Positions 1-64,000 of a stretch of DNA of 64,000 nucleotides are shown in pieces; position 1 is the stretch's first letter, and each line of letters opens with the position of its first letter. Position numbers and translations under genes: made by a program. The notes under the pieces are model-generated. The model saw only the letters and a list, made by a program, of their open reading frames with translations. It was not told where the DNA came from and made no database searches. This stretch comes from an uncultured Acidobacteriota bacterium (GTDB taxonomy: Bacteria; Acidobacteriota; Thermoanaerobaculia; Multivoradales; UBA5704): assembly GCA_963792575.1 (NCBI GenBank), contig CAWBWZ010000010.1, positions 136,359-200,358 on the forward strand, in the 5' to 3' direction.

Positions 1-235
1 TCAGGATGTTGTAGCCGTAATCACATCGGAAAGACGGCTTCAGGACCGAGCCGCGGCCGAAGTTGCCGAAGAGCTCCATGAGAAGCGCCAGCCACTCCTC
101 GGCGGCATCGGCTCTCGTCGCGTTGAACTGATAGAGGAGATTTTGCGCGTGAAGATGATCAGCGACGAGCTCCGGGTCTGTTGAGCTGTAGAGCTCGCCG
201 GCTAGCATTTTCTGTTTTTCGCTTATCCATGTCAT
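1..235 (-). CDS. maltose/galactoside O-acetyltransferase family (hexapeptide-repeat), N-terminal part only; C-terminus lies beyond the window start
   Basis: Minus-strand translation from ATG at 235 gives MTWISEKQKMLAGELYSSTDPELVADHLHAQNLLYQFNATRADAAEEWLALLMELFGNFGRGSVLKPSFRCDYGYNIL, which resembles the Mac/LacA N-terminal domain. The ORF runs off the window edge. Confidence 0.55.
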   Translation of the reverse strand, partial: MTWISEKQKMLAGELYSSTDPELVADHLHAQNLLYQFNATRADAAEEWLALLMELFGNFGRGSVLKPSFRCDYGYNIL

Positions 236-320
236 GAGCCATCTTCAATCAATAGACGCTTTTTGGATAAAGGGAAGCTCGGTCTATAGTCCGCATCCTA
301 ACGGTATGGCAATTCCCCGG

Positions 321-906
<586 letters not shown>

Positions 907-932
907 CTATGCAGTTGAATCATTATCGCCCC

Positions 933-2952
933 CTACTTCCCCAACACCTCTTCCGCATGCCGCACCACATCCTCCGGCAAGAACCCGAGCTCCTTCTGGA
1001 TCTGCTTGTAGGGCGCCGAGGCGCCGAAGCGCTGGATGCCGTGGACGTCACCGTCGAGGCCGGCGTACTTATGCCAGCCCATGGGGGCGGCGGCTTCGAT
1101 GGCGAGGCGCTTGCGGATCTTGGCCGGCAGCACGGATTCCTTGTAGTCGTCCGGCTGCGCGTCGTAGAGCTCCCAGGAGGGCATGCTCACCACGCGGACG
1201 CGGCGCCCCTTGGCGGTGAGCTGCTTGGCGGCTTCGAGCGCCAGCCAGACCTCGGAGCCGGTGGCGATCAGGATGATCTCCGGCTCCCCCTCGGACGGAT
1301 CGGCAAGGATGTAGCCGCCGCGCGGCACCCCCTCGCGGGCCTTCTCGGCGGTCTCGGCCAGGATCGGCAGGTTCTGCCGGCTCAGCGCGAAGGCGATCGG
1401 GCCGTGCCGATGCTCGACGGCCACCCGCCAGGCCTCGGCCGTCTCGTTGGCGTCCGCCGGACGGAGCACCGTCAGGCCGGGGATGACGCGCAGCGAGGCG
1501 AGCTCGCCGATCGGCTGGTGGGTGGGGCCGTCCTCGCCCAGGAAGATGGAGTCGTGGGTGTAGACGAAGATCGACTGCAGCTTCATCAGCGCCGCCAGGC
1601 GGACCGTCGAGCGCATGTAGTCGGAGAAGACCAGGAAGGTGCCGCCGTAGGGGATCCAGATCCGGGAGAGGGCGATGCCGTTCAGGATCGCCCCCATGCC
1701 GTGCTCGCGGACGCCGAAGCGGAGGTAGAGCCCCTCGGAGTTGGCGGCCTCGAAGTCGGTGCGACCCTCGATGGCGGTGTTGTTCGAAGGCGTCAGGTCC
1801 GCCGATCCGCCCACGAGCTGCGGCAGCTTGGGGACGATGGCGTTGAGCACCTTGCCGGAGGCGGCGCGGGTGGCGATCGGCTTGTCCTTGGGATCGAAGG
1901 TCGGGATGGCCTCCTGCCAGCCCGTCGGGGAGCTTGCCGGAGAGCCGCTGGTCCAGCTCGGCCGCGATGTCGGGGTGGGCCTCGCGGTAGCGTTGCATCA
2001 GCTCTTCCCACTTCCGCTCCAGCTCCTGGCCGCGCTTGCGCGCCTCGTCGAAGGGGGCCTTCGCCTCCTCCGGCACCAGGAAGGTGGGCTCGAGCGGCCA
2101 GCCGAGGTTGTTCTTGGTGGCGGCGGTCTCCTCCGGTCCCAGGGCCTCGCCGTGCGCCTTGGAGGTCCCCTGCCGGTGCGGGCTGCCGTAGCCGATGATG
2201 GTGCGGACGATGACCAGCGTCGGCTGGCTGTCCTCGGCCTCGGCCGTCTGCATGGCGGCGTTGAGCTGGGTCAGATCGTTGCCGTCCTCCACCCGCAGCA
2301 CGCGCCAGCCATAGGCCTCGAAGCGCTTGCCGACGTCCTCGGAGAAGGAGAGGGAGGTGGGGCCGTCGATCGAGACCTTGTTGTCGTCGTAGAAGACCTT
2401 GAGCCGGCTGAGCTTGAGGTGGCCGGCGAGGGAGCAGGCCTCGTGGGAGACCCCCTCCATCATCTCGCCGTCGCTCATGATCACCCAGATCCGGTAGTCG
2501 AGCACGGGGTATCCCTCGCGGTTGAAGCGCTGGGCGCTCATGCGCTCGGCGATCGCCATGCCGACGGAGTTGGCGATCCCCTGGCCGAGCGGGCCGGTGG
2601 TCACCTCGACGCCGCGGGTCAGCTCGTGCTCGGGGTGTCCGGGGGTCTTGGAGCCGAACTGGCGGAAGTGCTTCAGCTCCTCGATCGGCAGATCGTAGCC
2701 GGCGAGATGGAGCAGCGAGTAGAGCAGGGCCGAGGCGTGGCCGCAGGAGAGCACGAAGCGGTCGCGGTTCGGCCAGTCGGGGTTCTCCGGGTTGTGGCGC
2801 AGGAAGCGCGTCCAGAGGAGGTAGGCGAGCGGCGCCTGCCCGAGCGGCGCGCCGGGGTGCCCCGATTGCGCGGCCTCGACCTGGTCGACGGAGAGGAACC
2901 GGATCGTGTTGATGGCGAGTTGATCGACGGTCTGCGAGTCTTGATCGGGCAT
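933..2952 (-). CDS. tkt: transketolase, interrupted by a 1-bp insertion near 1921-1923 (extra C in a C-run)
   Basis: N-terminal ORF 1069..2961 ([38 protein letters not shown]...) and C-terminal ORF 933..1850 (...[25 protein letters not shown]...GK) are contiguous transketolase halves in adjacent frames. The expected [27 protein letters not shown] is restored by removing one C near 1921-1923. ATG at 2952 has a GGAGGGAG RBS. Confidence 0.8.
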
Positions 2953-3039
2953 GGCAGGCACTCCCTCCGCGGATAGGCCCCTTGGGGCGAGGGTAGTCTA
3001 TCGCGGAGGCCGGGAGGGGAGGTGCCCGGCAAAGCTGAA

Positions 3040-3147
3040 AAAAAGGACATAAAGGACAGCAAGGACGTAAAGGACAAAAACACGGACGAGACCGCGGCTC
3101 TTTGTTTCTATGTCCTTGTCGTCCTTGCTGTCCTTTGCGTCCTTTCC
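3040..3147. repeat. AAGGAC-repeat long hairpin, copy 1, in the divergent tkt/peptidase promoter region
   Basis: Left arm AAGGACATAAAGGACAGCAAGGACGTAAAGGACAAAAACACGGACGAG, loop ACCGCGG, and a right arm that is its imperfect reverse complement. Confidence 0.6.
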
Positions 3148-3264
3148 TGGTTTCTCCCCGAGGCTCCCCAGATCTCCCGGCGCGCACCCTCTTGGATAAC
3201 ACCCGCGCAGCTCTGGCCCGCGGCAAGCAGCCGCGGGCCTCCGGGAAGATCGGAGGAAATGGGT

Positions 3265-5340
3265 ATGACACGCAAGCTCGTCTGGCTTCTGCTGTTCGCC
3301 TTCGGCAGTGCGGTACACGCCGCCCCGCAGGACGCCGTCCCCACCGCCGCCAAGCACGCCGTGCTCGACGTCAGCCGTCTGGACTCCGTTCTCCCCTCGA
3401 AACTGGACCTGGCGAAGCTCGGGGAAGAGGACGCTTTGAGCGACCGCAAGGGGACGCCGCCGCGGTTCGCGGTTCCGGAGCAGGTCTCCGTCACGCCGGA
3501 CCGTCAGGGTACCTGGGAGAACCTGGGCAACGGCCAGCTGCTCTGGCGCCTGCGCATCATCGGCCGCGAGGGTACGACGTCCCTGAACCTCGGCTTCACC
3601 CGCTTCAAGATGACGCCGAACGGACGCCTGATGGTCTACTCGGCGGACGGCCAGCAGGTGCTGAGGCCCTTCACGGCGGCGGACAACGCGGCGCACGGAG
3701 AGCTGTGGACGCCGGTCGTCACTACCAGCGATCTCGTCGTGGAGCTCACCGTGCCGCGGCGGGAGCGGAAGCAGGTGGAGCTCAAGCTCGGCTGGATCAA
3801 CCAGGGCTACCGCGGCTTCGGGACGCTGTCCGGCGTGGAGTATCAAAAATCCGGCAGCTGCAACCTGGACGTCGAGTGCCTGGCCGCCGGCGATACGTGG
3901 CGCGACACGATGCGGGCGGTGGGCGTGATCTCGACCGGCGGCTCCAGGTTCTGCACCGGGTCGCTGCTCAACGACACCGCCGGCGACCACAAGATGTACT
4001 TCATCACGGCCAACCACTGCAGCATCACCTCCGGGAACGCGGCCTCGCTGGTGGTCTACTGGAACTATCAGAACTCCTTCTGCCGGACGCCTGGCAGCGC
4101 GGCCAGCGGGCAGGCCGGCAACGGCCCTCTCACCCAGTTCCACACCGGCTCCTTCTTCCGCGCTGCCAGCGCCGCCTCGGACTTCACGCTGGTGGAGCTC
4201 GACGATCCGCCGGTCGCGGCCTACAACCATCGCTGGGCGGGCTGGGACCGTTCGACGGGCAACTTCGCGTGCAGCGCGGCGACCCCCTGCGCGTCGATCC
4301 ACCACCCGAACACCGACGAGAAGCGGATCACCTACGTCATCACCACCACGGCGACGACCAGCTACAACAACCCGGCCTCACCGGGAGATGGCTCCCACAT
4401 CTGGGCGCACTGGGCGACCGACCCTCCGGGAACCTTCACGGTGCCGGGCGTGACCGAGCCCGGCTCCTCCGGCTCGCCGCTCTACAGCCAGGCGGGGCGC
4501 TTCATCGGCCAGTTGCACGGCGGACCCTCCGCCTGCGGCGCCACGGGCGACAGCCTCTCGGACTACTACGGACGCTTCAGCGTCTCCTGGACCGGCGGCG
4601 GCACCAACAGCACCCGCCTCTCCAACTGGCTCGACGCGGGAGGCACCGGCGCGACCACCGTCGACGGCATCGACGGCTCCACCGGCCCCTGCACGCCGCC
4701 GGCGGCACCGACCGGCGTAACCGCCACGGCCACCTCGCAGACGCAGATCAACCTCACCTGGACCGCCGCCGCCGGGGCGTCCTCGTACACGATTTTCCGC
4801 GCGACGACCAGCGGCGGACCCTACACGTCGGTGGGAACCTCGGCCACCACCTCGTTCTCGAACACCGGCCTCGCCTGCAACACCACCTACTACTACGTGG
4901 TGACGGCGTCGAACGGCACCTGCGCCTCCGGCAACTCGACGCAGGCGTCGGCGACGACCCAGGCCTGCACGGCCTGCAACGCGGTCGCCGATACCGAGCC
5001 GAACAACAGCCGCACCGCGCCGCAGGCGATCTCAGGGGTCTGCAACCAGATCTCGGGGACCTTCCTCAACGACGCGGCGTCGCAGCAGAACGACTACTTC
5101 CGCCTGAGCCTGCCCGCGGGCAGCACGGTGACGGCGCTGCTCAACGGCCTGACGGTGGACTACGACGTCTACATCTACAACTCGACGACGGGCACCGAGG
5201 TGGCGAGCTCGCTGAACGGCGGCACCACCGCGGACCAGGCTTCCTGGACCAACACGGGCGCCTCGGCGATCAACGTCTATATTCGCGCGTATCGCTTCTC
5301 GTCGACCCGGACGACCTATCAGCTGAAGGTCAGCTACTGA
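3265..5340 (+). CDS. secreted S1-family (trypsin-like) serine peptidase with fibronectin type III and C-terminal pre-peptidase (PPC) domains
   Basis: Signal peptide MTRKLVWLLLFAFGSAVHAAPQ is followed by His-site motif YFITANHC and Ser-site motif EPGSSGSPL. An FN3-like segment (SYTIFRATTSGGPYTSVG...TYYYVVTASNG) and a PPC-like tail (NDYFRLSLPAGSTVTALLNG...YDVYIY) follow. GGAGG RBS lies 8 nt before ATG 3265; the upstream part of ORF 3022 is an artefact of a hairpin repeat. Confidence 0.75.
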   Translation: MTRKLVWLLLFAFGSAVHAAPQDAVPTAAKHAVLDVSRLDSVLPSKLDLAKLGEEDALSDRKGTPPRFAVPEQVSVTPDRQGTWENLGNGQLLWRLRIIGREGTTSLNLGFTRFKMTPNGRLMVYSADGQQVLRPFTAADNAAHGELWTPVVTTSDLVVELTVPRRERKQVELKLGWINQGYRGFGTLSGVEYQKSGSCNLDVECLAAGDTWRDTMRAVGVISTGGSRFCTGSLLNDTAGDHKMYFITANHCSITSGNAASLVVYWNYQNSFCRTPGSAASGQAGNGPLTQFHTGSFFRAASAASDFTLVELDDPPVAAYNHRWAGWDRSTGNFACSAATPCASIHHPNTDEKRITYVITTTATTSYNNPASPGDGSHIWAHWATDPPGTFTVPGVTEPGSSGSPLYSQAGRFIGQLHGGPSACGATGDSLSDYYGRFSVSWTGGGTNSTRLSNWLDAGGTGATTVDGIDGSTGPCTPPAAPTGVTATATSQTQINLTWTAAAGASSYTIFRATTSGGPYTSVGTSATTSFSNTGLACNTTYYYVVTASNGTCASGNSTQASATTQACTACNAVADTEPNNSRTAPQAISGVCNQISGTFLNDAASQQNDYFRLSLPAGSTVTALLNGLTVDYDVYIYNSTTGTEVASSLNGGTTADQASWTNTGASAINVYIRAYRFSSTRTTYQLKVSY

Positions 5341-5360
5341 TCTGAAGGATAGGAACCTGG

Positions 5361-5399
5361 AGGGGGGCGGAGCTCATTGGGGAGCTCCGCCCCCCTTGT
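5361..5399 (+). terminator. Rho-independent terminator after the peptidase gene
   Basis: GGGGGGCGGAGCTC-ATTGG-GGAGCTCCGCCCCCC is a perfect 14-bp stem followed by TTGTTTT. Confidence 0.7.
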
Positions 5400-5400
5400 T

Positions 5401-5429
5401 TTGACTCCAAACCCAGTTACCCCTACAAT
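5401..5429 (+). promoter_or_regulatory. sigma70-like promoter for tRNA-Ser (TTGACT-N17-TACAAT)
   Basis: TTGACT at 5401-5406, a 17-nt spacer and TACAAT at 5424-5429 sit about 24 nt upstream of the tRNA 5' end. Confidence 0.5.
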
Positions 5430-5452
5430 CTCACCTCCCTGTCGGGCCTTAC

Positions 5453-5546
<94 letters not shown>

Positions 5547-5652
5547 CATTTCCCTCTGCAAGCATCCCGGCCCGGAGGTTGCAGCACTCTGAGGCCGCTC
5601 GCGTTTCCTCGGAGCCCTCCAGGGTGCGCGTGGGCAGATGTGGAGGACGGAC

Positions 5653-7016
5653 ATGTTGAAGGCCATCAATCCCGCCACCGGCGAGACCCTCCGCGAAGTT
5701 CCCGAGCACGACGAGCAAGAGGTCAACGAGCGGCTGGAGGCTGCCGAGGTGGCCTTCAAGTCCTGGCGGCGCTTCGATTTCGAGGAGCGGGCCCGGCATC
5801 TGACCAGCGTCGCCGACCTGCTGCGCGAGAACATGGCGGACTTCGCCCGGCTGATGACGGAGGAGATGGGCAAGACCCTCGCCTCCGCCGAGTCCGAGGT
5901 CGACAAGTGCGCCTGGGTCTGCGATTTCTACGCCGAGAACGCCGAGCGCTTCCTCGCCAATGAGCCGGTGGCGACCGACGCCGCAAAGAGCTTCATCCGC
6001 TACGAGCCGCTCGGACCGGTGCTCGCCATCATGCCGTGGAACTTCCCGTTCTGGCAGTTCTTCCGCTTCGCGGCGCCGGCGCTGATGGCAGGCAACGTGG
6101 CGCTGCTGAAGCACGCGGCGAACGTCCCCGGCTCGGCTCTCGCCATCGAGGCGGTGTTCCGCGAGGCGGGCCTGCCGGACGGCGTGGTGACCACCCTCCT
6201 GGTCTCCTCGGCGCGGGTCAAGTACCTGATCAGCAACCCCGTGGTGCGGGCGGTGACTCTCACCGGCAGCGACCGCGCCGGCATGGAGGTGGCCGCGGAG
6301 GCGGGGCGGTGCCTGAAGAAGGCGGTCCTCGAGCTGGGCGGCTCCGACCCGTTCATCGTGCTCGTCCGACGTCGATCCCGCCGAGGCGGGCCGGCAGGCG
6401 GCGAAGGCGCGCACGATCAACAACGGTCAGAGCTGTATCGCCGCCAAGCGCTTCATCGTCATCGACGACATCGCCGACCGCTTCGAGGAGGAGTTCGTCC
6501 GCGCCGTGGAAGGGCTCAAGGTGGGCGATCCCATGGAGCGGAGCACGGACGTCGGCCCGATGGCGCGCGAGGATCTGCTCGACTCCCTCGACGATCAGGT
6601 GAAGCGCTCGGTCGCGGCCGGGGCCCAGCTGCGAACCGGCGGCAAGCGGCTGGAAGGGAACGGGCTGGTACTACGCGCCGACGGTGCTGACCGGCGTCCA
6701 GCCCGGCATGGCCGCCTTCGACGAGGAGACCTTCGGGCCGGTGGCGGCGGTGATCCGGGCGCGCGACGCCGCGGAGGCGATCGAGCTGGCGAACCGCTCG
6801 CGGTTCGGCCTCGGCGCCAGCATCTGGACCGCCGACGCCGCCCGCGGCGAGGATCTGGCGGCCGAGATCGAGGCCGGCTGCGTGTTCGTGAACGGCACCG
6901 TCAAGTCCGACCCCCGCCTCCCCTTCGGCGGCGTCAAGAGCTCCGGCTACGGCCGCGAGCTCTCCGAGGTGGGGATCCGCGAGTTCGTGAACATCAAGAC
7001 AGTCTGGATCAAATAA
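5653..7016 (+). CDS. NAD(P)-dependent aldehyde dehydrogenase (succinate-semialdehyde dehydrogenase-like); at least three 1-bp indel frameshifts near ~6365, ~6420 and ~6664
   Basis: ORFs 5638..6690, 6506..7030 and 6684..7016 together read as one ALDH: [11 protein letters not shown]...LELGGSDPF | ...[11 protein letters not shown]...GKRLEGNG | [15 protein letters not shown]...[22 protein letters not shown] precedes ATG 5653. Confidence 0.75.
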
Positions 7017-7036
7017 ACCGGATCAAGTAGGCCGGA

Positions 7037-7951
7037 TCAAGTAGGCAGCCGGATCGTCATCACCGGACAGGGGGCGTGCTCGACGGCCCGTTCGGCGGTG
7101 CTGCCCATCAGCAGATGGCGCAGGCCGGAGAGCCCGCGGGTGCCCATGGCGATCAGGTCGGCGCCGCGCTTCTCGGCCTCCTCGGCGATGACGTGCGCCG
7201 GGTCCCCCTCGCGGGCGACCGTCTCCACCGTCAGCCCTTCCCGCTGCAGCGCCTGCGCGGCCTCATAGAGCCGCCGCTCGGCCTCCAGGCCCGTGTCCTC
7301 GAGATAGCGGAGAGAGGTCGGGATCACCCCATAGGCGGTGTACTCGATCGGCAGGTTGAAGGCGTGCAGCAGGATGAGCCGGGCGTCCTGCTCCAGCGGC
7401 GCCAGCAGCCGGTGGGCGGTGGCGATGGCGAGCTCGGCGGCCGGCGAGAAATCGGTGGGCACCAGGATGGTGCGGATCACGCGGTGCTTGCCGAAGTCGC
7501 CCGGATGGACCGTCAGCACCGGACAGTGGGCGTCGTGGACCACCCGCTGAGCGGTGCTCCCCAGCAGCAGATGGCGCAGGCTGGTCAGCCCGCGCGTGCC
7601 GAGGACGATCGCCAGCGGCGAGATCGCATCGGCGCGGTCGAGGATCACCTGTGAAGGCGTGCCGGCCCGCAGGAAGGTCGTGACCTCGCCCCCCCTGCCG
7701 CCCAACGCCGCGGCGGCTTCCGCCAGCCGGGCCTCGGCCGCCTGGGTCACCTCTTCCTGGAAGTTCTCCGCGGAGGGAACGTAGCCCGGAATGGAAGGGG
7801 GTATGGTGACGGCGTGGACCAGCTCGACGCTCCCACCCTGCTGGCGCGCGAGCTCGACAGCCCAGTCGAGCGCGGCGGAGGCGGTGGCCGAGAAGTCGGT
7901 CGCCGCCAGGATCATGGGTTTGCTGCGGGTCACTGGTTCCATGGGTTCCAT
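7037..7951 (-). CDS. tandem universal stress protein (UspA) domain protein
   Basis: Two Usp domains: ILAATDFSATASAALDWAVELA...LGTRGLTSLRHLLLGSTAQRVVHDAHCPVLTV and ILVPTDFSPAAELA...MGTRGLSGLRHLLMGSTAERAVEHAPCPVMTI. GGGAGGGG RBS precedes ATG 7951. Confidence 0.8.
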   Translation of the reverse strand: MEPMEPVTRSKPMILAATDFSATASAALDWAVELARQQGGSVELVHAVTIPPSIPGYVPSAENFQEEVTQAAEARLAEAAAALGGRGGEVTTFLRAGTPSQVILDRADAISPLAIVLGTRGLTSLRHLLLGSTAQRVVHDAHCPVLTVHPGDFGKHRVIRTILVPTDFSPAAELAIATAHRLLAPLEQDARLILLHAFNLPIEYTAYGVIPTSLRYLEDTGLEAERRLYEAAQALQREGLTVETVAREGDPAHVIAEEAEKRGADLIAMGTRGLSGLRHLLMGSTAERAVEHAPCPVMTIRLPT

Positions 7952-7982
7952 GTCGTCCCCTCCCGCCTCCCATTCTAGACCG

Positions 7983-8744
7983 CTAGGCCGGTGCCCTGGC
8001 GCCGCGCCGGGCCGAGAAGATGAAGATGTGCTGGGCGGGGAGGGTCTCCAGCCGGTTCACCAGCTCGAAGCCCGCCGCGTTCCACTCGGAGAGCACCTGC
8101 TCGACCGACATCCGGTGCTTGATGTTGATGTGGGAGGCGGTGTTCCCCTCGAGGCGGTACTCGACCAGGGCGACGGTGCCGCCGGGCGCCAGGCTGTCGC
8201 GGATATGGGCGAGCATCGGCTCGGGCTTCTGGAACTCGTGGTAGACGTCGACCAGGAGGATGCGGTCGATGCCGCGCGCGGGGAGCTTGGGGTCGGTCTC
8301 GGTGCCGAGGACGGTGATGATGTTCTGCACCCCCTCCCTGGCGGTGTACTGCTTGAGCAGGTCGATCATCTGGGGCTGGATGTCCTCGGCGTAGACCTTG
8401 CCCGTGGGTCCCACCACCCTGCCGATCCGGCGGCTGAAAAAGCCGGTGCCGGCGCCGATCTCGGCGACGTTCATCCCTTCCCTGAGCTCCATCGCCTGGA
8501 TCACCAGCTCCGGCTTCTCCAGCTCGGCGCGCCCGTCGCGCTCCAGCCAGTCGGCGTGCTCGTAGCTCATCACGTTGGCCGGCTCGCGCTTTTCGACGGG
8601 CACGGCACTCAGGCGGGCGCCGCCCGGGCGGTGGCCAGCTCCCGGCTCGGCACAGGCGGCGAGCAGCAGGAGCAGGAAGCCGAGCCAGGCCCGCCAGGTC
8701 AGGCCGCGGACGGAAAGAGGCGAGGGGGTGCGGTGAAAGTTCAT
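7983..8744 (-). CDS. secreted class I SAM-dependent methyltransferase
   Basis: N-terminal signal/lipoprotein-like segment, then SAM motif VAEIGAGTGFFSRRI and a methyltransferase fold (ILLVDVYHEF...GGTVALVEYR). Confidence 0.7.
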   Translation of the reverse strand: MNFHRTPSPLSVRGLTWRAWLGFLLLLLAACAEPGAGHRPGGARLSAVPVEKREPANVMSYEHADWLERDGRAELEKPELVIQAMELREGMNVAEIGAGTGFFSRRIGRVVGPTGKVYAEDIQPQMIDLLKQYTAREGVQNIITVLGTETDPKLPARGIDRILLVDVYHEFQKPEPMLAHIRDSLAPGGTVALVEYRLEGNTASHINIKHRMSVEQVLSEWNAAGFELVNRLETLPAQHIFIFSARRGARAPA

Positions 8745-8857
8745 GGGCGGTCTCCCGACGAGCGGTCTTGGGAAGAGAACATAGTCTGTCAGGAGAACCA
8801 GAAGCCGGAGCGCCTCATTTCTCCTGAAGTGCGATACTGGTTCCGGTGATACTTCCG

Positions 8858-10495
8858 ATGATCGACACCGCCGAAGCCCGAAAAGCCCGCGGCGCCTTCT
8901 TCACCCCCGCGGAGCTTACGAACTTCGTCGCGGGATGGGCCGTCCGCTCCACGGCGGACCAGGTCCTCGAACCGTCGTGCGGCGAGGCCGCCTTCCTGAT
9001 CTCGGCGGGCGAGAAGCTGAAGGCCCTGGGGGCGGCGCGGCTCGGAGAGGGGCAGCTCCAGGGGATCGAGATCCATGAAGCCTCGGCCCGGAGCGCCGCG
9101 GCCCTGGTGGCGGACTACGGGCTGGAGGCCCGGATCCGGACCGGCGACTTCTTCGACGCCGACCCCGCCGAGCTCTTCGACGCCGTGATCGGCAATCCCC
9201 CTTATGTGCGCTACCAGCAGTTCACAGGGAAAGTGAGGGCCAAGGCGCAGCAGATCGCCCTGAAGCAGGGGGTCCGGCTGGCCGGGCTGGCGAGCTCGTG
9301 GGCGGCGTTCGTGGTCCATGCCTCCTCCTTCCTCAAGCCGGGCGGGCGTCTCGGGCTGGTCCTGCCGGCCGAGCTGCTGACGGTGAACTACGCGGCCCCG
9401 GTGCGCGAGTTTCTGATGCGGCGCTTCGCCCAGGTGCGGATCGTTCTCTTCGAGGGGCTGGTCTTCCCCGGCGTCCTCGCCGAAGTCATCCTGCTGCTGG
9501 CGGAGGGCACCGGCCCGACCGACCATTGCGAGCTGTACCAGGCCCGGGACCTATCCTCCCTCGAAACCCTGAGCTGGCGCAGCTGGGTCCCCGAGAATCC
9601 CAAGCAGAAGTGGATCGACGGCCTGCTCCCGGCGGAGGCCGCCGGGCTCTACGCCAGGATCCGCTCGGGCCCCGGCGTCGCCGAGCTGCGCGAGTGGGGG
9701 AAAACCGACCTCGGGATCGTCACCGGCAACAACCGCTATTTCGCGCTGGACGCCGCCACGATCAAGGCGCTGAAGCTGCCGGCCCGCGAGCTCCTCGCCA
9801 TCTCGCCGCCGAGCTCCCGCCACCTCCGGGGTCTCGCGTTCGCTTCGGAAGACTGGGCCGGGATGACGTCCCAGGGCGCCCGGACTCATCTCTTCTATCC
9901 GGCCGCGGAAAAACCCTCGGCGGCGGCGCGCCGGTACATCGACCAGGGGGAACGGGAGGGGGTCCACGAGGCCTACAAGTGCCGCGTCCGCAACCCCTGG
10001 TGGCGAGTGCCGCTGCTGCCCGCGGCGGATCTCTTCCTCACCTACATGAACCACGACACGCCGCGCTTGGTGGCCAACCTGGCGGGGGTGCGCCATCTCA
10101 ACTCGGTCCACGGGGTCGCCCTGAAAAAGCCTCTCCGGCGGCTGGGGATGGGAACTCTACCGCTGGGGATGCTCAACAGCCTGACCCTCCTCGGAGCGGA
10201 GCTGGTCGGCCGTTCCTATGGAGGCGGGATTCTCAAGCTGGAGCCCAGGGAGGCGGACAAGCTGCCGCTCCCCTCTCCGGAGTCCCTGCGACGGATCGCC
10301 CCCGCGCTCCGGAAGCTCCGGTCCGAGGTCGGGCCGGCGTTTCGCAACGGCGAGCTGATGAAGGTCGTCGAACAGGTCGACCGCGTTCTGCTCGCCGGGC
10401 ACCTGCGGATCAGCCCGGACGACATCCTCATCCTCCGGCGAGCCCGGCAGGCACTCTTCGAACGGCGCGTGCGGCGCGGGGAAGACAAGCCATGA
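8858..10495 (+). CDS. gamma-class N6-adenine DNA methyltransferase (M.TaqI/Eco57I-like) with C-terminal target-recognition domain; apparently solitary
   Basis: Motif I EPSCGEAAFL and motif IV GNPPYVRYQQF, with a TaqI_C-like tail (GGGILKLEPREADKLPLP). ATG at 8858 aligns with the M.TaqI N-terminus, while the longer ORF begins at GTG 8846. No restriction endonuclease is adjacent. Confidence 0.7.
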   Translation: MIDTAEARKARGAFFTPAELTNFVAGWAVRSTADQVLEPSCGEAAFLISAGEKLKALGAARLGEGQLQGIEIHEASARSAAALVADYGLEARIRTGDFFDADPAELFDAVIGNPPYVRYQQFTGKVRAKAQQIALKQGVRLAGLASSWAAFVVHASSFLKPGGRLGLVLPAELLTVNYAAPVREFLMRRFAQVRIVLFEGLVFPGVLAEVILLLAEGTGPTDHCELYQARDLSSLETLSWRSWVPENPKQKWIDGLLPAEAAGLYARIRSGPGVAELREWGKTDLGIVTGNNRYFALDAATIKALKLPARELLAISPPSSRHLRGLAFASEDWAGMTSQGARTHLFYPAAEKPSAAARRYIDQGEREGVHEAYKCRVRNPWWRVPLLPAADLFLTYMNHDTPRLVANLAGVRHLNSVHGVALKKPLRRLGMGTLPLGMLNSLTLLGAELVGRSYGGGILKLEPREADKLPLPSPESLRRIAPALRKLRSEVGPAFRNGELMKVVEQVDRVLLAGHLRISPDDILILRRARQALFERRVRRGEDKP

Positions 10496-11948
10496 ACAGT
10501 CTGCGTCTGATCCTCCTCCTCGTCCTCGGGCTCCTGCCGCTGTCCTCGGGGCGGTCCGGCCAGCCCGGCGCGGCGCGGGCAGGGGCGGATACCCGCCCCG
10601 ATACTCGCCCCAACATCCTGGTGATCATGACGGACGACCAGACGGTCGAGCAGATGCGCGCCCTGCCGAAACCCGGGCGCTGCTGGCGGCGCGGGGCACC
10701 TCGTTCGCGAACAGCTTCGTCGACTTCTCGCTCTGCTGCCCCTCGCGCGCGACCTTCCTCACCGGCCAGTACGCCCACAACCACGGCGTGCTCGCCAACG
10801 GCGGACCGCATGGCGGCTACCCGCACCTCGACCACACGAACACGCTGCCGGTCTGGCTCCAGGAGGCCGGCTACTACACCGCCCACGTCGGCAAATACCT
10901 CAACAACTACGGGGTGAGCTCCCCCGAGCCCCCTCCGGGGTGGTCGCGCTGGTTCGGGCTGATCGATCCCACGACCTACCGGCTGTTCAACTACACGGTG
11001 AGCGACGACGGCACGCCGGTGAACTACAAGAGCGCCGCCAAGGATTATCAGACGGATGTGATCGCGGCCAAGGCCGACGAGGTCCTCCGCTCGCGGGCGA
11101 GCTCCGGCCAGCCGTTCTTCCTCACCGTGGCGCCAACCTCGCCGCACCTTGAAAGGCTCACCCGCAACGGCGACCAGATCCCGCCGCGGCCGGCTCCGCG
11201 CTTCGCGGGGAAGTTCGGCGCGGAGCCGCTGCCGGTGAAATCGTCGTTCGACGAGGCCGACATCGCGGACAAGCCGGCCCACATCAGCAACCGGCCGCGG
11301 CTCAGCCCGGCGAAGAAGGCCCACGTGGCGGAGACCTACCGCGCCTGCCTCGCCTCGCTTCTCGCCGTCGACGACCTCGTCGAAAAGCTGGTCAGAACCC
11401 TCGACGACACCGGCCAGCTCGGCCGCACAATCATCATCTTCACCTCGGACAACGGCTTCTTCTTCGGCGAGCACCGCGTCACCGAGGGCAAATACCTCCC
11501 CTACGAGGAGTCGATCCGGGTGCCGCTCATCGTCTTTGACGGACGAGGCGCCGCCGGCGGTTTCCCGGCCGGGGCCACGGTCACGCAGCCGGTCTCCAAC
11601 ATCGATCTCGCGCCGACCATCGTGGCCCTGACCGGCGCCCGCGCCCGCCGGGTGATGGACGGCCAGCCGCTGCTCCCCCTGGTCCTCAACCCCGGACAGG
11701 GGAAGAGCCGGACGCTGCTGATCGAGGGCTTCGGCGAGGGCGGCGGCAAGCCGCCGTTCACCGCGCTGCGCGATCCGCGCTGGTTCTACGCCGAGTACAA
11801 GAACGGCGACCGCGAGCTCTACGATCTTCAGACCGATCCGAACGAGCTGCGCAGCCTGCATGCCGACCCCGCGTTCGCGGCGGTCCGGAAGGACCTCGCC
11901 AGCCGTCTGGCGAAGCTGCGGGCCTGCTCGGGCGCGAGTTGCCGGTAG
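10492..11948 (+). CDS. sulfatase (arylsulfatase family, Cys-type CxPxR), one 1-bp deletion frameshift near ~10665
   Basis: Signal peptide MNSLRLILLLVLGLLPLSS, then NILVIMTDDQ, then (after the frameshift) SFVDFSLCCPSRATFLTGQY...IIFTSDNGFFFGEH...SIRVPLIVFDG. Its ATG overlaps the methyltransferase stop as ATGA. Confidence 0.75.
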
Positions 11949-11949
11949 A

Positions 11950-12042
11950 AAAAAGAAGAAAGGACGTAAAGGACGACAAGGACTGCAAGGACACCGGAAT
12001 TCGTCCTTTGCGTCCTTGCAGTCCTTTACGTCCTTTCTTCTA
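11950..12042. repeat. AAGGAC-repeat long hairpin, copy 2 (tandem 9-nt NNNAAGGAC units paired with their complement)
   Basis: Left arm GAAGAAAGGACGTAAAGGACGACAAGGACTGCAAGGACACCGG, loop AATT, and a right arm that is its near-perfect reverse complement. It lies between the sulfatase stop and the add start. Confidence 0.6.
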
Positions 12043-12214
12043 AATCGACCCCCACCATCGCCGGCTCTTCTGCACCAGCCGGTGCAGATGCCGCCAGAAG
12101 GCGTGGCGTCGGCGCCTCCGGCGCAGCAATCGTAAGACTCTCATGTCGGCGCTCTGGTAGACGGACGGACACGCGAATCTCTGATCCCGTAAGATTCCGC
12201 CGGGAGGAGAACGA

Positions 12215-13201
12215 ATGCGCGACGGATATCCGCTGGTCGAGCTGCACCGCCACCTGGACGGCAACGTCCGGATCGAAACCGTGCTGGACCTCGCCCGGCG
12301 GCATGGTCTGGAGCTGCCGGCCTGGACGGTGGAGGAGCTGCGCCCCCACGTCCAGATCACCGAGCGCGAGCCGAGCCTCGTCCACTTCATCGCCAAGTTC
12401 GCGCTGCTGCGCCGGGTGATGGTGGACTACGACGCCGTGCGCCGGATCGTGCGCGAGAACCTGGAGGACGCGGCCCGCGAGGGGATCGACTACATCGAGC
12501 TGCGGTTCAGCCCCTACTTCATGGGCGAGGAGCACGGGCTCGACACCTTCGGGGTGGTCGACGCCGTCTGCGACGCGCTGGAGGCGGGGCGGGGGACGAT
12601 CCCGGTGCGGGCGAAGCTGATCGGCATCATCTCCCGCCACTACGGGCCGGAGATCGGCCGCATCGAGCTGGCGGCGGCGATCCGCGGCCGGGACCGCGGG
12701 GTGGTGGCGCTCGACCTCGCCGGCGACGAGGCGAACTTCCCCGGGGAGCTGTTTGTCTCCCACTTTCAGGAGGCCCGCGAGGCGGGGTTGCGCACGATCG
12801 CCCACGCCGGCGAGGCGGCGGGGGCCGCGAGCGTCCGCCAGGCGGTGCTCGGCCTCGGGGCCGAGCGGATCGGCCACGGCATCCGCGCCATCGAGGACCC
12901 GGCGGTGCTCGACCTGCTCGCCGAGCGCGGCGTGCCGCTGGAGGTCTGCCCGACGAGCAACCTGCACACCAGCACCGTGCGGGACTACCGGTCCCACCCG
13001 CTGCCCGCCCTGCTGCGGCGGGGGCTCCGCTGCACTCTCAACACGGACGACCCGAGCATCAGCGGCCTCGATCTTGCTCACGAGTACCGGGTGGCCGCCA
13101 CAGAGCTGGACCTCTCGGCGGCGGAGATCCGCCGGATGCAGGAGACCGCGGTCGAGGCCGCCTTCCTCTCTGTCGAGGAGAGAGAAGAGTTGCTGGCTTG
13201 A
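12215..13201 (+). CDS. add: adenosine deaminase
   Basis: ELHRHLDG, HAGE and TLNTDDP metal-binding motifs. GGGAGGAG RBS precedes ATG 12215. Confidence 0.85.
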   Translation: MRDGYPLVELHRHLDGNVRIETVLDLARRHGLELPAWTVEELRPHVQITEREPSLVHFIAKFALLRRVMVDYDAVRRIVRENLEDAAREGIDYIELRFSPYFMGEEHGLDTFGVVDAVCDALEAGRGTIPVRAKLIGIISRHYGPEIGRIELAAAIRGRDRGVVALDLAGDEANFPGELFVSHFQEAREAGLRTIAHAGEAAGAASVRQAVLGLGAERIGHGIRAIEDPAVLDLLAERGVPLEVCPTSNLHTSTVRDYRSHPLPALLRRGLRCTLNTDDPSISGLDLAHEYRVAATELDLSAAEIRRMQETAVEAAFLSVEEREELLA

Positions 13202-13229
13202 TATGGTTTGAGCAAGGAGGGAGATGAGA

Positions 13230-13553
13230 ATGGCGAAGACGGGTATCGATCTTTCGAAGCTTTCCCTGGAAGAGCTGCAGAGCCTGGCGCGGGACATCGA
13301 GACGGAGGTCGTGGGCCGCCGCGAGGCGGATCGGGAACGGGTGCTGAATCAGATGCGGGAGCTGGCGGGGAGCCTCGGCATGACCCTCGAGGAGGTCGTG
13401 CGCGGCGAGAAGGGCAAGGGCGTGCCGGTGCCGGTGAAGTACCGCAATCCCGACAACCCCATTCTCACCTGGTCGGGGCGCGGGAAGCGGCCGGCCTGGG
13501 TCAACGAGGCGCTCGCCTCGGGCAAGTCGCTCGAGGACCTCGCGGCGTCCTGA
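13230..13553 (+). CDS. H-NS family nucleoid-associated protein
   Basis: C-terminal DNA-binding signature KYRNPDNPILTWSGRGKRPAWV (the TWxGRGRxPxW motif) with a coiled-coil N-terminus. AAGGAGGG RBS lies 9 nt before ATG 13230. Confidence 0.7.
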   Translation: MAKTGIDLSKLSLEELQSLARDIETEVVGRREADRERVLNQMRELAGSLGMTLEEVVRGEKGKGVPVPVKYRNPDNPILTWSGRGKRPAWVNEALASGKSLEDLAAS

Positions 13554-13566
13554 GGAGGACCGAACG

Positions 13567-13884
13567 ATGCGTAAGCTGCTCTACCTGCCCATGGCCCTGA
13601 TCCTGGCCGTCGCGGCCTGCGCCGCGAATCAACCCTCCGATCCAGCGGCGGCGGTCTGCGGCGGCCTCCGGGGGGCGGCCTGTCCGGAGGGGAAGTTCTG
13701 CGATCTGCCCGCCGGCCAGTGCCGGTCGGCCGACCTCCAGGGCACCTGCGTGGAAAAGCCGGACGCCTGCACCAAGGAGTACCGGCCGGTCTGCGGCTGC
13801 GACGGCAAGACCTACGGCAATGACTGCATGCGGCGGGCCGCCGCGGTCCAGAGGGACCGCGAGGGGGCGTGCCCGCAGGGGTGA
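13567..13884 (+). CDS. Kazal-type serine-protease-inhibitor domain lipoprotein
   Basis: Lipobox LAVAAC, then Kazal signature YRPVCGCDGKTYGNDCMRRAA. GAGGAGG RBS precedes the start. Confidence 0.65.
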   Translation: MRKLLYLPMALILAVAACAANQPSDPAAAVCGGLRGAACPEGKFCDLPAGQCRSADLQGTCVEKPDACTKEYRPVCGCDGKTYGNDCMRRAAAVQRDREGACPQG

Positions 13885-13887
13885 CGC

Positions 13888-15417
13888 CTACCCCGCATAG
13901 GAATCGTCCTGCTCGATCTTCGACAGGACCCAGTCGAACTCGCCGCTGGTGATCTTGGCGCCGCAGTGCTCGCACTGGCCGGCCATGTTGACGTCGAGCG
14001 GCGCGCCGCAGTTGGGGCAGCTCTTGTCGGCGCGCGGCGTACCCTTCACCCCGGCGCCGCGGATCAGCGTCCAGTATTCGGAGTAGAGGCGGTCGCGCCG
14101 GGGGTCGCCCGAGACGACCTCCCCGGCCGCCTCGCGCACCGTGGTGTCCCGCCCCGAGCCCCAGAGCCGGACGGTCAGCGAGTCATAGTGGCGGTCGCGC
14201 ACGATCTTGACCGTCTTCCAGTCGACGATCCGCATCCCCTCCAGGACGTTGCGCAGCCCCTGCTTCTCATAGGCGGCGATCCAGTACTGCAGGTAGTTGA
14301 AAAGGCCATCCGAGACGAAGGGGCGGACGCCCGCGAGGTCGCGGCGGGACCACCCGCCGTTGAGCTCGCCGTAGATCAGCTGGAGCCGGGCGTTGAGCCC
14401 CTCCTGGGTCACGCCGGGGTCCTCGCGCACCAGCTCCGCCCAGCGGGCATTCAGCTGGGGGTGGAAGATCGTCGGGAAGTCCGTCCCCGCCTCCTGGACG
14501 TTGGAGGTGAGGGCCGGGGGTCGCTCCTCCAGCCGCGCCAGATCGATCGCCTCGACGCTCCAGTCGAACCGGCCGCCCGAGACCACCTCGCCGCAGTACT
14601 GGCAGCGGTCCCCGCCCTCGGGGCCGAACGGCGCGCCGCAATTGGGGCACTGGAAGGAGAGCGCCCGCTCCGGCGGCTTGCTCCGCACATTGGCGTCGCG
14701 CTCCAGGCGCCAGACCTCCTTGACGTAGTGGGTGCTCTCCGCCCCGGCAGCTCCCACCGTCATGTTGGCCTCGAACTCCAGGGTCACCACCGCGCGCGGC
14801 GGCGGTCCTCCCGGCGCGGCCGGCGCGGCGCTGCTGGCCGGCGGCATCGACAGCGCGACGACCCGCATCGCCCCGATCACCACCCCCGAGACCGGGGCGC
14901 CCACCGGCGGGCGCTGGGCAAGCTGGGCGCGGACCGCCAGGGAGAGGTAGGGCGAGAGCGCCTCGAGGTCCCGCTCGCTGGAGCGCGCCTGGTGGGCGCG
15001 GGCGAACAGGGCATAGGCGAAGTCCTCGAAGAGCACCACCGAGAACTCGGGGTCGAGCGTGCGCAGGTCGTCCAGATCGCGCGAGGCCCGCGGCGCCGGA
15101 GCGGCCCGGGGCGGCGCCGAGTCCCAGCGCTGGGAGCCGGCCGCGCCCGTGCGCTTCTGGTACTTGATGAAGGCGTAGACGATCACGATCGTCAACGGGA
15201 TGCCGATCACCGGATGATGGATGATCAGCCAGAACAGCAGCCGGATCAACAGGTAGATGAGGCCGCCGCCATCGCCGCCCCCGCCGCCGCTGCTGCTCCC
15301 TCCCGAATAGCTCTCGCCACCCCCCGCCCGGGCGAACGCCGCGGCGGGCGCCAGCAGAAGGGCGAGGAATCCCAGGAAGGGGAGGAGATGACGGAGCGGC
15401 CGGAGGGAAGACTTCAC
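13888..15417 (-). CDS. Tim44-like domain protein with paired zinc-ribbon motifs; signal peptide, Gly/Ser-rich linker and a transmembrane segment
   Basis: CPNCGAP...CQYCGE and CPNCGAP...CEHCGA zinc ribbons flank two Tim44-like regions (FPTIFHPQLNARWAELV...LFNYLQYWIAAYEKQGL). The upstream 225 codons of the 735-aa ORF are Arg-rich shadow sequence. The GTG start at 15417 follows a GAGG and sits 2 nt after the stop of the upstream gene. Confidence 0.5.
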   Translation of the reverse strand: MKSSLRPLRHLLPFLGFLALLLAPAAAFARAGGGESYSGGSSSGGGGGDGGGLIYLLIRLLFWLIIHHPVIGIPLTIVIVYAFIKYQKRTGAAGSQRWDSAPPRAAPAPRASRDLDDLRTLDPEFSVVLFEDFAYALFARAHQARSSERDLEALSPYLSLAVRAQLAQRPPVGAPVSGVVIGAMRVVALSMPPASSAAPAAPGGPPPRAVVTLEFEANMTVGAAGAESTHYVKEVWRLERDANVRSKPPERALSFQCPNCGAPFGPEGGDRCQYCGEVVSGGRFDWSVEAIDLARLEERPPALTSNVQEAGTDFPTIFHPQLNARWAELVREDPGVTQEGLNARLQLIYGELNGGWSRRDLAGVRPFVSDGLFNYLQYWIAAYEKQGLRNVLEGMRIVDWKTVKIVRDRHYDSLTVRLWGSGRDTTVREAAGEVVSGDPRRDRLYSEYWTLIRGAGVKGTPRADKSCPNCGAPLDVNMAGQCEHCGAKITSGEFDWVLSKIEQDDSYAG

Positions 15418-15419
15418 GG

Positions 15420-16040
15420 TCAGCACACCTCGTTCGGCAGCTCGTCGACGTCGTTCTCGCCCCGCGCCAGGGCGGGACTCAGAAGGGGGGCGAGGGCGCG
15501 GATCCGCGCCGCCACCGCGACCCCGTCCTCCTTGTTGCGGACCGCCTGCTCGATCTCTCCAATCGCGCGCTGCCACGCCTCCGTGGCGGCCAGGGCCTCG
15601 ACCCCGACGTCGGCCACGAAGGCCGCCTCGCGCTCGAGCACGGAAACATAGAAAAGGATGCCCGTCCGTCCGGCCGTGCCGTGGACGCGCCGCTCGACAA
15701 AGGTGGACCGGGCGGCGGCCTCGACCCGCTGCCGGCGCTCGCGCCAAGGCGTGAACGCCCGCCGCAGGCGCGCGCTCCGCGAGCCCACGAGCCCCGCCAG
15801 GGCGCCGATCAGGACGGGATCGACCAGGACCCAGACGGGCGCGAAGATCCAGGGCGAGAAGAGGAGCACCGCGAGCGCCACGAGCCCCATCAGGAGGCCG
15901 AAGCCCAGGCCGGCGTGCAGATACGAGCCGGTCCGCGGCCGGACCGCGATCACCAGCTCGGCGCTGCTGCACGACTCGACCGCGCTCACCGCTTCGGAGA
16001 GCGCGGCCTTGGATTCGTCGTTGAGAAAGGGTTTGGCCAT
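15420..16040 (-). CDS. hypothetical membrane protein (two TM helices followed by a TPM/YgcG-like soluble region), first gene of an operon with the Tim44-like gene
   Basis: ATG 16040 gives MAKPFLNDESKAALSEAV..., hydrophobic segments LHAGLGFGLLMGLVALAVLLF and VWVLVDPVLIGALAGLVG, then GILFYVSVLEREAAFVADVGV. Confidence 0.45.
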   Translation of the reverse strand: MAKPFLNDESKAALSEAVSAVESCSSAELVIAVRPRTGSYLHAGLGFGLLMGLVALAVLLFSPWIFAPVWVLVDPVLIGALAGLVGSRSARLRRAFTPWRERRQRVEAAARSTFVERRVHGTAGRTGILFYVSVLEREAAFVADVGVEALAATEAWQRAIGEIEQAVRNKEDGVAVAARIRALAPLLSPALARGENDVDELPNEVC

Positions 16041-16288
16041 GAGCGTTCCGGTCGTGGAGGGAGTTTATCCCAGGCCTGAGGGTGGAGGACGGCAAAGCCG
16101 CGACATGTCAGGACATGCCCTTTGTTGCGCCTCTTGACAACACGGCCGGAATTTGGCTATCTTGGGTCTCGGCAGGCATGCGCGGGGGAAACTTCTGGTC
16201 GCTCTGGTAGCGGCAGCCCCTTTGGGGGTGGGATCCTGAAGCCCGGGGCCTGCTTATTCTTCTCCCTCTAGAATTTCGCGTACCCAGC

Positions 16289-17044
16289 TCAATCTTTTAT
16301 CGGCGAGAGATCTCTCGCTAAGCCGCGGCCAGAACTTGAGTCGTGATCCTGGCAGGTCTCACCCTTCCGATACAAGACCGTCTCGAGCATCCTGGCGTAC
16401 CGATCCTCGGTATGGCCGTACTGCGTTGGCTCGACCGCTTTGAAGAATCCGCTGGCCACGGCATCGGCGACCTGAAGACCCATCCTCCGGCCAGCCGTGT
16501 GAGAGTAAATCTGATCGTGGCGGATCGGCGCCCCTTCGAATTGGGGGGTGCGGATCGAATCGATCAAGTCTTCATAGCTCATCCCAGACCGATTCGAAAA
16601 GATGACGTCGGCGGTACCGTCCCCTCCACGCGGCCGGGCATCCCGGCAGAGCAAGCTCACGCGTTCCAACAAGTCGTGTACGGCACGAAAGTAGAGGGCG
16701 CTGCCCTGCCGCAGGTCCTCCGGGTTCGGAACAGACGGTTTATGGACCAGCAAAGTTACGACTCGTAGCGAAGCGCGAGAGATCTCGGCGATGAGGGGGA
16801 GCCGATGCTCGTGGCGAAGATCCCGGAAATGGAGCGGCTTGTGATCAGGCCGGCCCAACATCTTGCGGACACGGTCCACCAGACCCACGACTTCCATGTC
16901 TTCCGCCTTCAGCGTAACGACCGCCGAGAGCACGAACCATTCCGAGCAGCCGCCTCCAAAGGCAAACCCCTCGTCTCCCGACTCGTCGATGTAGACCACG
17001 AAGCTGCAGGGCATGGGGAGGTGAGTATACTTCCGTCCACCCAT
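16289..17044 (-). CDS. DUF3800 domain protein
   Basis: N-terminal VVYIDESGDEGF is the DUF3800 signature. The gene sits in a locally lower-GC patch. The alternative start at 17014 (MPCSFVVYIDESG) would avoid a start-codon overlap with the divergent gene. Confidence 0.6.
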   Translation of the reverse strand: MGGRKYTHLPMPCSFVVYIDESGDEGFAFGGGCSEWFVLSAVVTLKAEDMEVVGLVDRVRKMLGRPDHKPLHFRDLRHEHRLPLIAEISRASLRVVTLLVHKPSVPNPEDLRQGSALYFRAVHDLLERVSLLCRDARPRGGDGTADVIFSNRSGMSYEDLIDSIRTPQFEGAPIRHDQIYSHTAGRRMGLQVADAVASGFFKAVEPTQYGHTEDRYARMLETVLYRKGETCQDHDSSSGRGLARDLSPIKD

Positions 17045-17699
17045 GATTTTTTCCCACCCCGTCCCCCGGCGCCCCGCCTCCTGGGACCTCGCCGATCCCG
17101 GCTCCTGGGCCTGGGACGAGATCCCCGCCCTGCCCCCCTTTCGTCTCGCCGATGGCAGCGGCCCGGCGGTTCAGCAGACACAGGGGCGCCTCTGCTGGGA
17201 CGAGATGGCGCTCCACGTCCGCTTCGACTGCGAGGACCGCGACGCCTGGGGGACCTTCCGGCAGCGGAACGATCCGGTCTCTCAGGAGGAGGCGGTGGAG
17301 ATCTTCCTCGCTCCGGGGGAGGAGGACCCCGTCCGCTACTTCGAGCTCGAGGTGAGCCCGCTCGGCACCCTCTTCGACGCCACGATCCACAACCCCACCT
17401 CTCTGCGGGCCGACATGACGGGCGATCCGTCCTGGGACTGCCCCGGGCTGCGCTGGGCGGCGGGATCCGGCGAGATCAGGCAGGACTGGTGGGCCTGGCT
17501 CTCCATCCCCTGGGAAGGGATCTCATCCACGGAACGGCCGCCGCGGATCTGGCGGGCCAACCTCTACCGGATCGAGCGCCCCAGCGGCGGCGAGCCCGAA
17601 TTCAGCGCCTGGTCTCCGACCCTGACCCGTCCGGCCGACTTTCACAAGCCGGCCCGCTTCGGATTCCTGGAGCTCGCCGGCGGATCGAGCAGCCGGTAG
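17043..17699 (+). CDS. carbohydrate-binding family 9-like (DOMON-like) domain protein; start uncertain
   Basis: CWDEMALHVRFDCEDRD...YFELEVSPLGTLFDATI resembles CBM9-like domains. The ORF's ATG at 17043 overlaps the divergent DUF3800 ATG, so the true start may be downstream. Confidence 0.45.
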   Translation: MIFSHPVPRRPASWDLADPGSWAWDEIPALPPFRLADGSGPAVQQTQGRLCWDEMALHVRFDCEDRDAWGTFRQRNDPVSQEEAVEIFLAPGEEDPVRYFELEVSPLGTLFDATIHNPTSLRADMTGDPSWDCPGLRWAAGSGEIRQDWWAWLSIPWEGISSTERPPRIWRANLYRIERPSGGEPEFSAWSPTLTRPADFHKPARFGFLELAGGSSSR

Positions 17700-19399
17700 A
17701 CCCAGTCGCCGCCGTCCTGGTAGACGCGCTCCACCCGCCGACTCTCTCCCGCCGCGAACCGCCCCTCCCAGTCCCGCAACGCCGCCGCCCTTCCCGGCGA
17801 CTGGGCGTGGACCACCAGATGCGAGATCCGCAGGTCCCGCAGCAGATCGAGCCCAACGGTGTCCGGGAGGAAGCGAATGCGCCCGGTCAGCCGCCGGTGG
17901 GATTCCGGTATATAGCCGCTGTAACCGTTGGCCAGCGGCTTCCAGTGCAGGGTGGAGTAGTAGATATAGAGGTTTTCCCGCACATCGTCATGAATGGGCA
18001 GCTCTACCAGGGCTCGCACCGCCGGTTCCCGGGCGATCCAGCGATAGACGGCGGGGAACGCCTCCTCGCGCGGCAGGGGCTTCCCCCACCGGACAGGCCG
18101 TGGCGCCAGCTCCAGGAGGAGCCCGGCCGCGAGCGCCGCGACGAGCGCCGCGCGGGTCCGCGGCCCGCGCATCCTCTCCCGCAGGACGTCCACCCCGCGC
18201 CCGGCGAAGTACACGAGCGTGAGCGAGACGAAAGCGTAGAAGCGCGTGGGGACGCGCATGCCGCTCATCCCGGGGACGATCCGCATCAGCGGCGCGTAGA
18301 TCCAGGGGAAGGTGAGCAGGAAGCAGAGGAGGCCGGAGAGGACGAGCCCTCGTTCCCAAAGGTCCGGCGGAGCCTCCCGGCGCCGGCGCCAGCGGGCCGC
18401 GGCGCCCACGAAAAAGAGAGCCGTGGGCAGGAAGCCGGCGAACAGCTCCCCCTCGGGCCGGGAGAAGGCCCGGGCTCGGGCGCCGAACGCCGCGTGCAGC
18501 AGGTGCCGCCCCTCGATCCCGAAATAGAGATTCGACCGCGACGGGCTCAGATAGCTCACGGGCGTGGCCCCGAACTCCCTGATCTCCTCGTCCGTGCGGA
18601 CCAGTCCCAGCGACTTCGAGACCCTCAGATACGGCAGGAAGAGAACCAGGATGGCCGCCCCGGCGATCAGGCCCACGGGAACGAGACGCCGGAGCGACCG
18701 GGGCGAGAGGAGCGCCCGGCCCTCGCTCGCGGCGCGGTTGGCGAACAGCGCCAGCAGCGGAAAATGGATCATGTAGGCGAGGTAGCACCCGCCCGTCAGG
18801 TTCAGCAGATAGAAGGTGAGGAACAGAGCGGCGTTCCGGGTCGTGCGCTCGGCGAGCAGGCGATCCCAGAACCAGAGCGTCAGGGGAGCCCACTGCACGA
18901 TCAGCACCTGGATGTGGGTCATCTGCGCCAGACGGAACGGCGTGAAGGCGTACATCCAGCCCGCCAGCAGCGCGGCCGCCCAGGAGAGGCCGGCCCGCCG
19001 GCAGATCCAGCAGACGGCGAGCGCGCTCGCCACGAACGAGGTGACGAAGAGGAAGTTGTAGCCGGCGATCGCGTTGGGCACGATCCACAGGAAGAGGACG
19101 AGCTGCGCCGCCGGTCCCAGCAGGTGGTCCGAGAGGGCGAGCGTCCCCCGGGTGGGATAGAAGAGGTTGGCGTTCCAGAGGTCGGGAAGCCCGAGCCGGA
19201 TCTGGTGAGCGCTCCACTTCAGGACATAGAGATTGAAGATCGGGTCACCCTGGCTGAAGGGGAGGAAATCCCCGCCGACGCGCCAGATCGGACGCAGGTA
19301 GATCAGCGTCAGGAGTGTGTAGGCCGCCGCGGCCGCGGCCCACGCGAGCCACCGCGCCGCTCCGGCGGGACCGGGCGAAACCGTTCTCTGGGGGTCCAT
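17642..19399 (-). CDS. polytopic membrane protein, GT-C-fold glycosyltransferase-like (ArnT/PMT-like) with periplasmic C-terminal domain
   Basis: About 10 predicted TM helices are followed by a soluble tail. ATG 19399 gives MDPQRTV..., while the longer ORF begins at GTG 19423. Confidence 0.5.
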   Translation of the reverse strand: MDPQRTVSPGPAGAARWLAWAAAAAAYTLLTLIYLRPIWRVGGDFLPFSQGDPIFNLYVLKWSAHQIRLGLPDLWNANLFYPTRGTLALSDHLLGPAAQLVLFLWIVPNAIAGYNFLFVTSFVASALAVCWICRRAGLSWAAALLAGWMYAFTPFRLAQMTHIQVLIVQWAPLTLWFWDRLLAERTTRNAALFLTFYLLNLTGGCYLAYMIHFPLLALFANRAASEGRALLSPRSLRRLVPVGLIAGAAILVLFLPYLRVSKSLGLVRTDEEIREFGATPVSYLSPSRSNLYFGIEGRHLLHAAFGARARAFSRPEGELFAGFLPTALFFVGAAARWRRRREAPPDLWERGLVLSGLLCFLLTFPWIYAPLMRIVPGMSGMRVPTRFYAFVSLTLVYFAGRGVDVLRERMRGPRTRAALVAALAAGLLLELAPRPVRWGKPLPREEAFPAVYRWIAREPAVRALVELPIHDDVRENLYIYYSTLHWKPLANGYSGYIPESHRRLTGRIRFLPDTVGLDLLRDLRISHLVVHAQSPGRAAALRDWEGRFAAGESRRVERVYQDGGDWVYRLLDPPASSRNPKRAGL

Positions 19400-19452
19400 T
19401 TCCGCGAGAGAGTATCTTTCCACCGGCCCTTTTCGCTACCCTGCGCAGTCGC

Positions 19453-20880
19453 ATGAGCGCTCCGCTCCCTCATCGGCTAAACGACCGGCTCACGCCGGCG
19501 GCCGCGTCCCGCATCGTCTGGGCCCTCTTCGCCGCCGGGCTGGCGATCGCCCTCCTGATGCTGGCCCGCAGCCAGGTGGCGGGCGACCAGCTCAACCTGC
19601 TCGCCCGCGGCTGGCTGCTGGCCGCCAAGGGGCACTGGATCTCCTACGGCAACCCACTGTCCACGGGGGGCAAGGCGCCGGGGGGGATCACCAGCCTGCT
19701 CGTCGGCCTGCCGCTCTTCCTCTGGCGGGACCACCGGGCGGCGAGCGCCCTCGTGCTGCTCTTCCATGTCCTCGCCTACCTGATCCTGGACGGCACGCTC
19801 AAGCGCATCCTCTCTCCCCACGAGCGGGTGCTGCTCGCCCTCTTTTACTGGCTGAACCCCTGGCAGCTCTACTTCGCCTCGTTCCTCTGGAACCCGAACT
19901 ATCTCTTCCTGGCCGGGGCGATCCACCTCTGGAGCGCTCTCGTCCAGCGCGATCGGGCGCGCTTCTGGCCCTCCTTCCTGCACGCCGCCGCGCTGGGACT
20001 GGCGTTCCAGATCCACCCGTCCTGCCTGCTGCTGGCGGTCGCCTCCCTCCTGCTCTGGCAGCGCCGGTTCTTCCGGGTGCACTGGACGGGGGGCATCCTC
20101 GGCGGACTGGTCGCGGCGATCCCCCTGATCCCCTGGGCGATCGAGGTCACGACCCATCCCGCCATCGTCACCGAGGCCAGCAAGGGGTTTCTCGGCCGCG
20201 GCCTGATCCTCGTCTTCCCGCTGGCGCGGGGCCTTCTGTACTGGCTGCGCTACGCCTCGCTCTCGGTCGCGGGGAGGATCGGGGACTTCAACTTCTCGGA
20301 CCTTCTCGGCTCCGACCCCTGGCTGGGTCCCGGGCTCACCCGCCTCGGTCAGGGGCTCGGCGTCACCCTCGTCATCCCCTTGCTCGCGAACCTCTATCTC
20401 TGGCGCCGGAGGGAGCGCCGGAAACCGTGGCTCCATTGGCTCTGGCGGCGGAAGCTGTCGCCCGGCACGACCGGCCGCTCGTGGCTCGCGGGGTACGCGC
20501 GGGTCTGCTTCGTCGCGGCGGTGATCGTCTACGCGCTCTCGCCGACGACGGTCATGATGTGGCAGGGGCTGATCCTGCTCCACGCGGCCATCCTGCCGGT
20601 GATCCTCTGGGCGGGCGCGCTCAGCCGGTCCCGCCTGGCGCCGCGGAGCCTGACCGCGACCCGGATCTATGCCGCCGCGGCGATCGTCTTCCTCGTCGCC
20701 ATGGCCCTCGGCAGCTCGCAGTACCGTTGCGGCGGTCACACCGGCAAGGACGGCTTCGGCTTCAATCTCCGCTACGACAGCCCGATGTTCCGCGAGCTGC
20801 GCATCCAGCAGACCTGCCCGTGGCCCGTGAACGTTCCGGGAGGGTGGTGGCCGGATGTGCTGCCGCGGCCCGGGGAGTGA
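19453..20880 (+). CDS. polytopic membrane protein, GT-C-fold glycosyltransferase-like, divergent paralogue-like neighbour
   Basis: MSAPLPHRLNDRLTPAAASRIVWALFAAGLAIALLML starts a protein with many TM helices and a Cys-containing C-terminal tail. Confidence 0.5.
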   Translation: MSAPLPHRLNDRLTPAAASRIVWALFAAGLAIALLMLARSQVAGDQLNLLARGWLLAAKGHWISYGNPLSTGGKAPGGITSLLVGLPLFLWRDHRAASALVLLFHVLAYLILDGTLKRILSPHERVLLALFYWLNPWQLYFASFLWNPNYLFLAGAIHLWSALVQRDRARFWPSFLHAAALGLAFQIHPSCLLLAVASLLLWQRRFFRVHWTGGILGGLVAAIPLIPWAIEVTTHPAIVTEASKGFLGRGLILVFPLARGLLYWLRYASLSVAGRIGDFNFSDLLGSDPWLGPGLTRLGQGLGVTLVIPLLANLYLWRRRERRKPWLHWLWRRKLSPGTTGRSWLAGYARVCFVAAVIVYALSPTTVMMWQGLILLHAAILPVILWAGALSRSRLAPRSLTATRIYAAAAIVFLVAMALGSSQYRCGGHTGKDGFGFNLRYDSPMFRELRIQQTCPWPVNVPGGWWPDVLPRPGE

Positions 20881-20944
20881 AGGGTCTGAAATAAAACGGG
20901 GCCGCCCGCCGGCAGCCCCGTTCACCCCAACGATCCGAACCGCT

Positions 20945-21646
20945 CTACTTCTTCCGCGCCTTGTGGATCTCCCGCTCCTCGAAGACGTACTTGTAAAGCA
21001 CGCCGGCGAGAATGCCGCCGAGGACCGGTCCGATGAGGTAGACCCAGAGGTTGTCGAAGTTGCCGGTCGCGACTGCGGGGCCGATGCTGCGGGCCGGGTT
21101 GAGGCTGGCGCCGGTCAACGGGCCGCCCATCAGGATGCAGAAAACCAGCGTCATGCCGATCGCGAGACCGCCGGGGATCGTCGCCTTGCCGCTGATGCCG
21201 GCGTTCATCACCGCGTTGACCAGAAAGAAGGTGAGGATCGCCTCGAGGACCATGCCGACGAGCGGCGTGATGGTGATCGACGCGCCGTTCACGTTGAGGT
21301 CGCGGGCGAGCTGGGTCAACCCCAGGCCGGTTCCCGTGCCGCCGAGGATCCCGCGCAGAGCGAGCGCGCCGACGATCCCCCCCGCGAGCTGAAAGACGAT
21401 GTACGAGCCGGCGCGCGCGGCGTCGATCTTGCCGGCCGCCCAGACCCCCAGGGTCACCGCCGGGTTGATGTGCGTGCCCGAGATGTGCCCGTAGGAGTAG
21501 GCGAAACCCAGGACGACCAGACCGTGGGCCAGGGCCACCCCGACCAGCCCGCCGATTCCCAGGGCGCCGGCGCCGGCGCCGATGAAGATCAGCGCGAAGG
21601 TGCCGATGAACTCGGCGAGCAGAGACGTCGAGAGCTTGTGATACAT
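20945..21646 (-). CDS. aqpZ: aquaporin Z (MIP family water channel)
   Basis: Two NPA boxes, SGTHINPAVTLG and GASLNPARSIGPA, with the six-TM architecture. Confidence 0.85.
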   Translation of the reverse strand: MYHKLSTSLLAEFIGTFALIFIGAGAGALGIGGLVGVALAHGLVVLGFAYSYGHISGTHINPAVTLGVWAAGKIDAARAGSYIVFQLAGGIVGALALRGILGGTGTGLGLTQLARDLNVNGASITITPLVGMVLEAILTFFLVNAVMNAGISGKATIPGGLAIGMTLVFCILMGGPLTGASLNPARSIGPAVATGNFDNLWVYLIGPVLGGILAGVLYKYVFEEREIHKARKK

Positions 21647-21721
21647 GCAAGACCCCCCTTTGGGATACAGAATGGATGAAGCTGCTGAGCAGAGCTTACC
21701 AGCCTCACGGCTGTTCCGGGA

Positions 21722-22528
21722 TCACTGCCGGCGCTCCTGCATGCGCTTGACGATTCTGGTGGCGAGCGAGCGGGGGGAGATGCGGATCGACTGCACGCCC
21801 ACCTTGTTGAGCAGGCCGGGGATGACGATCCGCTTGCCGGCGCGGAACCCCTCGTAGCCGGCGCGGGCAACGGCGGCGGCGTCCGCCACCTGCATCACCC
21901 CCGAGAAGAGCTTCGACGCCTCCATGCCGGCCCGCCGCTGAAAGCCGGTGGCGGTCGGGCCCGGGCAGAGCACCGAGACGGTGACACCGGTGCCGCTCAG
22001 CTCCTCGGCGAGCGCCTCGGAAAAGGAGATCACGTAGGCCTTGGTGGCGTAGTAGACGGCCATCAGCGGCCCGGGCTGGAAGCCGGCCGTGGAGGCCAGG
22101 TTCAGCACCCCGCCCCGGCGGCGGGCGAGCATGCCGGGGAGGAGCTTCTTGGTGAGGTGGGTGAGAGTGACGACGTTGAGCTGCAGCTCCTCCAGCTCCT
22201 TCTGGAGATCGGTCTCGGCGAACGGCCCGTAGGTCGCGAACCCCGCGTTGTTGACCAGCACGTCGACCGCCACCCCCGCCGCCTCGAGCTCGCGGAAGAC
22301 CTCCTCCGGCGACTCGGGGCGGGCGAGATCCTTCGCCAGCACCCTGACAGCGGCGCCGTGCTTCCGGAGCTCGCCCGCCAGCTCCTCCAGCTTGGTCGTG
22401 CTCCGCGCCACCAGCACCAGGTCATACCCGCCGGCCGCGAACAGCCGCGCCAGCTCCAGCCCGATGCCGCCCGACGCCCCGGTGATCAGGGCCGTCTGAC
22501 GTCCGCCCGCACCCGTTCCGTTCGCCAT
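21722..22528 (-). CDS. SDR-family short-chain dehydrogenase/reductase
   Basis: TGASGGIG Rossmann motif, NNAG, and YxxxK catalytic pair (YYATKAY). Confidence 0.8.
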   Translation of the reverse strand: MANGTGAGGRQTALITGASGGIGLELARLFAAGGYDLVLVARSTTKLEELAGELRKHGAAVRVLAKDLARPESPEEVFRELEAAGVAVDVLVNNAGFATYGPFAETDLQKELEELQLNVVTLTHLTKKLLPGMLARRRGGVLNLASTAGFQPGPLMAVYYATKAYVISFSEALAEELSGTGVTVSVLCPGPTATGFQRRAGMEASKLFSGVMQVADAAAVARAGYEGFRAGKRIVIPGLLNKVGVQSIRISPRSLATRIVKRMQERRQ

Positions 22529-22545
22529 GCGCCGATTCTACATCC

Positions 22546-24036
22546 CTACTTCGCTCCCTTCTCCTCCTTCGGCGGTTCCAGCACGAACGGCGTCATCTGG
22601 ATCTTGCCCACGCAGGAGAGGTCGAGCCCATCGCCGGAGCCCTTCTCGATGAAGCTCACCGTGAGCTGATTCCGGCACGGTTCCTCGCCACCGTGGCTGC
22701 CCCAGGGGATGACGACGCGGCCCGCGTGGGTCATCGCGCGGGTCACCCGCGGTCCGAAGTCGGGGGGCGTCACCGGGTCGCGCTCGCCGTTGATCACCAG
22801 GACCGGGAGGTCCGAGGCGACCGGCTCGCGGTGGCTCGGCTCGATCCGGGCGCGCGGCCAGGCGCCGCAGGCCGCCGTCTGCTGCGCGACCCGGTAGTCG
22901 CCGAGGAACGTGTTGGCCGTGCGCGCCGGTACCTGGGCGGGATCGATGAACGGGATGTCCTCGGCGCAAGTGACGGAGAAGAACAGGCCCATGGTGATCC
23001 CGTCGATGGCGCCGAGGCGCGAGTTGACACTCGCCTGGGCGAGCGGCGCGAAATCGCCGGCGGCCGCCTGGTGGATCATCAGCGGCAGCCAGGAGCTCGG
23101 CCTGGGGGAGTAGAGGGCCCAGCGGACGCCGTCCGCCACGACGTTCCAGGCGACCTTCACCTGCACTGGTTTGCCCGTCCGCGGGTGCTTGACCTCCACC
23201 GTCGCCGGCTCCCGCCGGAGCTGGCTCATCACCGTCTGGAACTCCTGCCGGAATTCCGGGAACTTGCCATGGCAGGCCGCGTCCTTCTCACACCATTCGG
23301 TGAGCAGGTCCAGCGAGCGCTGGCCGGCGGCGGCATGGGTGATGGGGAGCGTCTCGTCCATCGGCACCGCGCCGTCGAGGACCACGGAGCGCACCGACCC
23401 CGGATGGCGCCGCAGATAGACCTGCGCCGCCCGCGTGCCGTAGGAACCGCCCACGACGTTGATCTTGCCGTAGCCCAGCCAGGCCCGCGCCTGGTCGAAG
23501 TCGTCGATCGCCATGTCGGTGGTGTAGAGCGTCAGATCGTGCGTCTTCGCCAGGCGCTCGCGGCATTCGCGGACGGCGGCGACGGGGAACATCTCCCCGA
23601 GATAGCTCTGGAGGTCGTCCTCGTGGCCGCCGAGCTCGCAGGCCAGCTTGTCCGGCTCCCCCGTGCCGCGCTGGTCCACGAAGACGAGGTCGCGGTCGCG
23701 GCGCAGCTCGCTATCCGCGAGATAACCCGCCTCCGCGGCGATCGCCTCGCCCGGGCCGCCGCCGAAGAAAAACACCGGATCCGGCTTCGGCGCCGCCGAC
23801 CTGGCGGGGAGGACGACGACCTTCAGACGGATCTTGCGGCCGGACTTCGCCTCCCGGTTCTCCCAGACCTCGAGGAGGCCGCAGCGGGCGGTGACCTTGT
23901 CCTTCGCTCCCGGCACCTTGCAGGGCTTGAGTTTGGCAGCGTAAGGATGGACAGACGGCTTGGCGCCGGCGGGGAGCGCGACGGCTACGAGGGTCAGGGC
24001 GAGAAGGGCGGGCTTCAGTAACTTCCGAAAGATCAT
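22546..24036 (-). CDS. secreted alpha/beta-hydrolase peptidase (S33/TAP-like tripeptidyl aminopeptidase family)
   Basis: Signal peptide MIFRKLLKPALLALTLVAVALPAGA and nucleophile elbow VVGGSYGT. The 495 aa are typical of TAP-like proline/tripeptidyl peptidases. Confidence 0.7.
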   Translation of the reverse strand: MIFRKLLKPALLALTLVAVALPAGAKPSVHPYAAKLKPCKVPGAKDKVTARCGLLEVWENREAKSGRKIRLKVVVLPARSAAPKPDPVFFFGGGPGEAIAAEAGYLADSELRRDRDLVFVDQRGTGEPDKLACELGGHEDDLQSYLGEMFPVAAVRECRERLAKTHDLTLYTTDMAIDDFDQARAWLGYGKINVVGGSYGTRAAQVYLRRHPGSVRSVVLDGAVPMDETLPITHAAAGQRSLDLLTEWCEKDAACHGKFPEFRQEFQTVMSQLRREPATVEVKHPRTGKPVQVKVAWNVVADGVRWALYSPRPSSWLPLMIHQAAAGDFAPLAQASVNSRLGAIDGITMGLFFSVTCAEDIPFIDPAQVPARTANTFLGDYRVAQQTAACGAWPRARIEPSHREPVASDLPVLVINGERDPVTPPDFGPRVTRAMTHAGRVVIPWGSHGGEEPCRNQLTVSFIEKGSGDGLDLSCVGKIQMTPFVLEPPKEEKGAK

Positions 24037-24110
24037 AGATTTCTCCTGTCGTCTTTTCGATTTACGCAGGATAGCGGAAGGGTGTTTCAGATCCGGATAC
24101 AATCCGCCGC

Positions 24111-25163
24111 ATGGCACTGTTCCGGCGCAAGTTCCGCCTCACCGCCTGCGCGACCACCGGCGGCTGAGCGGCCAAGATAGGTCCGGGGGACCTTTCAACG
24201 ATGATCTCTCCGCTCGTCCGGCTCTTCGGACGGGATGAGAGGATCCTCGTCGGCGCGGAGACCGGCGATGACGCCGGAGTCTACCTCCTCGGCGACCGCG
24301 CCCTGGTCGCCACCGCCGACTTCATCACCCCGGTCTGCGACGATCCACACCGCTTCGGCCGCGTCGCCGCCGCCAACGCCCTCTCGGACGTCTATGCCAT
24401 GGGTGGCCGGCCGCTCTTCGCCCTCAACCTCTGCTGCTTCCCGGAGCTGGACGAGGAGGGGGACAAGGCGCTGGCGGGGGTCCTGCGCGGCGCCGCCGAA
24501 GCCCTGGTGGACGCCGGCGCCGTGCTGCTCGGCGGCCACTCGGTGCGCGACCCCGAGCTGAAGTTCGGCCTGTCCGTCATCGGCGAGGCCGATCCCAAAC
24601 GCCTGCTCACCAACGCCGGAGCGCGGGCGGGGGACCGGCTGCTGCTCACCAAGCCGCTCGGCACCGGCATCCTGATCAATGCCTTCAAGGTCGACAAGAT
24701 CGACGAGGAGGGCCTCGAGCCCGCCCTCCGCGAGATGGAGCGGCTGAACGACGTGGCGAGCCGGCTGGCCCTCGAGCACGGCGCCCACGCCGCCACCGAC
24801 GTCACCGGCTTCGGCCTGACCGGCCACGCGCTGGGCATGGCCAAGGCCTCGCAGGTCGCCGTCCGCTTCATCTTCGAGCAGCTGCCGGTCCACGCGGAGG
24901 TCTACCGGCTGATCAAGGCGGGGGTGACCACCGGCTGCACCGTGGCCAACGAGGAGAACGTGAGCGCCGTCCTCAGCGACTTCGCCAAGCTCGACCGCAT
25001 CCGGCGCGAGGTGCTCTTCGATCCCCAGACCTCGGGGGGGCTCCTCCTCGCCGTGCCCGCCGGGAACGCTCCCGCTCTCCTCGCCGCCCTGCTCGCCAGC
25101 GGCCATCAGGCGGCCGATGTCGGCGAGGTGCTGGAAGGGCCGGCGCGGATCGAAGTGACTTAG
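24111..25163 (+). CDS. selD: selenide, water dikinase (selenophosphate synthetase) containing an in-frame UGA selenocysteine codon at 24165-24167
   Basis: The annotated ORF (24201..) lacks the catalytic N-terminus. Extending in frame to ATG 24111 gives MALFRRKFRLTACATTGG-U-AAKIGPGDLSTMISPLV, which aligns with E. coli SelD HGAGCGCKISPKVL, with the UGA at the Cys17 position. A hairpin GGTCC-GGG-GGACC lies 12 nt downstream. Confidence 0.75.
24165..24191 (+). promoter_or_regulatory. candidate bacterial SECIS element directing Sec insertion in selD
   Basis: UGA followed after 11-12 nt by the stem-loop AGGTCC-GGG-GGACCT with a G-rich apical loop, the position typical of bSECIS. Confidence 0.5.
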
Positions 25164-25177
25164 AAGGTATTTGGAAA

Positions 25178-25362
25178 GTGGCGATTCCGTTTGGCACCCT
25201 CACTGTAGAGACGCCCCGTGGGGCGTCTCCGAGGCGGAGAGGAAGATCCTCATTGCCACAGAGCACCCGCGGGGGCGTCCAAGGGAGCATGGCCGACGTT
25301 CGCTGCCCTGGAGACGCCCCACGGGGCGTCTCTACAGTGGAGGGGCACCCCTTTCCAAACAC
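25178..25362. repeat. MITE-like element: ~50-bp imperfect terminal inverted repeats, including a perfect 27-bp inverted pair, around an ~80-bp core
   Basis: CTGTAGAGACGCCCCGTGGGGCGTCTC (25203-25229) is exactly reverse-complemented at 25311-25337. Flanking TTTGGAAAG...GGCACCC extends the inverted repeat, and each 27-mer is itself palindromic. Confidence 0.45.
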
Positions 25363-25378
25363 CCTCTTAGACGTGCTT

Positions 25379-25447
25379 CTGTAGGGGCGGCCCTATGTGG
25401 CCGCCCTGGGTGCCGGAGCAGGGCGGCCACATAGGGCCGCCCCTACA
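25379..25447. repeat. perfect 29-bp inverted repeat hairpin (11-nt loop) at the convergent selD/yceH junction
   Basis: TGTAGGGGCGGCCCTATGTGGCCGCCCTG ... CAGGGCGGCCACATAGGGCCGCCCCTACA. No U-tract follows. Confidence 0.5.
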
Positions 25448-25455
25448 AGCGCTGC

Positions 25456-26112
25456 CTACACTCCAAGCTGCTTTTTTAATTCCTCCAGCTCCGCCGCCAG
25501 CCGCTCGACGATCTCCTCCAGACGCTGCACCCGCGAGGCGAGGCCCGGCCGTGGGGGCGCGGACGGATCGGCGGCGGCCTCGAAGATCTCCTCGGGCTCC
25601 GGCTCCGGGGACGCCTCTCCCACCAGATGAGTCCAGCGCGCCTCCTTCTGGCCGGGCCGGCGGGGGAGCTCCATCACCAGCGGCTCGTCGTCCGCGGCCA
25701 GGCGGCGGAGCGCCTCCTCGGTCTCCTCCAGCGAGGCGAAGGGGTGAAGGCGCTCGCTGCGGGTGCGCAGCTCGCCCGCCGTCTGCGGACCGCGCAGCAG
25801 CAGGAGCGTGATCAGCGCCTTGCCCGCGCGGTCCAGCCCCCAGCGGCGCACCACGCTCTGCTGCCAGCGCTCCGTGCGCGCCCCCTCCGAGCGCCAGGCG
25901 AGCACCTCCTGCCGCATCCAGTCGAGGGCGGTGACCACCTGGTCCTCGGTGAGCTGCATCACCGGCTCGCGATTGGTCTTCTGGTTGCAGGCGGCGATCA
26001 GGGCATTGATGGTCATCGGCACGGTCTCAGGGTTCGTCTGCTCCTTCTCCAGAAGCGAGCCGAGCACCCGTACCTCCACGGCATCGAGCTTTCTTGGAAT
26101 GCGTGTCGACAT
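25456..26112 (-). CDS. yceH: YceH/DUF480 family protein
   Basis: LDAVEVRVLGSLLEKEQTNPETVPMTINALIAACNQKTNREPVM...LITLLLLRGPQTAGELRTRSERL matches the E. coli YceH pattern. Confidence 0.7.
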   Translation of the reverse strand: MSTRIPRKLDAVEVRVLGSLLEKEQTNPETVPMTINALIAACNQKTNREPVMQLTEDQVVTALDWMRQEVLAWRSEGARTERWQQSVVRRWGLDRAGKALITLLLLRGPQTAGELRTRSERLHPFASLEETEEALRRLAADDEPLVMELPRRPGQKEARWTHLVGEASPEPEPEEIFEAAADPSAPPRPGLASRVQRLEEIVERLAAELEELKKQLGV

Positions 26113-26535
26113 CCCCGGATCTTACCGGATGGCGTCCTCTTGATTTCTGTGTCCGGAGATGCCATAGTCCTTCGAAACACCGAGTGGCACAGAAAAGGTT
26201 GGTAGCGGTTTCAAGAAGATTGCCCTGCCATAGACACATTCCCCCGCAGCAACCGACTCAGGTGCATACCTTGCCAGATACGACGCGGATCGCCCGGACT
26301 CCAAAGTAGCGAGAGGATTCAGCAAACCCGGACAGCGAACCGAGCGCAACACGCTCCCGAAGCGCACTCCTTGCAGCCATGCAACGCCAGATCCCATCGG
26401 GGTCATCCGTAGAGGAGAGAGCCGGCCGGAGTTTCTCGATTGAAGCCAATGATTTGGCCCCCTTGTGGGGTGGAGGATGCCGTCTAAACCGCGGCAAGAA
26501 CAACAACCCTGTTTCATGTTGCAAGGAGCAAACGT

Positions 26536-26742
26536 ATGTCTGAGCAAGGTACCGTGAAGTGGTTCAACGACGCCAAGGGTTATGGTTTCATCGTGCGGGA
26601 GCGCGGCGCGGACGTCTTCGTCCACCACGCCTCGATCATCGCCGAGGGATTCCGCACCCTTGCCGAAGGCGATCGCGTCAGCTTCGACGTGGTCGAGGGC
26701 CCGAAGGGTCTGCAGGCCAAGAACGTCGTCAAAATCTCCTGA
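26536..26742 (+). CDS. cspA: cold-shock protein (CspA family)
   Basis: [19 protein letters not shown]...VFVHHSAI carries the RNP1/RNP2 motifs. It is preceded by a ~410-nt leader. Confidence 0.9.
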
Positions 26743-26764
26743 GCCGCTTCCCGTCTCGATAGCC

Positions 26765-26815
26765 ACGCCCTGCCGGTCCCGCCGGTGGGGCGTTGTCGTG
26801 TTTGTTACAATCCCC
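26765..26815 (+). terminator. probable intrinsic terminator after cspA
   Basis: Imperfect stem ACGCCCTGCCGG-TCCCG-CCGGTGGGGCGT is followed by TGTCGTGTTTGTT. Confidence 0.45.
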
Positions 26816-26820
26816 GTCTG

Positions 26821-27807
26821 ATGATCGAGATCGGCCCCCTCCGCATCGACCCGCCGCTCTGGCTCGCGCCCATGGCCGGGGTGACCGACCGCGACTTCCG
26901 CCTGATCGTGCGGCGGATCGGCGGCATCGGCGTGGTGACGATGGAGTTCATCTCCTCCAAGGCGATCGTCAGCGGCAACAAGCGGACGCGCGAGATGATG
27001 CACTTCAGCGCCGAGGAGCGGCCGCTCTCCATCCAGATCTACGGCTCCGACGTGGCCACCATGCGCGAGGCCGCCCTGGTCGTCGAGGAGCTCGGGGCCG
27101 ACATCTGCGACATCAACATGGGGTGCCCGGCCAACAAGGTGCTCAAGGGGTGCGCGGGCGCCGCCCTGATGGGGGACCTCAAGCTCGCCGAGTCGATCGT
27201 CCGCACCGTGCGCGACGCCATCACGATCCCGCTGACCGTCAAGTTCCGGCTCGGCCTCGACGACTGCCGCCGCAACTACCTCGAGCTGGGAAAGATCTGC
27301 GAGGCCAACGGCGTCGCCGCCGTCGCGATGCACGCCCGCACCGCCCGCCAGATGTTCGCCGGCGAGGCCGACTGGAGCCATCTCGCCCGGCTCAAGGAGA
27401 CCCTCGCGATCCCGGTGATCGGCAACGGCGACATCAAGGAGCCTGAGGACGCTCTGCGCATGCTGGCCGAGACCGGCTGCGACGGCGTCATGGTCGGCCG
27501 CGGCGCCACCCGCAATCCCTGGATCTTCCGGCAGATCGCGGCCCGCCTGGAAGGGAGCCAGATGGGCGAGGCGACCCTCGCCGACCGCCGCGACCTGATC
27601 CTCGAGCACTTCCGCATGGTGGCCGAGCGGGAAGACTCCCTGTTCGCCCTGCACAAGCTGCGGAAGTTCACCGGCTGGTACACCCACGGCCTGCCCAATG
27701 GCCGCAAGCTGCGCCAGGCGATCAACCAGATCCCCGACGTCCCGACCTTCCTCGCCACGGTCGAGGCGTTCCTCGGCGAGATCCTCGTCGAGGAAGCCGC
27801 GGCCTGA
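26821..27807 (+). CDS. dus: tRNA-dihydrouridine synthase (DusB-like)
   Basis: LWLAPMAGVTDRDFRLI...CDINMGCPANKV...KFRLG is the Dus family signature. The start ATG 26821 (MIEIGPL) aligns with Dus N-termini. Confidence 0.85.
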   Translation: MIEIGPLRIDPPLWLAPMAGVTDRDFRLIVRRIGGIGVVTMEFISSKAIVSGNKRTREMMHFSAEERPLSIQIYGSDVATMREAALVVEELGADICDINMGCPANKVLKGCAGAALMGDLKLAESIVRTVRDAITIPLTVKFRLGLDDCRRNYLELGKICEANGVAAVAMHARTARQMFAGEADWSHLARLKETLAIPVIGNGDIKEPEDALRMLAETGCDGVMVGRGATRNPWIFRQIAARLEGSQMGEATLADRRDLILEHFRMVAEREDSLFALHKLRKFTGWYTHGLPNGRKLRQAINQIPDVPTFLATVEAFLGEILVEEAAA

Positions 27808-27808
27808 C

Positions 27809-28264
27809 ATGGCGGTGGTGGAGCACTCGATCGGCATGGACGTCCCTCCGGCGGGGGCCCTCGCGGCTCTCCGGCGGACGGCCGAGGATCTGGGGGCCGA
27901 GTTCCAGGCGGACGGAACCGGCGGCAAGCTCCACCTTCCCGTGCTGGCGGGGCTCCGCAGGGGGCTCGTCAGCGGCGACGTCGAGATCCTGCCGGCTCCC
28001 GGGGGCTCCCGGCTGGTCTTCCGGCCGGAGACGGCGGTCTACCACGTTCAGACCCAGGCCGTGATGATCCTCCTCTTCGCCACCGCGGGCGCCCTGCTCA
28101 CCGTCCTCTGGCCCTTCTTCCCGGGGCTGCTGCAGGTGGCCCCGTTCGGCGCCCTGATCGCCCTCGGCGGCTGGTTCCTGGTGATCTCGCGCCTGCGCAC
28201 CAGCGGCCCGGACGAGTTCCTGAAAGCCGTCGCGGCGCGGGAAGACGCCCCCGAAGCTCCTTGA
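27809..28264 (+). CDS. hypothetical small membrane protein (two C-terminal TM helices)
   Basis: ATG follows the dus stop by 1 nt. The product is MAVVEHSIGMDVPP...VMILLFATAGALLTVLWPFFPGLLQVAPFGALIALGGWFLVISRL. No recognisable domain was found. Confidence 0.4.
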   Translation: MAVVEHSIGMDVPPAGALAALRRTAEDLGAEFQADGTGGKLHLPVLAGLRRGLVSGDVEILPAPGGSRLVFRPETAVYHVQTQAVMILLFATAGALLTVLWPFFPGLLQVAPFGALIALGGWFLVISRLRTSGPDEFLKAVAAREDAPEAP

Positions 28265-28680
28265 GACGTCACGCCACAAGCTTGCGGCGCCTCGGCCAGG
28301 CCTGAGCCGTGACGCACTGAGCCTGTGGCGCTTCGGGGCAAGCCTGAGGCGGTCCTCGCCAAGGATTCCGCGCCTCGCATCAGGGTTTCAGCGCCACATC
28401 CAGGCTTGGGACGAGAGGGAGGAAGCTCCCGCCGTCACGTTCAAGCCTGGGGCTCTCCACTGCGAGCCTGGAACGTCCCGAGCCAGGCTTGCGGTGACTC
28501 GGCTGAGCCTGCCTGGGAGGCAGAGCGAGCTTGGGACGGCCCGCGCCACGCTTGGTTGGAGCCAGCCAGGGTCGCGACGTCTCGCCGCAGACCCGGCGGC
28601 GGGCGGTCAGGCCTGGCCGTGCCCGCCTAAGCTCGCGGAGAGGCGTCTCAAGGGATCGGCATGACGCCACAAGCTCGACC
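28265..28680. repeat. degenerate AGCCTGG/CCAGGCT-type repeat tract (~14 copies) bounded by a 13-bp direct repeat ACGCCACAAGCT(T/C)
   Basis: Motifs AAGCCTGAGG, CAGGCTTGGG, AAGCCTGGGG, GAGCCTGGAA, CAGGCTTGCGG, GAGCCTGCCTGGG and GAGCTTGGG recur every 20-40 bp. The flanking direct repeats lie at 28269-28283 and 28663-28676. Confidence 0.4.
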
Positions 28681-28745
28681 CCGGGAATGCTCTCTTCCCC
28701 ATCCTGGTTTATACTCCTGCAAGCAGTACGGTTCTTTGGCAATTT

Positions 28746-29100
28746 GGGGGTGTACCGGTTTCGACGGGGAACAAAGCGGAGCAGTGGGCGGCGTGTCGAG
28801 CTTCCGCTCGTAACACTGGAAAAATAACTGCGAACGATAACTTCGCCCTCGCGGCCTAAAAAGGGCTCGTGACGTTCCGATGGTGGGCCTTGATTCGCGG
28901 CGCCCACCGGAACGACGCTAAAGCGGATCAATGGGTGCGGCGGCCTTGTGACGCATCCTGATATAAAGCAAGGCTGGCTACCGTGCCAGGTTGGCCTTCT
29001 TCCAGAGCACGGTGGCGAGACTTAGAATAGAGGGATACACACGTAGATGCTCCTGATACGCGTTTCTCGGACGTGGGTTCGACTCCCACCACCTCCACCA
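28746..29100 (+). ncRNA. ssrA: tmRNA (SsrA), tag peptide (A)ANDNFALAA
   Basis: 5' GGGGGTGTACCGGTTTCGACGGGG pairs with 3' ...GGACGTGGGTTCGACTCCCACCACCTCCACCA. The internal tag reading frame GCG AAC GAT AAC TTC GCC CTC GCG GCC TAA is present. Confidence 0.85.
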
Positions 29101-29305
29101 AAGCCAGCTTTCCTTCCAGACAGTTCCATTCTCGGGGATCTACGACTCAGAGTCCGTCTCATCCTGCTCCTCGGGGTGCGCTTCCCTTGACGCAGCGCCG
29201 ACAACGCTGCATACTAACCATCGGCTGTGTACAGAGTGGCCAATTTGGCCCCGATCCACTGGACCGCCCGCGAGTCAACGCAGGGTCTTACCGGCGCAGC
29301 CAGTT

Positions 29306-30175
29306 TTAGATCCTCCAACGGACGCGCGTCCGAAGGGGGATTTTTCCTACCCCAAACCCCTGAACTCTGCCGTCTGGCCCCTTCCGGAACTTTGTAAGTA
29401 TCCGCAAGAACCAGTCATAGGATGGAAGACTCGGCAACCCGCGCGTCTCCCACTCCTCGCCGTATTCACGGAACTGCCGATAGACGTTATAAGCCACTAC
29501 ATCTGCGACCTGCAGCAACTCGGATTGTTTCGAGTCCACAAACCGCAAGTCCTTCAGGTGCTCGAAGGTGAGCCCTTTCCACAGCGTAGAGCCAGTCTTT
29601 CTTAACTGTCCGTGGTGTCGGCGAAGATTCTCACGGTACTGGTTTCCCTTCGGTGTCGCCCCACTCATGTCGTCCACAACTACGGAAAAAGAACGCGAAC
29701 CGCCCACTGAATCACGATCAACGATTTCAGCATGGGCTCGCTGAAGGAGCAGCTCATAGGCCGCGGCAGGTGGATACCAGGCGCGGTCGCCGTAATCCTC
29801 CCGCATGTGAACCTTGTCTACCACACACGCAATGAGCACCAGCTCACTGTCTAATATGGCTTGGTAAAATCGCTCCACAAAGCGTGTAAGGCCAGCTTCC
29901 GACAGGCCAAATCTTCGCAGATACCGGGATGTTCTTTCGTTTTCCAGGCGCAGCCAGTTTGACTTGATTTCTACGTTCTCAGTCCTGAATGTTTCCACCT
30001 TTAAGCGTCGGATCTGTGCCGTGAGCCTTCTCGCGTTTTCTATCCCTAAAAATGGACCTCCGAATACGAAGTAGCGCGTATTTCCCGCTCCGTAAGCCCC
30101 GGAGGGCGAAGACTCCTTGGTCCCGGAATCGTCTACATATAGGATGTGGGTCTCTTCCTCATCTTCCTTTGACAT
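29306..30175 (-). CDS. DUF3800 domain protein within a lower-GC islet immediately 3' of tmRNA
   Basis: MSKEDEEETHILYVDDSGT carries the DUF3800 N-terminal signature. The region 29100-30300 is visibly AT-richer than its flanks. Confidence 0.6.
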   Translation of the reverse strand: MSKEDEEETHILYVDDSGTKESSPSGAYGAGNTRYFVFGGPFLGIENARRLTAQIRRLKVETFRTENVEIKSNWLRLENERTSRYLRRFGLSEAGLTRFVERFYQAILDSELVLIACVVDKVHMREDYGDRAWYPPAAAYELLLQRAHAEIVDRDSVGGSRSFSVVVDDMSGATPKGNQYRENLRRHHGQLRKTGSTLWKGLTFEHLKDLRFVDSKQSELLQVADVVAYNVYRQFREYGEEWETRGLPSLPSYDWFLRILTKFRKGPDGRVQGFGVGKIPLRTRVRWRI

Positions 30176-30300
30176 TAGCAAATTCGGGTCTCGGCCCGCG
30201 GCATATCTCCGGCGGACCAGACAGAGTCTCCTCAATATAAATGTTAAGGTAAATTAACCTCGGAGGCGTGGTGCGTCGACCTTCCTCCGGCGGAGTCCGC

Positions 30301-31374
<1,074 letters not shown>

Positions 31375-31481
31375 CTTATCTCTCCTTTCGCCCCTCTGGC
31401 TCCGATGGGCTCCTGATAGAATGTTCCAAGTCACGAGCGCCGTTTTATTCTTCCCCAGCAATCTTTCGCGAATCGAGGATT

Positions 31482-32649
31482 TTGACTTTGAAAGCCGATC
31501 CGAGGAACTTTGGCTTCTCTACCCGCGCCGTCCACGCCGGCCAGAAACCCGACCCCCGCACGGGCTCGGTGGCGGTGCCGATCTATCAGACGTCCACCTA
31601 CGTGCAGGAGCACCTGGGCGAAGCGGTCGAGTATCGAATACGCCCGGGTGCAGAACCCCACCCGCGAGGCGCTCGAGGAGCAGATCATGATCCTCGAGGG
31701 CGGGGTCTCCGGCCACGCCTTCGCCTCCGGCATGGCGGCCATCGCCTGCCTGATGACCGTGCTCCAGGCGGGCGATCACGTGGTGGTCTCGCGCAACGTC
31801 TACGGCGGCACCTTCCGCTACTTCACCCGCATCCTGGAGCGCTCCGGCCTCACCTTCTCGTGGGTCGACACCACGGACCTCGCGGCGGTCGAGGCGGCGA
31901 TCCGGCCGGAGACGAAGATGGTCTACATCGAGACGCCGACGAACCCGGTGATGGACATCACCGACATCGCCGCCGTCGCCGGGATCGCCCACGCCCACGG
32001 CGCGCGCGTGGCGGTGGACAACACCTTCCTGACCCCATATCTCCAGCGGCCGCTGGCCCTCGGGGCGGACTTCGTCGTGCACTCGGCGACCAAGTTCCTG
32101 AACGGCCACAGCGATTCGATCTGCGGCGTGCTGATCGCGTCGACGCAGGAGGACGCCGACTGGTTCGCGCTGGTCCAGAAGTCGTCAGGCGCGATCCTGT
32201 CGCCGTTCGACTGCTTCCTGGTGATGCGCGGCATCAAGACGCTCGTCGTCCGCATGGACCGGCACGAGCGGAACGCGCGGCGGATCGTCGAGTACCTCGT
32301 CGAGCACCCGAAGGTGGAGCGGGTGCTCTATCCCGGGCTGCCGGACCACCCCGGCCACGAGATCCAGAAGCGCCAGGCTTCCGGGTTCGGCTCGATGATC
32401 ACCATCGAGATGGGGAGCTTCGAGGCGGCCAAGAAGATGCTCGAGGCCATGGTGGTGATGAGCTTCGCGGAGAGCCTGGGAGGCGTCGAGAGCCTGATCT
32501 CCCACCCCGCCTCGATGACCCACGCCTCGATTCCCGCCGAGCGGCGGGCCGAGCTGGGCCTGACCGACGGCATGGTGCGGATCTCGGTGGGGATCGAGAA
32601 CGTCGAGGACCTGCTGGCCGACCTGGATCAGGCGCTGGCGAAGGTGTAG
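31482..32649 (+). CDS. PLP-dependent trans-sulfuration enzyme (cystathionine gamma-synthase/beta-lyase, O-acetylhomoserine sulfhydrylase family); 1-bp insertion frameshift near ~31635
   Basis: [29 protein letters not shown] | (shift) | ...NVYGGTF...[17 protein letters not shown] start with a GAGGA RBS. Removing one C in GAGTATCGAATAC restores [14 protein letters not shown]. Confidence 0.75.
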
Positions 32650-32668
32650 GGCAGGGAGAGAGGAGGGG

Positions 32669-33064
32669 CTAGTCGTCGTCGGAATCGACGCCCGCGTAGG
32701 CCAGCCCCTCTTCCTCCTCGTCGTCATCGTCGTCCCCGAAGTCGGCGTCCTTGTCGACGCTCCCCGCGATCCAGTCGAGGAAGCCGCGCTCGCCCTCCGC
32801 GACGTTGAAGGAGAGGATCTCGGGCAGCTCATAGCTATGGAGCTCGCGGATGGTGGCCGCGACCCCCTCGAACTCCCCTTCGAGGGTCTTGACGAGGAGC
32901 ATCAGCTCCCCGTCCTTGCAGATCTTCCCCTTCCAGCGATAGATCGAGCGGACGCCGGGGAGGATGTTGACGCACGCGGCCTGACGCCGCGCGACGATCT
33001 CGCGCGCGATAAGGTACGCCTGCTCTTCGGTTCCAACGGTGGTGACAACGACAATCGCGCGCAT
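32669..33064 (-). CDS. cutA: divalent-cation tolerance protein CutA
   Basis: [46 protein letters not shown] is followed by an acidic tail. Confidence 0.75.
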
Positions 33065-33096
33065 GAAACCAAGGTACTGCACTCGTTCCGAGCGAG

Positions 33097-33693
33097 TCAA
33101 TCACGCCAGACCCGCCGCTCGGGATCCCAGGTGAAGACCCGCATCCTGCCGGCGTTGTTGGCGACGCGCACGACGGCGAGCCGGCGCAGGCCGTCGCTCA
33201 GGTAGAGCGAGCCGGGCGTCGAGGTGCCCAGCGGGCTGAACGAGGCGAGGTCGGACTGGTTGAAGCGGATCGGATCGCTGGTCGGCACCCGGTGCCCGGG
33301 CGAGCCAGGATCGGGCACCGGCGGCCCGGGCGGAAAACCGAAGCCAAAGCCGCGCCCGAGGTTGGAGAGCCGCCGCGGCGGCTCGACCTGCGGGTCCACG
33401 CCGGCGTCGATGTCGCGGTTGAGCACGCCGTCGCCATCGCCGTCGCGATAGAGCGTGTAGGTGACCGCGCCGTCACGGGCGGTGCGGAACTTCACCGCCA
33501 CGTTGGCGTTGTGCCGCACGGCCCAGGAGCGTGCCAGTCGAAGGACGCCCACCAGCTCGGCCGTGCCCAGCCGCAGCCGCAAGTCGCCGGAGGACCGCAG
33601 CAGCGGCGGTAACCCGAGGGTCACGAGGAAGGCGAGCACCGCCAGGGCGACGGTGAGCTCGGCCAGTTGAAAGCCTTTCGGATGGGAGGTCAT
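33097..33693 (-). CDS. type II secretion/type IV pilus pseudopilin (GspH/FimT family, prepilin N-terminal methylation motif)
   Basis: KGFQLAELTVALAVLAFLV is a prepilin-type leader plus hydrophobic helix, followed by a GspH-like body. Confidence 0.55.
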   Translation of the reverse strand: MTSHPKGFQLAELTVALAVLAFLVTLGLPPLLRSSGDLRLRLGTAELVGVLRLARSWAVRHNANVAVKFRTARDGAVTYTLYRDGDGDGVLNRDIDAGVDPQVEPPRRLSNLGRGFGFGFPPGPPVPDPGSPGHRVPTSDPIRFNQSDLASFSPLGTSTPGSLYLSDGLRRLAVVRVANNAGRMRVFTWDPERRVWRD

Positions 33694-33757
33694 CGCACGG
33701 CCCCGGAAAGAAGCCCGGGCGGGGCGGAGCTCCAGGCCCCACCCCGCCCGGCGCTCT

Positions 33758-34180
33758 TCAGCGGGACGACTCCGGCTTGTCCGGCTTGGCCGCGGATTTG
33801 GAATCGGGCTTGCCGTCGGACTTACCGCCGGACTTGGACGAGGGGGACGAGCCGGAGCGGCTGCCCTTCACCTTCTCCCGCAGCGTCGTCTCGCCGGCGG
33901 TCGCGACGTAGGGCTTGATGAGCTCGAAGGTCTTTTCGCCGATCCCCTGTACCAGCATCAGGTCTTCGGCCTTCTTGAACGCGCCGTTCTGCTTGCGGTA
34001 ATCGACGATGCGGCCGGCGACGCTCGGGCCGACCCGCGGCAGCATGGCGAGCTGCGAGGCGTCGGCGTTGTTGATGTTGACCTTCTTGGCGTCCGCGCTC
34101 CAGACGGGCAGGGTGTTGGCGAGGAACGCGAGGGCCAGCAGACCGGCGATGGCGCGATGGGCGCGATGGGCATGCTTCAT
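33758..34180 (-). CDS. comEA: competence protein ComEA (helix-hairpin-helix DNA-binding)
   Basis: Signal peptide MKHAHRAHRAIAGLLALAFLA, then VNINNADASQLAMLPRVGPSVAGRIVDYRKQNGAFKKAEDLMLVQGIGEKTFE, a tandem HhH. Confidence 0.7.
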   Translation of the reverse strand: MKHAHRAHRAIAGLLALAFLANTLPVWSADAKKVNINNADASQLAMLPRVGPSVAGRIVDYRKQNGAFKKAEDLMLVQGIGEKTFELIKPYVATAGETTLREKVKGSRSGSSPSSKSGGKSDGKPDSKSAAKPDKPESSR

Positions 34181-34401
34181 GGGGGTGCTCCTTTGGGTTG
34201 CGTGATGCGTTGGTTTTGCGACGGTTCGTCGAGGTCCCTTTCCGTTTGCTTTTTCAGCTCCGTGTCTCTCTGGGCGCCACCTCCTCTCGGGTTGACGCCG
34301 GCCCTGGAGATCAAGTCCCCTGCCAGATCGGCGACAGCGGCCTAAGTACCTGGATTTAAAAGGGTTGCTGGAAAAGGCGGAGCTCCGGCCCAGGGGGCCG
34401 G

Positions 34402-34488
34402 TGTCAAAGGATCTGGCGGGGAATCGGGGCTGGGGGAGCGAGAATCGAGGCGGGCCGGGCGTTTGCCGGCATGTCAAAGGATCTGGCG
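34402..34488. promoter_or_regulatory. 17-bp direct repeat TGTCAAAGGATCTGGCG x2 (70 bp apart) in the comEA/lepB divergent promoter region
   Basis: Exact copies occur at 34402-34418 and 34472-34488, each preceded by CCGG. Confidence 0.3.
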
Positions 34489-34540
34489 CCGCGCGTGATC
34501 TTTTGCGGCGCGCTGGCCTTTCGAGTACAGTAGCCGCGCC

Positions 34541-35260
34541 ATGGCGGAAGAACGGGTGGAAAAACGCGCGGACGAACGGTCAGTCTGGCGGGAATACATC
34601 GAGGCGTTGATCATCGCCGCGGTGTTCCTGCTGTTCACGAACACCTTCGTCGTGCAGACCTTCTACATTCCGAGCGGCTCGATGGAGGACACCCTCCTCA
34701 TCGGCGACCATCTGTTCGTCAACCGGTTCATCTACGGCCCGACGCCGACTGGGGTGGAGAAGGGGGTGCTGCCGTTCCGCCCGGTGCACCGCGGCGACAT
34801 CGTGGTCTTCCGCTCGCCCGAGAACCCGGCCCTCGACCTCGTCAAGCGCTGCGTGGCGGTGGGCGGCGACACGGTCCAGGTGATCGATCAGCAGCTCTAC
34901 ATCAACGGCAAGGCGGTCAAGGACGCGAGCTACGCCTTGCACAAGAACCCCGAGCCGGTGGGCTTCTTCGTCGATCCGCGCATGCAGCTGCGGGACAACT
35001 ACGGCCCTTACCAGGTGCCCGCCGGCCACTACTTCTGCATGGGCGACAACCGCGACAACTCCTATGACTCGCGGTTCTGGGGGCCGCTGCCCGCCCATCT
35101 CGTCAAGGGGCGGGCGCTCTTCATCTACTGGTCCTATGGCGGGAAGACCTCGACGGGCCAGTGGGAAGGGGTGGGATCGAAGGTCAAGGACCTGGCGGAG
35201 ACCGCGCTCGGATTCTTCTCAAAGACCCGTTGGGAGAGGTCGTTCCGCCTGATCCGCTAG
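34541..35260 (+). CDS. lepB: signal peptidase I
   Basis: Catalytic IPSGSMEDTL and GDNRDNSYDSRFWG boxes. Confidence 0.85.
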   Translation: MAEERVEKRADERSVWREYIEALIIAAVFLLFTNTFVVQTFYIPSGSMEDTLLIGDHLFVNRFIYGPTPTGVEKGVLPFRPVHRGDIVVFRSPENPALDLVKRCVAVGGDTVQVIDQQLYINGKAVKDASYALHKNPEPVGFFVDPRMQLRDNYGPYQVPAGHYFCMGDNRDNSYDSRFWGPLPAHLVKGRALFIYWSYGGKTSTGQWEGVGSKVKDLAETALGFFSKTRWERSFRLIR

Positions 35261-35270
35261 CCGTCGCAGT

Positions 35271-36005
35271 ATGGACGACGCAGGTACTCACGCAGGTATG
35301 CACGCCGAGAAATCCCTGCTCCGGGAGTACCTGGAGGCCCTGCTCATCGCGGTGATCTTCGCGACCTTCGCCCGCACCTGGGTGCTGCAGGCGTTCAAGA
35401 TCCCGTCCGGGTCGATGGAGAAGAACCTGCTGATCGGCGATCACATCCTGGTCAACAAGTTCGTCTACGGGCCGACGATCTCCCCGCTGGAGGAGAAGCT
35501 GCTGCCGATCCGCAAGGTGCGGCGGGGGGACATCGTGGTCTTCAAGTACCCCGAGGACCCCAACCGCGACTTCATCAAGCGGTGCATGGGCCTGCCCGGG
35601 GACACGATGAAGATGATCGACAAGGACCTCTACATCAACGGCAGGCACATCGACGACTCCTCGTTCACCTACTACGCCGACTCCGAGAGCTACCCGCGCG
35701 ACCTCTTCTTCCACGCCAAGCGGGTGCGCGACAACTTCGGCCCCAAGAGCGTCGCGCCCGGCACCTACTTCTGCATGGGCGACAACCGCGACAACTCCAA
35801 CGACTCCCGCTACTGGGGGACGGTGCCCGAGCGCTACGTCAAGGGGCGGGCGTTCATGGTCTACTGGTCCTTCGCCAGCGACGACGAAACGAGTGAGGGT
35901 GGGGAGTGGCCGGGCTATGGCGGCAAGCTGCGGCAGATCGGCGGCGTGGCCCTGAATTTCTTCTCGCTGACCCGGTGGGATAGAACCTTTCGCATCGTGC
36001 GATAA
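35271..36005 (+). CDS. lepB: signal peptidase I, second tandem paralogue
   Basis: IPSGSMEKNL and GDNRDNSNDSRYWG boxes. Confidence 0.85.
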   Translation: MDDAGTHAGMHAEKSLLREYLEALLIAVIFATFARTWVLQAFKIPSGSMEKNLLIGDHILVNKFVYGPTISPLEEKLLPIRKVRRGDIVVFKYPEDPNRDFIKRCMGLPGDTMKMIDKDLYINGRHIDDSSFTYYADSESYPRDLFFHAKRVRDNFGPKSVAPGTYFCMGDNRDNSNDSRYWGTVPERYVKGRAFMVYWSFASDDETSEGGEWPGYGGKLRQIGGVALNFFSLTRWDRTFRIVR

Positions 36006-36040
36006 ACTACCCTCCAACGAATCCTTAACGGAGGGAGCCA

Positions 36041-36412
36041 ATGCCACGACGGAGTTCCGAACGGGGCGAGGGGAATCTCGGGTGTATCCTCTGGTTGCTC
36101 GCGCTGGGCCTCGCGGCCCTGATCGCCTGGAAAGCGGTGCCGGTCAAGATCCAGAGCACCCAGCTCTACGACTACATGGACGAGCTGGCCAAGTTCTCGG
36201 CTGCCCGTACGCCGCCTGACGAGCTCGCGAAACAGATCGTCAGCCGCGCCCGGCAACTCGACATTCCGCTCGAGAAGAAGGACGTCAAAATCGTGCGGGA
36301 CGGGGATCGCATCTTCATGGAGCTCGACTACACCGTTCCGGTGCAGTTCCCCGGCTATACGTACCAGTGGCACTTCCACCAGAAGCTCGACCGGCCGATC
36401 TTCATCGTCTGA
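36041..36412 (+). CDS. DUF4845-like small membrane-anchored protein, conserved downstream of lepB
   Basis: N-terminal TM anchor LGCILWLLALGLAALIAWKA and a ~120-aa size. Its position after lepB matches the lepB-DUF4845 synteny seen in proteobacteria. Confidence 0.5.
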   Translation: MPRRSSERGEGNLGCILWLLALGLAALIAWKAVPVKIQSTQLYDYMDELAKFSAARTPPDELAKQIVSRARQLDIPLEKKDVKIVRDGDRIFMELDYTVPVQFPGYTYQWHFHQKLDRPIFIV

Positions 36413-37995
36413 TGCGCGGCTGGCTGGCGATCCTCGGGGGTGGCTTCGCCCCCGGGGCGCTCGCCGGGGTCCAGCTCGCCGGGCTGATCTTCTACCTCAA
36501 TCCGCACCTGCCGTTCGCCTTCGGCCCGGTGCTGCGCGGGAGCCTGATCTACGGCACCCTGATCGGCACGATCAGCCTGGCGCTGCACCTGCCGTTCACC
36601 TGGAGGCGGCCGCGGCGAGCCCGGCGCGCGCTCGCCTGGACCTTCACGGCCGCGCTCGCGGTCTCCGCCCTGCTCGACTGGGCCCACGCCTCCTACTTCG
36701 CCTATTTCCTCCCCCCCGGCATCAACGACCGCCTGATCAAGACCGCCCTCTGGCTCACCCTCGGCACGCTGATCGCCTTCTACACTGCGCTGCTGCACTC
36801 GCTCAGCCGCCGCCGCTACGGCCGGCGCAGCCGCTGGGGGCTGACACTGATCGCGGCGCTCTCGATCTACGCCATGGTCGAGCGCCGGGAGGCGTTTCAC
36901 CCGCGACCCGCGACCACCCCCCGCCCCGCGGCGGTGGAGGCCGGCCAGCGGCCGAAGCTGTGGGTGATCGGCATCGACTCGGCGACGCTCGACGCCATCC
37001 TCCCCCTGGCCGGCCAGGGGCGCCTGCCGTTCCTCGCCACGGTGCTCCAGAACGGCGCCTACGGCCGGCTGAGCTCGATCGTGCCGACGCGGCGCGACGC
37101 GCTGTGGACCACGCTCGCCACCGGCAAATACCCGTTCAAGCACGGCATCACCGGCCGGCGCTCCTACCCCGCCCCCTTCCTCGCTCCCGGCGCCGAGCTG
37201 CGCCTCCTCCCCACCGGGATCTCCTTTCAGCGCTGGGGCGTGCTGGGCGCCAGGCCCATGCCGGCAGGCACGCCGCGGCGCGAAGCGCTGGCGCTCTGGG
37301 AGATCCTGCCGCGACTCGGCGTTCCAGCCGGCGTCGTCGGCTGGCCGGCGGCCAACCCGGAGGCCGGCGAAGCCACCTTCGCGCTCGGGGAAGACCTCTT
37401 CACCGGCGCTCCCGACCCGGACCTCAGGCGGCAAACGATGGCCCTGAAGCTCGCCGGCGAAAACCCGCGCGTAGAGGCGGTCTTCCTGCTGCTGCCGGGG
37501 TTGCGGGGGGTGTCGCGGCGCTGGTTCGGCGGCTTCAACGCCGTGCAGTTCGAGGGCCGCCAGGAAGGGGAGGCGGCCCGCGCCGCGGCCGATCGGGTGG
37601 CCGATGCCTACACGCAGCTCGACGGCCTGCTGGCGGAGGCCTGGGCGCAAGGCCAGGGCCCGAGGCTGCTCGCGGTCATCTCCCCCTACGGGGTGAACCC
37701 TCCGGGGTGGCTGAGGCGGCAGATGGCGCCGGGAGCGGCGCTCGGCGGTGAGTTCCAGGGTGGACCGGACGGCGTTCTGCTCCTCTACGGCGAGGGGATC
37801 CGCCCCGGGGCCCTGCTCACCGGCGCCCGGCTGGTCGACGTGGCGCCCACGCTGCTCTACGGCCTGGGATTTCCCGTCTCACGCGAGCTCGACGGCCAGG
37901 TGCTCACGTCGGCGTTCGAGAAGAGCTTCCTGGCGCGGAATCCGGTGGCGGTTTTTCCCTCGTACGAGGGGCTGGCGCGGGCCGCAAGAAACTAA
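36412..37995 (+). CDS. membrane-anchored alkaline phosphatase/nucleotide pyrophosphatase-phosphodiesterase family protein
   Basis: Four N-terminal TM helices, then KLWVIGIDSATLDAI (a type I phosphodiesterase-like metal site) and LLYGEGIRPG. The ATG overlaps the upstream stop as TGATG. Confidence 0.5.
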   Translation: MRGWLAILGGGFAPGALAGVQLAGLIFYLNPHLPFAFGPVLRGSLIYGTLIGTISLALHLPFTWRRPRRARRALAWTFTAALAVSALLDWAHASYFAYFLPPGINDRLIKTALWLTLGTLIAFYTALLHSLSRRRYGRRSRWGLTLIAALSIYAMVERREAFHPRPATTPRPAAVEAGQRPKLWVIGIDSATLDAILPLAGQGRLPFLATVLQNGAYGRLSSIVPTRRDALWTTLATGKYPFKHGITGRRSYPAPFLAPGAELRLLPTGISFQRWGVLGARPMPAGTPRREALALWEILPRLGVPAGVVGWPAANPEAGEATFALGEDLFTGAPDPDLRRQTMALKLAGENPRVEAVFLLLPGLRGVSRRWFGGFNAVQFEGRQEGEAARAAADRVADAYTQLDGLLAEAWAQGQGPRLLAVISPYGVNPPGWLRRQMAPGAALGGEFQGGPDGVLLLYGEGIRPGALLTGARLVDVAPTLLYGLGFPVSRELDGQVLTSAFEKSFLARNPVAVFPSYEGLARAARN

Positions 37996-38078
37996 GAACA
38001 CGGACAGACACGGACGTAGAGGACGAACACGAGGCCCAGGCGTGTTCGTCCTTTACGTCCGTGTCTGTCCGTGTTCTT
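37994..38078. repeat. AAGGAC/CACGGAC-repeat long hairpin, copy 3, wedged exactly between convergent stop codons
   Basis: AAGAACACGGACAGACACGGACGTAGAGGACGAACACG, loop AGGCCCAGGC, then CGTGTTCGTCCTTTACGTCCGTGTCTGTCCGTGTTCTT. The stem is a near-perfect 37 bp. Confidence 0.6.
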
Positions 38079-38461
38079 TAAGCCTTGGCCACCAGCTTGG
38101 GGCCTGCCGGCCGGGCTTCACGGTTCATCGAGCAGCGCCCTTCGAAAGTGGCGCCGTCTTCAATGATCAGCGAAGGCGTATCGATCTCGGCGAATACTTT
38201 ACCGCTGGGGGCAATTTGAACCTTGCGAAGGGCACGAATAATGCCTTTAACCGTGCCGGAGATGAAAACCTGTCCAGCCCGGACCTCGCCGTCCACCTCC
38301 CCGGCTTCCCCGACGATCAGGTCCCCTTCCGACTCCACCGTGCCGGTGAGCTTGCCGTCGACACGGAACGAGGCGTCGAAGCGCAGCTCCCCCTGGAGAT
38401 GACTGCCACCGTCGAGAAAGCCATTGAGGTCGCTCTGCTTACCGTCCGACTTGAAGATCAT
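38078..38461 (-). CDS. bactofilin (DUF583 polymer-forming cytoskeletal protein), translationally coupled to parB
   Basis: MIFKSDGKQSDLNGFLDGGSHLQGELRFDASFRVDGKLTGTVESEGDLIVGEAGEVDGEV... is a beta-helical bactofilin repeat. Its ATG overlaps the parB TGA as ATGA. Confidence 0.75.
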   Translation of the reverse strand: MIFKSDGKQSDLNGFLDGGSHLQGELRFDASFRVDGKLTGTVESEGDLIVGEAGEVDGEVRAGQVFISGTVKGIIRALRKVQIAPSGKVFAEIDTPSLIIEDGATFEGRCSMNREARPAGPKLVAKA

Positions 38462-39364
38462 CGGTTCTCTCCCCGCTCGATCAGTACGTCGAAAAGCCGC
38501 ATCAGCTCCTCCTCCGAGTGGAAGTGGATGCGGAGCTGCCCACGCTGGCCACCCTTGCCCTGTCGCATGATCTCGACCCGGGTTTGCAGGCGGCGGGTGA
38601 GCCGCTCCTCGGCGGCGGCGGTATGGACCTCGACCGGACGGTCCGGCTTCTTGGTTTTGGGACGCTCCTCCCGGGGGGCGGCGGCCAAGCCGCTCGAGAT
38701 CGCGCGCGGAGAGCCCGTCGCGCACCGCGCTGTCGGCGAGCCGGATCTGCTCCTCCTGATCCTGCAGGCCGAGCAGCGGGCGCGCCTGGCCGGCGGTGAG
38801 CCTGCCCTCGCGCAGCAGGTCGAGCACATCGTCCGGCAGGCGCAGCAGGCGCAGCGAGTTGGTGACCGTGGTGCGCGCCTTGCCGACGCGGGCGGCCACC
38901 TCCTCCTGCGAGAGGCCGAACTTCTCCTGGAGGGCGGCGTAGGCTTCGGCCTCCTCGATCGGATTGAGATCGCTGCGCTGCAGATTCTCGACCAGGGCGA
39001 GCTCCAGCAGCTCGCGATCGTCGGCGACCTGGCGAACGACCACCGGAACCGATTCGAGCCCCGCTTTCCGGGCCGCCCGCCAGCGGCGTTCGCCGGCGAT
39101 GATGGCGTAGCCGTCCCCCTCGGCCGTCACCACCAGCGGCTGAATGACTCCCTGGGTGCGGATCGACGCCGCGAGGTCCTCGATCGCCGCATCGTCGAAG
39201 CGGGTGCGCGGCTGGAAGCGGTTGGGGTGCAGGCGATCGATGGGGAGTGTGCGCACCGGCTCGTCCGGCTTCGGCTCGGCCTTCTCGATCAGCGCGTCGA
39301 GGCCGCGGCCGAGCCCACGCTTCTTGCCAGCGGTTTTGCTTTCCGTAGTGCTGCTGGCCATCAT
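38458..39364 (-). CDS. parB: chromosome partitioning protein ParB; 1-bp insertion frameshift near ~38690
   Basis: N-terminal GLGRGLDALI and ParB-box IIAGERRWRAA...LVENLQR with an HTH, then (after the shift, ORF 38458..38829) the C-terminal dimerisation segment ...GQLRIHFHSEEELMRLFDVLIERGE. Confidence 0.85.
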
Positions 39365-40114
39365 GCCGCCCTCCGCAGGAACTCGCGCGCGAGCGCGAGG
39401 TAGGCCACGGCGCCGCGCGACTTGATGTCGTACTGGAAGATCGGCAGGCCGTGGCTCGGGGCCTCGGCCAGCCGGATGTTGCGGGGGACCACCGTCTCAA
39501 AGACCTTGCCGGCGAAGTGAGAGCGGATCTCCTCGGCCACGTCCTTCGACAGGTTGGTGCGGTCGTCGTACATCGTCAGCAGGATGCCGGCGATCTGGAG
39601 GCGCCGGATTGAGGCTCCCCTGGATGCGCTGGACGGTGGCCAGCAGCTCGCTGATCCCCTCCAGGGCGAAGTACTCGCACTGGAGCGGCACCAGAATGCC
39701 GTCCGCGGCGGTGAGAGCGTTCACCGTCAGGTGGCCGAGCGACGGCGGGCAGTCGAGCAGGATGGTGTCGTAGCGGTCCGCGACCTCGGCGAGAACGCCC
39801 TTGAGGCGCTGTTCCCAGCCGCTCTCGCCGACGAGCTCCACCTCGATGCCGACGAGGTCGCGCTGCGCCGGGACGAGATCGAGATTGGGGAACCCGGAGG
39901 GGCGGATCGCCGCCGAGATCGGCACCTCGCCCGACAGGGCATGGTAGAGGTGCGGCTCGGTCGCCCGGACGCCGAGGCCGCGCGTGGCGTTCCCCTGCGG
40001 ATCGCTGTCGACGAGCAGGACGCGCCGCTCGAGGGCGCCGAGGCCGGCGCCGAGGTTGATGGCGGTGGTGGTCTTGCCGACCCCACCTTTCTGGTTCGCG
40101 ATGGCGAGAATCAT
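39361..40114 (-). CDS. parA: chromosome partitioning ATPase ParA (Soj); 1-bp frameshift near ~39600
   Basis: MILAIANQKGGVGKTTTAINLGAGL Walker A and DCPPSLG, then the C-terminal piece ...MYDDRTNLSKDVAEEIRSHF in ORF 39361..39573. Confidence 0.85.
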
Positions 40115-40776
40115 GGTTCGGTTTGGCCCAGGGGCTCGGGAGAGGCGCGGCGCAGCGCCAGGATGCGCCGTTTCTCGCTCCCCGCGAGCGGCAGGCTGCC
40201 GCAGGAGACGAGCTCCGCCGGCAGCTCGGGATCGTGCTCACCCGCCCAGAGGAGGACGCGCCCGTCCGCGTCCAAGCGGTTCGCGAGGGCTCTCCAGGTC
40301 TCGGGATCGAGGCGCAGGGCCCGCGAGGTGATCACATCGATGCTCTCCGGCAGGCCGGAGGGCAACGGAACCTGGACTCTAGCATCGAGGCACCGGCAGG
40401 GCAAAGCGGCCTTGCGGGCGGCGGCGGAGAGGAAGGCCCACTTGCGCTCCCGCGCCTCGACCAGCGTCATTTCCAGCCCGGGACGGGCGGCGGCGAGGAC
40501 CAGACCGGGAAAGCCGGCGCCCGAACCGAGGTCGAGCCCGCGCCGGGCGCCCGCCGGCATCAGAGGGAGCGCTGCGAGCGACTCGCCATAGTGGCGGGCC
40601 AGGATCTCATCCCGGGTGCCCGGCCCGATCAGGTTCGTCCGCCGGTTCCAGAGCGCGAGCTCGCGGTAATGGGCAAGAAGAGCGTCGATCGCCCGCTCGT
40701 CGAGCGGCTCCGGAGAGAGCTGGCGGATCGCCTTGGCGAAATTGGCGCGCGAGATGTCGGGGAGGACGAAGGCCAT
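40111..40776 (-). CDS. rsmG: 16S rRNA (guanine527-N7)-methyltransferase RsmG (GidB)
   Basis: DLGSGAGFPGLVLA SAM motif and RsmG family pattern. Its stop overlaps the parA start. Confidence 0.8.
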   Translation of the reverse strand: MAFVLPDISRANFAKAIRQLSPEPLDERAIDALLAHYRELALWNRRTNLIGPGTRDEILARHYGESLAALPLMPAGARRGLDLGSGAGFPGLVLAAARPGLEMTLVEARERKWAFLSAAARKAALPCRCLDARVQVPLPSGLPESIDVITSRALRLDPETWRALANRLDADGRVLLWAGEHDPELPAELVSCGSLPLAGSEKRRILALRRASPEPLGQTEP

Positions 40777-40802
40777 GGGAGTGGGATCTTAGAACGGGTG
40801 AA

Positions 40803-40818
40803 TGTTTCACGTGAAACA
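40803..40818. other. parS: parS centromere site (perfect palindrome TGTTTCACGTGAAACA)
   Basis: Exact match to the canonical parS consensus TGTTNCACGTGAAACA, 27 bp upstream of rsmG. Confidence 0.8.
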
Positions 40819-40841
40819 AGGGGCAGAGAGCTGAAGCGGCA

Positions 40842-40857
40842 TGTTTCACGTGAAACG
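40842..40857. other. parS: second parS site (TGTTTCACGTGAAACG, 15/16)
   Basis: Located 39 bp from the first site, in the same intergenic region. Confidence 0.75.
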
Positions 40858-40862
40858 TCGCC

Positions 40863-40893
40863 AAAAAGAAAAGCCGGCTAAAAAGCCGGCTCT
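40863..40893 (-). terminator. Rho-independent terminator downstream of jag (minus strand)
   Basis: Minus strand reads GAGAGCCGGC-TTTTTA-GCCGGCTTTTCTTTTT. Confidence 0.6.
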
Positions 40894-40917
40894 CTCACGA
40901 TCGCTACCGTGAGGCTG

Positions 40918-41971
40918 CTACGCCGGCCGGACCATGATCCGCTTGAAGTAGCCGTCCCCTTCGCTCTCGGTGACCACGTTGGGGTCATCCGCCAGGGTGG
41001 TGTGGATGATGCGGCGGTCGCCCGGGTTCATGGGCTCCAGGACCCGCGGCTTGCCACGCTTGCGGACCTCCTCGGCCACCCGCTGGGCCAGGCTGCGCAG
41101 ACGCTCCTCCCGGATCTCGTGGAAGTTGTCGCAATCCACCCGCACGGCAGTGGTCTCGCCGCCACTCAGGGAGCGGATCATCCGCGGCAGCAGGTGCTCG
41201 ATCGCCATCAGGATCTCGCCGTCGTCGGCGAAGCACCAGTCCACATCCTCTCCCACGAGGTCCACCTCCAGCCGCTCCTCCCCCTGGAAGACCCGCGGCT
41301 TGAGATCCAGACCCCGCGACGCGGACTAGCAGGTTCGCCGCCTTCGCCGCGGCTTCACCCATCGGTCCAGTCGCCTCCGGATAGCGCTCGGAGATTCCCC
41401 GCGGCCGCTCCGGCAGGGTCACCAGATCACCCTCCGGATTTACCTGCGGGCCCGCCTCGCGCCTGGCGGAACGGCTCCGCCTCCGGCAGGCGCGGCGACC
41501 GCGGCGCGAAATCCCGCTCGCGGCGGCGAGGCCGCTCGCCGCCACGGTCCCCGCCACGCCGCCTCCGCGGCCTCCGCGATCCCCGCGCAGCCGGTCTCCA
41601 CGGGGCTCGCGCGGCGGACGGGCTTCCCGCGCCTCCGGCGCTCGCGGCGGCGGCGCGGCCGCGGGTGCAGGCGCTTCCCCTTCCACATCGGCCTGGGGAA
41701 GGGGGCTCGCCTCCGGTCGCGTCCGGTACTCGGATGGCACCGGCGGTGGGAGGGTGCGGGTTGCCGCGGGGACCGACACCGGCGTCTCGCGGCGCGGGTT
41801 CTCGGGGTCAACCTCGATGACCACCTTGCGGCGGGTCTTCAGGAAGCCGTGCTTCTTCTCGAGGCTGCGGTAGGCGACATAGCTGGGGTCGAGATTGAAA
41901 TAGTTGGCGGCCTGAACCAGAGCCTGTTGCAGGGTGTCGCCGGAAAAATAGCGTCGCTTGGCGTCGTTCAT
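40918..41971 (-). CDS. jag: RNA-binding protein Jag/KhpB (Jag_N, low-complexity linker, KH and R3H domains); frameshifted
   Basis: N-terminal MNDAKRRYFSGDTLQQALVQAANYF is the Jag_N domain. The C-terminus in ORF 40918..41265 (...GETTAVRVDCDNFHEIREERLRSLAQRVAEEVRKRGKPRVLEPMNPGDRRIIHTTLADDPNVVTESEGDGYFKRIMV) carries the KH/R3H domains. Confidence 0.7.
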
Positions 41972-42000
41972 AGGGATAGGTCTCTCAGGGGAAGGCGTGC

Positions 42001-43707
42001 TCACGCCTCACGCTTCCGCAAACTGTTGTAAACCTGAAGTTGGATGATGGTCAAGATGTTGTTGGTGAGCCAGTAGAGCACCAGCCCGCTGGGAACGCCG
42101 AGGAAGAAGAAGGTCATCGCCACCGGCATGATCTGGAACATCCGCCGCTGCATCGGATCGCCCGCCTGCGGGCCCATGCGGACCTGGATGAGCTGCGAGA
42201 CGCCCATGATGATCGGCAGCGCGAGGTAGGGGTCCGCCGCCGAGAGGTCGTGAATCCACAGCATCCAGGGCGCGTGGCGCAGGTCGACCGCCGTCGACAG
42301 CAGGCGGTAGAAGGCGAACAGGATCGGCATCTGGATGAGCAGCGGCAGGCATCCGCCCGCCGGATTCACCCCCGCCTCCTTGTAGATCCCCATCACCTCC
42401 TCGTTCATCTTGCGCTGCGCCTCAAGGTTCGGCTTGCCCGCCTTGTCGCGCAGCTTCTGCCGGTAGCGGTCGCGGACCGCCTGCACCTTAGGGTTGAGGT
42501 CCTGCATCTTCCGCATCGACACCGTGCTGCGATGGGTCAGCGGCAGGAGCACCAGCTTGATCAGGATCGTCAGCAGCACGATCGCCCATCCATAGTTGGC
42601 GACGATGTTGTTGTGGATCCAATGCAGGGCGATGAGCAGCGGCACCACCAGCGGCTTGAGGGTGCCGAGCTCGATCGTCTCGTCGAGGCCGTAGGGGAGG
42701 GCCTTCAGCCGGTTGTAATCCTTCGCTCCCCAGTAGGAGGCGAGCGCCATGTGGTCCCCGGCCGGCCGCAGCATGGCGACGAACTCGCGGGGGAGCTTCT
42801 TCTCATCACTGGAGATCTGGTCCTTGCCCGGCACCGGCAGGAACTTTGGCGCGCCCCCCTTTTCGCCAGCCTGCACCATCACCGGCACGAGGATCGCGCG
42901 GTCGATCGCCCCCTGCGGAACCGCGGCAGAAAGGTAATAAGTGTCCCCGATACCTATCCAGGCGAGCGAGCGACCGGGGATCTCGACGGGGTCGAACGCG
43001 CTGCCCGGATCGACGGTCTCGTAGTCGCCGCCGGCCTTGTAGACGGCCCGCCGGTGCTCATAGCGGCTCTTCATCTCCTCGGCCGAGGGGTTGCGCACGC
43101 CGGGACCGAGCAGCAGCCCCCAGTCGGCGCGGCCAGGCACCCGGACGTCGGCCGCCAGGAGCCCCCGGTCGTCGAACCGGAAGGTCTTCTCGGCCACCCC
43201 TAGCGGACCGCTGTAACGAAAAGTAACCGAACGGCCGTCCGCCCCCTGCTCGGCCTTGAACAGCGCCTGGTTCAGCGGGCTCGGCTGGAGGCCGTCGGCG
43301 GTGGTGAGGGAGTAGGGGTAGTCGAGGCCCGCCCGCTGGCGTACCAGCTCCAGAACGCCGCCCTTCGGGTCCGACTTCTCCGGCGCCATCATCGAGAGGA
43401 GCTGCGCGCCGCGGTTGGTGAATACCGCCTGGGTCCGGCCGGACTGGAGGGTGACCTTCTCCTCGGCCGCCGCCGCGACCGGGGCGACGGGAGCGGGCGC
43501 AGCCACCGTCGCCGCGGGCTGGCCCGGAACGGTGGCGGGAGCCGACAGCACCGAAGGAGCGCCCGGCGCGGGGGCGACGGGGGCCGCCTGCCGGCTCTGG
43601 GCCGCCGGCTCCGGCGGCTTCGGCTTCGCCGGCGGAAAGAGGGTGTACCAGATGGCGATGACCGCCAGCGAGAGCACGAAGGCAAGAAGCAACCGGCGAG
43701 TTTCCAC
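42001..43707 (-). CDS. yidC: membrane protein insertase YidC
   Basis: N-terminal TM, a large periplasmic domain, then the conserved C-terminal five-TM core (...LLIQMPILFAFYRLL...WLTNNILTIIQ). Confidence 0.85.
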   Translation of the reverse strand: METRRLLLAFVLSLAVIAIWYTLFPPAKPKPPEPAAQSRQAAPVAPAPGAPSVLSAPATVPGQPAATVAAPAPVAPVAAAAEEKVTLQSGRTQAVFTNRGAQLLSMMAPEKSDPKGGVLELVRQRAGLDYPYSLTTADGLQPSPLNQALFKAEQGADGRSVTFRYSGPLGVAEKTFRFDDRGLLAADVRVPGRADWGLLLGPGVRNPSAEEMKSRYEHRRAVYKAGGDYETVDPGSAFDPVEIPGRSLAWIGIGDTYYLSAAVPQGAIDRAILVPVMVQAGEKGGAPKFLPVPGKDQISSDEKKLPREFVAMLRPAGDHMALASYWGAKDYNRLKALPYGLDETIELGTLKPLVVPLLIALHWIHNNIVANYGWAIVLLTILIKLVLLPLTHRSTVSMRKMQDLNPKVQAVRDRYRQKLRDKAGKPNLEAQRKMNEEVMGIYKEAGVNPAGGCLPLLIQMPILFAFYRLLSTAVDLRHAPWMLWIHDLSAADPYLALPIIMGVSQLIQVRMGPQAGDPMQRRMFQIMPVAMTFFFLGVPSGLVLYWLTNNILTIIQLQVYNSLRKREA

Positions 43708-43757
43708 GGGGATCAGGGTCCTTTTCGTTCGTATGTTCTACAGGGGGCTCGGGGCCG

Positions 43758-43964
43758 CTACGGCAGGTCGAGGCCGCCCGGATGAAAGGGCTGGCAGCGC
43801 ATCAGCCGGCCCGCGGTGAGAAACCCGCCGCGCCAGGGGCCGTGCTTGAGAATGGCGAGGCGGGCATATTCGGAGCAGGTCGGAGTAAACCGGCAGGAGC
43901 GGGGCAGCAGCGGCGAGAGGCGCCGTTTGTAGACCCCGAGCAGATAGACGAGCAGGCGCGTCAT
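43758..43964 (-). CDS. yidD: membrane protein insertion efficiency factor YidD
   Basis: [64 protein letters not shown]. Confidence 0.75.
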
Positions 43965-44365
43965 CTGGCCGGCTCCCGCCGCTCGCGCAGGCCTCCGAAC
44001 AGCCGCAGCAGCTCCGCCCGCAGCGCCGGAAAGTCGCTCTTGCCGGCTTCCGGCTTCAGATGGACCACCAGGTCGAGCGCGGGGAGGCTGCCGCGGTCCT
44101 GCCATCGCCGGTAGACCTCTTTGATCCTGCGCTTGAGCCGGTGGCGCACCACCGCCTTGCCGACCTTCCGGCTGGCGGTGATTCCGATCCGGGGGTGCCC
44201 GAGCTGATTGGGAACGAAGTAGAGGATGGCGAACGATCCGTGCCGCCGGCGACCTGTCCGGTAGCAGCCGAGGTAGTCCTTCCGTCGCCGCAGTCTCTCT
44301 TCAGAGGTCAGGCGTTCGCCCGCCGCGCCCGCGATAGGCCCCGGCGGGAGACGATCGCCCGCCAT
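43961..44365 (-). CDS. rnpA: ribonuclease P protein component
   Basis: [28 protein letters not shown]...[28 protein letters not shown]. Its ATG overlaps the rpmH stop as ATGA. Confidence 0.75.
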
Positions 44366-44499
44366 CAGACGCTCAGGCGCTTGCGTCCCTTCTGGCGCCG
44401 CCGCGCGATCACCGCGCGACCGTTGCGGGTGCGCATGCGCACCAGGAAGCCGTGGGTCCGCTTGCGCCGACGGTTGTTGGGCTGAAAAGTCCGTTTCAC
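44365..44499 (-). CDS. rpmH: 50S ribosomal protein L34
   Basis: GTG-initiated [44 protein letters not shown]. The ORF track missed it because it is nested in a longer shadow ORF. Confidence 0.8.
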
Positions 44500-44653
44500 G
44501 TGTGGCCGCCTTCTTCGAAGTCGAGGTCATGGATCGCGGGACCGCCGGCTGGTCCGGAACCGCCCGCTCGGTTGGAACGAAACCCGTAAAGTATTGCACC
44601 GCAGGGGAGTACGTCAAGGACGCCCGTCCTCCAGCGGCAGATGGTACAGCGAA

Positions 44654-44743
44654 TGGCGGAGAGGGTGGGATTCGAACCCACGGACCGGTTGCCCGGTCAA
44701 CGGTTTTCGAGACCGCCCCATTCGACCGCTCTGGCACCTCTCC
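44654..44743 (-). tRNA. tRNA-Ser (anticodon CGA)
   Basis: The reverse complement is GGAGAGGTGCCAGAGCGG...GGCGGT-CTCGAAA-ACCGT...GGTTCGAATCCCACCCTCTCCGCCA, with a long variable arm. Confidence 0.85.
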
Positions 44744-44767
44744 GGTTGTCTTATTCGTTTGAATCGA

Positions 44768-44857
44768 TGGCGGAGAGAGTGGGATTCGAACCCACGGTAG
44801 AGTTTCCCCTACACACGCTTTCCAAGCGTGCTCCTTAAGCCACTCGGACATCTCTCC
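44768..44857 (-). tRNA. tRNA-Ser (anticodon GGA)
   Basis: The reverse complement is GGAGAGATGTCCGAGTGG...CACGC-TTGGAAA-GCGTG...GGTTCGAATCCCACTCTCTCCGCCA. Confidence 0.85.
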
Positions 44858-44883
44858 CGATCCTTCCAAAGAACCCTGCCGCC

Positions 44884-45321
44884 TCACGGCCTGCGCCGCA
44901 GCGACGCGAAGAAGCCGCGCAACAGCGCGGCGCTCTCACTCTCCATCACGCCGGCCGTCACTTCCAGCCGGTGGTTCAACCGCGGATCCTGGACCACGTT
45001 GCCCAGGGTGCCGCAGTAGCCGGCCTTCGGATCGGGCGCCCCGTAGACCAGCCGCTCGACGCGGCCGTTCACCAGGGCTCCGGCGCACATGGCGCACGGC
45101 TCGAGGGTCACGTACATCGTGCACCCGGCGAGCCGCCATCCGCCGACGACCGATGCCGCCTGCCGGATCGCCAGGATCTCGGCGTGCGCCAGCGGATCGC
45201 CGTCGATCTCGCGGCGATTGTGGCCTCTCCCCACCACCACCCCATCCCGGACCACCACCGCCCCGATCGGCACTTCGCCGATCCCGGCGGCTCGCCTCGC
45301 CTCGGCGAGGGCCTCCGTCAT
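44884..45321 (-). CDS. tadA: tRNA-specific adenosine(34) deaminase TadA
   Basis: HAEILAI and the TLEPCAMCAGAL zinc-binding CDA motifs. The start is at MTEALAEARRAAGIGEVPIG. Confidence 0.8.
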   Translation of the reverse strand: MTEALAEARRAAGIGEVPIGAVVVRDGVVVGRGHNRREIDGDPLAHAEILAIRQAASVVGGWRLAGCTMYVTLEPCAMCAGALVNGRVERLVYGAPDPKAGYCGTLGNVVQDPRLNHRLEVTAGVMESESAALLRGFFASLRRRP

Positions 45322-45496
45322 CCAGACCTGATCTTCGGGTCTTTCCAAGTAGATGCCGCCGCCCCGCCCAGACGGGAACGCGTATGTTACCCGAGAAGAA
45401 GCTTCTCGCAAAGCGTCCGGCGTTCGACCCACAGTCGAAAAGCCTTGTGCATGGACAGAAATGCTTAGGTTCAAAGGCTGAAAAGTTCCCTACGCT

Positions 45497-45525
45497 TGAC
45501 TTACGCTATGGTGTGGCGAATAATT
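45497..45525 (+). promoter_or_regulatory. candidate promoter TTGACT-N17-AATAAT for the PanA/RelE-like module
   Basis: An AT-rich segment sits 35 bp upstream of ATG 45560. Confidence 0.4.
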
Positions 45526-45559
45526 CCAAAACCGTCCTTGCTAAGCATGGAGGCCCACC

Positions 45560-46102
45560 ATGGCGAATATTCGGCCCAACGACCAGAAACTCCGGGAGCT
45601 GATCCTTTACGTCTCGCGACGGTGTGAGCAGGATCCCAACTTCGGCAAGACCAAGCTGAACAAGATCCTCTTCTACTCCGACTTTATCGCCTATGCCCGG
45701 ACGGGCGAGCCGATCACGGGGCAGGAGTACATGCGGATCGAGCACGGGCCGGGAGCGCGCAGGCTCAAACCAGTCCTGGAAGGCATGCAGGGGCGAGGCG
45801 AAGTGCGGATCAAGAGGGAGAGAAAGATCGACCATGACCAGCAGCGGGTACTGGCCCTTCGCGATCCCCAGCTGGAAGGATTGTTTTCCGATCACCATCT
45901 CGGCATCGTGAACCAGGTCATTCAATACCTGTGGGGGCGGACCAACCGCCAAGTCAGCGCCCTGTCCCATGCCGACATTGGCTGGCAGACGGCTCGCCAC
46001 AAGGAAACGATCCCCTACGAGACAGTGTTCCTCTCCGACCGTCCCCTCACCGAGGCGGAGCTCGAGTACGGTCGGCAACTGGCAGCCGAGCTTGGACGAT
46101 AG
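45560..46102 (+). CDS. Panacea-domain (DUF4065) protein, PanA/SocA-like antitoxin
   Basis: KTKLNKILFYSDFIAYARTGEPITGQEYMRIEHGP matches the Panacea domain core (KLNKLLYF(A)D...G.P). The region is lower in GC and carries its own promoter. Confidence 0.6.
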   Translation: MANIRPNDQKLRELILYVSRRCEQDPNFGKTKLNKILFYSDFIAYARTGEPITGQEYMRIEHGPGARRLKPVLEGMQGRGEVRIKRERKIDHDQQRVLALRDPQLEGLFSDHHLGIVNQVIQYLWGRTNRQVSALSHADIGWQTARHKETIPYETVFLSDRPLTEAELEYGRQLAAELGR

Positions 46103-46118
46103 CCCCCTCCGCGTCCTC

Positions 46119-46373
46119 GTGGAGTCCCTCCGCTTTACGCGAGAGCGGGGGAAGATCGTCTCGGATGTCCGGCGCTTCGACAATGCCATGCGGGCCATCG
46201 ACTTCAGGCTGTGCAGGGATCCCGAGAGCGGCATTCAGATTTCCAAGGGTGGACTGTACGCGACCTGCGTCAGCTTTCCCGACGGAACCACCTTCGCCAT
46301 CTACTATACGTTCGACGACCACGAGGTCGTGCTTGAGTCCGTCCGTCGCGACAGCTCGGTCTCCGATTGGTAG
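46119..46373 (+). CDS. RelE/ParE-superfamily toxin-like protein, partner of the Panacea protein (start uncertain: TTG 46092 or GTG 46119)
   Basis: ...RDPESGIQISKGGLYATCVSFPDGTTFAIYYTFDDHEVVLESVRR follows the RelE/ParE pattern (p.sG.....g.ly..r...g.yRiiY..dd..v.il.v.hR). It overlaps the PanA stop. Confidence 0.5.
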   Translation: MESLRFTRERGKIVSDVRRFDNAMRAIDFRLCRDPESGIQISKGGLYATCVSFPDGTTFAIYYTFDDHEVVLESVRRDSSVSDW

Positions 46374-46497
46374 ACCACTCTTAATGGTCAGGGAATGGGG
46401 ACAACCCCAATCCGGTTGTCGACATAACGGACGGCGGCTGGTCTTCCCAAGTGGTGTTCTTTACTTCCGCGATCCCACGACATAGCATGAGGGCCTT

Positions 46498-46626
46498 GCA
46501 GTGGCCCACGAAGGGTTCGGGTCCTGTGCATCGGCCACTACCGAACCTCGTCAGGCCCGGAAGGGAGCAGCGATAAGGTATGCGGTCGAGTGCCGCAGCT
46601 TCACCGGAACCCTTCGTAGACCACTC
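46498..46626 (+). ncRNA. ffs: SRP RNA (4.5S RNA, ffs), immediately upstream of dnaX as in B. subtilis scr
   Basis: Conserved domain-IV motif GTCAGGCCCGGAAGGGAGCAGC (consensus GUCAGGUCCGGAAGGAAGCAGC). 5' CGAAGGGTTC pairs with 3' GAACCCTTCG to close the long hairpin, and an outer AGTGG/CCACT pairing extends it. Confidence 0.65.
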
Positions 46627-46642
46627 GTCATCTCCCCAGAAT

Positions 46643-48358
46643 CCCATGACGTACCAGGTCCTCGCGCGCAAGTGGCGCCCGCAGAATTTCTCCAGCCTCG
46701 TCGGCCAGGAGCCGATCGTCACGGCTTTGCGCAACGCCCTGCAGGAGGGGCGCATCGCGCAGGCCTATCTCTTCTCCGGCATCCGCGGCGTCGGCAAGAC
46801 GACGGCGGCCCGCGTGCTCGCCAAGGCGCTCAACTGCGAGCGCGGCCCGGCCGCCGACCCCTGCAACGAGTGCATGCCCTGCATCGAGATCACCCGCGGC
46901 TCGGACCTCGACGTCATCGAGGTCGACGCCGCCACCTACTCGAAGGTCGAGCAGGTGCGCGATCTCACCGAGAGCCTGAAGTACGGCCCGGCGCGCAATC
47001 GCTACAAGGTGGTGGTGCTCGACGAGATCCACCGCCTGTCGCGGCAGGCGTTCGACGCCCTGCTCAAGATCGTCGAGGAGCCGCCGCCGCACCTGGTCTT
47101 CATCTTCGCCACCACCGAGATCGACGCCGTGCCGGCGACGATCCTGTCGCGCTGCCAGGAGTTCCACTTCCGGCGCGTGCCGTCGCCGGCCCTCGCGGCG
47201 CACCTGCGGACGATCTGCGAGGCGGAGGCGATCCAGGCGAGCGACACGGCGTTGCGGCTGATCGCCCGCGCCGGCGAGGGGAGCGTGCGCGACTCGGTCG
47301 CCCTGCTCGACCAGCTCGCCACCTTCGGCTCTGGCGCGATCGCCGACGAAGATGCCGTGCGGCTGCTGGGCGGCCTCGACACCGCCCTCTTCCAGACCCT
47401 GATCGCCGGGATCCTCACCGGGGATTCCGCGGCGGTGAGCACCGCCGTCCGCCGGGTTGAGGATGAAGGCTGGGATCCGCGCCACGTCTACGGCCAGTTT
47501 CTCGCCTTCTGCCGCGACGCGCTCCATCTCGCCATGGGCGGCTCGCCCGGGCAGGTGGACCTCCCCGGCGAGGAGGCCCAGGCGCTCGCCACGACCGCCC
47601 GCGCCAGCGGCTACGAGAACCTGCTCCGGCTGATGAACCTGCTGCTGACCAGCGAGCCGATCGTGCGCCGCAGCGACACCGGCGCGCTGGCGGTCGAGAT
47701 CGCCTGGCTGCGCGCCGCCGAGCTGCCGAAGCTCACCCGGGTGGAGGAGATCCTCGCCGGCTCGCTGGCCACCGGGGGCGCCGAGAGTGGGCGGTCCGCG
47801 GCGGCGCCGAGATCCGCTCCGGCGCCCGCGCCCGCTCCTCCACGGAGCCGCCCCCCCGAGCCGCCTCCCCGGGCCGCCGCGCCGCCGCCGCAACAGCAGC
47901 CGGCGCCGAAGCCCGCGGAGACGCCGGTCTGGGTTGAGGCGCAGCCGCCGCGGCCCGCCGCCGCGCCGCCGACGCCAAGCCGGCCGGGCGATCCGATCAC
48001 CGCCTTCAAGGAAGAGGCCGGCAAGCGCAAGCAGAACATCGGCGGCTTCCTCGACGCCGCCGAGGACATCCGCTTCGAGGACGGCCGGGTCACGGTCCTC
48101 TGCCCGAGCGGAGACACCTATCTGCGGACGCGGCTGGACGCCAATCGCGCGATCCTGGCGGAAGCCGCGGCCACGGTCTGGGGTCCGGGGACCCGGCTTG
48201 ATATCCTGGAGAGCCGCAACGCGCCCAAGGCCGCCGCGGAGGCGAAGACCGGGCCGGTCCAGCAGGTGGAGCAGAGCCCGACAGTGCAGGCCGTCCTCGA
48301 TATCTTCAAGGGGCGGATCGAAACGGTGGAAGAGCACGGCAGCTATACGGAGGATTGA
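46643..48358 (+). CDS. dnaX: DNA polymerase III subunits gamma/tau
   Basis: MTYQVLARKWRPQNFSSLVGQEPIV...YLFSGIRGVGKTTAARVLAKALNCE...VVLDEIHRLS. A Pro-rich tau linker is present. Confidence 0.85.
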   Translation, partial: PMTYQVLARKWRPQNFSSLVGQEPIVTALRNALQEGRIAQAYLFSGIRGVGKTTAARVLAKALNCERGPAADPCNECMPCIEITRGSDLDVIEVDAATYSKVEQVRDLTESLKYGPARNRYKVVVLDEIHRLSRQAFDALLKIVEEPPPHLVFIFATTEIDAVPATILSRCQEFHFRRVPSPALAAHLRTICEAEAIQASDTALRLIARAGEGSVRDSVALLDQLATFGSGAIADEDAVRLLGGLDTALFQTLIAGILTGDSAAVSTAVRRVEDEGWDPRHVYGQFLAFCRDALHLAMGGSPGQVDLPGEEAQALATTARASGYENLLRLMNLLLTSEPIVRRSDTGALAVEIAWLRAAELPKLTRVEEILAGSLATGGAESGRSAAAPRSAPAPAPAPPRSRPPEPPPRAAAPPPQQQPAPKPAETPVWVEAQPPRPAAAPPTPSRPGDPITAFKEEAGKRKQNIGGFLDAAEDIRFEDGRVTVLCPSGDTYLRTRLDANRAILAEAAATVWGPGTRLDILESRNAPKAAAEAKTGPVQQVEQSPTVQAVLDIFKGRIETVEEHGSYTED

Positions 48359-48364
48359 AACGAT

Positions 48365-48661
48365 ATGAGCAGCATGCAGAAACTGATGAAGCAGGCCCAG
48401 GAGATGCAGGAGCGCCTGCAGCGCGAGCTGAACGAGCTGGTCGTCGAGTCCAGCGTCGGCGGCGGCATGGTGACCGTCAAGATGAGCGGCCACAAGCAGC
48501 TCGTCGGCTGCAAGATCGACCCTGAGGCGATGGACAAGGATGATCCGTCGATGCTCGAGGACCTGATCGTCGCGGCCGTCAACGAGGCCGGCCGCAAGAT
48601 CGAGGAGACGATGCAAGGCAAGATGGGGTCGATGGCGTCGAGCATGCCGGGCCTCTTCTAG
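48365..48661 (+). CDS. ybaB: nucleoid-associated protein YbaB/EbfC
   Basis: MQKLMKQAQEMQERLQRELNELVVESSVGGGMVTVKMSGHKQLVGCKIDPEAM. Confidence 0.85.
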   Translation: MSSMQKLMKQAQEMQERLQRELNELVVESSVGGGMVTVKMSGHKQLVGCKIDPEAMDKDDPSMLEDLIVAAVNEAGRKIEETMQGKMGSMASSMPGLF

Positions 48662-48675
48662 CCCGCATCGAGACG

Positions 48676-49260
48676 ATGTCCGACCCCCTGGCCCGGCTTA
48701 TCGGGGAGCTGTCCCGGCTTCCGGGGATCGGTCCCAAGACCGCGACCCGCCTCGCTCACTATCTCCTCAAGGTGCCGGCCTCGGAAGCCGAGGCCCTGGC
48801 GCAGGCCATCGTGGAGGTCAAGGAGAAGCTCTTCCACTGCTCGGTCTGCAACAGCATCACGGCCGTGGACCCCTGCCGCTACTGTGCCGACGAGCGGCGG
48901 GACCGGAGCCGGATCTGCGTCGTCGAGGAGGCGTTCAACCTCGAGCCGGTCGAGCGCACGGGCGAGTATCACGGCCTCTACCACGTCCTGCTCGGGGCCC
49001 TCTCCCCGCACCGGGGGATCGGCCCCGACCGCCTCGCCATCCCCGGCCTGCTCGCGCGGCTGGAGGGGATCGAGGAGGTGATCCTGGCCACCAATCCCAA
49101 CGTCGAGGGGGAGGCGACCGCCATGTATCTCGCCCGGCTGCTCAAGCCCCGGGGGGTGAAGGTCACCCGCCTGGCCTTCGGCATGCCGGTCGGCGGCGAC
49201 ATCGAGTACACCGACGAGGTGACGCTGGGCCGCTCGCTCGCCGGCCGGCGCGAGATGTGA
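48676..49260 (+). CDS. recR: recombination protein RecR
   Basis: HhH (LPGIGPKTATRLA), the C4 zinc finger CSVCNSITAVDPCRYC and a Toprim domain. Confidence 0.9.
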   Translation: MSDPLARLIGELSRLPGIGPKTATRLAHYLLKVPASEAEALAQAIVEVKEKLFHCSVCNSITAVDPCRYCADERRDRSRICVVEEAFNLEPVERTGEYHGLYHVLLGALSPHRGIGPDRLAIPGLLARLEGIEEVILATNPNVEGEATAMYLARLLKPRGVKVTRLAFGMPVGGDIEYTDEVTLGRSLAGRREM

Positions 49261-50537
49261 CTTTCGGCGACCTCCCCCCCGAGATCGTCGTCCCGCCGCC
49301 CGGGCCGCGCTCGCGCGAGCTGTCGGCCGCCCTCGGACGGTTCGAGGCTCCCGGGATCAATACGCTCGCCGGTGGCGAGCCCGCCATCCTCTGGGAGGAG
49401 GCGCGGGGCGCCAACGTCCGCGACGTCGACGGCAACCTCTATATCGACCTCACCTCGGGCTTCGGCGTCGCGGCGGTCGGCCATCGCCATCCGCGGGTGG
49501 TGGCGGCGGTGCGCGAGCAGGCCGGCAAGCTCCTCCACGCCCTGGGGGACGTCATGGCCCATCCGCTGCGCGTCGAGCTCGCGCGGCGGCTGGTGGAGAT
49601 CGCGCCGGTCGACGAGCCGCAGGTCTTCTTCGCGATCTCCGGCGCCGAGGCGGTCGAGATCGCCCTGAAGACCGCCCTGGGCGCCACCGGCAGGCCGGGC
49701 ATCCTCGCCTTCGAGCCCTCCTACCACGGCACGACGCTCGGGGCGCTCAACGTCACCTCGCGGGAGGAGTTCCGCGCCCCCTTCGCCGCCCATCTCCACG
49801 GCCACGTCCGGCGGCTCCCTTTCGGGGGCGATCTGGCGCGGGTGGAGGAGGTGCTGGCGGGCGGCGAAATCGGTGCCGCGATCGTCGAGCCGATCGTCGG
49901 CCGCGAGGGGGTGCTGATCCCTCCCGCCGGCTGGCTCTCCGGGCTCGCGGAGATCTGCCGGAAGCACGGAACGCTGCTGATCGCGGACGAGATCTTCACC
50001 GGCTTCGGACGCACGGGGTCCCTCTTCGCCGTCGAGCAGGAAGGGGTGCGGCCGGACATCCTCTGCTGCGGCAAGGCGCTGGGAGGCGGATTGCCGATCG
50101 CCGCGGTGATCGCCCGCCGCGAGCTCTTCCGCTGCTGGGAGACTTCGGGCGAGGCGCGCCACACCGCCACCTTCCTCGCCAACCCGCTCGCCTGCGCCGC
50201 CGCTCTCGCCGCGCTGGACGTCCTGCGGGAAGAGGACCTCGCCGCGCGAGCCGCCCGCGTCGGCGGCATCCTCGGCCGGCGCCTCGCCACCTGGCCAGAG
50301 CGCTTCCCCGCCGTCGAGGAGGTCCGCGGCCGGGGGCTCCTCTGGGGGGTTCAGTTCCGCACCAAGGAGGTCGCCAAGAAGTGGATGCTCGCCGCCTGGT
50401 CGCGCGGCGTCCTGATCCTCGCCGGCGGGCCGGAAGGGCGAGTCGCGCAGTTCGTGCCGCCGCTGACGGTAAACGAGGAGCAGCTGGAGGAGGCGATCAG
50501 GATCCTGGAGGAATCCCTGGCGGTCGGGAAACCGTAG
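49257..50537 (+). CDS. class III (PLP-dependent) aminotransferase, acetylornithine/GABA aminotransferase family
   Basis: LTSGFGVAAVGHRHPRVV...LIADEIFTGFGRTGSLFA...CCGKALGGG. The GTG start overlaps the recR stop. Confidence 0.75.
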   Translation: MTFGDLPPEIVVPPPGPRSRELSAALGRFEAPGINTLAGGEPAILWEEARGANVRDVDGNLYIDLTSGFGVAAVGHRHPRVVAAVREQAGKLLHALGDVMAHPLRVELARRLVEIAPVDEPQVFFAISGAEAVEIALKTALGATGRPGILAFEPSYHGTTLGALNVTSREEFRAPFAAHLHGHVRRLPFGGDLARVEEVLAGGEIGAAIVEPIVGREGVLIPPAGWLSGLAEICRKHGTLLIADEIFTGFGRTGSLFAVEQEGVRPDILCCGKALGGGLPIAAVIARRELFRCWETSGEARHTATFLANPLACAAALAALDVLREEDLAARAARVGGILGRRLATWPERFPAVEEVRGRGLLWGVQFRTKEVAKKWMLAAWSRGVLILAGGPEGRVAQFVPPLTVNEEQLEEAIRILEESLAVGKP

Positions 50538-50659
50538 CGCGGCGGAAATCTGCGTCCCCAGGTCTCCGTTTGCTTTGGAAACCGGCCATGAGGCCCGCCG
50601 CCGCCATTCTTCTCAGGATGGCCGTCGCTTTCACCGTCCGGAAGGCTTTTTTGGCTGGA

Positions 50660-50840
50660 TAACGCCGTTTTTCGTTGGATGGCGCCTTCCTTTAGCTGGA
50701 TAGGTGGCCGGCTTTCTTCCGGGCGGCCCATCCTGACGCTTCAGGTGTCCATCCTTCCATCCACGCCGCCATCTTTGCGAGACGGCGGGCCATCTTGCGA
50801 TCCTCAGCCTCCATCTTCGTTCCGGAGAGCTCATTTTTCT
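50660..50840. promoter_or_regulatory. cluster of about 7 TGGAT(A/G)(A/G) / (C/T)(C/T)ATCCA motifs (partial DnaA-box-like) in a 340-bp intergenic region
   Basis: GCTGGATAACGCC, GTTGGATGGCGCC and GCTGGATAGGTGGCC occur as direct repeats 23-24 bp apart. They are followed by the inverted-orientation CCCATCCTG, GTCCATCCTTCCATCCACG and CCATCTT. Confidence 0.3.
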
Positions 50841-50878
50841 TTGCGCGGGCTCGGCCGCCGATATACTGCGAGCCGGTC

Positions 50879-51454
50879 ATGCTCCGCACCTCCCGCTTCA
50901 AGATCGCCTTCATCGGCAGCCACGGCGTGGGAAAGACCACGCTCTGCTACGGGCTGGCGGCGCGGTTGAAGCGGCGGGACGTGGCGATCGAGGTGGTTCA
51001 CGAGGTGGCGCGGCGGTGCCCGCTGCCGATCAACGAGGAGACGTCGGTGGCGGCGCAGTCGTGGATCCTCCATACGCAGATCGCCGAGGAGCTGGTCGCC
51101 CAGACGCGGTATCCGGTCGTGGTCTGCGACCGCAGCGTCCTCGACAACTACGTCTACCTCCTCCTCGCCGCCGGCCGGCAGGATGGGCCGGAGCGGCTGG
51201 TCGAGTACTGGCTCCAGGGGTATGACCTGCTGGTCCACGTCCCGATCGTCGAATCCCTGAGCCCGGACGGCGTCCGCTCCTCCGATCCCGGGTTCCAGCG
51301 CGCCGTCGAGGAGCGCTTGGTCCAGGAGGTCGCCGAGCGGCGGCTCCCCGTGCTGCAGCTCGACCCCGGGGCGCGGCAGGACTGGCTGGACACGGTCGAG
51401 CGCGCCGCCTGGGAGCGGCTGAGGCCGGCCCAGCTCCCGCTGCCATCCGTATAG
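50879..51454 (+). CDS. P-loop NTPase, AAA_28/NadR-like ATPase domain protein
   Basis: KIAFIGSHGVGKTTL Walker A and hhhhDR Walker B (VVVCDRS). Confidence 0.5.
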   Translation: MLRTSRFKIAFIGSHGVGKTTLCYGLAARLKRRDVAIEVVHEVARRCPLPINEETSVAAQSWILHTQIAEELVAQTRYPVVVCDRSVLDNYVYLLLAAGRQDGPERLVEYWLQGYDLLVHVPIVESLSPDGVRSSDPGFQRAVEERLVQEVAERRLPVLQLDPGARQDWLDTVERAAWERLRPAQLPLPSV

Positions 51455-51502
51455 CTGCCTTCCTTATAGAAAGCGCCCGACTGCGGCTACAATAGGCGCA
51501 CC

Positions 51503-52507
51503 TTGGGAATTGAGAACCTTCTTCGCCGGTGGGAGATCTTCGCCCACTTCACGGACGAGCAGCTTGCCCAGCTCGCCCAGTGCGCCACGCGCAACCGTTT
51601 CCCGGCCGGCGCCATGATCGTCAAGGAGGGGGAGGAGACGCAGGACGCCTACCTCATCGAGAGCGGCGGCGTGCGCATCCAGCGCAAGACCCCCTACGGC
51701 CACTTCAGCCTCGCGGCCCTGGAAGCGGGCACCCTGTTCGGCGAGACCTCCTTCGTCGACCGCGTGCCCCGTTCGGGGGACGCGGTGACGACGATGGAGA
51801 CAGAGCTGATCGGGCTCAATCCGATGGCGCTCTCGACCCTCATGGAGCGCGACCCGCGCTTCAAGCTGGCCCTCTACTGGGCGTTCTGGAAGAGCCTGTC
51901 GGCCAAGCTCCGGCAGACCAACGCCAACCTCACCCAGTTCTTCTCGGAGACCGGCAAGCCCCCCGACGCCGAGCCCGCCTCCGGCGACGAGCGGACGGCC
52001 GAGTTCCGCGTCGACCTCGCCTCCAAGCGCAAGCTGTTCCAGGAGCAGAAGCTCTCCAGCATGGAGATCAACTTCCTCTCCTCCCTCTCGAAGGAGCGGA
52101 AGTACGGTCCCCTTCAGGTGATCTTCCGCGAGGGGGAGATGGGCAACGAGATGTACGTGGTGCTCGAGGGGCGGGTGATGATCAGCAAGTTCATCCCCGG
52201 CGCCGGCGAGGAGGCTCTCGCCTTCCTCGAGCGCGGCGGCTACTTCGGCGAGATGGCGCTGATCGACAACGCGGCCCGCTCGGCCGACGCCAAGGCCCAC
52301 GAGGGGGGCGCCGTGGTGCTGGTGATCTCCCGCGAGGTGCTCGAGGGGATCCTCGACATCAACAAGCTGTCGTCGATCCGGCTGCTGACCATCCTCTGCA
52401 ACCTGGTGGCGAGCCGCCTGCGCGAGCTGGACGAGAAGATCATCGGCTGGTTCATCATCGCCGGCGGCTCGGGGATCTCCTGGCCGGTGCCGCCGCCGAT
52501 GGCCTAG
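51503..52507 (+). CDS. tandem cyclic-nucleotide-binding (cNMP) domain protein
   Basis: Two CAP-family cNMP folds, each with the GE..L.....R.A signature (FGETSFVDRVPRSGDAVT and FGEMALIDNAARSADAKA). Confidence 0.65.
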   Translation: MGIENLLRRWEIFAHFTDEQLAQLAQCATRNRFPAGAMIVKEGEETQDAYLIESGGVRIQRKTPYGHFSLAALEAGTLFGETSFVDRVPRSGDAVTTMETELIGLNPMALSTLMERDPRFKLALYWAFWKSLSAKLRQTNANLTQFFSETGKPPDAEPASGDERTAEFRVDLASKRKLFQEQKLSSMEINFLSSLSKERKYGPLQVIFREGEMGNEMYVVLEGRVMISKFIPGAGEEALAFLERGGYFGEMALIDNAARSADAKAHEGGAVVLVISREVLEGILDINKLSSIRLLTILCNLVASRLRELDEKIIGWFIIAGGSGISWPVPPPMA

Positions 52508-53573
52508 CCGGCCCGGTCAATCCCGAAGCTTCCAGCGCTCCCAGCACCTTCCCCACCAGCGACGACAGCGGCAGTTTGGCGCGCCCGGCTTCGTCGAAGA
52601 AGCCGGCGGCCATCCCCTCGCGCACTTCCCCACCCCAGGCGAGCTCCGCGCGGTGGACGTCGATCTCCAGATCGCGGTAGGTGATGCCGTGCCGCGCCCC
52701 GGCGATCCGCGGGCCCACGGTCCAGCGGCCGCCGTAGAGCTCGGCCAGGGCGGACTCAGGATCCCCGGGCTCGGGCACGCCGTTCCGCTCGCGGGTGGTC
52801 CATGGGAGCTCCCAGGTGCCGGCGAGGAGGGTGCTGTCCTCGGGGCGGCGGAAGAGGAGCACGCCGGACCCCTCCTCGACCACCGCCACCAGGAGCCGGT
52901 GCCGCTCCCCTTCGCGCTTCACCTTCGGGATCGGATACCGCTCGGGATCCCCCTCGCGCGCCGCCCGGCAGCCGGGGCGCAGGGGACAGAGCAGGCACTT
53001 GGGACGGCGCGGCGAGCAGAGGGTCGCCCCGAGCTCCATCAGGGCCTGGTTGCTGTCGCCGGGGCGGGCCGGATCGAGCAGCTCGGCCGCGGCGGCGAGG
53101 AGCTGGCGGCGCGCGCCGCTCGCTCGCGGGTCCTCGTCCAGGGCGAGACAGCGCGAGAGGACCCGCTCGACGTTGCCGTCCATCACCGGCGCGGCGACCC
53201 CGAAGGCGATGCTCGCCACCGCCGCCGCCGTGTAGGCGCCGATGCCCGGGAGCGCCAGCAACCCCTCGACGGTCGACGGGAACGCCTCCATCCCGGCGAT
53301 CTGGCGGGCGGCCGCGTGGAGCTGGCGCGCCCGCCGGTAGTAGCCGAGCCCGGACCAGAGGGTCAGCACTTCCTCGACCTCGGCCCGCGCCAGATCTCCC
53401 ACGCTGGGAAATCTTTCCAGGAACCGCTTGTAAAAAGGGAGTACTGTCTCTACCCGGGTCTGCTGAAGCATGACCTCGGAGAGCCAGATCTTGTAGGGAT
53501 CGCTCGTTCGCCGCCAGGGGAGGTCCCGGCGGTGCTGGTCGAACCAGGTCAGGAGGTCTTCGGCGCGCCGCAT
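52455..53573 (-). CDS. mutY: A/G-specific adenine DNA glycosylase MutY
   Basis: HhH-GPD with LPGIGAYTAAAVASIAFG, the 4Fe-4S cluster CxxxxxxCxxCxxxxxC (CSPRRPKCLLCPLRPGC) and a NUDIX-like C-terminal domain. Confidence 0.8.
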   Translation of the reverse strand: MRRAEDLLTWFDQHRRDLPWRRTSDPYKIWLSEVMLQQTRVETVLPFYKRFLERFPSVGDLARAEVEEVLTLWSGLGYYRRARQLHAAARQIAGMEAFPSTVEGLLALPGIGAYTAAAVASIAFGVAAPVMDGNVERVLSRCLALDEDPRASGARRQLLAAAAELLDPARPGDSNQALMELGATLCSPRRPKCLLCPLRPGCRAAREGDPERYPIPKVKREGERHRLLVAVVEEGSGVLLFRRPEDSTLLAGTWELPWTTRERNGVPEPGDPESALAELYGGRWTVGPRIAGARHGITYRDLEIDVHRAELAWGGEVREGMAAGFFDEAGRAKLPLSSLVGKVLGALEASGLTGPARPSAAAPARRSPSRRR

Positions 53574-53621
53574 CGCGTCATTCTAGACATGTACAACAGC
53601 CAATTTGGCAGACCAGGCGCC

Positions 53622-53655
53622 GAAAAAGAAAAAGCTCCCAGCTTTCGCTGGGAGC
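53622..53655 (-). terminator. strong intrinsic terminator on the minus strand, just upstream of the mutY start with no annotated gene feeding it
   Basis: Minus strand reads GCTCCCAGC-GAAAG-CTGGGAGC-TTTTTCTTTTT. Confidence 0.5.
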
Positions 53656-54180
53656 CCCCTCCTTCCCGAGGGAAGGAGGAAGTAGGGGGGGAGGCCCCAT
53701 CTCTCCGGGTTGGCTATTGTGGCTGTACCCCTGTATTTAGGGGATTATGGTTGGAGTCAAAGAGGTTGAGACCACTGAGGATCTCGTAAACAGGTAGGGT
53801 AGGTTAGGTTGGTCTGGAACTCTCCCCCTCGTCATTTCCTGTCTCTTATTGTCTGCAACAGTCGTGCCCGGCTTGGCATTCCGCTCCGGGACGGCCACTT
53901 GCTTCCTCAAGAACGTTGGGAGAGGCCGGTTCCCCTCACCCCTCTGCAGCCTAAAAACTCCCCATAAAAAGAGAGGCCCCCTGGCGCTTGGCCGGAGGGC
54001 TTAAGGGGGGAGGTTCCTGTTTCGGGTTGGGTTGGGTGGCTCTACCCCTGATCAGGGGATCAAGGTGGGGCTTTTTGAGGATGAGATCGCGTTAGGATCT
54101 CTAAAAGGATGGGATATAGGTTGGCTGGATGAAACGTCCCCCTCGGTTCCGACTAATTTGTACCCTGCTTTGTCTGCAAG
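53650..54180. repeat. two diverged (~65-70 percent) direct copies of a ~170-bp non-coding element (53660-53840 and 54000-54180) in a 780-bp lower-GC intergenic region
   Basis: Conserved blocks: TAGGGGGGGAGG; CGGGTTGG; GGCT(G/C)TACCCCTG(T)AT...AGGGGAT; AGG(A)T(A)GGG(A)TAGGTTGG(T)CTGGA; CTCCCCCTCG; TTGTCTGCAA. Copy 1 carries a stop where copy 2 has an ORF, so conservation is at the DNA/RNA level. Confidence 0.45.
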
Positions 54181-54352
54181 CCATATGCCAGAGAGAGCCC
54201 GATGCCCGGGAGCCCATGAAATACGCTTTTAAGCGAAGCTCCCCCTGAATGCCGGGCCGGGACCCTCGGCCAATCCTTCTCATTCGTACAAATGCATTCC
54301 TCCGAGTTAGGCATTTCTACATAGGGTCGTCCGCTCCAAGAGGAGATGGGAG

Positions 54353-54847
54353 ATGTCAGAGTTTCGGGAAGTCCGGACTGTCGGCTGGAAGGAGCACCTC
54401 GATCTTCCCGAGCTGGGGATCGTCCGCATGAAGGCCAAGGTGGACACCGGGGCCCGCACCTCGACGCTGCACGTCGATTCCATCCGGCTGCTGGAGGTGC
54501 TCGCGGACGGCTCCGAGCGGGTGGAGCTCGACTTTCGTCCCGACCGCCGCCGGCCGGACTGGCGGGTCCAGGCTGAGGCGCGGGTGCTGCGGCGGATGCG
54601 TGTCGTCGACTCGGGCGGACACCCCGAGGTGCGGCCGGTGATCGAGACGGAGATGGTGCTCGGGCCGGTGCGCAAGAAGATCCTGCTCACGCTGACCAAC
54701 CGCTCCGGCATGCTGTTTCGTATGATCCTCGGCCGGAAGGCCCTGGAGGGGGACTTCCGGGTGGACGTCGCCGGCAAGTACCTGCTTCGCGAATGGCACC
54801 CCCGGAGGTCGCGCAGGACGCACGGGCGAGAGGCGGAGAACCGATGA
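54353..54847 (+). CDS. RimK-associated retropepsin-like aspartic protease (DUF785/ATP-dependent zinc protease family)
   Basis: KAKVDTGARTSTLHV carries the D-T/S-G aspartyl-protease motif. Its position immediately upstream of rimK is typical. Confidence 0.6.
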   Translation: MSEFREVRTVGWKEHLDLPELGIVRMKAKVDTGARTSTLHVDSIRLLEVLADGSERVELDFRPDRRRPDWRVQAEARVLRRMRVVDSGGHPEVRPVIETEMVLGPVRKKILLTLTNRSGMLFRMILGRKALEGDFRVDVAGKYLLREWHPRRSRRTHGREAENR

Positions 54848-55749
54848 AGATTGCCATCCTGTCGCGCAAGGCGACGCTGTATTCGACCTCGCGCCTGATC
54901 GAGGCCTGCCGCCAGCGGGGCGCCGACGTGACGGTGCTCGACCCGCTGCAGTGCGTGGTCAAGGTGTCGAAGAAGCGGCCGGAAGTCTTCCATGACGGCG
55001 AGCGGGTGACCGGCATGGACGGGGTGGTGCCGCGCATCGGTGCCTCGATCACCTTCTACGGCCTCGCCGTGCTGCGGCAGTTCGAGATGATGGGGGTCTT
55101 CCCCGCCAACGAGAGTCAGGCGATCTCGCGCAGCCGCGACAAGCTGCGCAGCCTGCAGCTCCTCTCGCGCTACGACATCGGCATTCCGCCCACCGCCTTC
55201 GCCCGCCGCCGCGAGGATGTGCGCTCGGCCATCCGCCGGGTCGGCGGCGCGCCGGTCATCCTCAAGCTGCTGGAGGGGACGCAGGGGATGGGCGTCATTC
55301 TGGCGGAGTCGGCCAAATCGGCCGAGTCGGTGCTCGACGCCATGAGCTCGCTGGGGCAGAACATCCTCATCCAGGCCTTCATCGCGGAGGCTCACGGCAC
55401 CGACTACCGCGCCATCGTCATCGGCGGCAAGGTGGTGGCGGCGATGGCGCGCCAGGCCGGCGAGGGGGAGTTCCGCAGCAATCTCCACCGCGGCGGCACC
55501 GCCACCGGCGTCGAGCTCGAGGAGTCCTACGTCCAGACGGCGATCCACGCCGCCGAGGTGCTCGGCCTCAACATCGCCGGGGTGGACATGATCCCTTCCA
55601 AGGACGGCCCGATGGTGCTGGAGGTCAACAGCTCCCCCGGCCTGGAAGGGATCGAAGGGGCGACCGGCGTCGACGTCGCCGGCGCCATGATCGGCTTCGT
55701 CCTCGAGCGCGCGCCGCAAGGGCACCCGCGCACCCAGGGCCGTGGATGA
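54844..55749 (+). CDS. rimK: RimK-family alpha-L-glutamate ligase (ATP-grasp)
   Basis: MKIAILSRKATLYSTSRLIEACRQRG...PVILKLLEGTQGMGV...DYRAIVIGGKVVAAM...GVDMIPSKDGPMVLEVNSSPGLEGIE. Confidence 0.8.
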   Translation: MKIAILSRKATLYSTSRLIEACRQRGADVTVLDPLQCVVKVSKKRPEVFHDGERVTGMDGVVPRIGASITFYGLAVLRQFEMMGVFPANESQAISRSRDKLRSLQLLSRYDIGIPPTAFARRREDVRSAIRRVGGAPVILKLLEGTQGMGVILAESAKSAESVLDAMSSLGQNILIQAFIAEAHGTDYRAIVIGGKVVAAMARQAGEGEFRSNLHRGGTATGVELEESYVQTAIHAAEVLGLNIAGVDMIPSKDGPMVLEVNSSPGLEGIEGATGVDVAGAMIGFVLERAPQGHPRTQGRG

Positions 55750-56797
55750 CCGGGAAGAGATGATGCCGGCGCGCGAGCCGCTCTCCTTCGCCGGCACCCC
55801 CGTCGCCCTCGGCGAGACGGCCGAGCTGCGGCTGCGGGTGGCCGAGTCCTACGCCGCCGAGCCGGTGGCCGTGCCGGTGACGGTCGTCCGCGGCGCGCCC
55901 GGTCCCACCCTGTTCGTCACCGCCACGGTCCACGGCGACGAGCTCAACGGCGTCGGCATCCTGCGCGGCCTGCTCAACGACACCGACTTCAGCGCCCTGA
56001 AGGGAACGCTGATCGCCGTGCCGGTCGTCAACGTCCCCGGCTTCCTCAACCAGGACCGCCGCCTCCCCGACCGCCGCGACCTCAACCGGAGCTTCCCCGG
56101 CAGCCGCAAGGGGTCGCTCACCGCCCGGCTGGCCGACGTCCTCTTCCGCGAGGTGATCCGCCAGAGCGACTTCGGGCTCGACCTGCACACCGCCGGCGGA
56201 GAGCGCACCAACTATCCGCAGATCCGTGCCGATCTGACCAACCCCGCCGTGGTGGAGCTCGCCGGGGCGTTCGGCTGCCCGCTGATCGTCGACGGCGCCG
56301 GCCCCGAGGGGTCGCTGCGGCAGACGGCGGTGGCGGCGGGGGTGCCGACTGTGGTCTACGAGGCGGGGAGCGCCCGCCGCTTCGAACGGCCGTTCATCGA
56401 GGTCGGCATCCAGGGGGTGCTCAACGTCCTGCGCCACCTGAAGATGATGCCGGGGGAGCCCGCCTCGCCGCCGCTGCAGCTGTGGATCGAGCGCACCCGC
56501 TGGATCCGCTCCCGCAAGGGGGGGATCCTCGAGCTCAAGGTGGATCTCGGGGCGCCGCTGCGCCGCGGGCAGGCGATCTCGACCAACAGCAACCCCTTCG
56601 GCCGCGAGCGTAGCGTGCTCAAGGCGCCCTGCGCGGGGATCGTCCTCGGCCTCACCCAGCTCCCTCTCGTCCACCCCGGCGACGCGATCTGCCACGTCGC
56701 CCGCGTCGACCCCCAGGAGATGGACGCCTGGCAGGCTTATTGGGAAATGACCAGGAAACTGCCGGGAAGAAGACAAGCGGATAGGATGCCGCCATGA
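55742..56797 (+). CDS. succinylglutamate desuccinylase/aspartoacylase (AstE/AspA, M14-like deacylase) family protein
   Basis: FVTATVHGDELNGV zinc-binding H..E motif, then LDLHTAGGE. The start is either GTG 55742 or ATG 55760. Confidence 0.65.
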   Translation: MDDREEMMPAREPLSFAGTPVALGETAELRLRVAESYAAEPVAVPVTVVRGAPGPTLFVTATVHGDELNGVGILRGLLNDTDFSALKGTLIAVPVVNVPGFLNQDRRLPDRRDLNRSFPGSRKGSLTARLADVLFREVIRQSDFGLDLHTAGGERTNYPQIRADLTNPAVVELAGAFGCPLIVDGAGPEGSLRQTAVAAGVPTVVYEAGSARRFERPFIEVGIQGVLNVLRHLKMMPGEPASPPLQLWIERTRWIRSRKGGILELKVDLGAPLRRGQAISTNSNPFGRERSVLKAPCAGIVLGLTQLPLVHPGDAICHVARVDPQEMDAWQAYWEMTRKLPGRRQADRMPP

Positions 56798-58509
56798 AGA
56801 AGCTGCTCCTGATCTTCCTGTTCCTGCTCGGCGTGGCGGTGCTGGCGACCGTCGCCGGCATCCTGATGGGCGGGAAGGGGAGCGCCGTGGGCGAGGGCCC
56901 GACAGTCCTCGTCTGGCGCCTCGCCGGACCGGTGCTGGAGCAGCGGGCGCCGCGCCTCCCCTTCAGCGACGACGCGGCGCCGGTCAGCATCGCCGAGCTC
57001 TACCCGGCGCTGCGCGCCGCCCGCCAGGACTCCGGCGTGCGCGGCCTCGCCGTCTACATCCAGGAAGCCGATCTCGGCCTCGCCAAGGCCCAGGAGCTGC
57101 GCCGCCAGATGATGGCCCTGCGGCGGGCCGGCAAGTTCGTCGAGTGCTACCTGGAGACCGCGGGCGAGGGGTCGAACGGCACCCTCGCCTACTACCTCGC
57201 GACCGCCTGCGAGAAGATCTACCTCGCCCCCGCGGGGGACCTCAACCTGCTCGGGCTCTACTCCGAGAGCCGGTTCCTGCGCGGCGCGCTCGACAAGCTC
57301 AAGATCGACCCGAACTTCAACCGCGTCGGCCGCTACAAGAGCGCCGTCGAGTCCTACACCGAGAACCAGTACAGCCCCGAGGCCGAGGAGGCGATCGCCG
57401 CGGTGCTCGACGGCTACTTCGCGCAGATCGTCGCCGCGATCGCCGAGGCGCGCCACAAGAGCGGCGCCGAGGTGCGGGCGCTGATCGACGGCGCCCCCTG
57501 GTCGGCCGAGGAGGCGCTGGCGCGCGGCCTGGTCGACCGGCTCTCCTACCCGGACGAGTTCAAGGACCACCTGGAGAAGCGCGCCGGGCGCAAGCCGTCC
57601 TACGTCGCCGTCGAGGACTATCAGCCCCGTCCGGTCCTCGCCGGCAAGCGGGTGGCCATCGTCTTCGCCCTCGGCACCATCGTCCGCGGCGACGGCGGCT
57701 CGGCCCCCTGGACGCAGGAGACCTACCTCGGCTCGGACGACTTCGCGGACGTGCTGCACGACGTCCGCGACGACCGCTCGATCGCCGCGGTCGTCCTGCG
57801 TATCGACAGCCCCGGCGGCTCAGCTCTGGCCTCCGACTTCATGCTGCGCGAGATCGAGAAGCTCAAGGAGAAGAAGCCGGTCGTGGTCTCGATGTCCGAC
57901 GAGGCCGCCTCGGGCGGCTACTACATCGCCGCCAAGGCCAGCAAGATCGTGGCGGAGCCGGCCACCCTGACCGGTTCGATCGGCATCTTCGGCGGCAAGT
58001 TCGTCACCCGCCGCTTCGAGGAGGAGATCCTCGGGATTGGCCACGCCATCCAGAAGCGGGGAGCCAACGCCGACATCTACTCCTCTCTCCAGCCCTATAC
58101 GCCGCAGCAGGAGGCGCGGATCCAGCAGCTGATGGACCACACCTACCAGACCTTCATCGGCCACGTCGCCACCGGCCGCAGGATGAGCCGTTCGGCCGTC
58201 GAGGGGATCGCCAGCGGCCGGGTCTGGACCGGCGCCGCGGCCCAGAAGATCGGGCTGGTGGACGAGCTCGGCGGGCTCGACCGCGCCGTCGAGATCGCCC
58301 GCCAGCAGGCGCGGATCGGCGCCGGCGAGACGGTCGGCCTCGACTTCTACCCCTCGCCGCCGTCGTGGCTCGACCTCTTCCTGGAGAAACGGCAGCCACG
58401 CCTCCCGACAGCTCTGGCGGAGGTTGTCAAGAGGCTTGAAACCTCCCCTCCCAGGCTGCTGGAACTGCCGCTGGAAGTGTCCAGAATCGCCCGCCCCTTT
58501 CAACCCTAA
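56794..58509 (+). CDS. sppA: signal peptide peptidase SppA, 67K type (S49)
   Basis: N-terminal TM, then two S49 domains with catalytic-Ser context SMSDEAASGGYYIA. Confidence 0.8.
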   Translation: MKKLLLIFLFLLGVAVLATVAGILMGGKGSAVGEGPTVLVWRLAGPVLEQRAPRLPFSDDAAPVSIAELYPALRAARQDSGVRGLAVYIQEADLGLAKAQELRRQMMALRRAGKFVECYLETAGEGSNGTLAYYLATACEKIYLAPAGDLNLLGLYSESRFLRGALDKLKIDPNFNRVGRYKSAVESYTENQYSPEAEEAIAAVLDGYFAQIVAAIAEARHKSGAEVRALIDGAPWSAEEALARGLVDRLSYPDEFKDHLEKRAGRKPSYVAVEDYQPRPVLAGKRVAIVFALGTIVRGDGGSAPWTQETYLGSDDFADVLHDVRDDRSIAAVVLRIDSPGGSALASDFMLREIEKLKEKKPVVVSMSDEAASGGYYIAAKASKIVAEPATLTGSIGIFGGKFVTRRFEEEILGIGHAIQKRGANADIYSSLQPYTPQQEARIQQLMDHTYQTFIGHVATGRRMSRSAVEGIASGRVWTGAAAQKIGLVDELGGLDRAVEIARQQARIGAGETVGLDFYPSPPSWLDLFLEKRQPRLPTALAEVVKRLETSPPRLLELPLEVSRIARPFQP

Positions 58510-58576
58510 TTGTGGTCGTAAATCATTGATTTTTATAAGCTTGCAGAACTTTTCAAAGATTGGTCCCAGGGGGCTT

Positions 58577-58605
58577 GCGGGCGGTCGTGGCTGTGCTATG
58601 ATCTC
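58577..58605 (+). promoter_or_regulatory. candidate dnaA promoter TTGCGG-N16-TATGAT
   Basis: It sits upstream of the DnaA-box cluster and dnaA. Confidence 0.35.
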
Positions 58606-58657
58606 TCAGGTCGCAGTCACCTAAGCCGCTTCAGAAACAATCCTCTTCAAGGCAAGG

Positions 58658-58689
58658 ATTTCCACAGCCTGTGGAAATTGTGTGGAAAA
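58658..58689. promoter_or_regulatory. three DnaA-box-like 9-mers (ATTTCCACA; TGTGGAAAT; TGTGGAAAA) immediately upstream of dnaA
   Basis: Consensus is TTATCCACA, with 7-8/9 matches in alternating orientation within 32 bp. Interpreted as an autoregulatory/incA-like cluster. Confidence 0.5.
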
Positions 58690-58723
58690 AATAGTCTGAT
58701 TATCGTTCGTTGTTAGAGGTCTC

Positions 58724-60029
58724 ATGTCGCAATCCTATTGGTCTCTCCTCCAGAGACAGCTTCAGCAGCAGCTCGATCCCGACGAGTTCGCCACCTGGTT
58801 CCGCCCCTTGCGAGTGGGTGACGAGGATGGCCGCCGGCTGGTGCTGGTGGCTCCCAACTCGCGCTTCCTCCACACGCTGGAGGAGAGCTACCGGCCGATG
58901 GTCGACCGGGCGGTGGCGGGCCTGGCGGACTCCGGCGTTCGAGGTGCTGTTCTCGCTCGACGACATCGAGGTCGCCGCTTCCCCGGAAGAGCCGATCACG
59001 CCGTCGAGCTTCAACCCCAAGTACATGTTCGCCAGCTTCGTCGAGGGCAAGTCCAACGAGTTCGCCCTCGCCGCCGCCAAGCGCGTGGCCGAGAACCCGT
59101 CGCTCTCCTACAACCCGCTCTTCCTCTATGGCGGCGTCGGCCTCGGCAAGACCCATCTGCTGCACGCCATCGGCTCACGAGATCCAGCGCAGCCGGCCGC
59201 AGCTGCGCGTGCTCTACCTGGCCGGCCGAGCAGTTCGTCAACGAGCTGATCAACTCGATCCGCTTCGACCGCATGCCGGCTTTTCGCGAGCGCTACCGCA
59301 CGATCGACGTGCTGATGATCGACGACGTGCAGTTCCTGGCCAACAAGGAGCGGACGCAGGAGGAGTTCTTCCACACCTTCAACACGCTCTACACCAGCCA
59401 GAAGCAGATCATCCTCTCCTCCGACTCCTCGCCGCGGAACATCCCGACGCTGGAGGAACGGCTGCGCAGCCGCTTCGAGTGGGGGCTGATCGCCGACATC
59501 CAGCCGCCGGACCTGGAGACCAAGGTGGCGATCCTGCAGCGCAAGGCCTCGCTCGAGGACATCCAGCTTCCCGAGGAGGTGGCGCGAGTTCATCGCCCAG
59601 CAGGTGAAGTCGAACATCCGCGAGCTCGAGGGGTTGCTGACGCGGGTGATGGCCTTCTCCTCGCTCACCGGCAAGCCGCTCTCGCCGGCGCTCGCCCGCG
59701 AGACGCTCAAGGACATCCTCCCCGAGGAGGGGAAGAAGCCCCGCCGCGGCCGAGATCATCAAGGTCGTGGCCCGGCACTACGACCTCAAGGTCTCCGAGA
59801 TCAAGAGCAAGAGCAACTCGCGGCAGATCGTCATCCCGCGGCAGGTGGCGATGTACCTCTGCAAGCGCGCTGACGGATCTCTCCTACCCGGAGATCGGCA
59901 AACTTTTCAACGACAAGCACCACTCGACGGTCATGTACTGCGGTCGAGACGGGCATCGAAGAAGCGCGACGCCGAGCGATCCGCGACTTCGACCGCACCC
60001 TCAAGGCCTTCGAGCAGCACTTCAAGTAG
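58724..60029 (+). CDS. dnaA: chromosomal replication initiator DnaA, broken by at least six 1-bp indels
   Basis: Pieces lie in three frames: [29 protein letters not shown] (domain I); [21 protein letters not shown] (Walker A); [10 protein letters not shown]; [10 protein letters not shown]; domain [18 protein letters not shown]. Confidence 0.85.
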
Positions 60030-60298
60030 GCCGTGACAGGCGGAAGACCGCCTGCGGGAAAGCCTGTGGAGAGGCGCCGCGACAAGCGTTGTGGAAAATC
60101 TGCGGAATTTTTCTCGGCCTTACGGGCTTTTCCGCACCGCCTCCACAACCCGTCCACAGGTTACCCACAGCCCTGCCGAAGACCTAAGGTTTGCCACTCT
60201 GACAGAGGCTTAGGTCCGGTTTTCCGCATTTCCGCGGCGCCTATCTACTACTACTGCTATGCTATATATTCAGATGTCTTCTAGAGGAGGAAGAGTGA
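60030..60298. other. oriC: candidate oriC: DnaA-box cluster plus AT-rich unwinding element in the dnaA-dnaN intergenic region
   Basis: Boxes TGTGGAGAG (60065), TGTGGAAAA (60090), CTCCACAAC (60141), TCCACAGG (60154), TTACCCACA (60161, 8/9) and TTTTCCGCA (60220). These are followed by the 45-bp AT-rich CTATCTACTACTACTGCTATGCTATATATTCAGATG containing (TAC)3. Confidence 0.6.
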
Positions 60299-61399
60299 AT
60301 GGAGATCCGCGTCACCCGTAGCGAGTTCCTGGGCGAGCTGGCCCCGATGCAGGGCATCGTCGAGCGCAAGACCACCATCCCGGTCCTCTCGCACCTGCTG
60401 CTGACGGCGCGCGGGGACAAGCTCCACCTGGCGGCCACCGACCTCGACGTCTCGCTCACCTCCTGGTGCGAAGCGGAGGTCAAGCGCGAGGGCGGCATCG
60501 CCGTCCAGGCCAAGAAGCTGGTGGAGATCATCCGCTCGCTGACCGGCGAAGAGGTGCTGCTCGTCCAGGAAGAGCCGCGCGTGCTCTCCATCCGCGCCGG
60601 CAAGTCGCGCTTCAAGATCCACGGCCTGGCGCCGGACGATTTCCCGACCCTCCCCGACGGTCGAGGACGGGCGCCGGGTCGACATCCCGTTCGCCGACTT
60701 CCGCCGCATGGTCGGCCAAGATCCTCTTCGCCGTCTCGGCCGAGGAGTCCCGCTTCCAGTTGAACGGCGCCCTGCTGAAGCTCAAGGACGGCTCGCTGGA
60801 GATGGTGGCGACCGACGGCCACCGCCTCGCCCTGGTCGAGGGGGGGCTCGAGAGCGCCGGCGGCGAGGACTCCGTCCTGGTGCCGCGCAAGGCCCTCCAG
60901 GAGCTGCAGCGCTTCGAGGGGGAGGGCAAGCTCTCCTACGGCCGCGGCGAGCACCACCTCTCCTTCGGCCTCGGCCGGCGGGAGCTGATCTGCCGCATCC
61001 TCGAGGGGACCTTCCCGGACTACGAGCGGGTGATCGCCAAGGACAACGACAAGAAGGTCCTGCTTCGACCGCAAGAACCTGGTCGACGCCGTGCAGCGCG
61101 CCGCGCTGATGACCGGCGACCGGGCGCGCGCCGTGCGCCTGCAGTTCGCGCCCGACCAGGTGGTGATCTCGGCCGTCAACTCCGACCTCGGCGAGGCGAT
61201 CGAGGAGGTCGCCTGCGACTACGACGGTCCCGAGTTCCGGGTGGGGATCAACCCCGACTACCTGCGCGAGTTCCTCTCCGCCGTCGAGACCGAGAAGGTC
61301 CGGCTGGAGCTCAAGGACGAGAATACGCAGTGCGTCGGCTATCCGCAGGACGGGCCCGACACCCGGTATCTCTGCGTGATCATGCCGATGCGAATCTGA
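60299..61399 (+). CDS. dnaN: DNA polymerase III beta sliding clamp; several 1-bp indels
   Basis: MEIRVTRSEFLGELAPMQGIVERKTTIPVLSHLLL...; middle LNGALLKLKDGSLEMVATDGHRLAL; C-terminal ...PDYLREFLSAVETEKVRLELKDENTQCVGYP...VIMPMRI. GAGGAGG RBS. Confidence 0.85.
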
Positions 61400-61440
61400 C
61401 GTAGCGCCGATCGCCGGGGATGCGACCATGATCCCCGGCG

Positions 61441-62512
61441 ATGCTCACCCACCTCACCGCCCGCGACTTCCGCAACCTGGAGCCCCTCTCCTGGCGCCCT
61501 TCGGCGGGGTCCCATCTCCTGCTGGGCGGCAACGGAGCCGGCAAGACGAGCCTTCTGGAGGCCGTCTACGCGCTGGCCACCACCCGCAGCTTCCGCGCCT
61601 CCCAGATCGGCGACTGCGCCCGGCACGGCGCCGGCTCCTTCCACATTCAGGGGGAGATCGAGACCGACCGCCGCTCCACCCTGGAAGTAGGCTGGATGGA
61701 GGGGCAGCGGGTGCGGGCGCTCAACGGCAAGGTGACGCCGCTCGCCGAGCACCTGGCCGTGCTCCCGGTGGTGGCCTGGACGGCCGCGGCGGAGGCCGAG
61801 GTGCTGGTGGGGGCTCCCAAGGCGCGCCGCCGCTTCATGGATCGCGGCGTCGTGGGAATCCGGCCCGTGGCCCTGGAAGTCCTCGGCCGCTACCGCGAGG
61901 CCCTGCGGCAGAAACGGGGGCTCCTGCTCTCCGACGGCGCCGGCATCGAGATCTGGAACGAGATGCTGGCCGCCACCGCCGCGGACGTCATCGCCCAGCG
62001 CCATCGCTACGTCGAGCTCCTCAAGGTCCAGCTCGCCCAGGTCCTCGACGCTTCCGGGCTCCAGTTTCCCGCCGATCGAGCTGCGCTACCGCCCCTCGCC
62101 CGCCAGCGGCCTCGAAGGGCAGACGGTCATCGCCGACGCTCTCGACCGCATCGCCGACCGCGAGCGCCGGCGCCAGACGCCTCTCCTCGGACCTCACCGC
62201 GACGAGCTGGAGATCCTCTGGGGGGGGCATGAGATCCGGCGCGTGGCCTCGGCCGGCGAGCGCAAGGCCCTCTCCCTGATGCTCCTGGCCGCCCACGGAA
62301 AGGTCATGGAGGAAGCCGGGAGGCCCCCCCTCTACATGCTCGACGACATGGACGCCGAGCTGGCGCCGCCGACCGTGACCGCCGTCTGGGGGATCTTCCG
62401 TGGCGCGGCCCAGCTCTTCGCCACCTCCAACCGCCCGCAGGTCTGGCTGACCCTGGACGTCGGCGACGATCTGGGAGATGGAGCGGGGCGAGCTGAGGCT
62501 CCTCTCCGAGTA
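61441..62512 (+). CDS. recF: DNA replication and repair protein RecF; frameshifted
   Basis: LLLGGNGAGKTSLLEAVY Walker A, the signature SAGERKALSLMLLAA, and Walker B LYMLDDMDAELA in a second frame. Confidence 0.8.
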
Positions 62513-62689
62513 GGAAGCCGGCGGGAAACCGGGAATCCGCTTCGGGGAATCTTTACCCTTCGTTTTTTTGTTGAAGTGGTACCCGAGGGTCCCGCCCGGC
62601 GCTGTTTACGGGGCCCTTCAAGGCTGGCCAAAATCGGGCCTAAGCTGTTGAAATTTCAGCGCTAATAAGGCTCGTAAGAAGGCTTCTTT

Positions 62690-62699
62690 CGTGGTATAA
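62690..62699 (+). promoter_or_regulatory. extended -10 promoter element TGGTATAAT for gyrB
   Basis: TG-n-TATAAT at 62691-62699. The palindrome AAGAAGGCTTCTT overlaps the -35 region. Confidence 0.4.
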
Positions 62700-62770
62700 T
62701 TTTCACATTCTTGGACCCCCCTTCCGCGGGGTTTCCACCCAAGCTCAGGGATAGAACGGAGAATCCTGTT

Positions 62771-64000
<1,230 letters not shown>

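Follow-up and report, generated by a model that had tools for sequence, protein, structure and literature searches.

Transcription from a sigma-54 promoter is silent unless an ATP-dependent enhancer-binding activator acts on it. Among the bacterial small RNAs (sRNAs) with such promoters, Qrr1–5 are activated by LuxO and act additively or redundantly by base-pairing through a shared single-stranded seed. The Qrr RNAs are about 100 nt long, Hfq-dependent and dispersed in the genome, with qrr1 adjoining luxO. Likewise, crcZ lies downstream of cbrB, and the genes for Qrr1, GlmY and CrcZ all stand beside their activator or its operon. CrcZ and CrcY titrate Hfq, and CsrB and RsmZ titrate CsrA. The RsaE/RoxS-type sRNAs of Firmicutes use several unpaired C-rich motifs to pair with G-rich ribosome-binding sites. 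Four or five paralogous copies of Qrr in Vibrio are mentioned, by way of citation, in an account of the sRNA Pxr (PMC5568312). Pxr itself, found in Myxococcus and Cystobacter, is a non-coding sRNA of one lineage with a sigma-54 promoter and a multi-stem-loop fold, a stack of three hairpins, and it adjoins the sigma-54-dependent regulator nla19 (PMC5568312). In some genera, Pxr paralogs stand in tandem behind separate sigma-54 promoters, and they diverge more from each other than orthologues do across species (PMC5568312). CrcZ, an RNA of 407 nt, has an RpoN-dependent promoter with CbrB as the activator, and six A-rich motifs bind the distal face of Hfq; CrcZ, CrcY and CrcX are paralogous copies in Pseudomonadaceae (PMC4063720).

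A spacer in the window (the whole 64-kb stretch of DNA analyzed here) probably contains two co-oriented paralogous sRNA genes, each with its own sigma-54 promoter and terminator, whose products would act in trans. The locus is Pxr-like in that it has tandem paralogs, each with a sigma-54-type promoter, and in that divergence is greater within a genome than between species. This likeness is one of organization and not of family membership: no Rfam match was obtained in the region at E ≤ 10 or in a related locus with three copies (L043) at E ≤ 1, a clamp helix encloses C-rich linkers here, and the phylum is also different. With Qrr the locus shares multiple paralogous sRNAs, but the RNAs here would be twice as long and are arranged in tandem, with CCNNCC repeats as the conserved unpaired segments. 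It resembles CrcZ in the RpoN-type promoter, the repeated single-stranded motifs and the paralogous copies, whereas its motifs are C-rich rather than A-rich. The RsaE/RoxS motif is CCCC or UCCC instead of CCNNCC, the promoters of those sRNAs are not sigma-54 promoters, and their fold is unrelated. None of Qrr, CrcZ and RsaE/RoxS is matched through Rfam. Unlike Qrr1, Pxr, GlmY and CrcZ, the array has no activator gene beside it: no activator signature was seen within 8 kb (80 loci) or in the window.

Thermoanaerobaculia, a group of Acidobacteria abundant in soil, have scarcely any cultured members, and to our knowledge next to nothing has been learned of how they regulate genes after transcription. 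A search of the literature on sigma-54 small RNAs of Acidobacteria and on small RNAs of Thermoanaerobaculia returned no earlier description. The predicted sRNA family, with members of about 200–220 nt, is previously undescribed and resembles Pxr or Qrr in organization only. Here, we establish by computation the duplication, promoter motifs, terminators, covarying helices, non-coding status, conservation and locus specificity of the element, and we infer transcription itself, its dependence on sigma-54 and an activator, the assignment of an enhancer and base-pairing in trans.

Two Copies of a Conserved Element in the mutY Spacer

The DNA-repair gene mutY occupies 52455–53573 on the minus strand and the Zn_protease/rimK/astE-like/S49 operon runs from 54353 onward on the plus strand, so that the 780-bp gap between them is a divergent intergenic spacer. 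It contains two direct repeats, copy A at about 53664–53870 and copy B at about 53985–54190, with a spacing of 317–321 nt. A preliminary description of this DNA had given them as two direct copies of about 170 bp; two direct copies are indeed present, but the conserved unit is about 210 bp long and includes the promoter. Blocks common to both copies include CGGGTTGG..GTGGCT.TACCCCTG and TTGTCTGCAA. The latter had already been pointed out as conserved, and it is shared by the two copies, but it is promoter DNA (the −12 element) and not RNA. The window has two occurrences of a 28-nt shared block, where 0.00 would be expected. The copies are 61% identical over the columns of a covariance model, which has only two matches in the window: 53666–53853 for copy A (156.6 bits) and 53985–54167 for copy B (141.7 bits).

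The other features described earlier are likewise present in the sequence and correctly placed, including the palindromes CCCCTGATCAGGGG at 54045–54058 and CCTCCTTCCC-GA-GGGAAGGAGG at 53658–53679. Promoters, the true 5′ boundary and secondary structure are absent from that description; the features are collected in Table 1. The start of gene A was set 12 nt downstream of the C in the −12 GC, and its 3′ end was taken from the terminator.

Table 1. Predicted features of the two sRNA genes and their surroundings (positions in the window).
Feature	Positions	Strand	Basis
Predicted sRNA gene A, mutY-proximal, ~220 nt	53623–53843	−	predicted start to U-tract end
Predicted sRNA gene B, distal, ~200 nt	53964–54164	−	covariance-model match and fold
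Sigma-54-type −24/−12 promoter, copy A: GGCACGACTGTTGCA	53854–53868	−	consensus match, homologues
P1 5′ strand, copy A (GGGGGAGAGUUCC)	53816–53828	−	pairs with 53687–53698
P2 hairpin, copy A (GAGAUCC-loop-GGUCUC)	53768–53785	−	covariation
P3 hairpin, copy A (CCCCUAAAUACAGGGG)	53728–53743	−	conserved CCCC/GGGG stem
P1 3′ strand, copy A (GGGGCCUCCCCC)	53687–53698	−	pair counts and fold
3′ stem-loop, copy A, upstream of terminator: CCUCCUUCCC UC GGGAAGGAGG	53658–53679	−	inverted repeat, fold
Intrinsic terminator, copy A: GCUCCCAGC-GAAA-GCUGGGAGC then U5CU5	53623–53655	−	sequence and folding
Sigma-54-type −24/−12 promoter, copy B: GGCATATGGCTTGCA	54175–54189	−	consensus match, homologues
P1 5′ strand, copy B (GGGGGACGUUUC)	54131–54142	−	pairs with 54006–54017
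P2 hairpin, copy B (GAGAUCC-loop-GAUCUC)	54083–54101	−	covariation and fold
P3 hairpin, copy B (CCCCUGAUCAGGGG)	54045–54058	−	sequence, model alignment, fold
P1 3′ strand, copy B (GGAACCUCCCCC)	54006–54017	−	inverted repeat, model alignment, fold
Terminator, copy B: hairpin GCCCUCCGGC..GCCAGGGGGC then tail CUCUCUUUUUAU	53964–54000	−	fold, orthologues
Candidate enhancer (UAS), inverted repeat GTAGAAATG-N17-CATTTGTAC	54286–54320	−	assignment inferred

Promoters and Candidate Enhancer

Sigma-54-dependent sRNA genes are expected to have a −24 GG/−12 GC promoter of the form TGGCAC-N5-TTGC at a constant distance from the RNA. Each copy has its predicted start about 12 nt downstream of a sequence conforming to the sigma-54 (−24/−12) consensus GGCAY-N5-TTGCA. 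The pattern GGCAYN5TTGCW is expected 0.22 times in the 64 kb; it occurs twice, once at each copy. Of 120 homologous copies, 111 have GGCA[CT]-N5-TTGC in register, with GG and GC invariant and the spacer variable. These motifs make it highly likely that both sRNA genes use sigma-54 promoters. A sigma-70 promoter scan of the region found none, though the same scan also overlooked the strong terminator.

Upstream of the distal promoter, an inverted repeat has been assigned as a candidate enhancer; for sRNA genes of the sigma-54 class, such activator sites are expected about 80–150 bp from the promoter. Across 35 loci this block is 130–143 nt (sd 3.0) from the −24 GG of the distal promoter, while its distance to the start codon of the divergent gene is more variable (20–58 nt, sd 7.6). 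It could instead be part of the promoter of the divergent gene. For the proximal promoter, no separate enhancer site of its own was identified. Within 8 kb of the array, none of the 80 loci encodes a GAFTGA/Walker-A protein, nor does any part of the 64-kb window, and neither an RpoN box nor GAFTGA/Walker-A was found in the window, the 80 loci and 69 metagenome stretches, which together represent a small part of each genome.

Terminators and 3′ Ends

The strong minus-strand terminator noticed earlier consists of a stem at 53634–53655 followed by the U5CU5 tract at 53623–53633, and together with the adjacent hairpin it reaches −40.4 kcal/mol (z = −4.5 for the two 3′ hairpins of copy A). This adjacent stem-loop is a perfect 10-bp inverted repeat, with which folding agrees, and orthologues retain a hairpin at its position with different sequences. 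The weaker second terminator reported on the same strand was also found, with a stem at 53976–54000 and a U-rich tail at 53964–53975. Taken alone it is not exceptional (−17.5 kcal/mol, z = −0.6), but the hairpin and the U-rich tail are kept in orthologous distal copies. Terminator-like 3′ ends are present in 87 of 110 copies, and in 38 of 43 second copies; among the proximal copies of divergent lineages, 16 of 63 are without a canonical terminator.

RNA Fold and C-Rich Linkers

Three helices make up the common fold (Table 1). In the model alignment of 150 copies, 95.7% of cells are paired and 18 of the 22 pairs show compensatory changes. In a MAFFT alignment, 94.3% of cells are paired, against 52–77% in slid controls, and double changes occur in 13 of 22 pairs, a number reached by none of 500 shuffles. 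P1 was defined by hand and checked by pair counts, replacing the pairing given by RNAalifold on the raw MAFFT alignment, in which P1 was mis-paired because of long C-runs. So defined, it shows compensatory changes in 12 of 12 pairs across the 150 copies, with frequent U.G wobbles. P2 is paired in 98% of cells, with compensatory changes in five of six pairs; its helix interior and its loop differ between copies A and B of the window. The three helices are thus supported by covariation, except that the support for P3 lies in strong conservation: its CCCC/GGGG stem pairs in 100% of cells and hardly varies among the 150 copies, and covariation is almost absent. Folding of copy A as a single sequence recovers the helices (z = −3.15), and that of copy B recovers P1, P2, P3 and the terminator hairpin. 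An extra helix in the minimum free energy structure of copy A, CUCUUUG/CGGAGAG, was rejected, being 54% paired family-wide with no excess of covariation. A 6S-like rod was discarded as well, since Rfam gave no match and the RNA folds as an open multiloop. A G-quadruplex in the plus-strand GGGTTGGGTTGGGTGG was dropped, as copy A does not conserve this run.

The linkers between the helices contain 12% G and would remain accessible because they are G-depleted. They carry CC[ACU][ACU]CC 3.6 times per RNA, compared with 0.8 in shuffles (4.6-fold). The CC dinucleotides of these CCNNCC motifs are conserved and the inner NN is variable. The most conserved linker stretches are, for example, GCCAACC and, in subfamily A, CCGGAGAGAUGGGG.

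Non-Coding Status and Known RNA Families

Conservation does not preserve a reading frame, as had been stated from copies A and B: even the best frame lacks stops in no more than 30 of 99 copies, and the core varies from 121 to 148 nt without a modulo-3 pattern. The idea of a small ORF was rejected on these stop codons and this length variation.

At the gathering thresholds of Rfam 15, a scan of the whole window gave no match in 53574–54352, so that neither copy is assigned to a known family. The region yielded only sub-threshold terminator look-alikes at E ≤ 10, BjrC68 and ctRNA_p42d, and the three-copy array in L043 yielded no match at E ≤ 1. Both weak matches are restricted to the terminator part of copy A. 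The best of them, BjrC68 (RF02353), covers 53623–53691 on the minus strand with 30 bits, below its gathering threshold of 39 bits. It shares with copy A two hairpins, one of them rich in G+C, and a U-tract, but what is aligned are generic terminator features, with 24 model positions standing against 11 unrelated bases, and the conserved RNA body lies outside the match.

Conservation and Locus Specificity

The covariance model finds 152 copies, one to three per locus, in the window and nearly all of 80 Thermoanaerobaculia mutY loci. All 152 lie just upstream of mutY, and on the mutY strand except at one locus. Whether the element is interspersed or locus-specific had been left to a wider comparison: beyond the two copies none was found in the 64-kb window, and in 1.18 Mb of related genomic DNA there are none outside the mutY upstream region. 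In a context-free scan of metagenomes, 55 of 56 informative matches are upstream of mutY. The one match without mutY (L092) lacks both the promoter and P3, has a GC content of 53%, and was set aside as a chance match. The elements are kept where the rimK operon is absent or replaced. The predicted family is conserved at this position across a class of mostly uncultured soil Acidobacteria.

Within a locus, the median identity between paralogs is 0.59, and for 143 of 150 copies the closest copy in another locus shares its positional rank. By this pattern the paralogs are ancient positional orthologues whose duplication predates speciation.

Relation to mutY

A −10 box (TAnAAT) is found 6–7 nt ahead of the mutY start codon and downstream of the terminator at 47 of 78 loci. 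The mutY mRNA is predicted to be leaderless because of this distance, and the sRNAs would be units separate from mutY since mutY has a −10 box of its own. A riboswitch or attenuator leader of mutY was rejected: the −10 box follows the terminator, and the sole alternative helix is the one paired at 54%. The adjacency and co-orientation of array and mutY hold at virtually all informative loci, including those where MutY identity falls to about 54%. The array has Zn_protease/rimK on its other flank at 46 of the 80 loci, and 60 of the 80 retain the gene downstream of mutY, so that the linkage of the array to mutY is far tighter than that of either neighboring gene.

Proposed Mode of Action and Alternative Explanations

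The earlier suggestion of tandem homologous sRNAs on the minus strand agrees with the minus-strand promoters at a fixed distance, the covarying helices, the terminator-like ends and the conserved position, and we regard copies A and B as very probably genuine sRNA genes. An outline of the proposed process is as follows: an unlinked activator probably binds the conserved inverted repeat that precedes the distal promoter by about 135 nt. Gene A would be transcribed from about 53843 to 53623 and gene B from about 54164 to 53964, each independently from its RpoN promoter, and each transcript would end at its own intrinsic terminator. The RNAs are expected only when the activator is switched on, because the promoters would be silent without it. 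In each RNA, the 12-bp clamp helix P1 would close a domain of about 125 nt; within it would lie two short hairpins, P2 and P3, and three single-stranded linkers that are poor in G, rich in C and A, and carry three or four CCNNCC motifs. One or two 3′ hairpins would follow this domain. The exposed C-rich linkers would pair with G-rich sites of mRNAs, including Shine–Dalgarno-like sequences. By analogy, pairing of the RsaE/RoxS kind would be the most likely mode of action for such linkers. The one to three paralogs may supply dosage or divergent target preference, as in Qrr and Pxr. That the RNAs act by base-pairing in trans is, in our judgment, about an even chance. When six linker segments were compared with the 5′ regions of mutY and Zn_protease, the duplex energies were unremarkable, falling between the 6.5th and 95th percentiles of 4,200 background windows.

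How else might such RNAs work? With the same genes, promoters and fold, they may be decoys whose CCNNCC linker motifs titrate an RNA-binding protein, which we consider somewhat unlikely. The excess of these motifs in unpaired linkers that stay accessible speaks for it, and the variable inner NN between conserved CC dinucleotides fits protein recognition at least as well as it fits a fixed base-pairing seed. The genes are also multi-copy paralogs, and CrcZ is another RpoN-dependent RNA acting via repeated single-stranded motifs (PMC4063720). On the other hand, the most conserved linker stretches quoted above exceed a short protein motif. The three or four motifs per RNA are few beside the six A-rich stretches of CrcZ and the roughly 18–22 GGA motifs of CsrB, and we know of no bacterial global regulator that recognizes a CCNNCC motif. 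Alternatively, the array might control mutY in cis, sigma-54 transcription either reading through into mutY (up) or occluding its leaderless promoter (down), with the RNA products themselves secondary. The near-universal adjacency and co-orientation, while both other neighbors change, point in this direction, as do the short distances from the end of the copy A terminator to the mutY start codon (about 50 nt) and to the −10 box of mutY (about 40 nt), and the proximal copies without a canonical terminator. Pure interference, however, needs no RNA structure, whereas the RNA body is under strong structural selection. The proximal terminator in the window is very strong, mutY retains its own promoter elements, and a promoter and a terminator for each copy are the mark of discrete products. 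No alternative pairing that could act as an anti-terminator emerged, the sole extra candidate helix having failed the covariation test. Control in cis is quite unlikely on this balance.

Two further explanations would do without sRNA genes. Two direct copies with internal palindromes in a lower-GC spacer had led to the proposal that they might be remnants of a MITE, and a mobile or repetitive element of any kind has to be considered. This origin has become almost inconceivable with copies restricted to the region upstream of mutY, in the 1.18 Mb as in the metagenomes, and with paralogs that are old positional orthologues only about 59% identical within a genome; moreover, the units have neither terminal inverted repeats nor flanking target-site duplications. 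The conserved blocks could also represent small proteins, or they could belong to a transcript of the plus strand, for instance a long structured 5′ UTR preceding the Zn_protease/rimK operon. In favor of this, short ORFs of 40–66 aa overlap the region on both strands, and from the spacer the rimK operon is read outward on the plus strand. We find this highly implausible: the open frames are not conserved, the promoters and terminators sit on the minus strand, and the elements persist without the rimK operon. The abundant U.G wobbles of P1 fit a minus-strand transcript only, as they would become C.A mismatches on the plus strand.

Implications

With about 150 non-identical copies, strong covariation, promoters and terminators that are defined in sequence, and no Rfam counterpart, the predicted family could be deposited as a new one for the annotation of metagenomes. 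Since sigma-54 promoters are strictly signal-dependent, the RNAs would mark an environmentally triggered regulon, and metatranscriptome reads of these predicted RNAs could report that the signal is on. The strict linkage to mutY raises a further question: might the capacity for DNA repair be linked to a sigma-54 signal? It is rather unlikely that the array tunes, by occlusion or read-through, the level of the antimutator MutY and the rate of G:C to T:A mutation, that the RNAs form a new class of decoys whose CCNNCC repeats titrate a C-motif RNA-binding protein, or both. Outside Proteobacteria and Myxococcota, the ancient array of one to three copies, which keeps its position, is a natural example of how sRNA paralogs diverge.

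Tandem elements between mutY and the rimK operon

The region upstream of mutY is a 779-bp spacer separating two divergent transcription units, in which GC falls from ~0.72-0.78 in the genes to 0.53-0.59. The preliminary description had proposed a pair of tandem paralogous minus-strand sRNAs here, leaving MITE remnants open. Two direct copies, A proximal and B distal to mutY, are real: they have several collinear blocks in common at a spacing of 317-321 nt, and the 64 kb contain the 28-nt block CGGGTTGGNTNNNGTGGCTNTACCCCTG in exactly two places, where 0.00 are expected. Both palindromes quoted earlier are also present in the sequence. In the plus-strand operon, the Zn_protease and rimK ORFs as listed overlap by 55 nt (54793-54847), reflecting either a rimK start further downstream or translational coupling of the two genes.

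Features of the spacer, its flanking genes and other RNAs in the window (transcript ends are predicted)
Feature	Position	Strand	Sequence or remark
mutY	52455-53573	minus	HhH-GPD and NUDIX_4 domains
Spacer	53574-54352		
TAGAAT box	53585->53580	minus	6 nt ahead of mutY ATG
Conserved palindrome	53599-53609		GCCAAATTGGC; between proximal terminator and mutY start codon
Copy A, end (U-tract)	~53623-53633	minus	
Copy A, start	near 53843	minus	
Copy A, sigma-54-type promoter	53868->53854	minus	GGCACGACTGTTGCA
GGAATG(C) motif	~53877-53882	minus	
Copy B, end (U-tract)	~53964-53975	minus	
Copy B, start	near 54164	minus	
Copy B, sigma-54-type promoter	54189->54175	minus	GGCATATGGCTTGCA
Inverted repeat	54286-54320		GTAGAAATG-N17-CATTTGTAC
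Zn_protease	54353-54847	plus	operon
rimK, as listed	54793-55749	plus	operon
AstE/AspA-type gene		plus	operon
S49 peptidase		plus	operon
DUF3800-VII RNA (RF02967)	16171-16259	plus	78 bits
tmRNA, small SRP RNA, three tRNA genes	28746-29100, 46515-46613, 5453-5542	plus	housekeeping
	44657-44857	minus	housekeeping

A family restricted to one locus

A MutY protein search of species-representative genomes gave 80 loci (MutY identity 97% down to 54%), nearly all from soil MAGs labelled Thermoanaerobaculia or Acidobacteriota, in which nhmmer with copy A as query found 120 homologous copies. A covariance model built on 111 distinct copies gave 152 matches covering nearly all of the 80 loci, with one to three tandem copies per locus and only two matches within the 64-kb window. 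With one exception, all lie directly upstream of mutY and on its strand. That exception, L069, is a rearranged variant and the only locus with copies arranged divergently (6304-6480, plus; 7013-7199, minus), the mutY-nearer copy being on the opposite strand ~800 nt upstream of mutY. When a metagenome collection was scanned with a context-free DNA pattern from the RNA body, 69 stretches were obtained: 55 have mutY following on the same strand, 13 reach the contig end too early, and the single exception (L092), without promoter or P3 hairpin, is a chance match. The element is strictly locus-specific; the test named in the preliminary description, in which dispersed copies would have favoured a MITE, thus went against that reading, which is rejected. 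Two loci titled Polyangiaceae or Deltaproteobacteria MAGs (L074 and L076; 48.6 and 77.2 bits), with labels of Myxococcota or Deltaproteobacteria, also carry the family in its mutY context; the bins may be mislabelled, or else the family reaches beyond Acidobacteriota.

Copies within one locus are ~59% identical, and for 143 of 150 copies the nearest relative in another genome holds the same array position. The duplication or duplications are therefore older than the point at which these species radiated, and A (proximal), B and C have persisted as subfamilies from then on. The divergent neighbour is the Zn_protease/rimK operon in 46/80 loci and elsewhere the S49 peptidase directly or unrelated genes; the gene downstream of mutY is kept in 60/80, and the sRNA-mutY junction essentially always.

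Predicted promoters and terminators, and a probable mutY promoter

The decisive feature, not seen earlier, is a minus-strand sigma-54 promoter consensus that precedes each copy. Across the entire window GGCAYN5TTGCW matches only at these two sites, where 0.22 matches are expected. The block TTGTCTGCAA had correctly been described as conserved, but it was not recognised as the reverse complement of a sigma-54 -12 element, TTGCAGACAA. Among the 120 homologues, GGCA[CT]-N5-TTGC stands at the same offset in 111; its GG and GC blocks do not vary, and its spacer does. As the regular expression itself demanded the GGCA[CT] and TTGC letters, the information lies in how many copies match (111/120) and in their constant register. 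Both sRNA genes very probably use sigma-54 promoters.

With GC placed at -12, the transcripts would be ~220 nt (copy A) and ~200 nt (copy B) long. The two terminators reported earlier, the distal one weaker, were both found. The proximal one, which was checked by folding because a simple terminator scan missed it, reaches -40.4 kcal/mol with its adjacent hairpin (z = -4.5), and the distal one -17.5 kcal/mol, unremarkable taken alone. Some mutY-proximal copies of more divergent lineages (L034, L035, L042-L045, L047, L049, L052, L055, L057, L059, L060, L067, L070 and L079) have no canonical hairpin with U-tract, several having G+C-rich hairpins and no U-runs; read-through into mutY or another termination mode is possible in these.

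A TAGAAT box lies 6-7 nt before the mutY start codon in 47/78 loci. Together with the palindrome, which resembles an operator or an atypical -35 region, it appears to form mutY's own promoter, giving a leaderless mRNA. With this predicted promoter lying 3' of the proximal terminator, the sRNAs are transcription units apart from mutY rather than a riboswitch-type leader of it. As had been claimed, no reading frame is preserved: none of the frames defined by anchors stays clear of stops in more than 30 of 99 copies, and core lengths form a continuum between 121 and 148 nt.

Conserved RNA structure

Three helices recur across the family: P1 (12 bp, 5' GGGGGAGGUUCC with 3' GGGGCCUCCCCC), which closes the domain, P2 (GAGAUC/GAUCUC) and P3 (CCCC/GGGG), so nearly invariant that its conservation is evident and its covariation almost nil. 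In a structure-blind MAFFT alignment, 94.3% of cells are paired against 52-77% in slid controls, with both-side changes in 13/22 pairs, a number reached by 0/500 shuffles. This is a fairer test than the model alignment of 150 copies (95.7% against 59-83%; 18/22 pairs; again 0/500), which is biased towards its fitted structure. P1 is rich in U.G wobbles (UG:44, UG:33 and UG:24 at three positions), which in a plus-strand RNA would turn into C.A mismatches; this points to the minus strand, in agreement with promoters and terminators. P1, P2, P3 and the 3' hairpins also come out when each of the two window RNAs is folded by itself; one additional helix, predicted for copy A, has no family-wide support (54% paired).

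We have little doubt that the two copies are genuine sRNA genes. The proposed pair is supported and sharpened to one with sigma-54-type promoters, in a family that is conserved across Thermoanaerobaculia.

Candidate enhancer

Sigma-54 promoters require an enhancer-binding activator. In none of the loci was a gene for one found less than 8 kb from the array, nor was there one anywhere in the window. A conserved inverted repeat, with equivalents in L001-L044, precedes the distal -24 GG by 130-143 nt (sd 3.0, 35 loci), a typical enhancer position, and is a candidate sRNA enhancer; the assignment is tentative because only 20-58 nt separate the repeat from the divergent gene's start codon. It could serve the sRNAs as enhancer, the Zn_protease/rimK operon as promoter or operator, or both of them. 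In proximal promoters GGAATG(C) also precedes the -24 GG by 9-14 nt, and two loci have tandem repeats of similar short units (L050 ~7680-7715, CCAGGAATGCGGA twice; L043 ~7690-7715, GGCTCAGGAAC three times).

Possible function and relation to known systems

The three linkers, unpaired segments between the helices, contain 36.5% C, 31.9% A, 19.5% U and 12.1% G. CC[ACU][ACU]CC occurs in them 3.6 times on average against 0.8 in shuffles, and the family consensus of unpaired stretches reads CCanCC, uCCnaCC, CCuc, ccnnCCu and CCaACC. C-motif sRNAs of the RsaE/RoxS type pair G-poor, C-rich accessible segments with G-rich ribosome-binding sites; it is about an even call that the RNAs act in trans by base-pairing. 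The main mechanistic rival is protein titration by the linkers, repeated motifs being also a hallmark of decoys such as the RpoN-dependent CrcZ (PMC4063720), but in blocks such as GCCAACC conservation extends past the motif itself, so base-pairing is modestly favoured. Complementarity of the linkers to the 5' regions of both flanking genes is not unusual. Two features still call for an explanation and are most worth follow-up, the strict mutY linkage and the CCNNCC repeats.

In organisation the closest analogue is myxobacterial Pxr, whose promoter is of the sigma-54 kind; Cystobacter carries it as tandem paralogs, and every one of them has a separate sigma-54 promoter (PMC5568312). Vibrio Qrr1-5 comes next. 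Fold, sequence and phylum differ from both, and here no activator gene adjoins. Since neither Rfam 15, scanned as had been suggested, nor the literature searches yielded a match, the predicted RNAs would represent a new family of activator-dependent paralogous sRNAs, belonging to none described.

Besides ordinary housekeeping RNAs, the whole-window Rfam scan detected a DUF3800-VII RNA motif well over its gathering threshold, an orphan structured RNA sharing the window with the sRNA pair.
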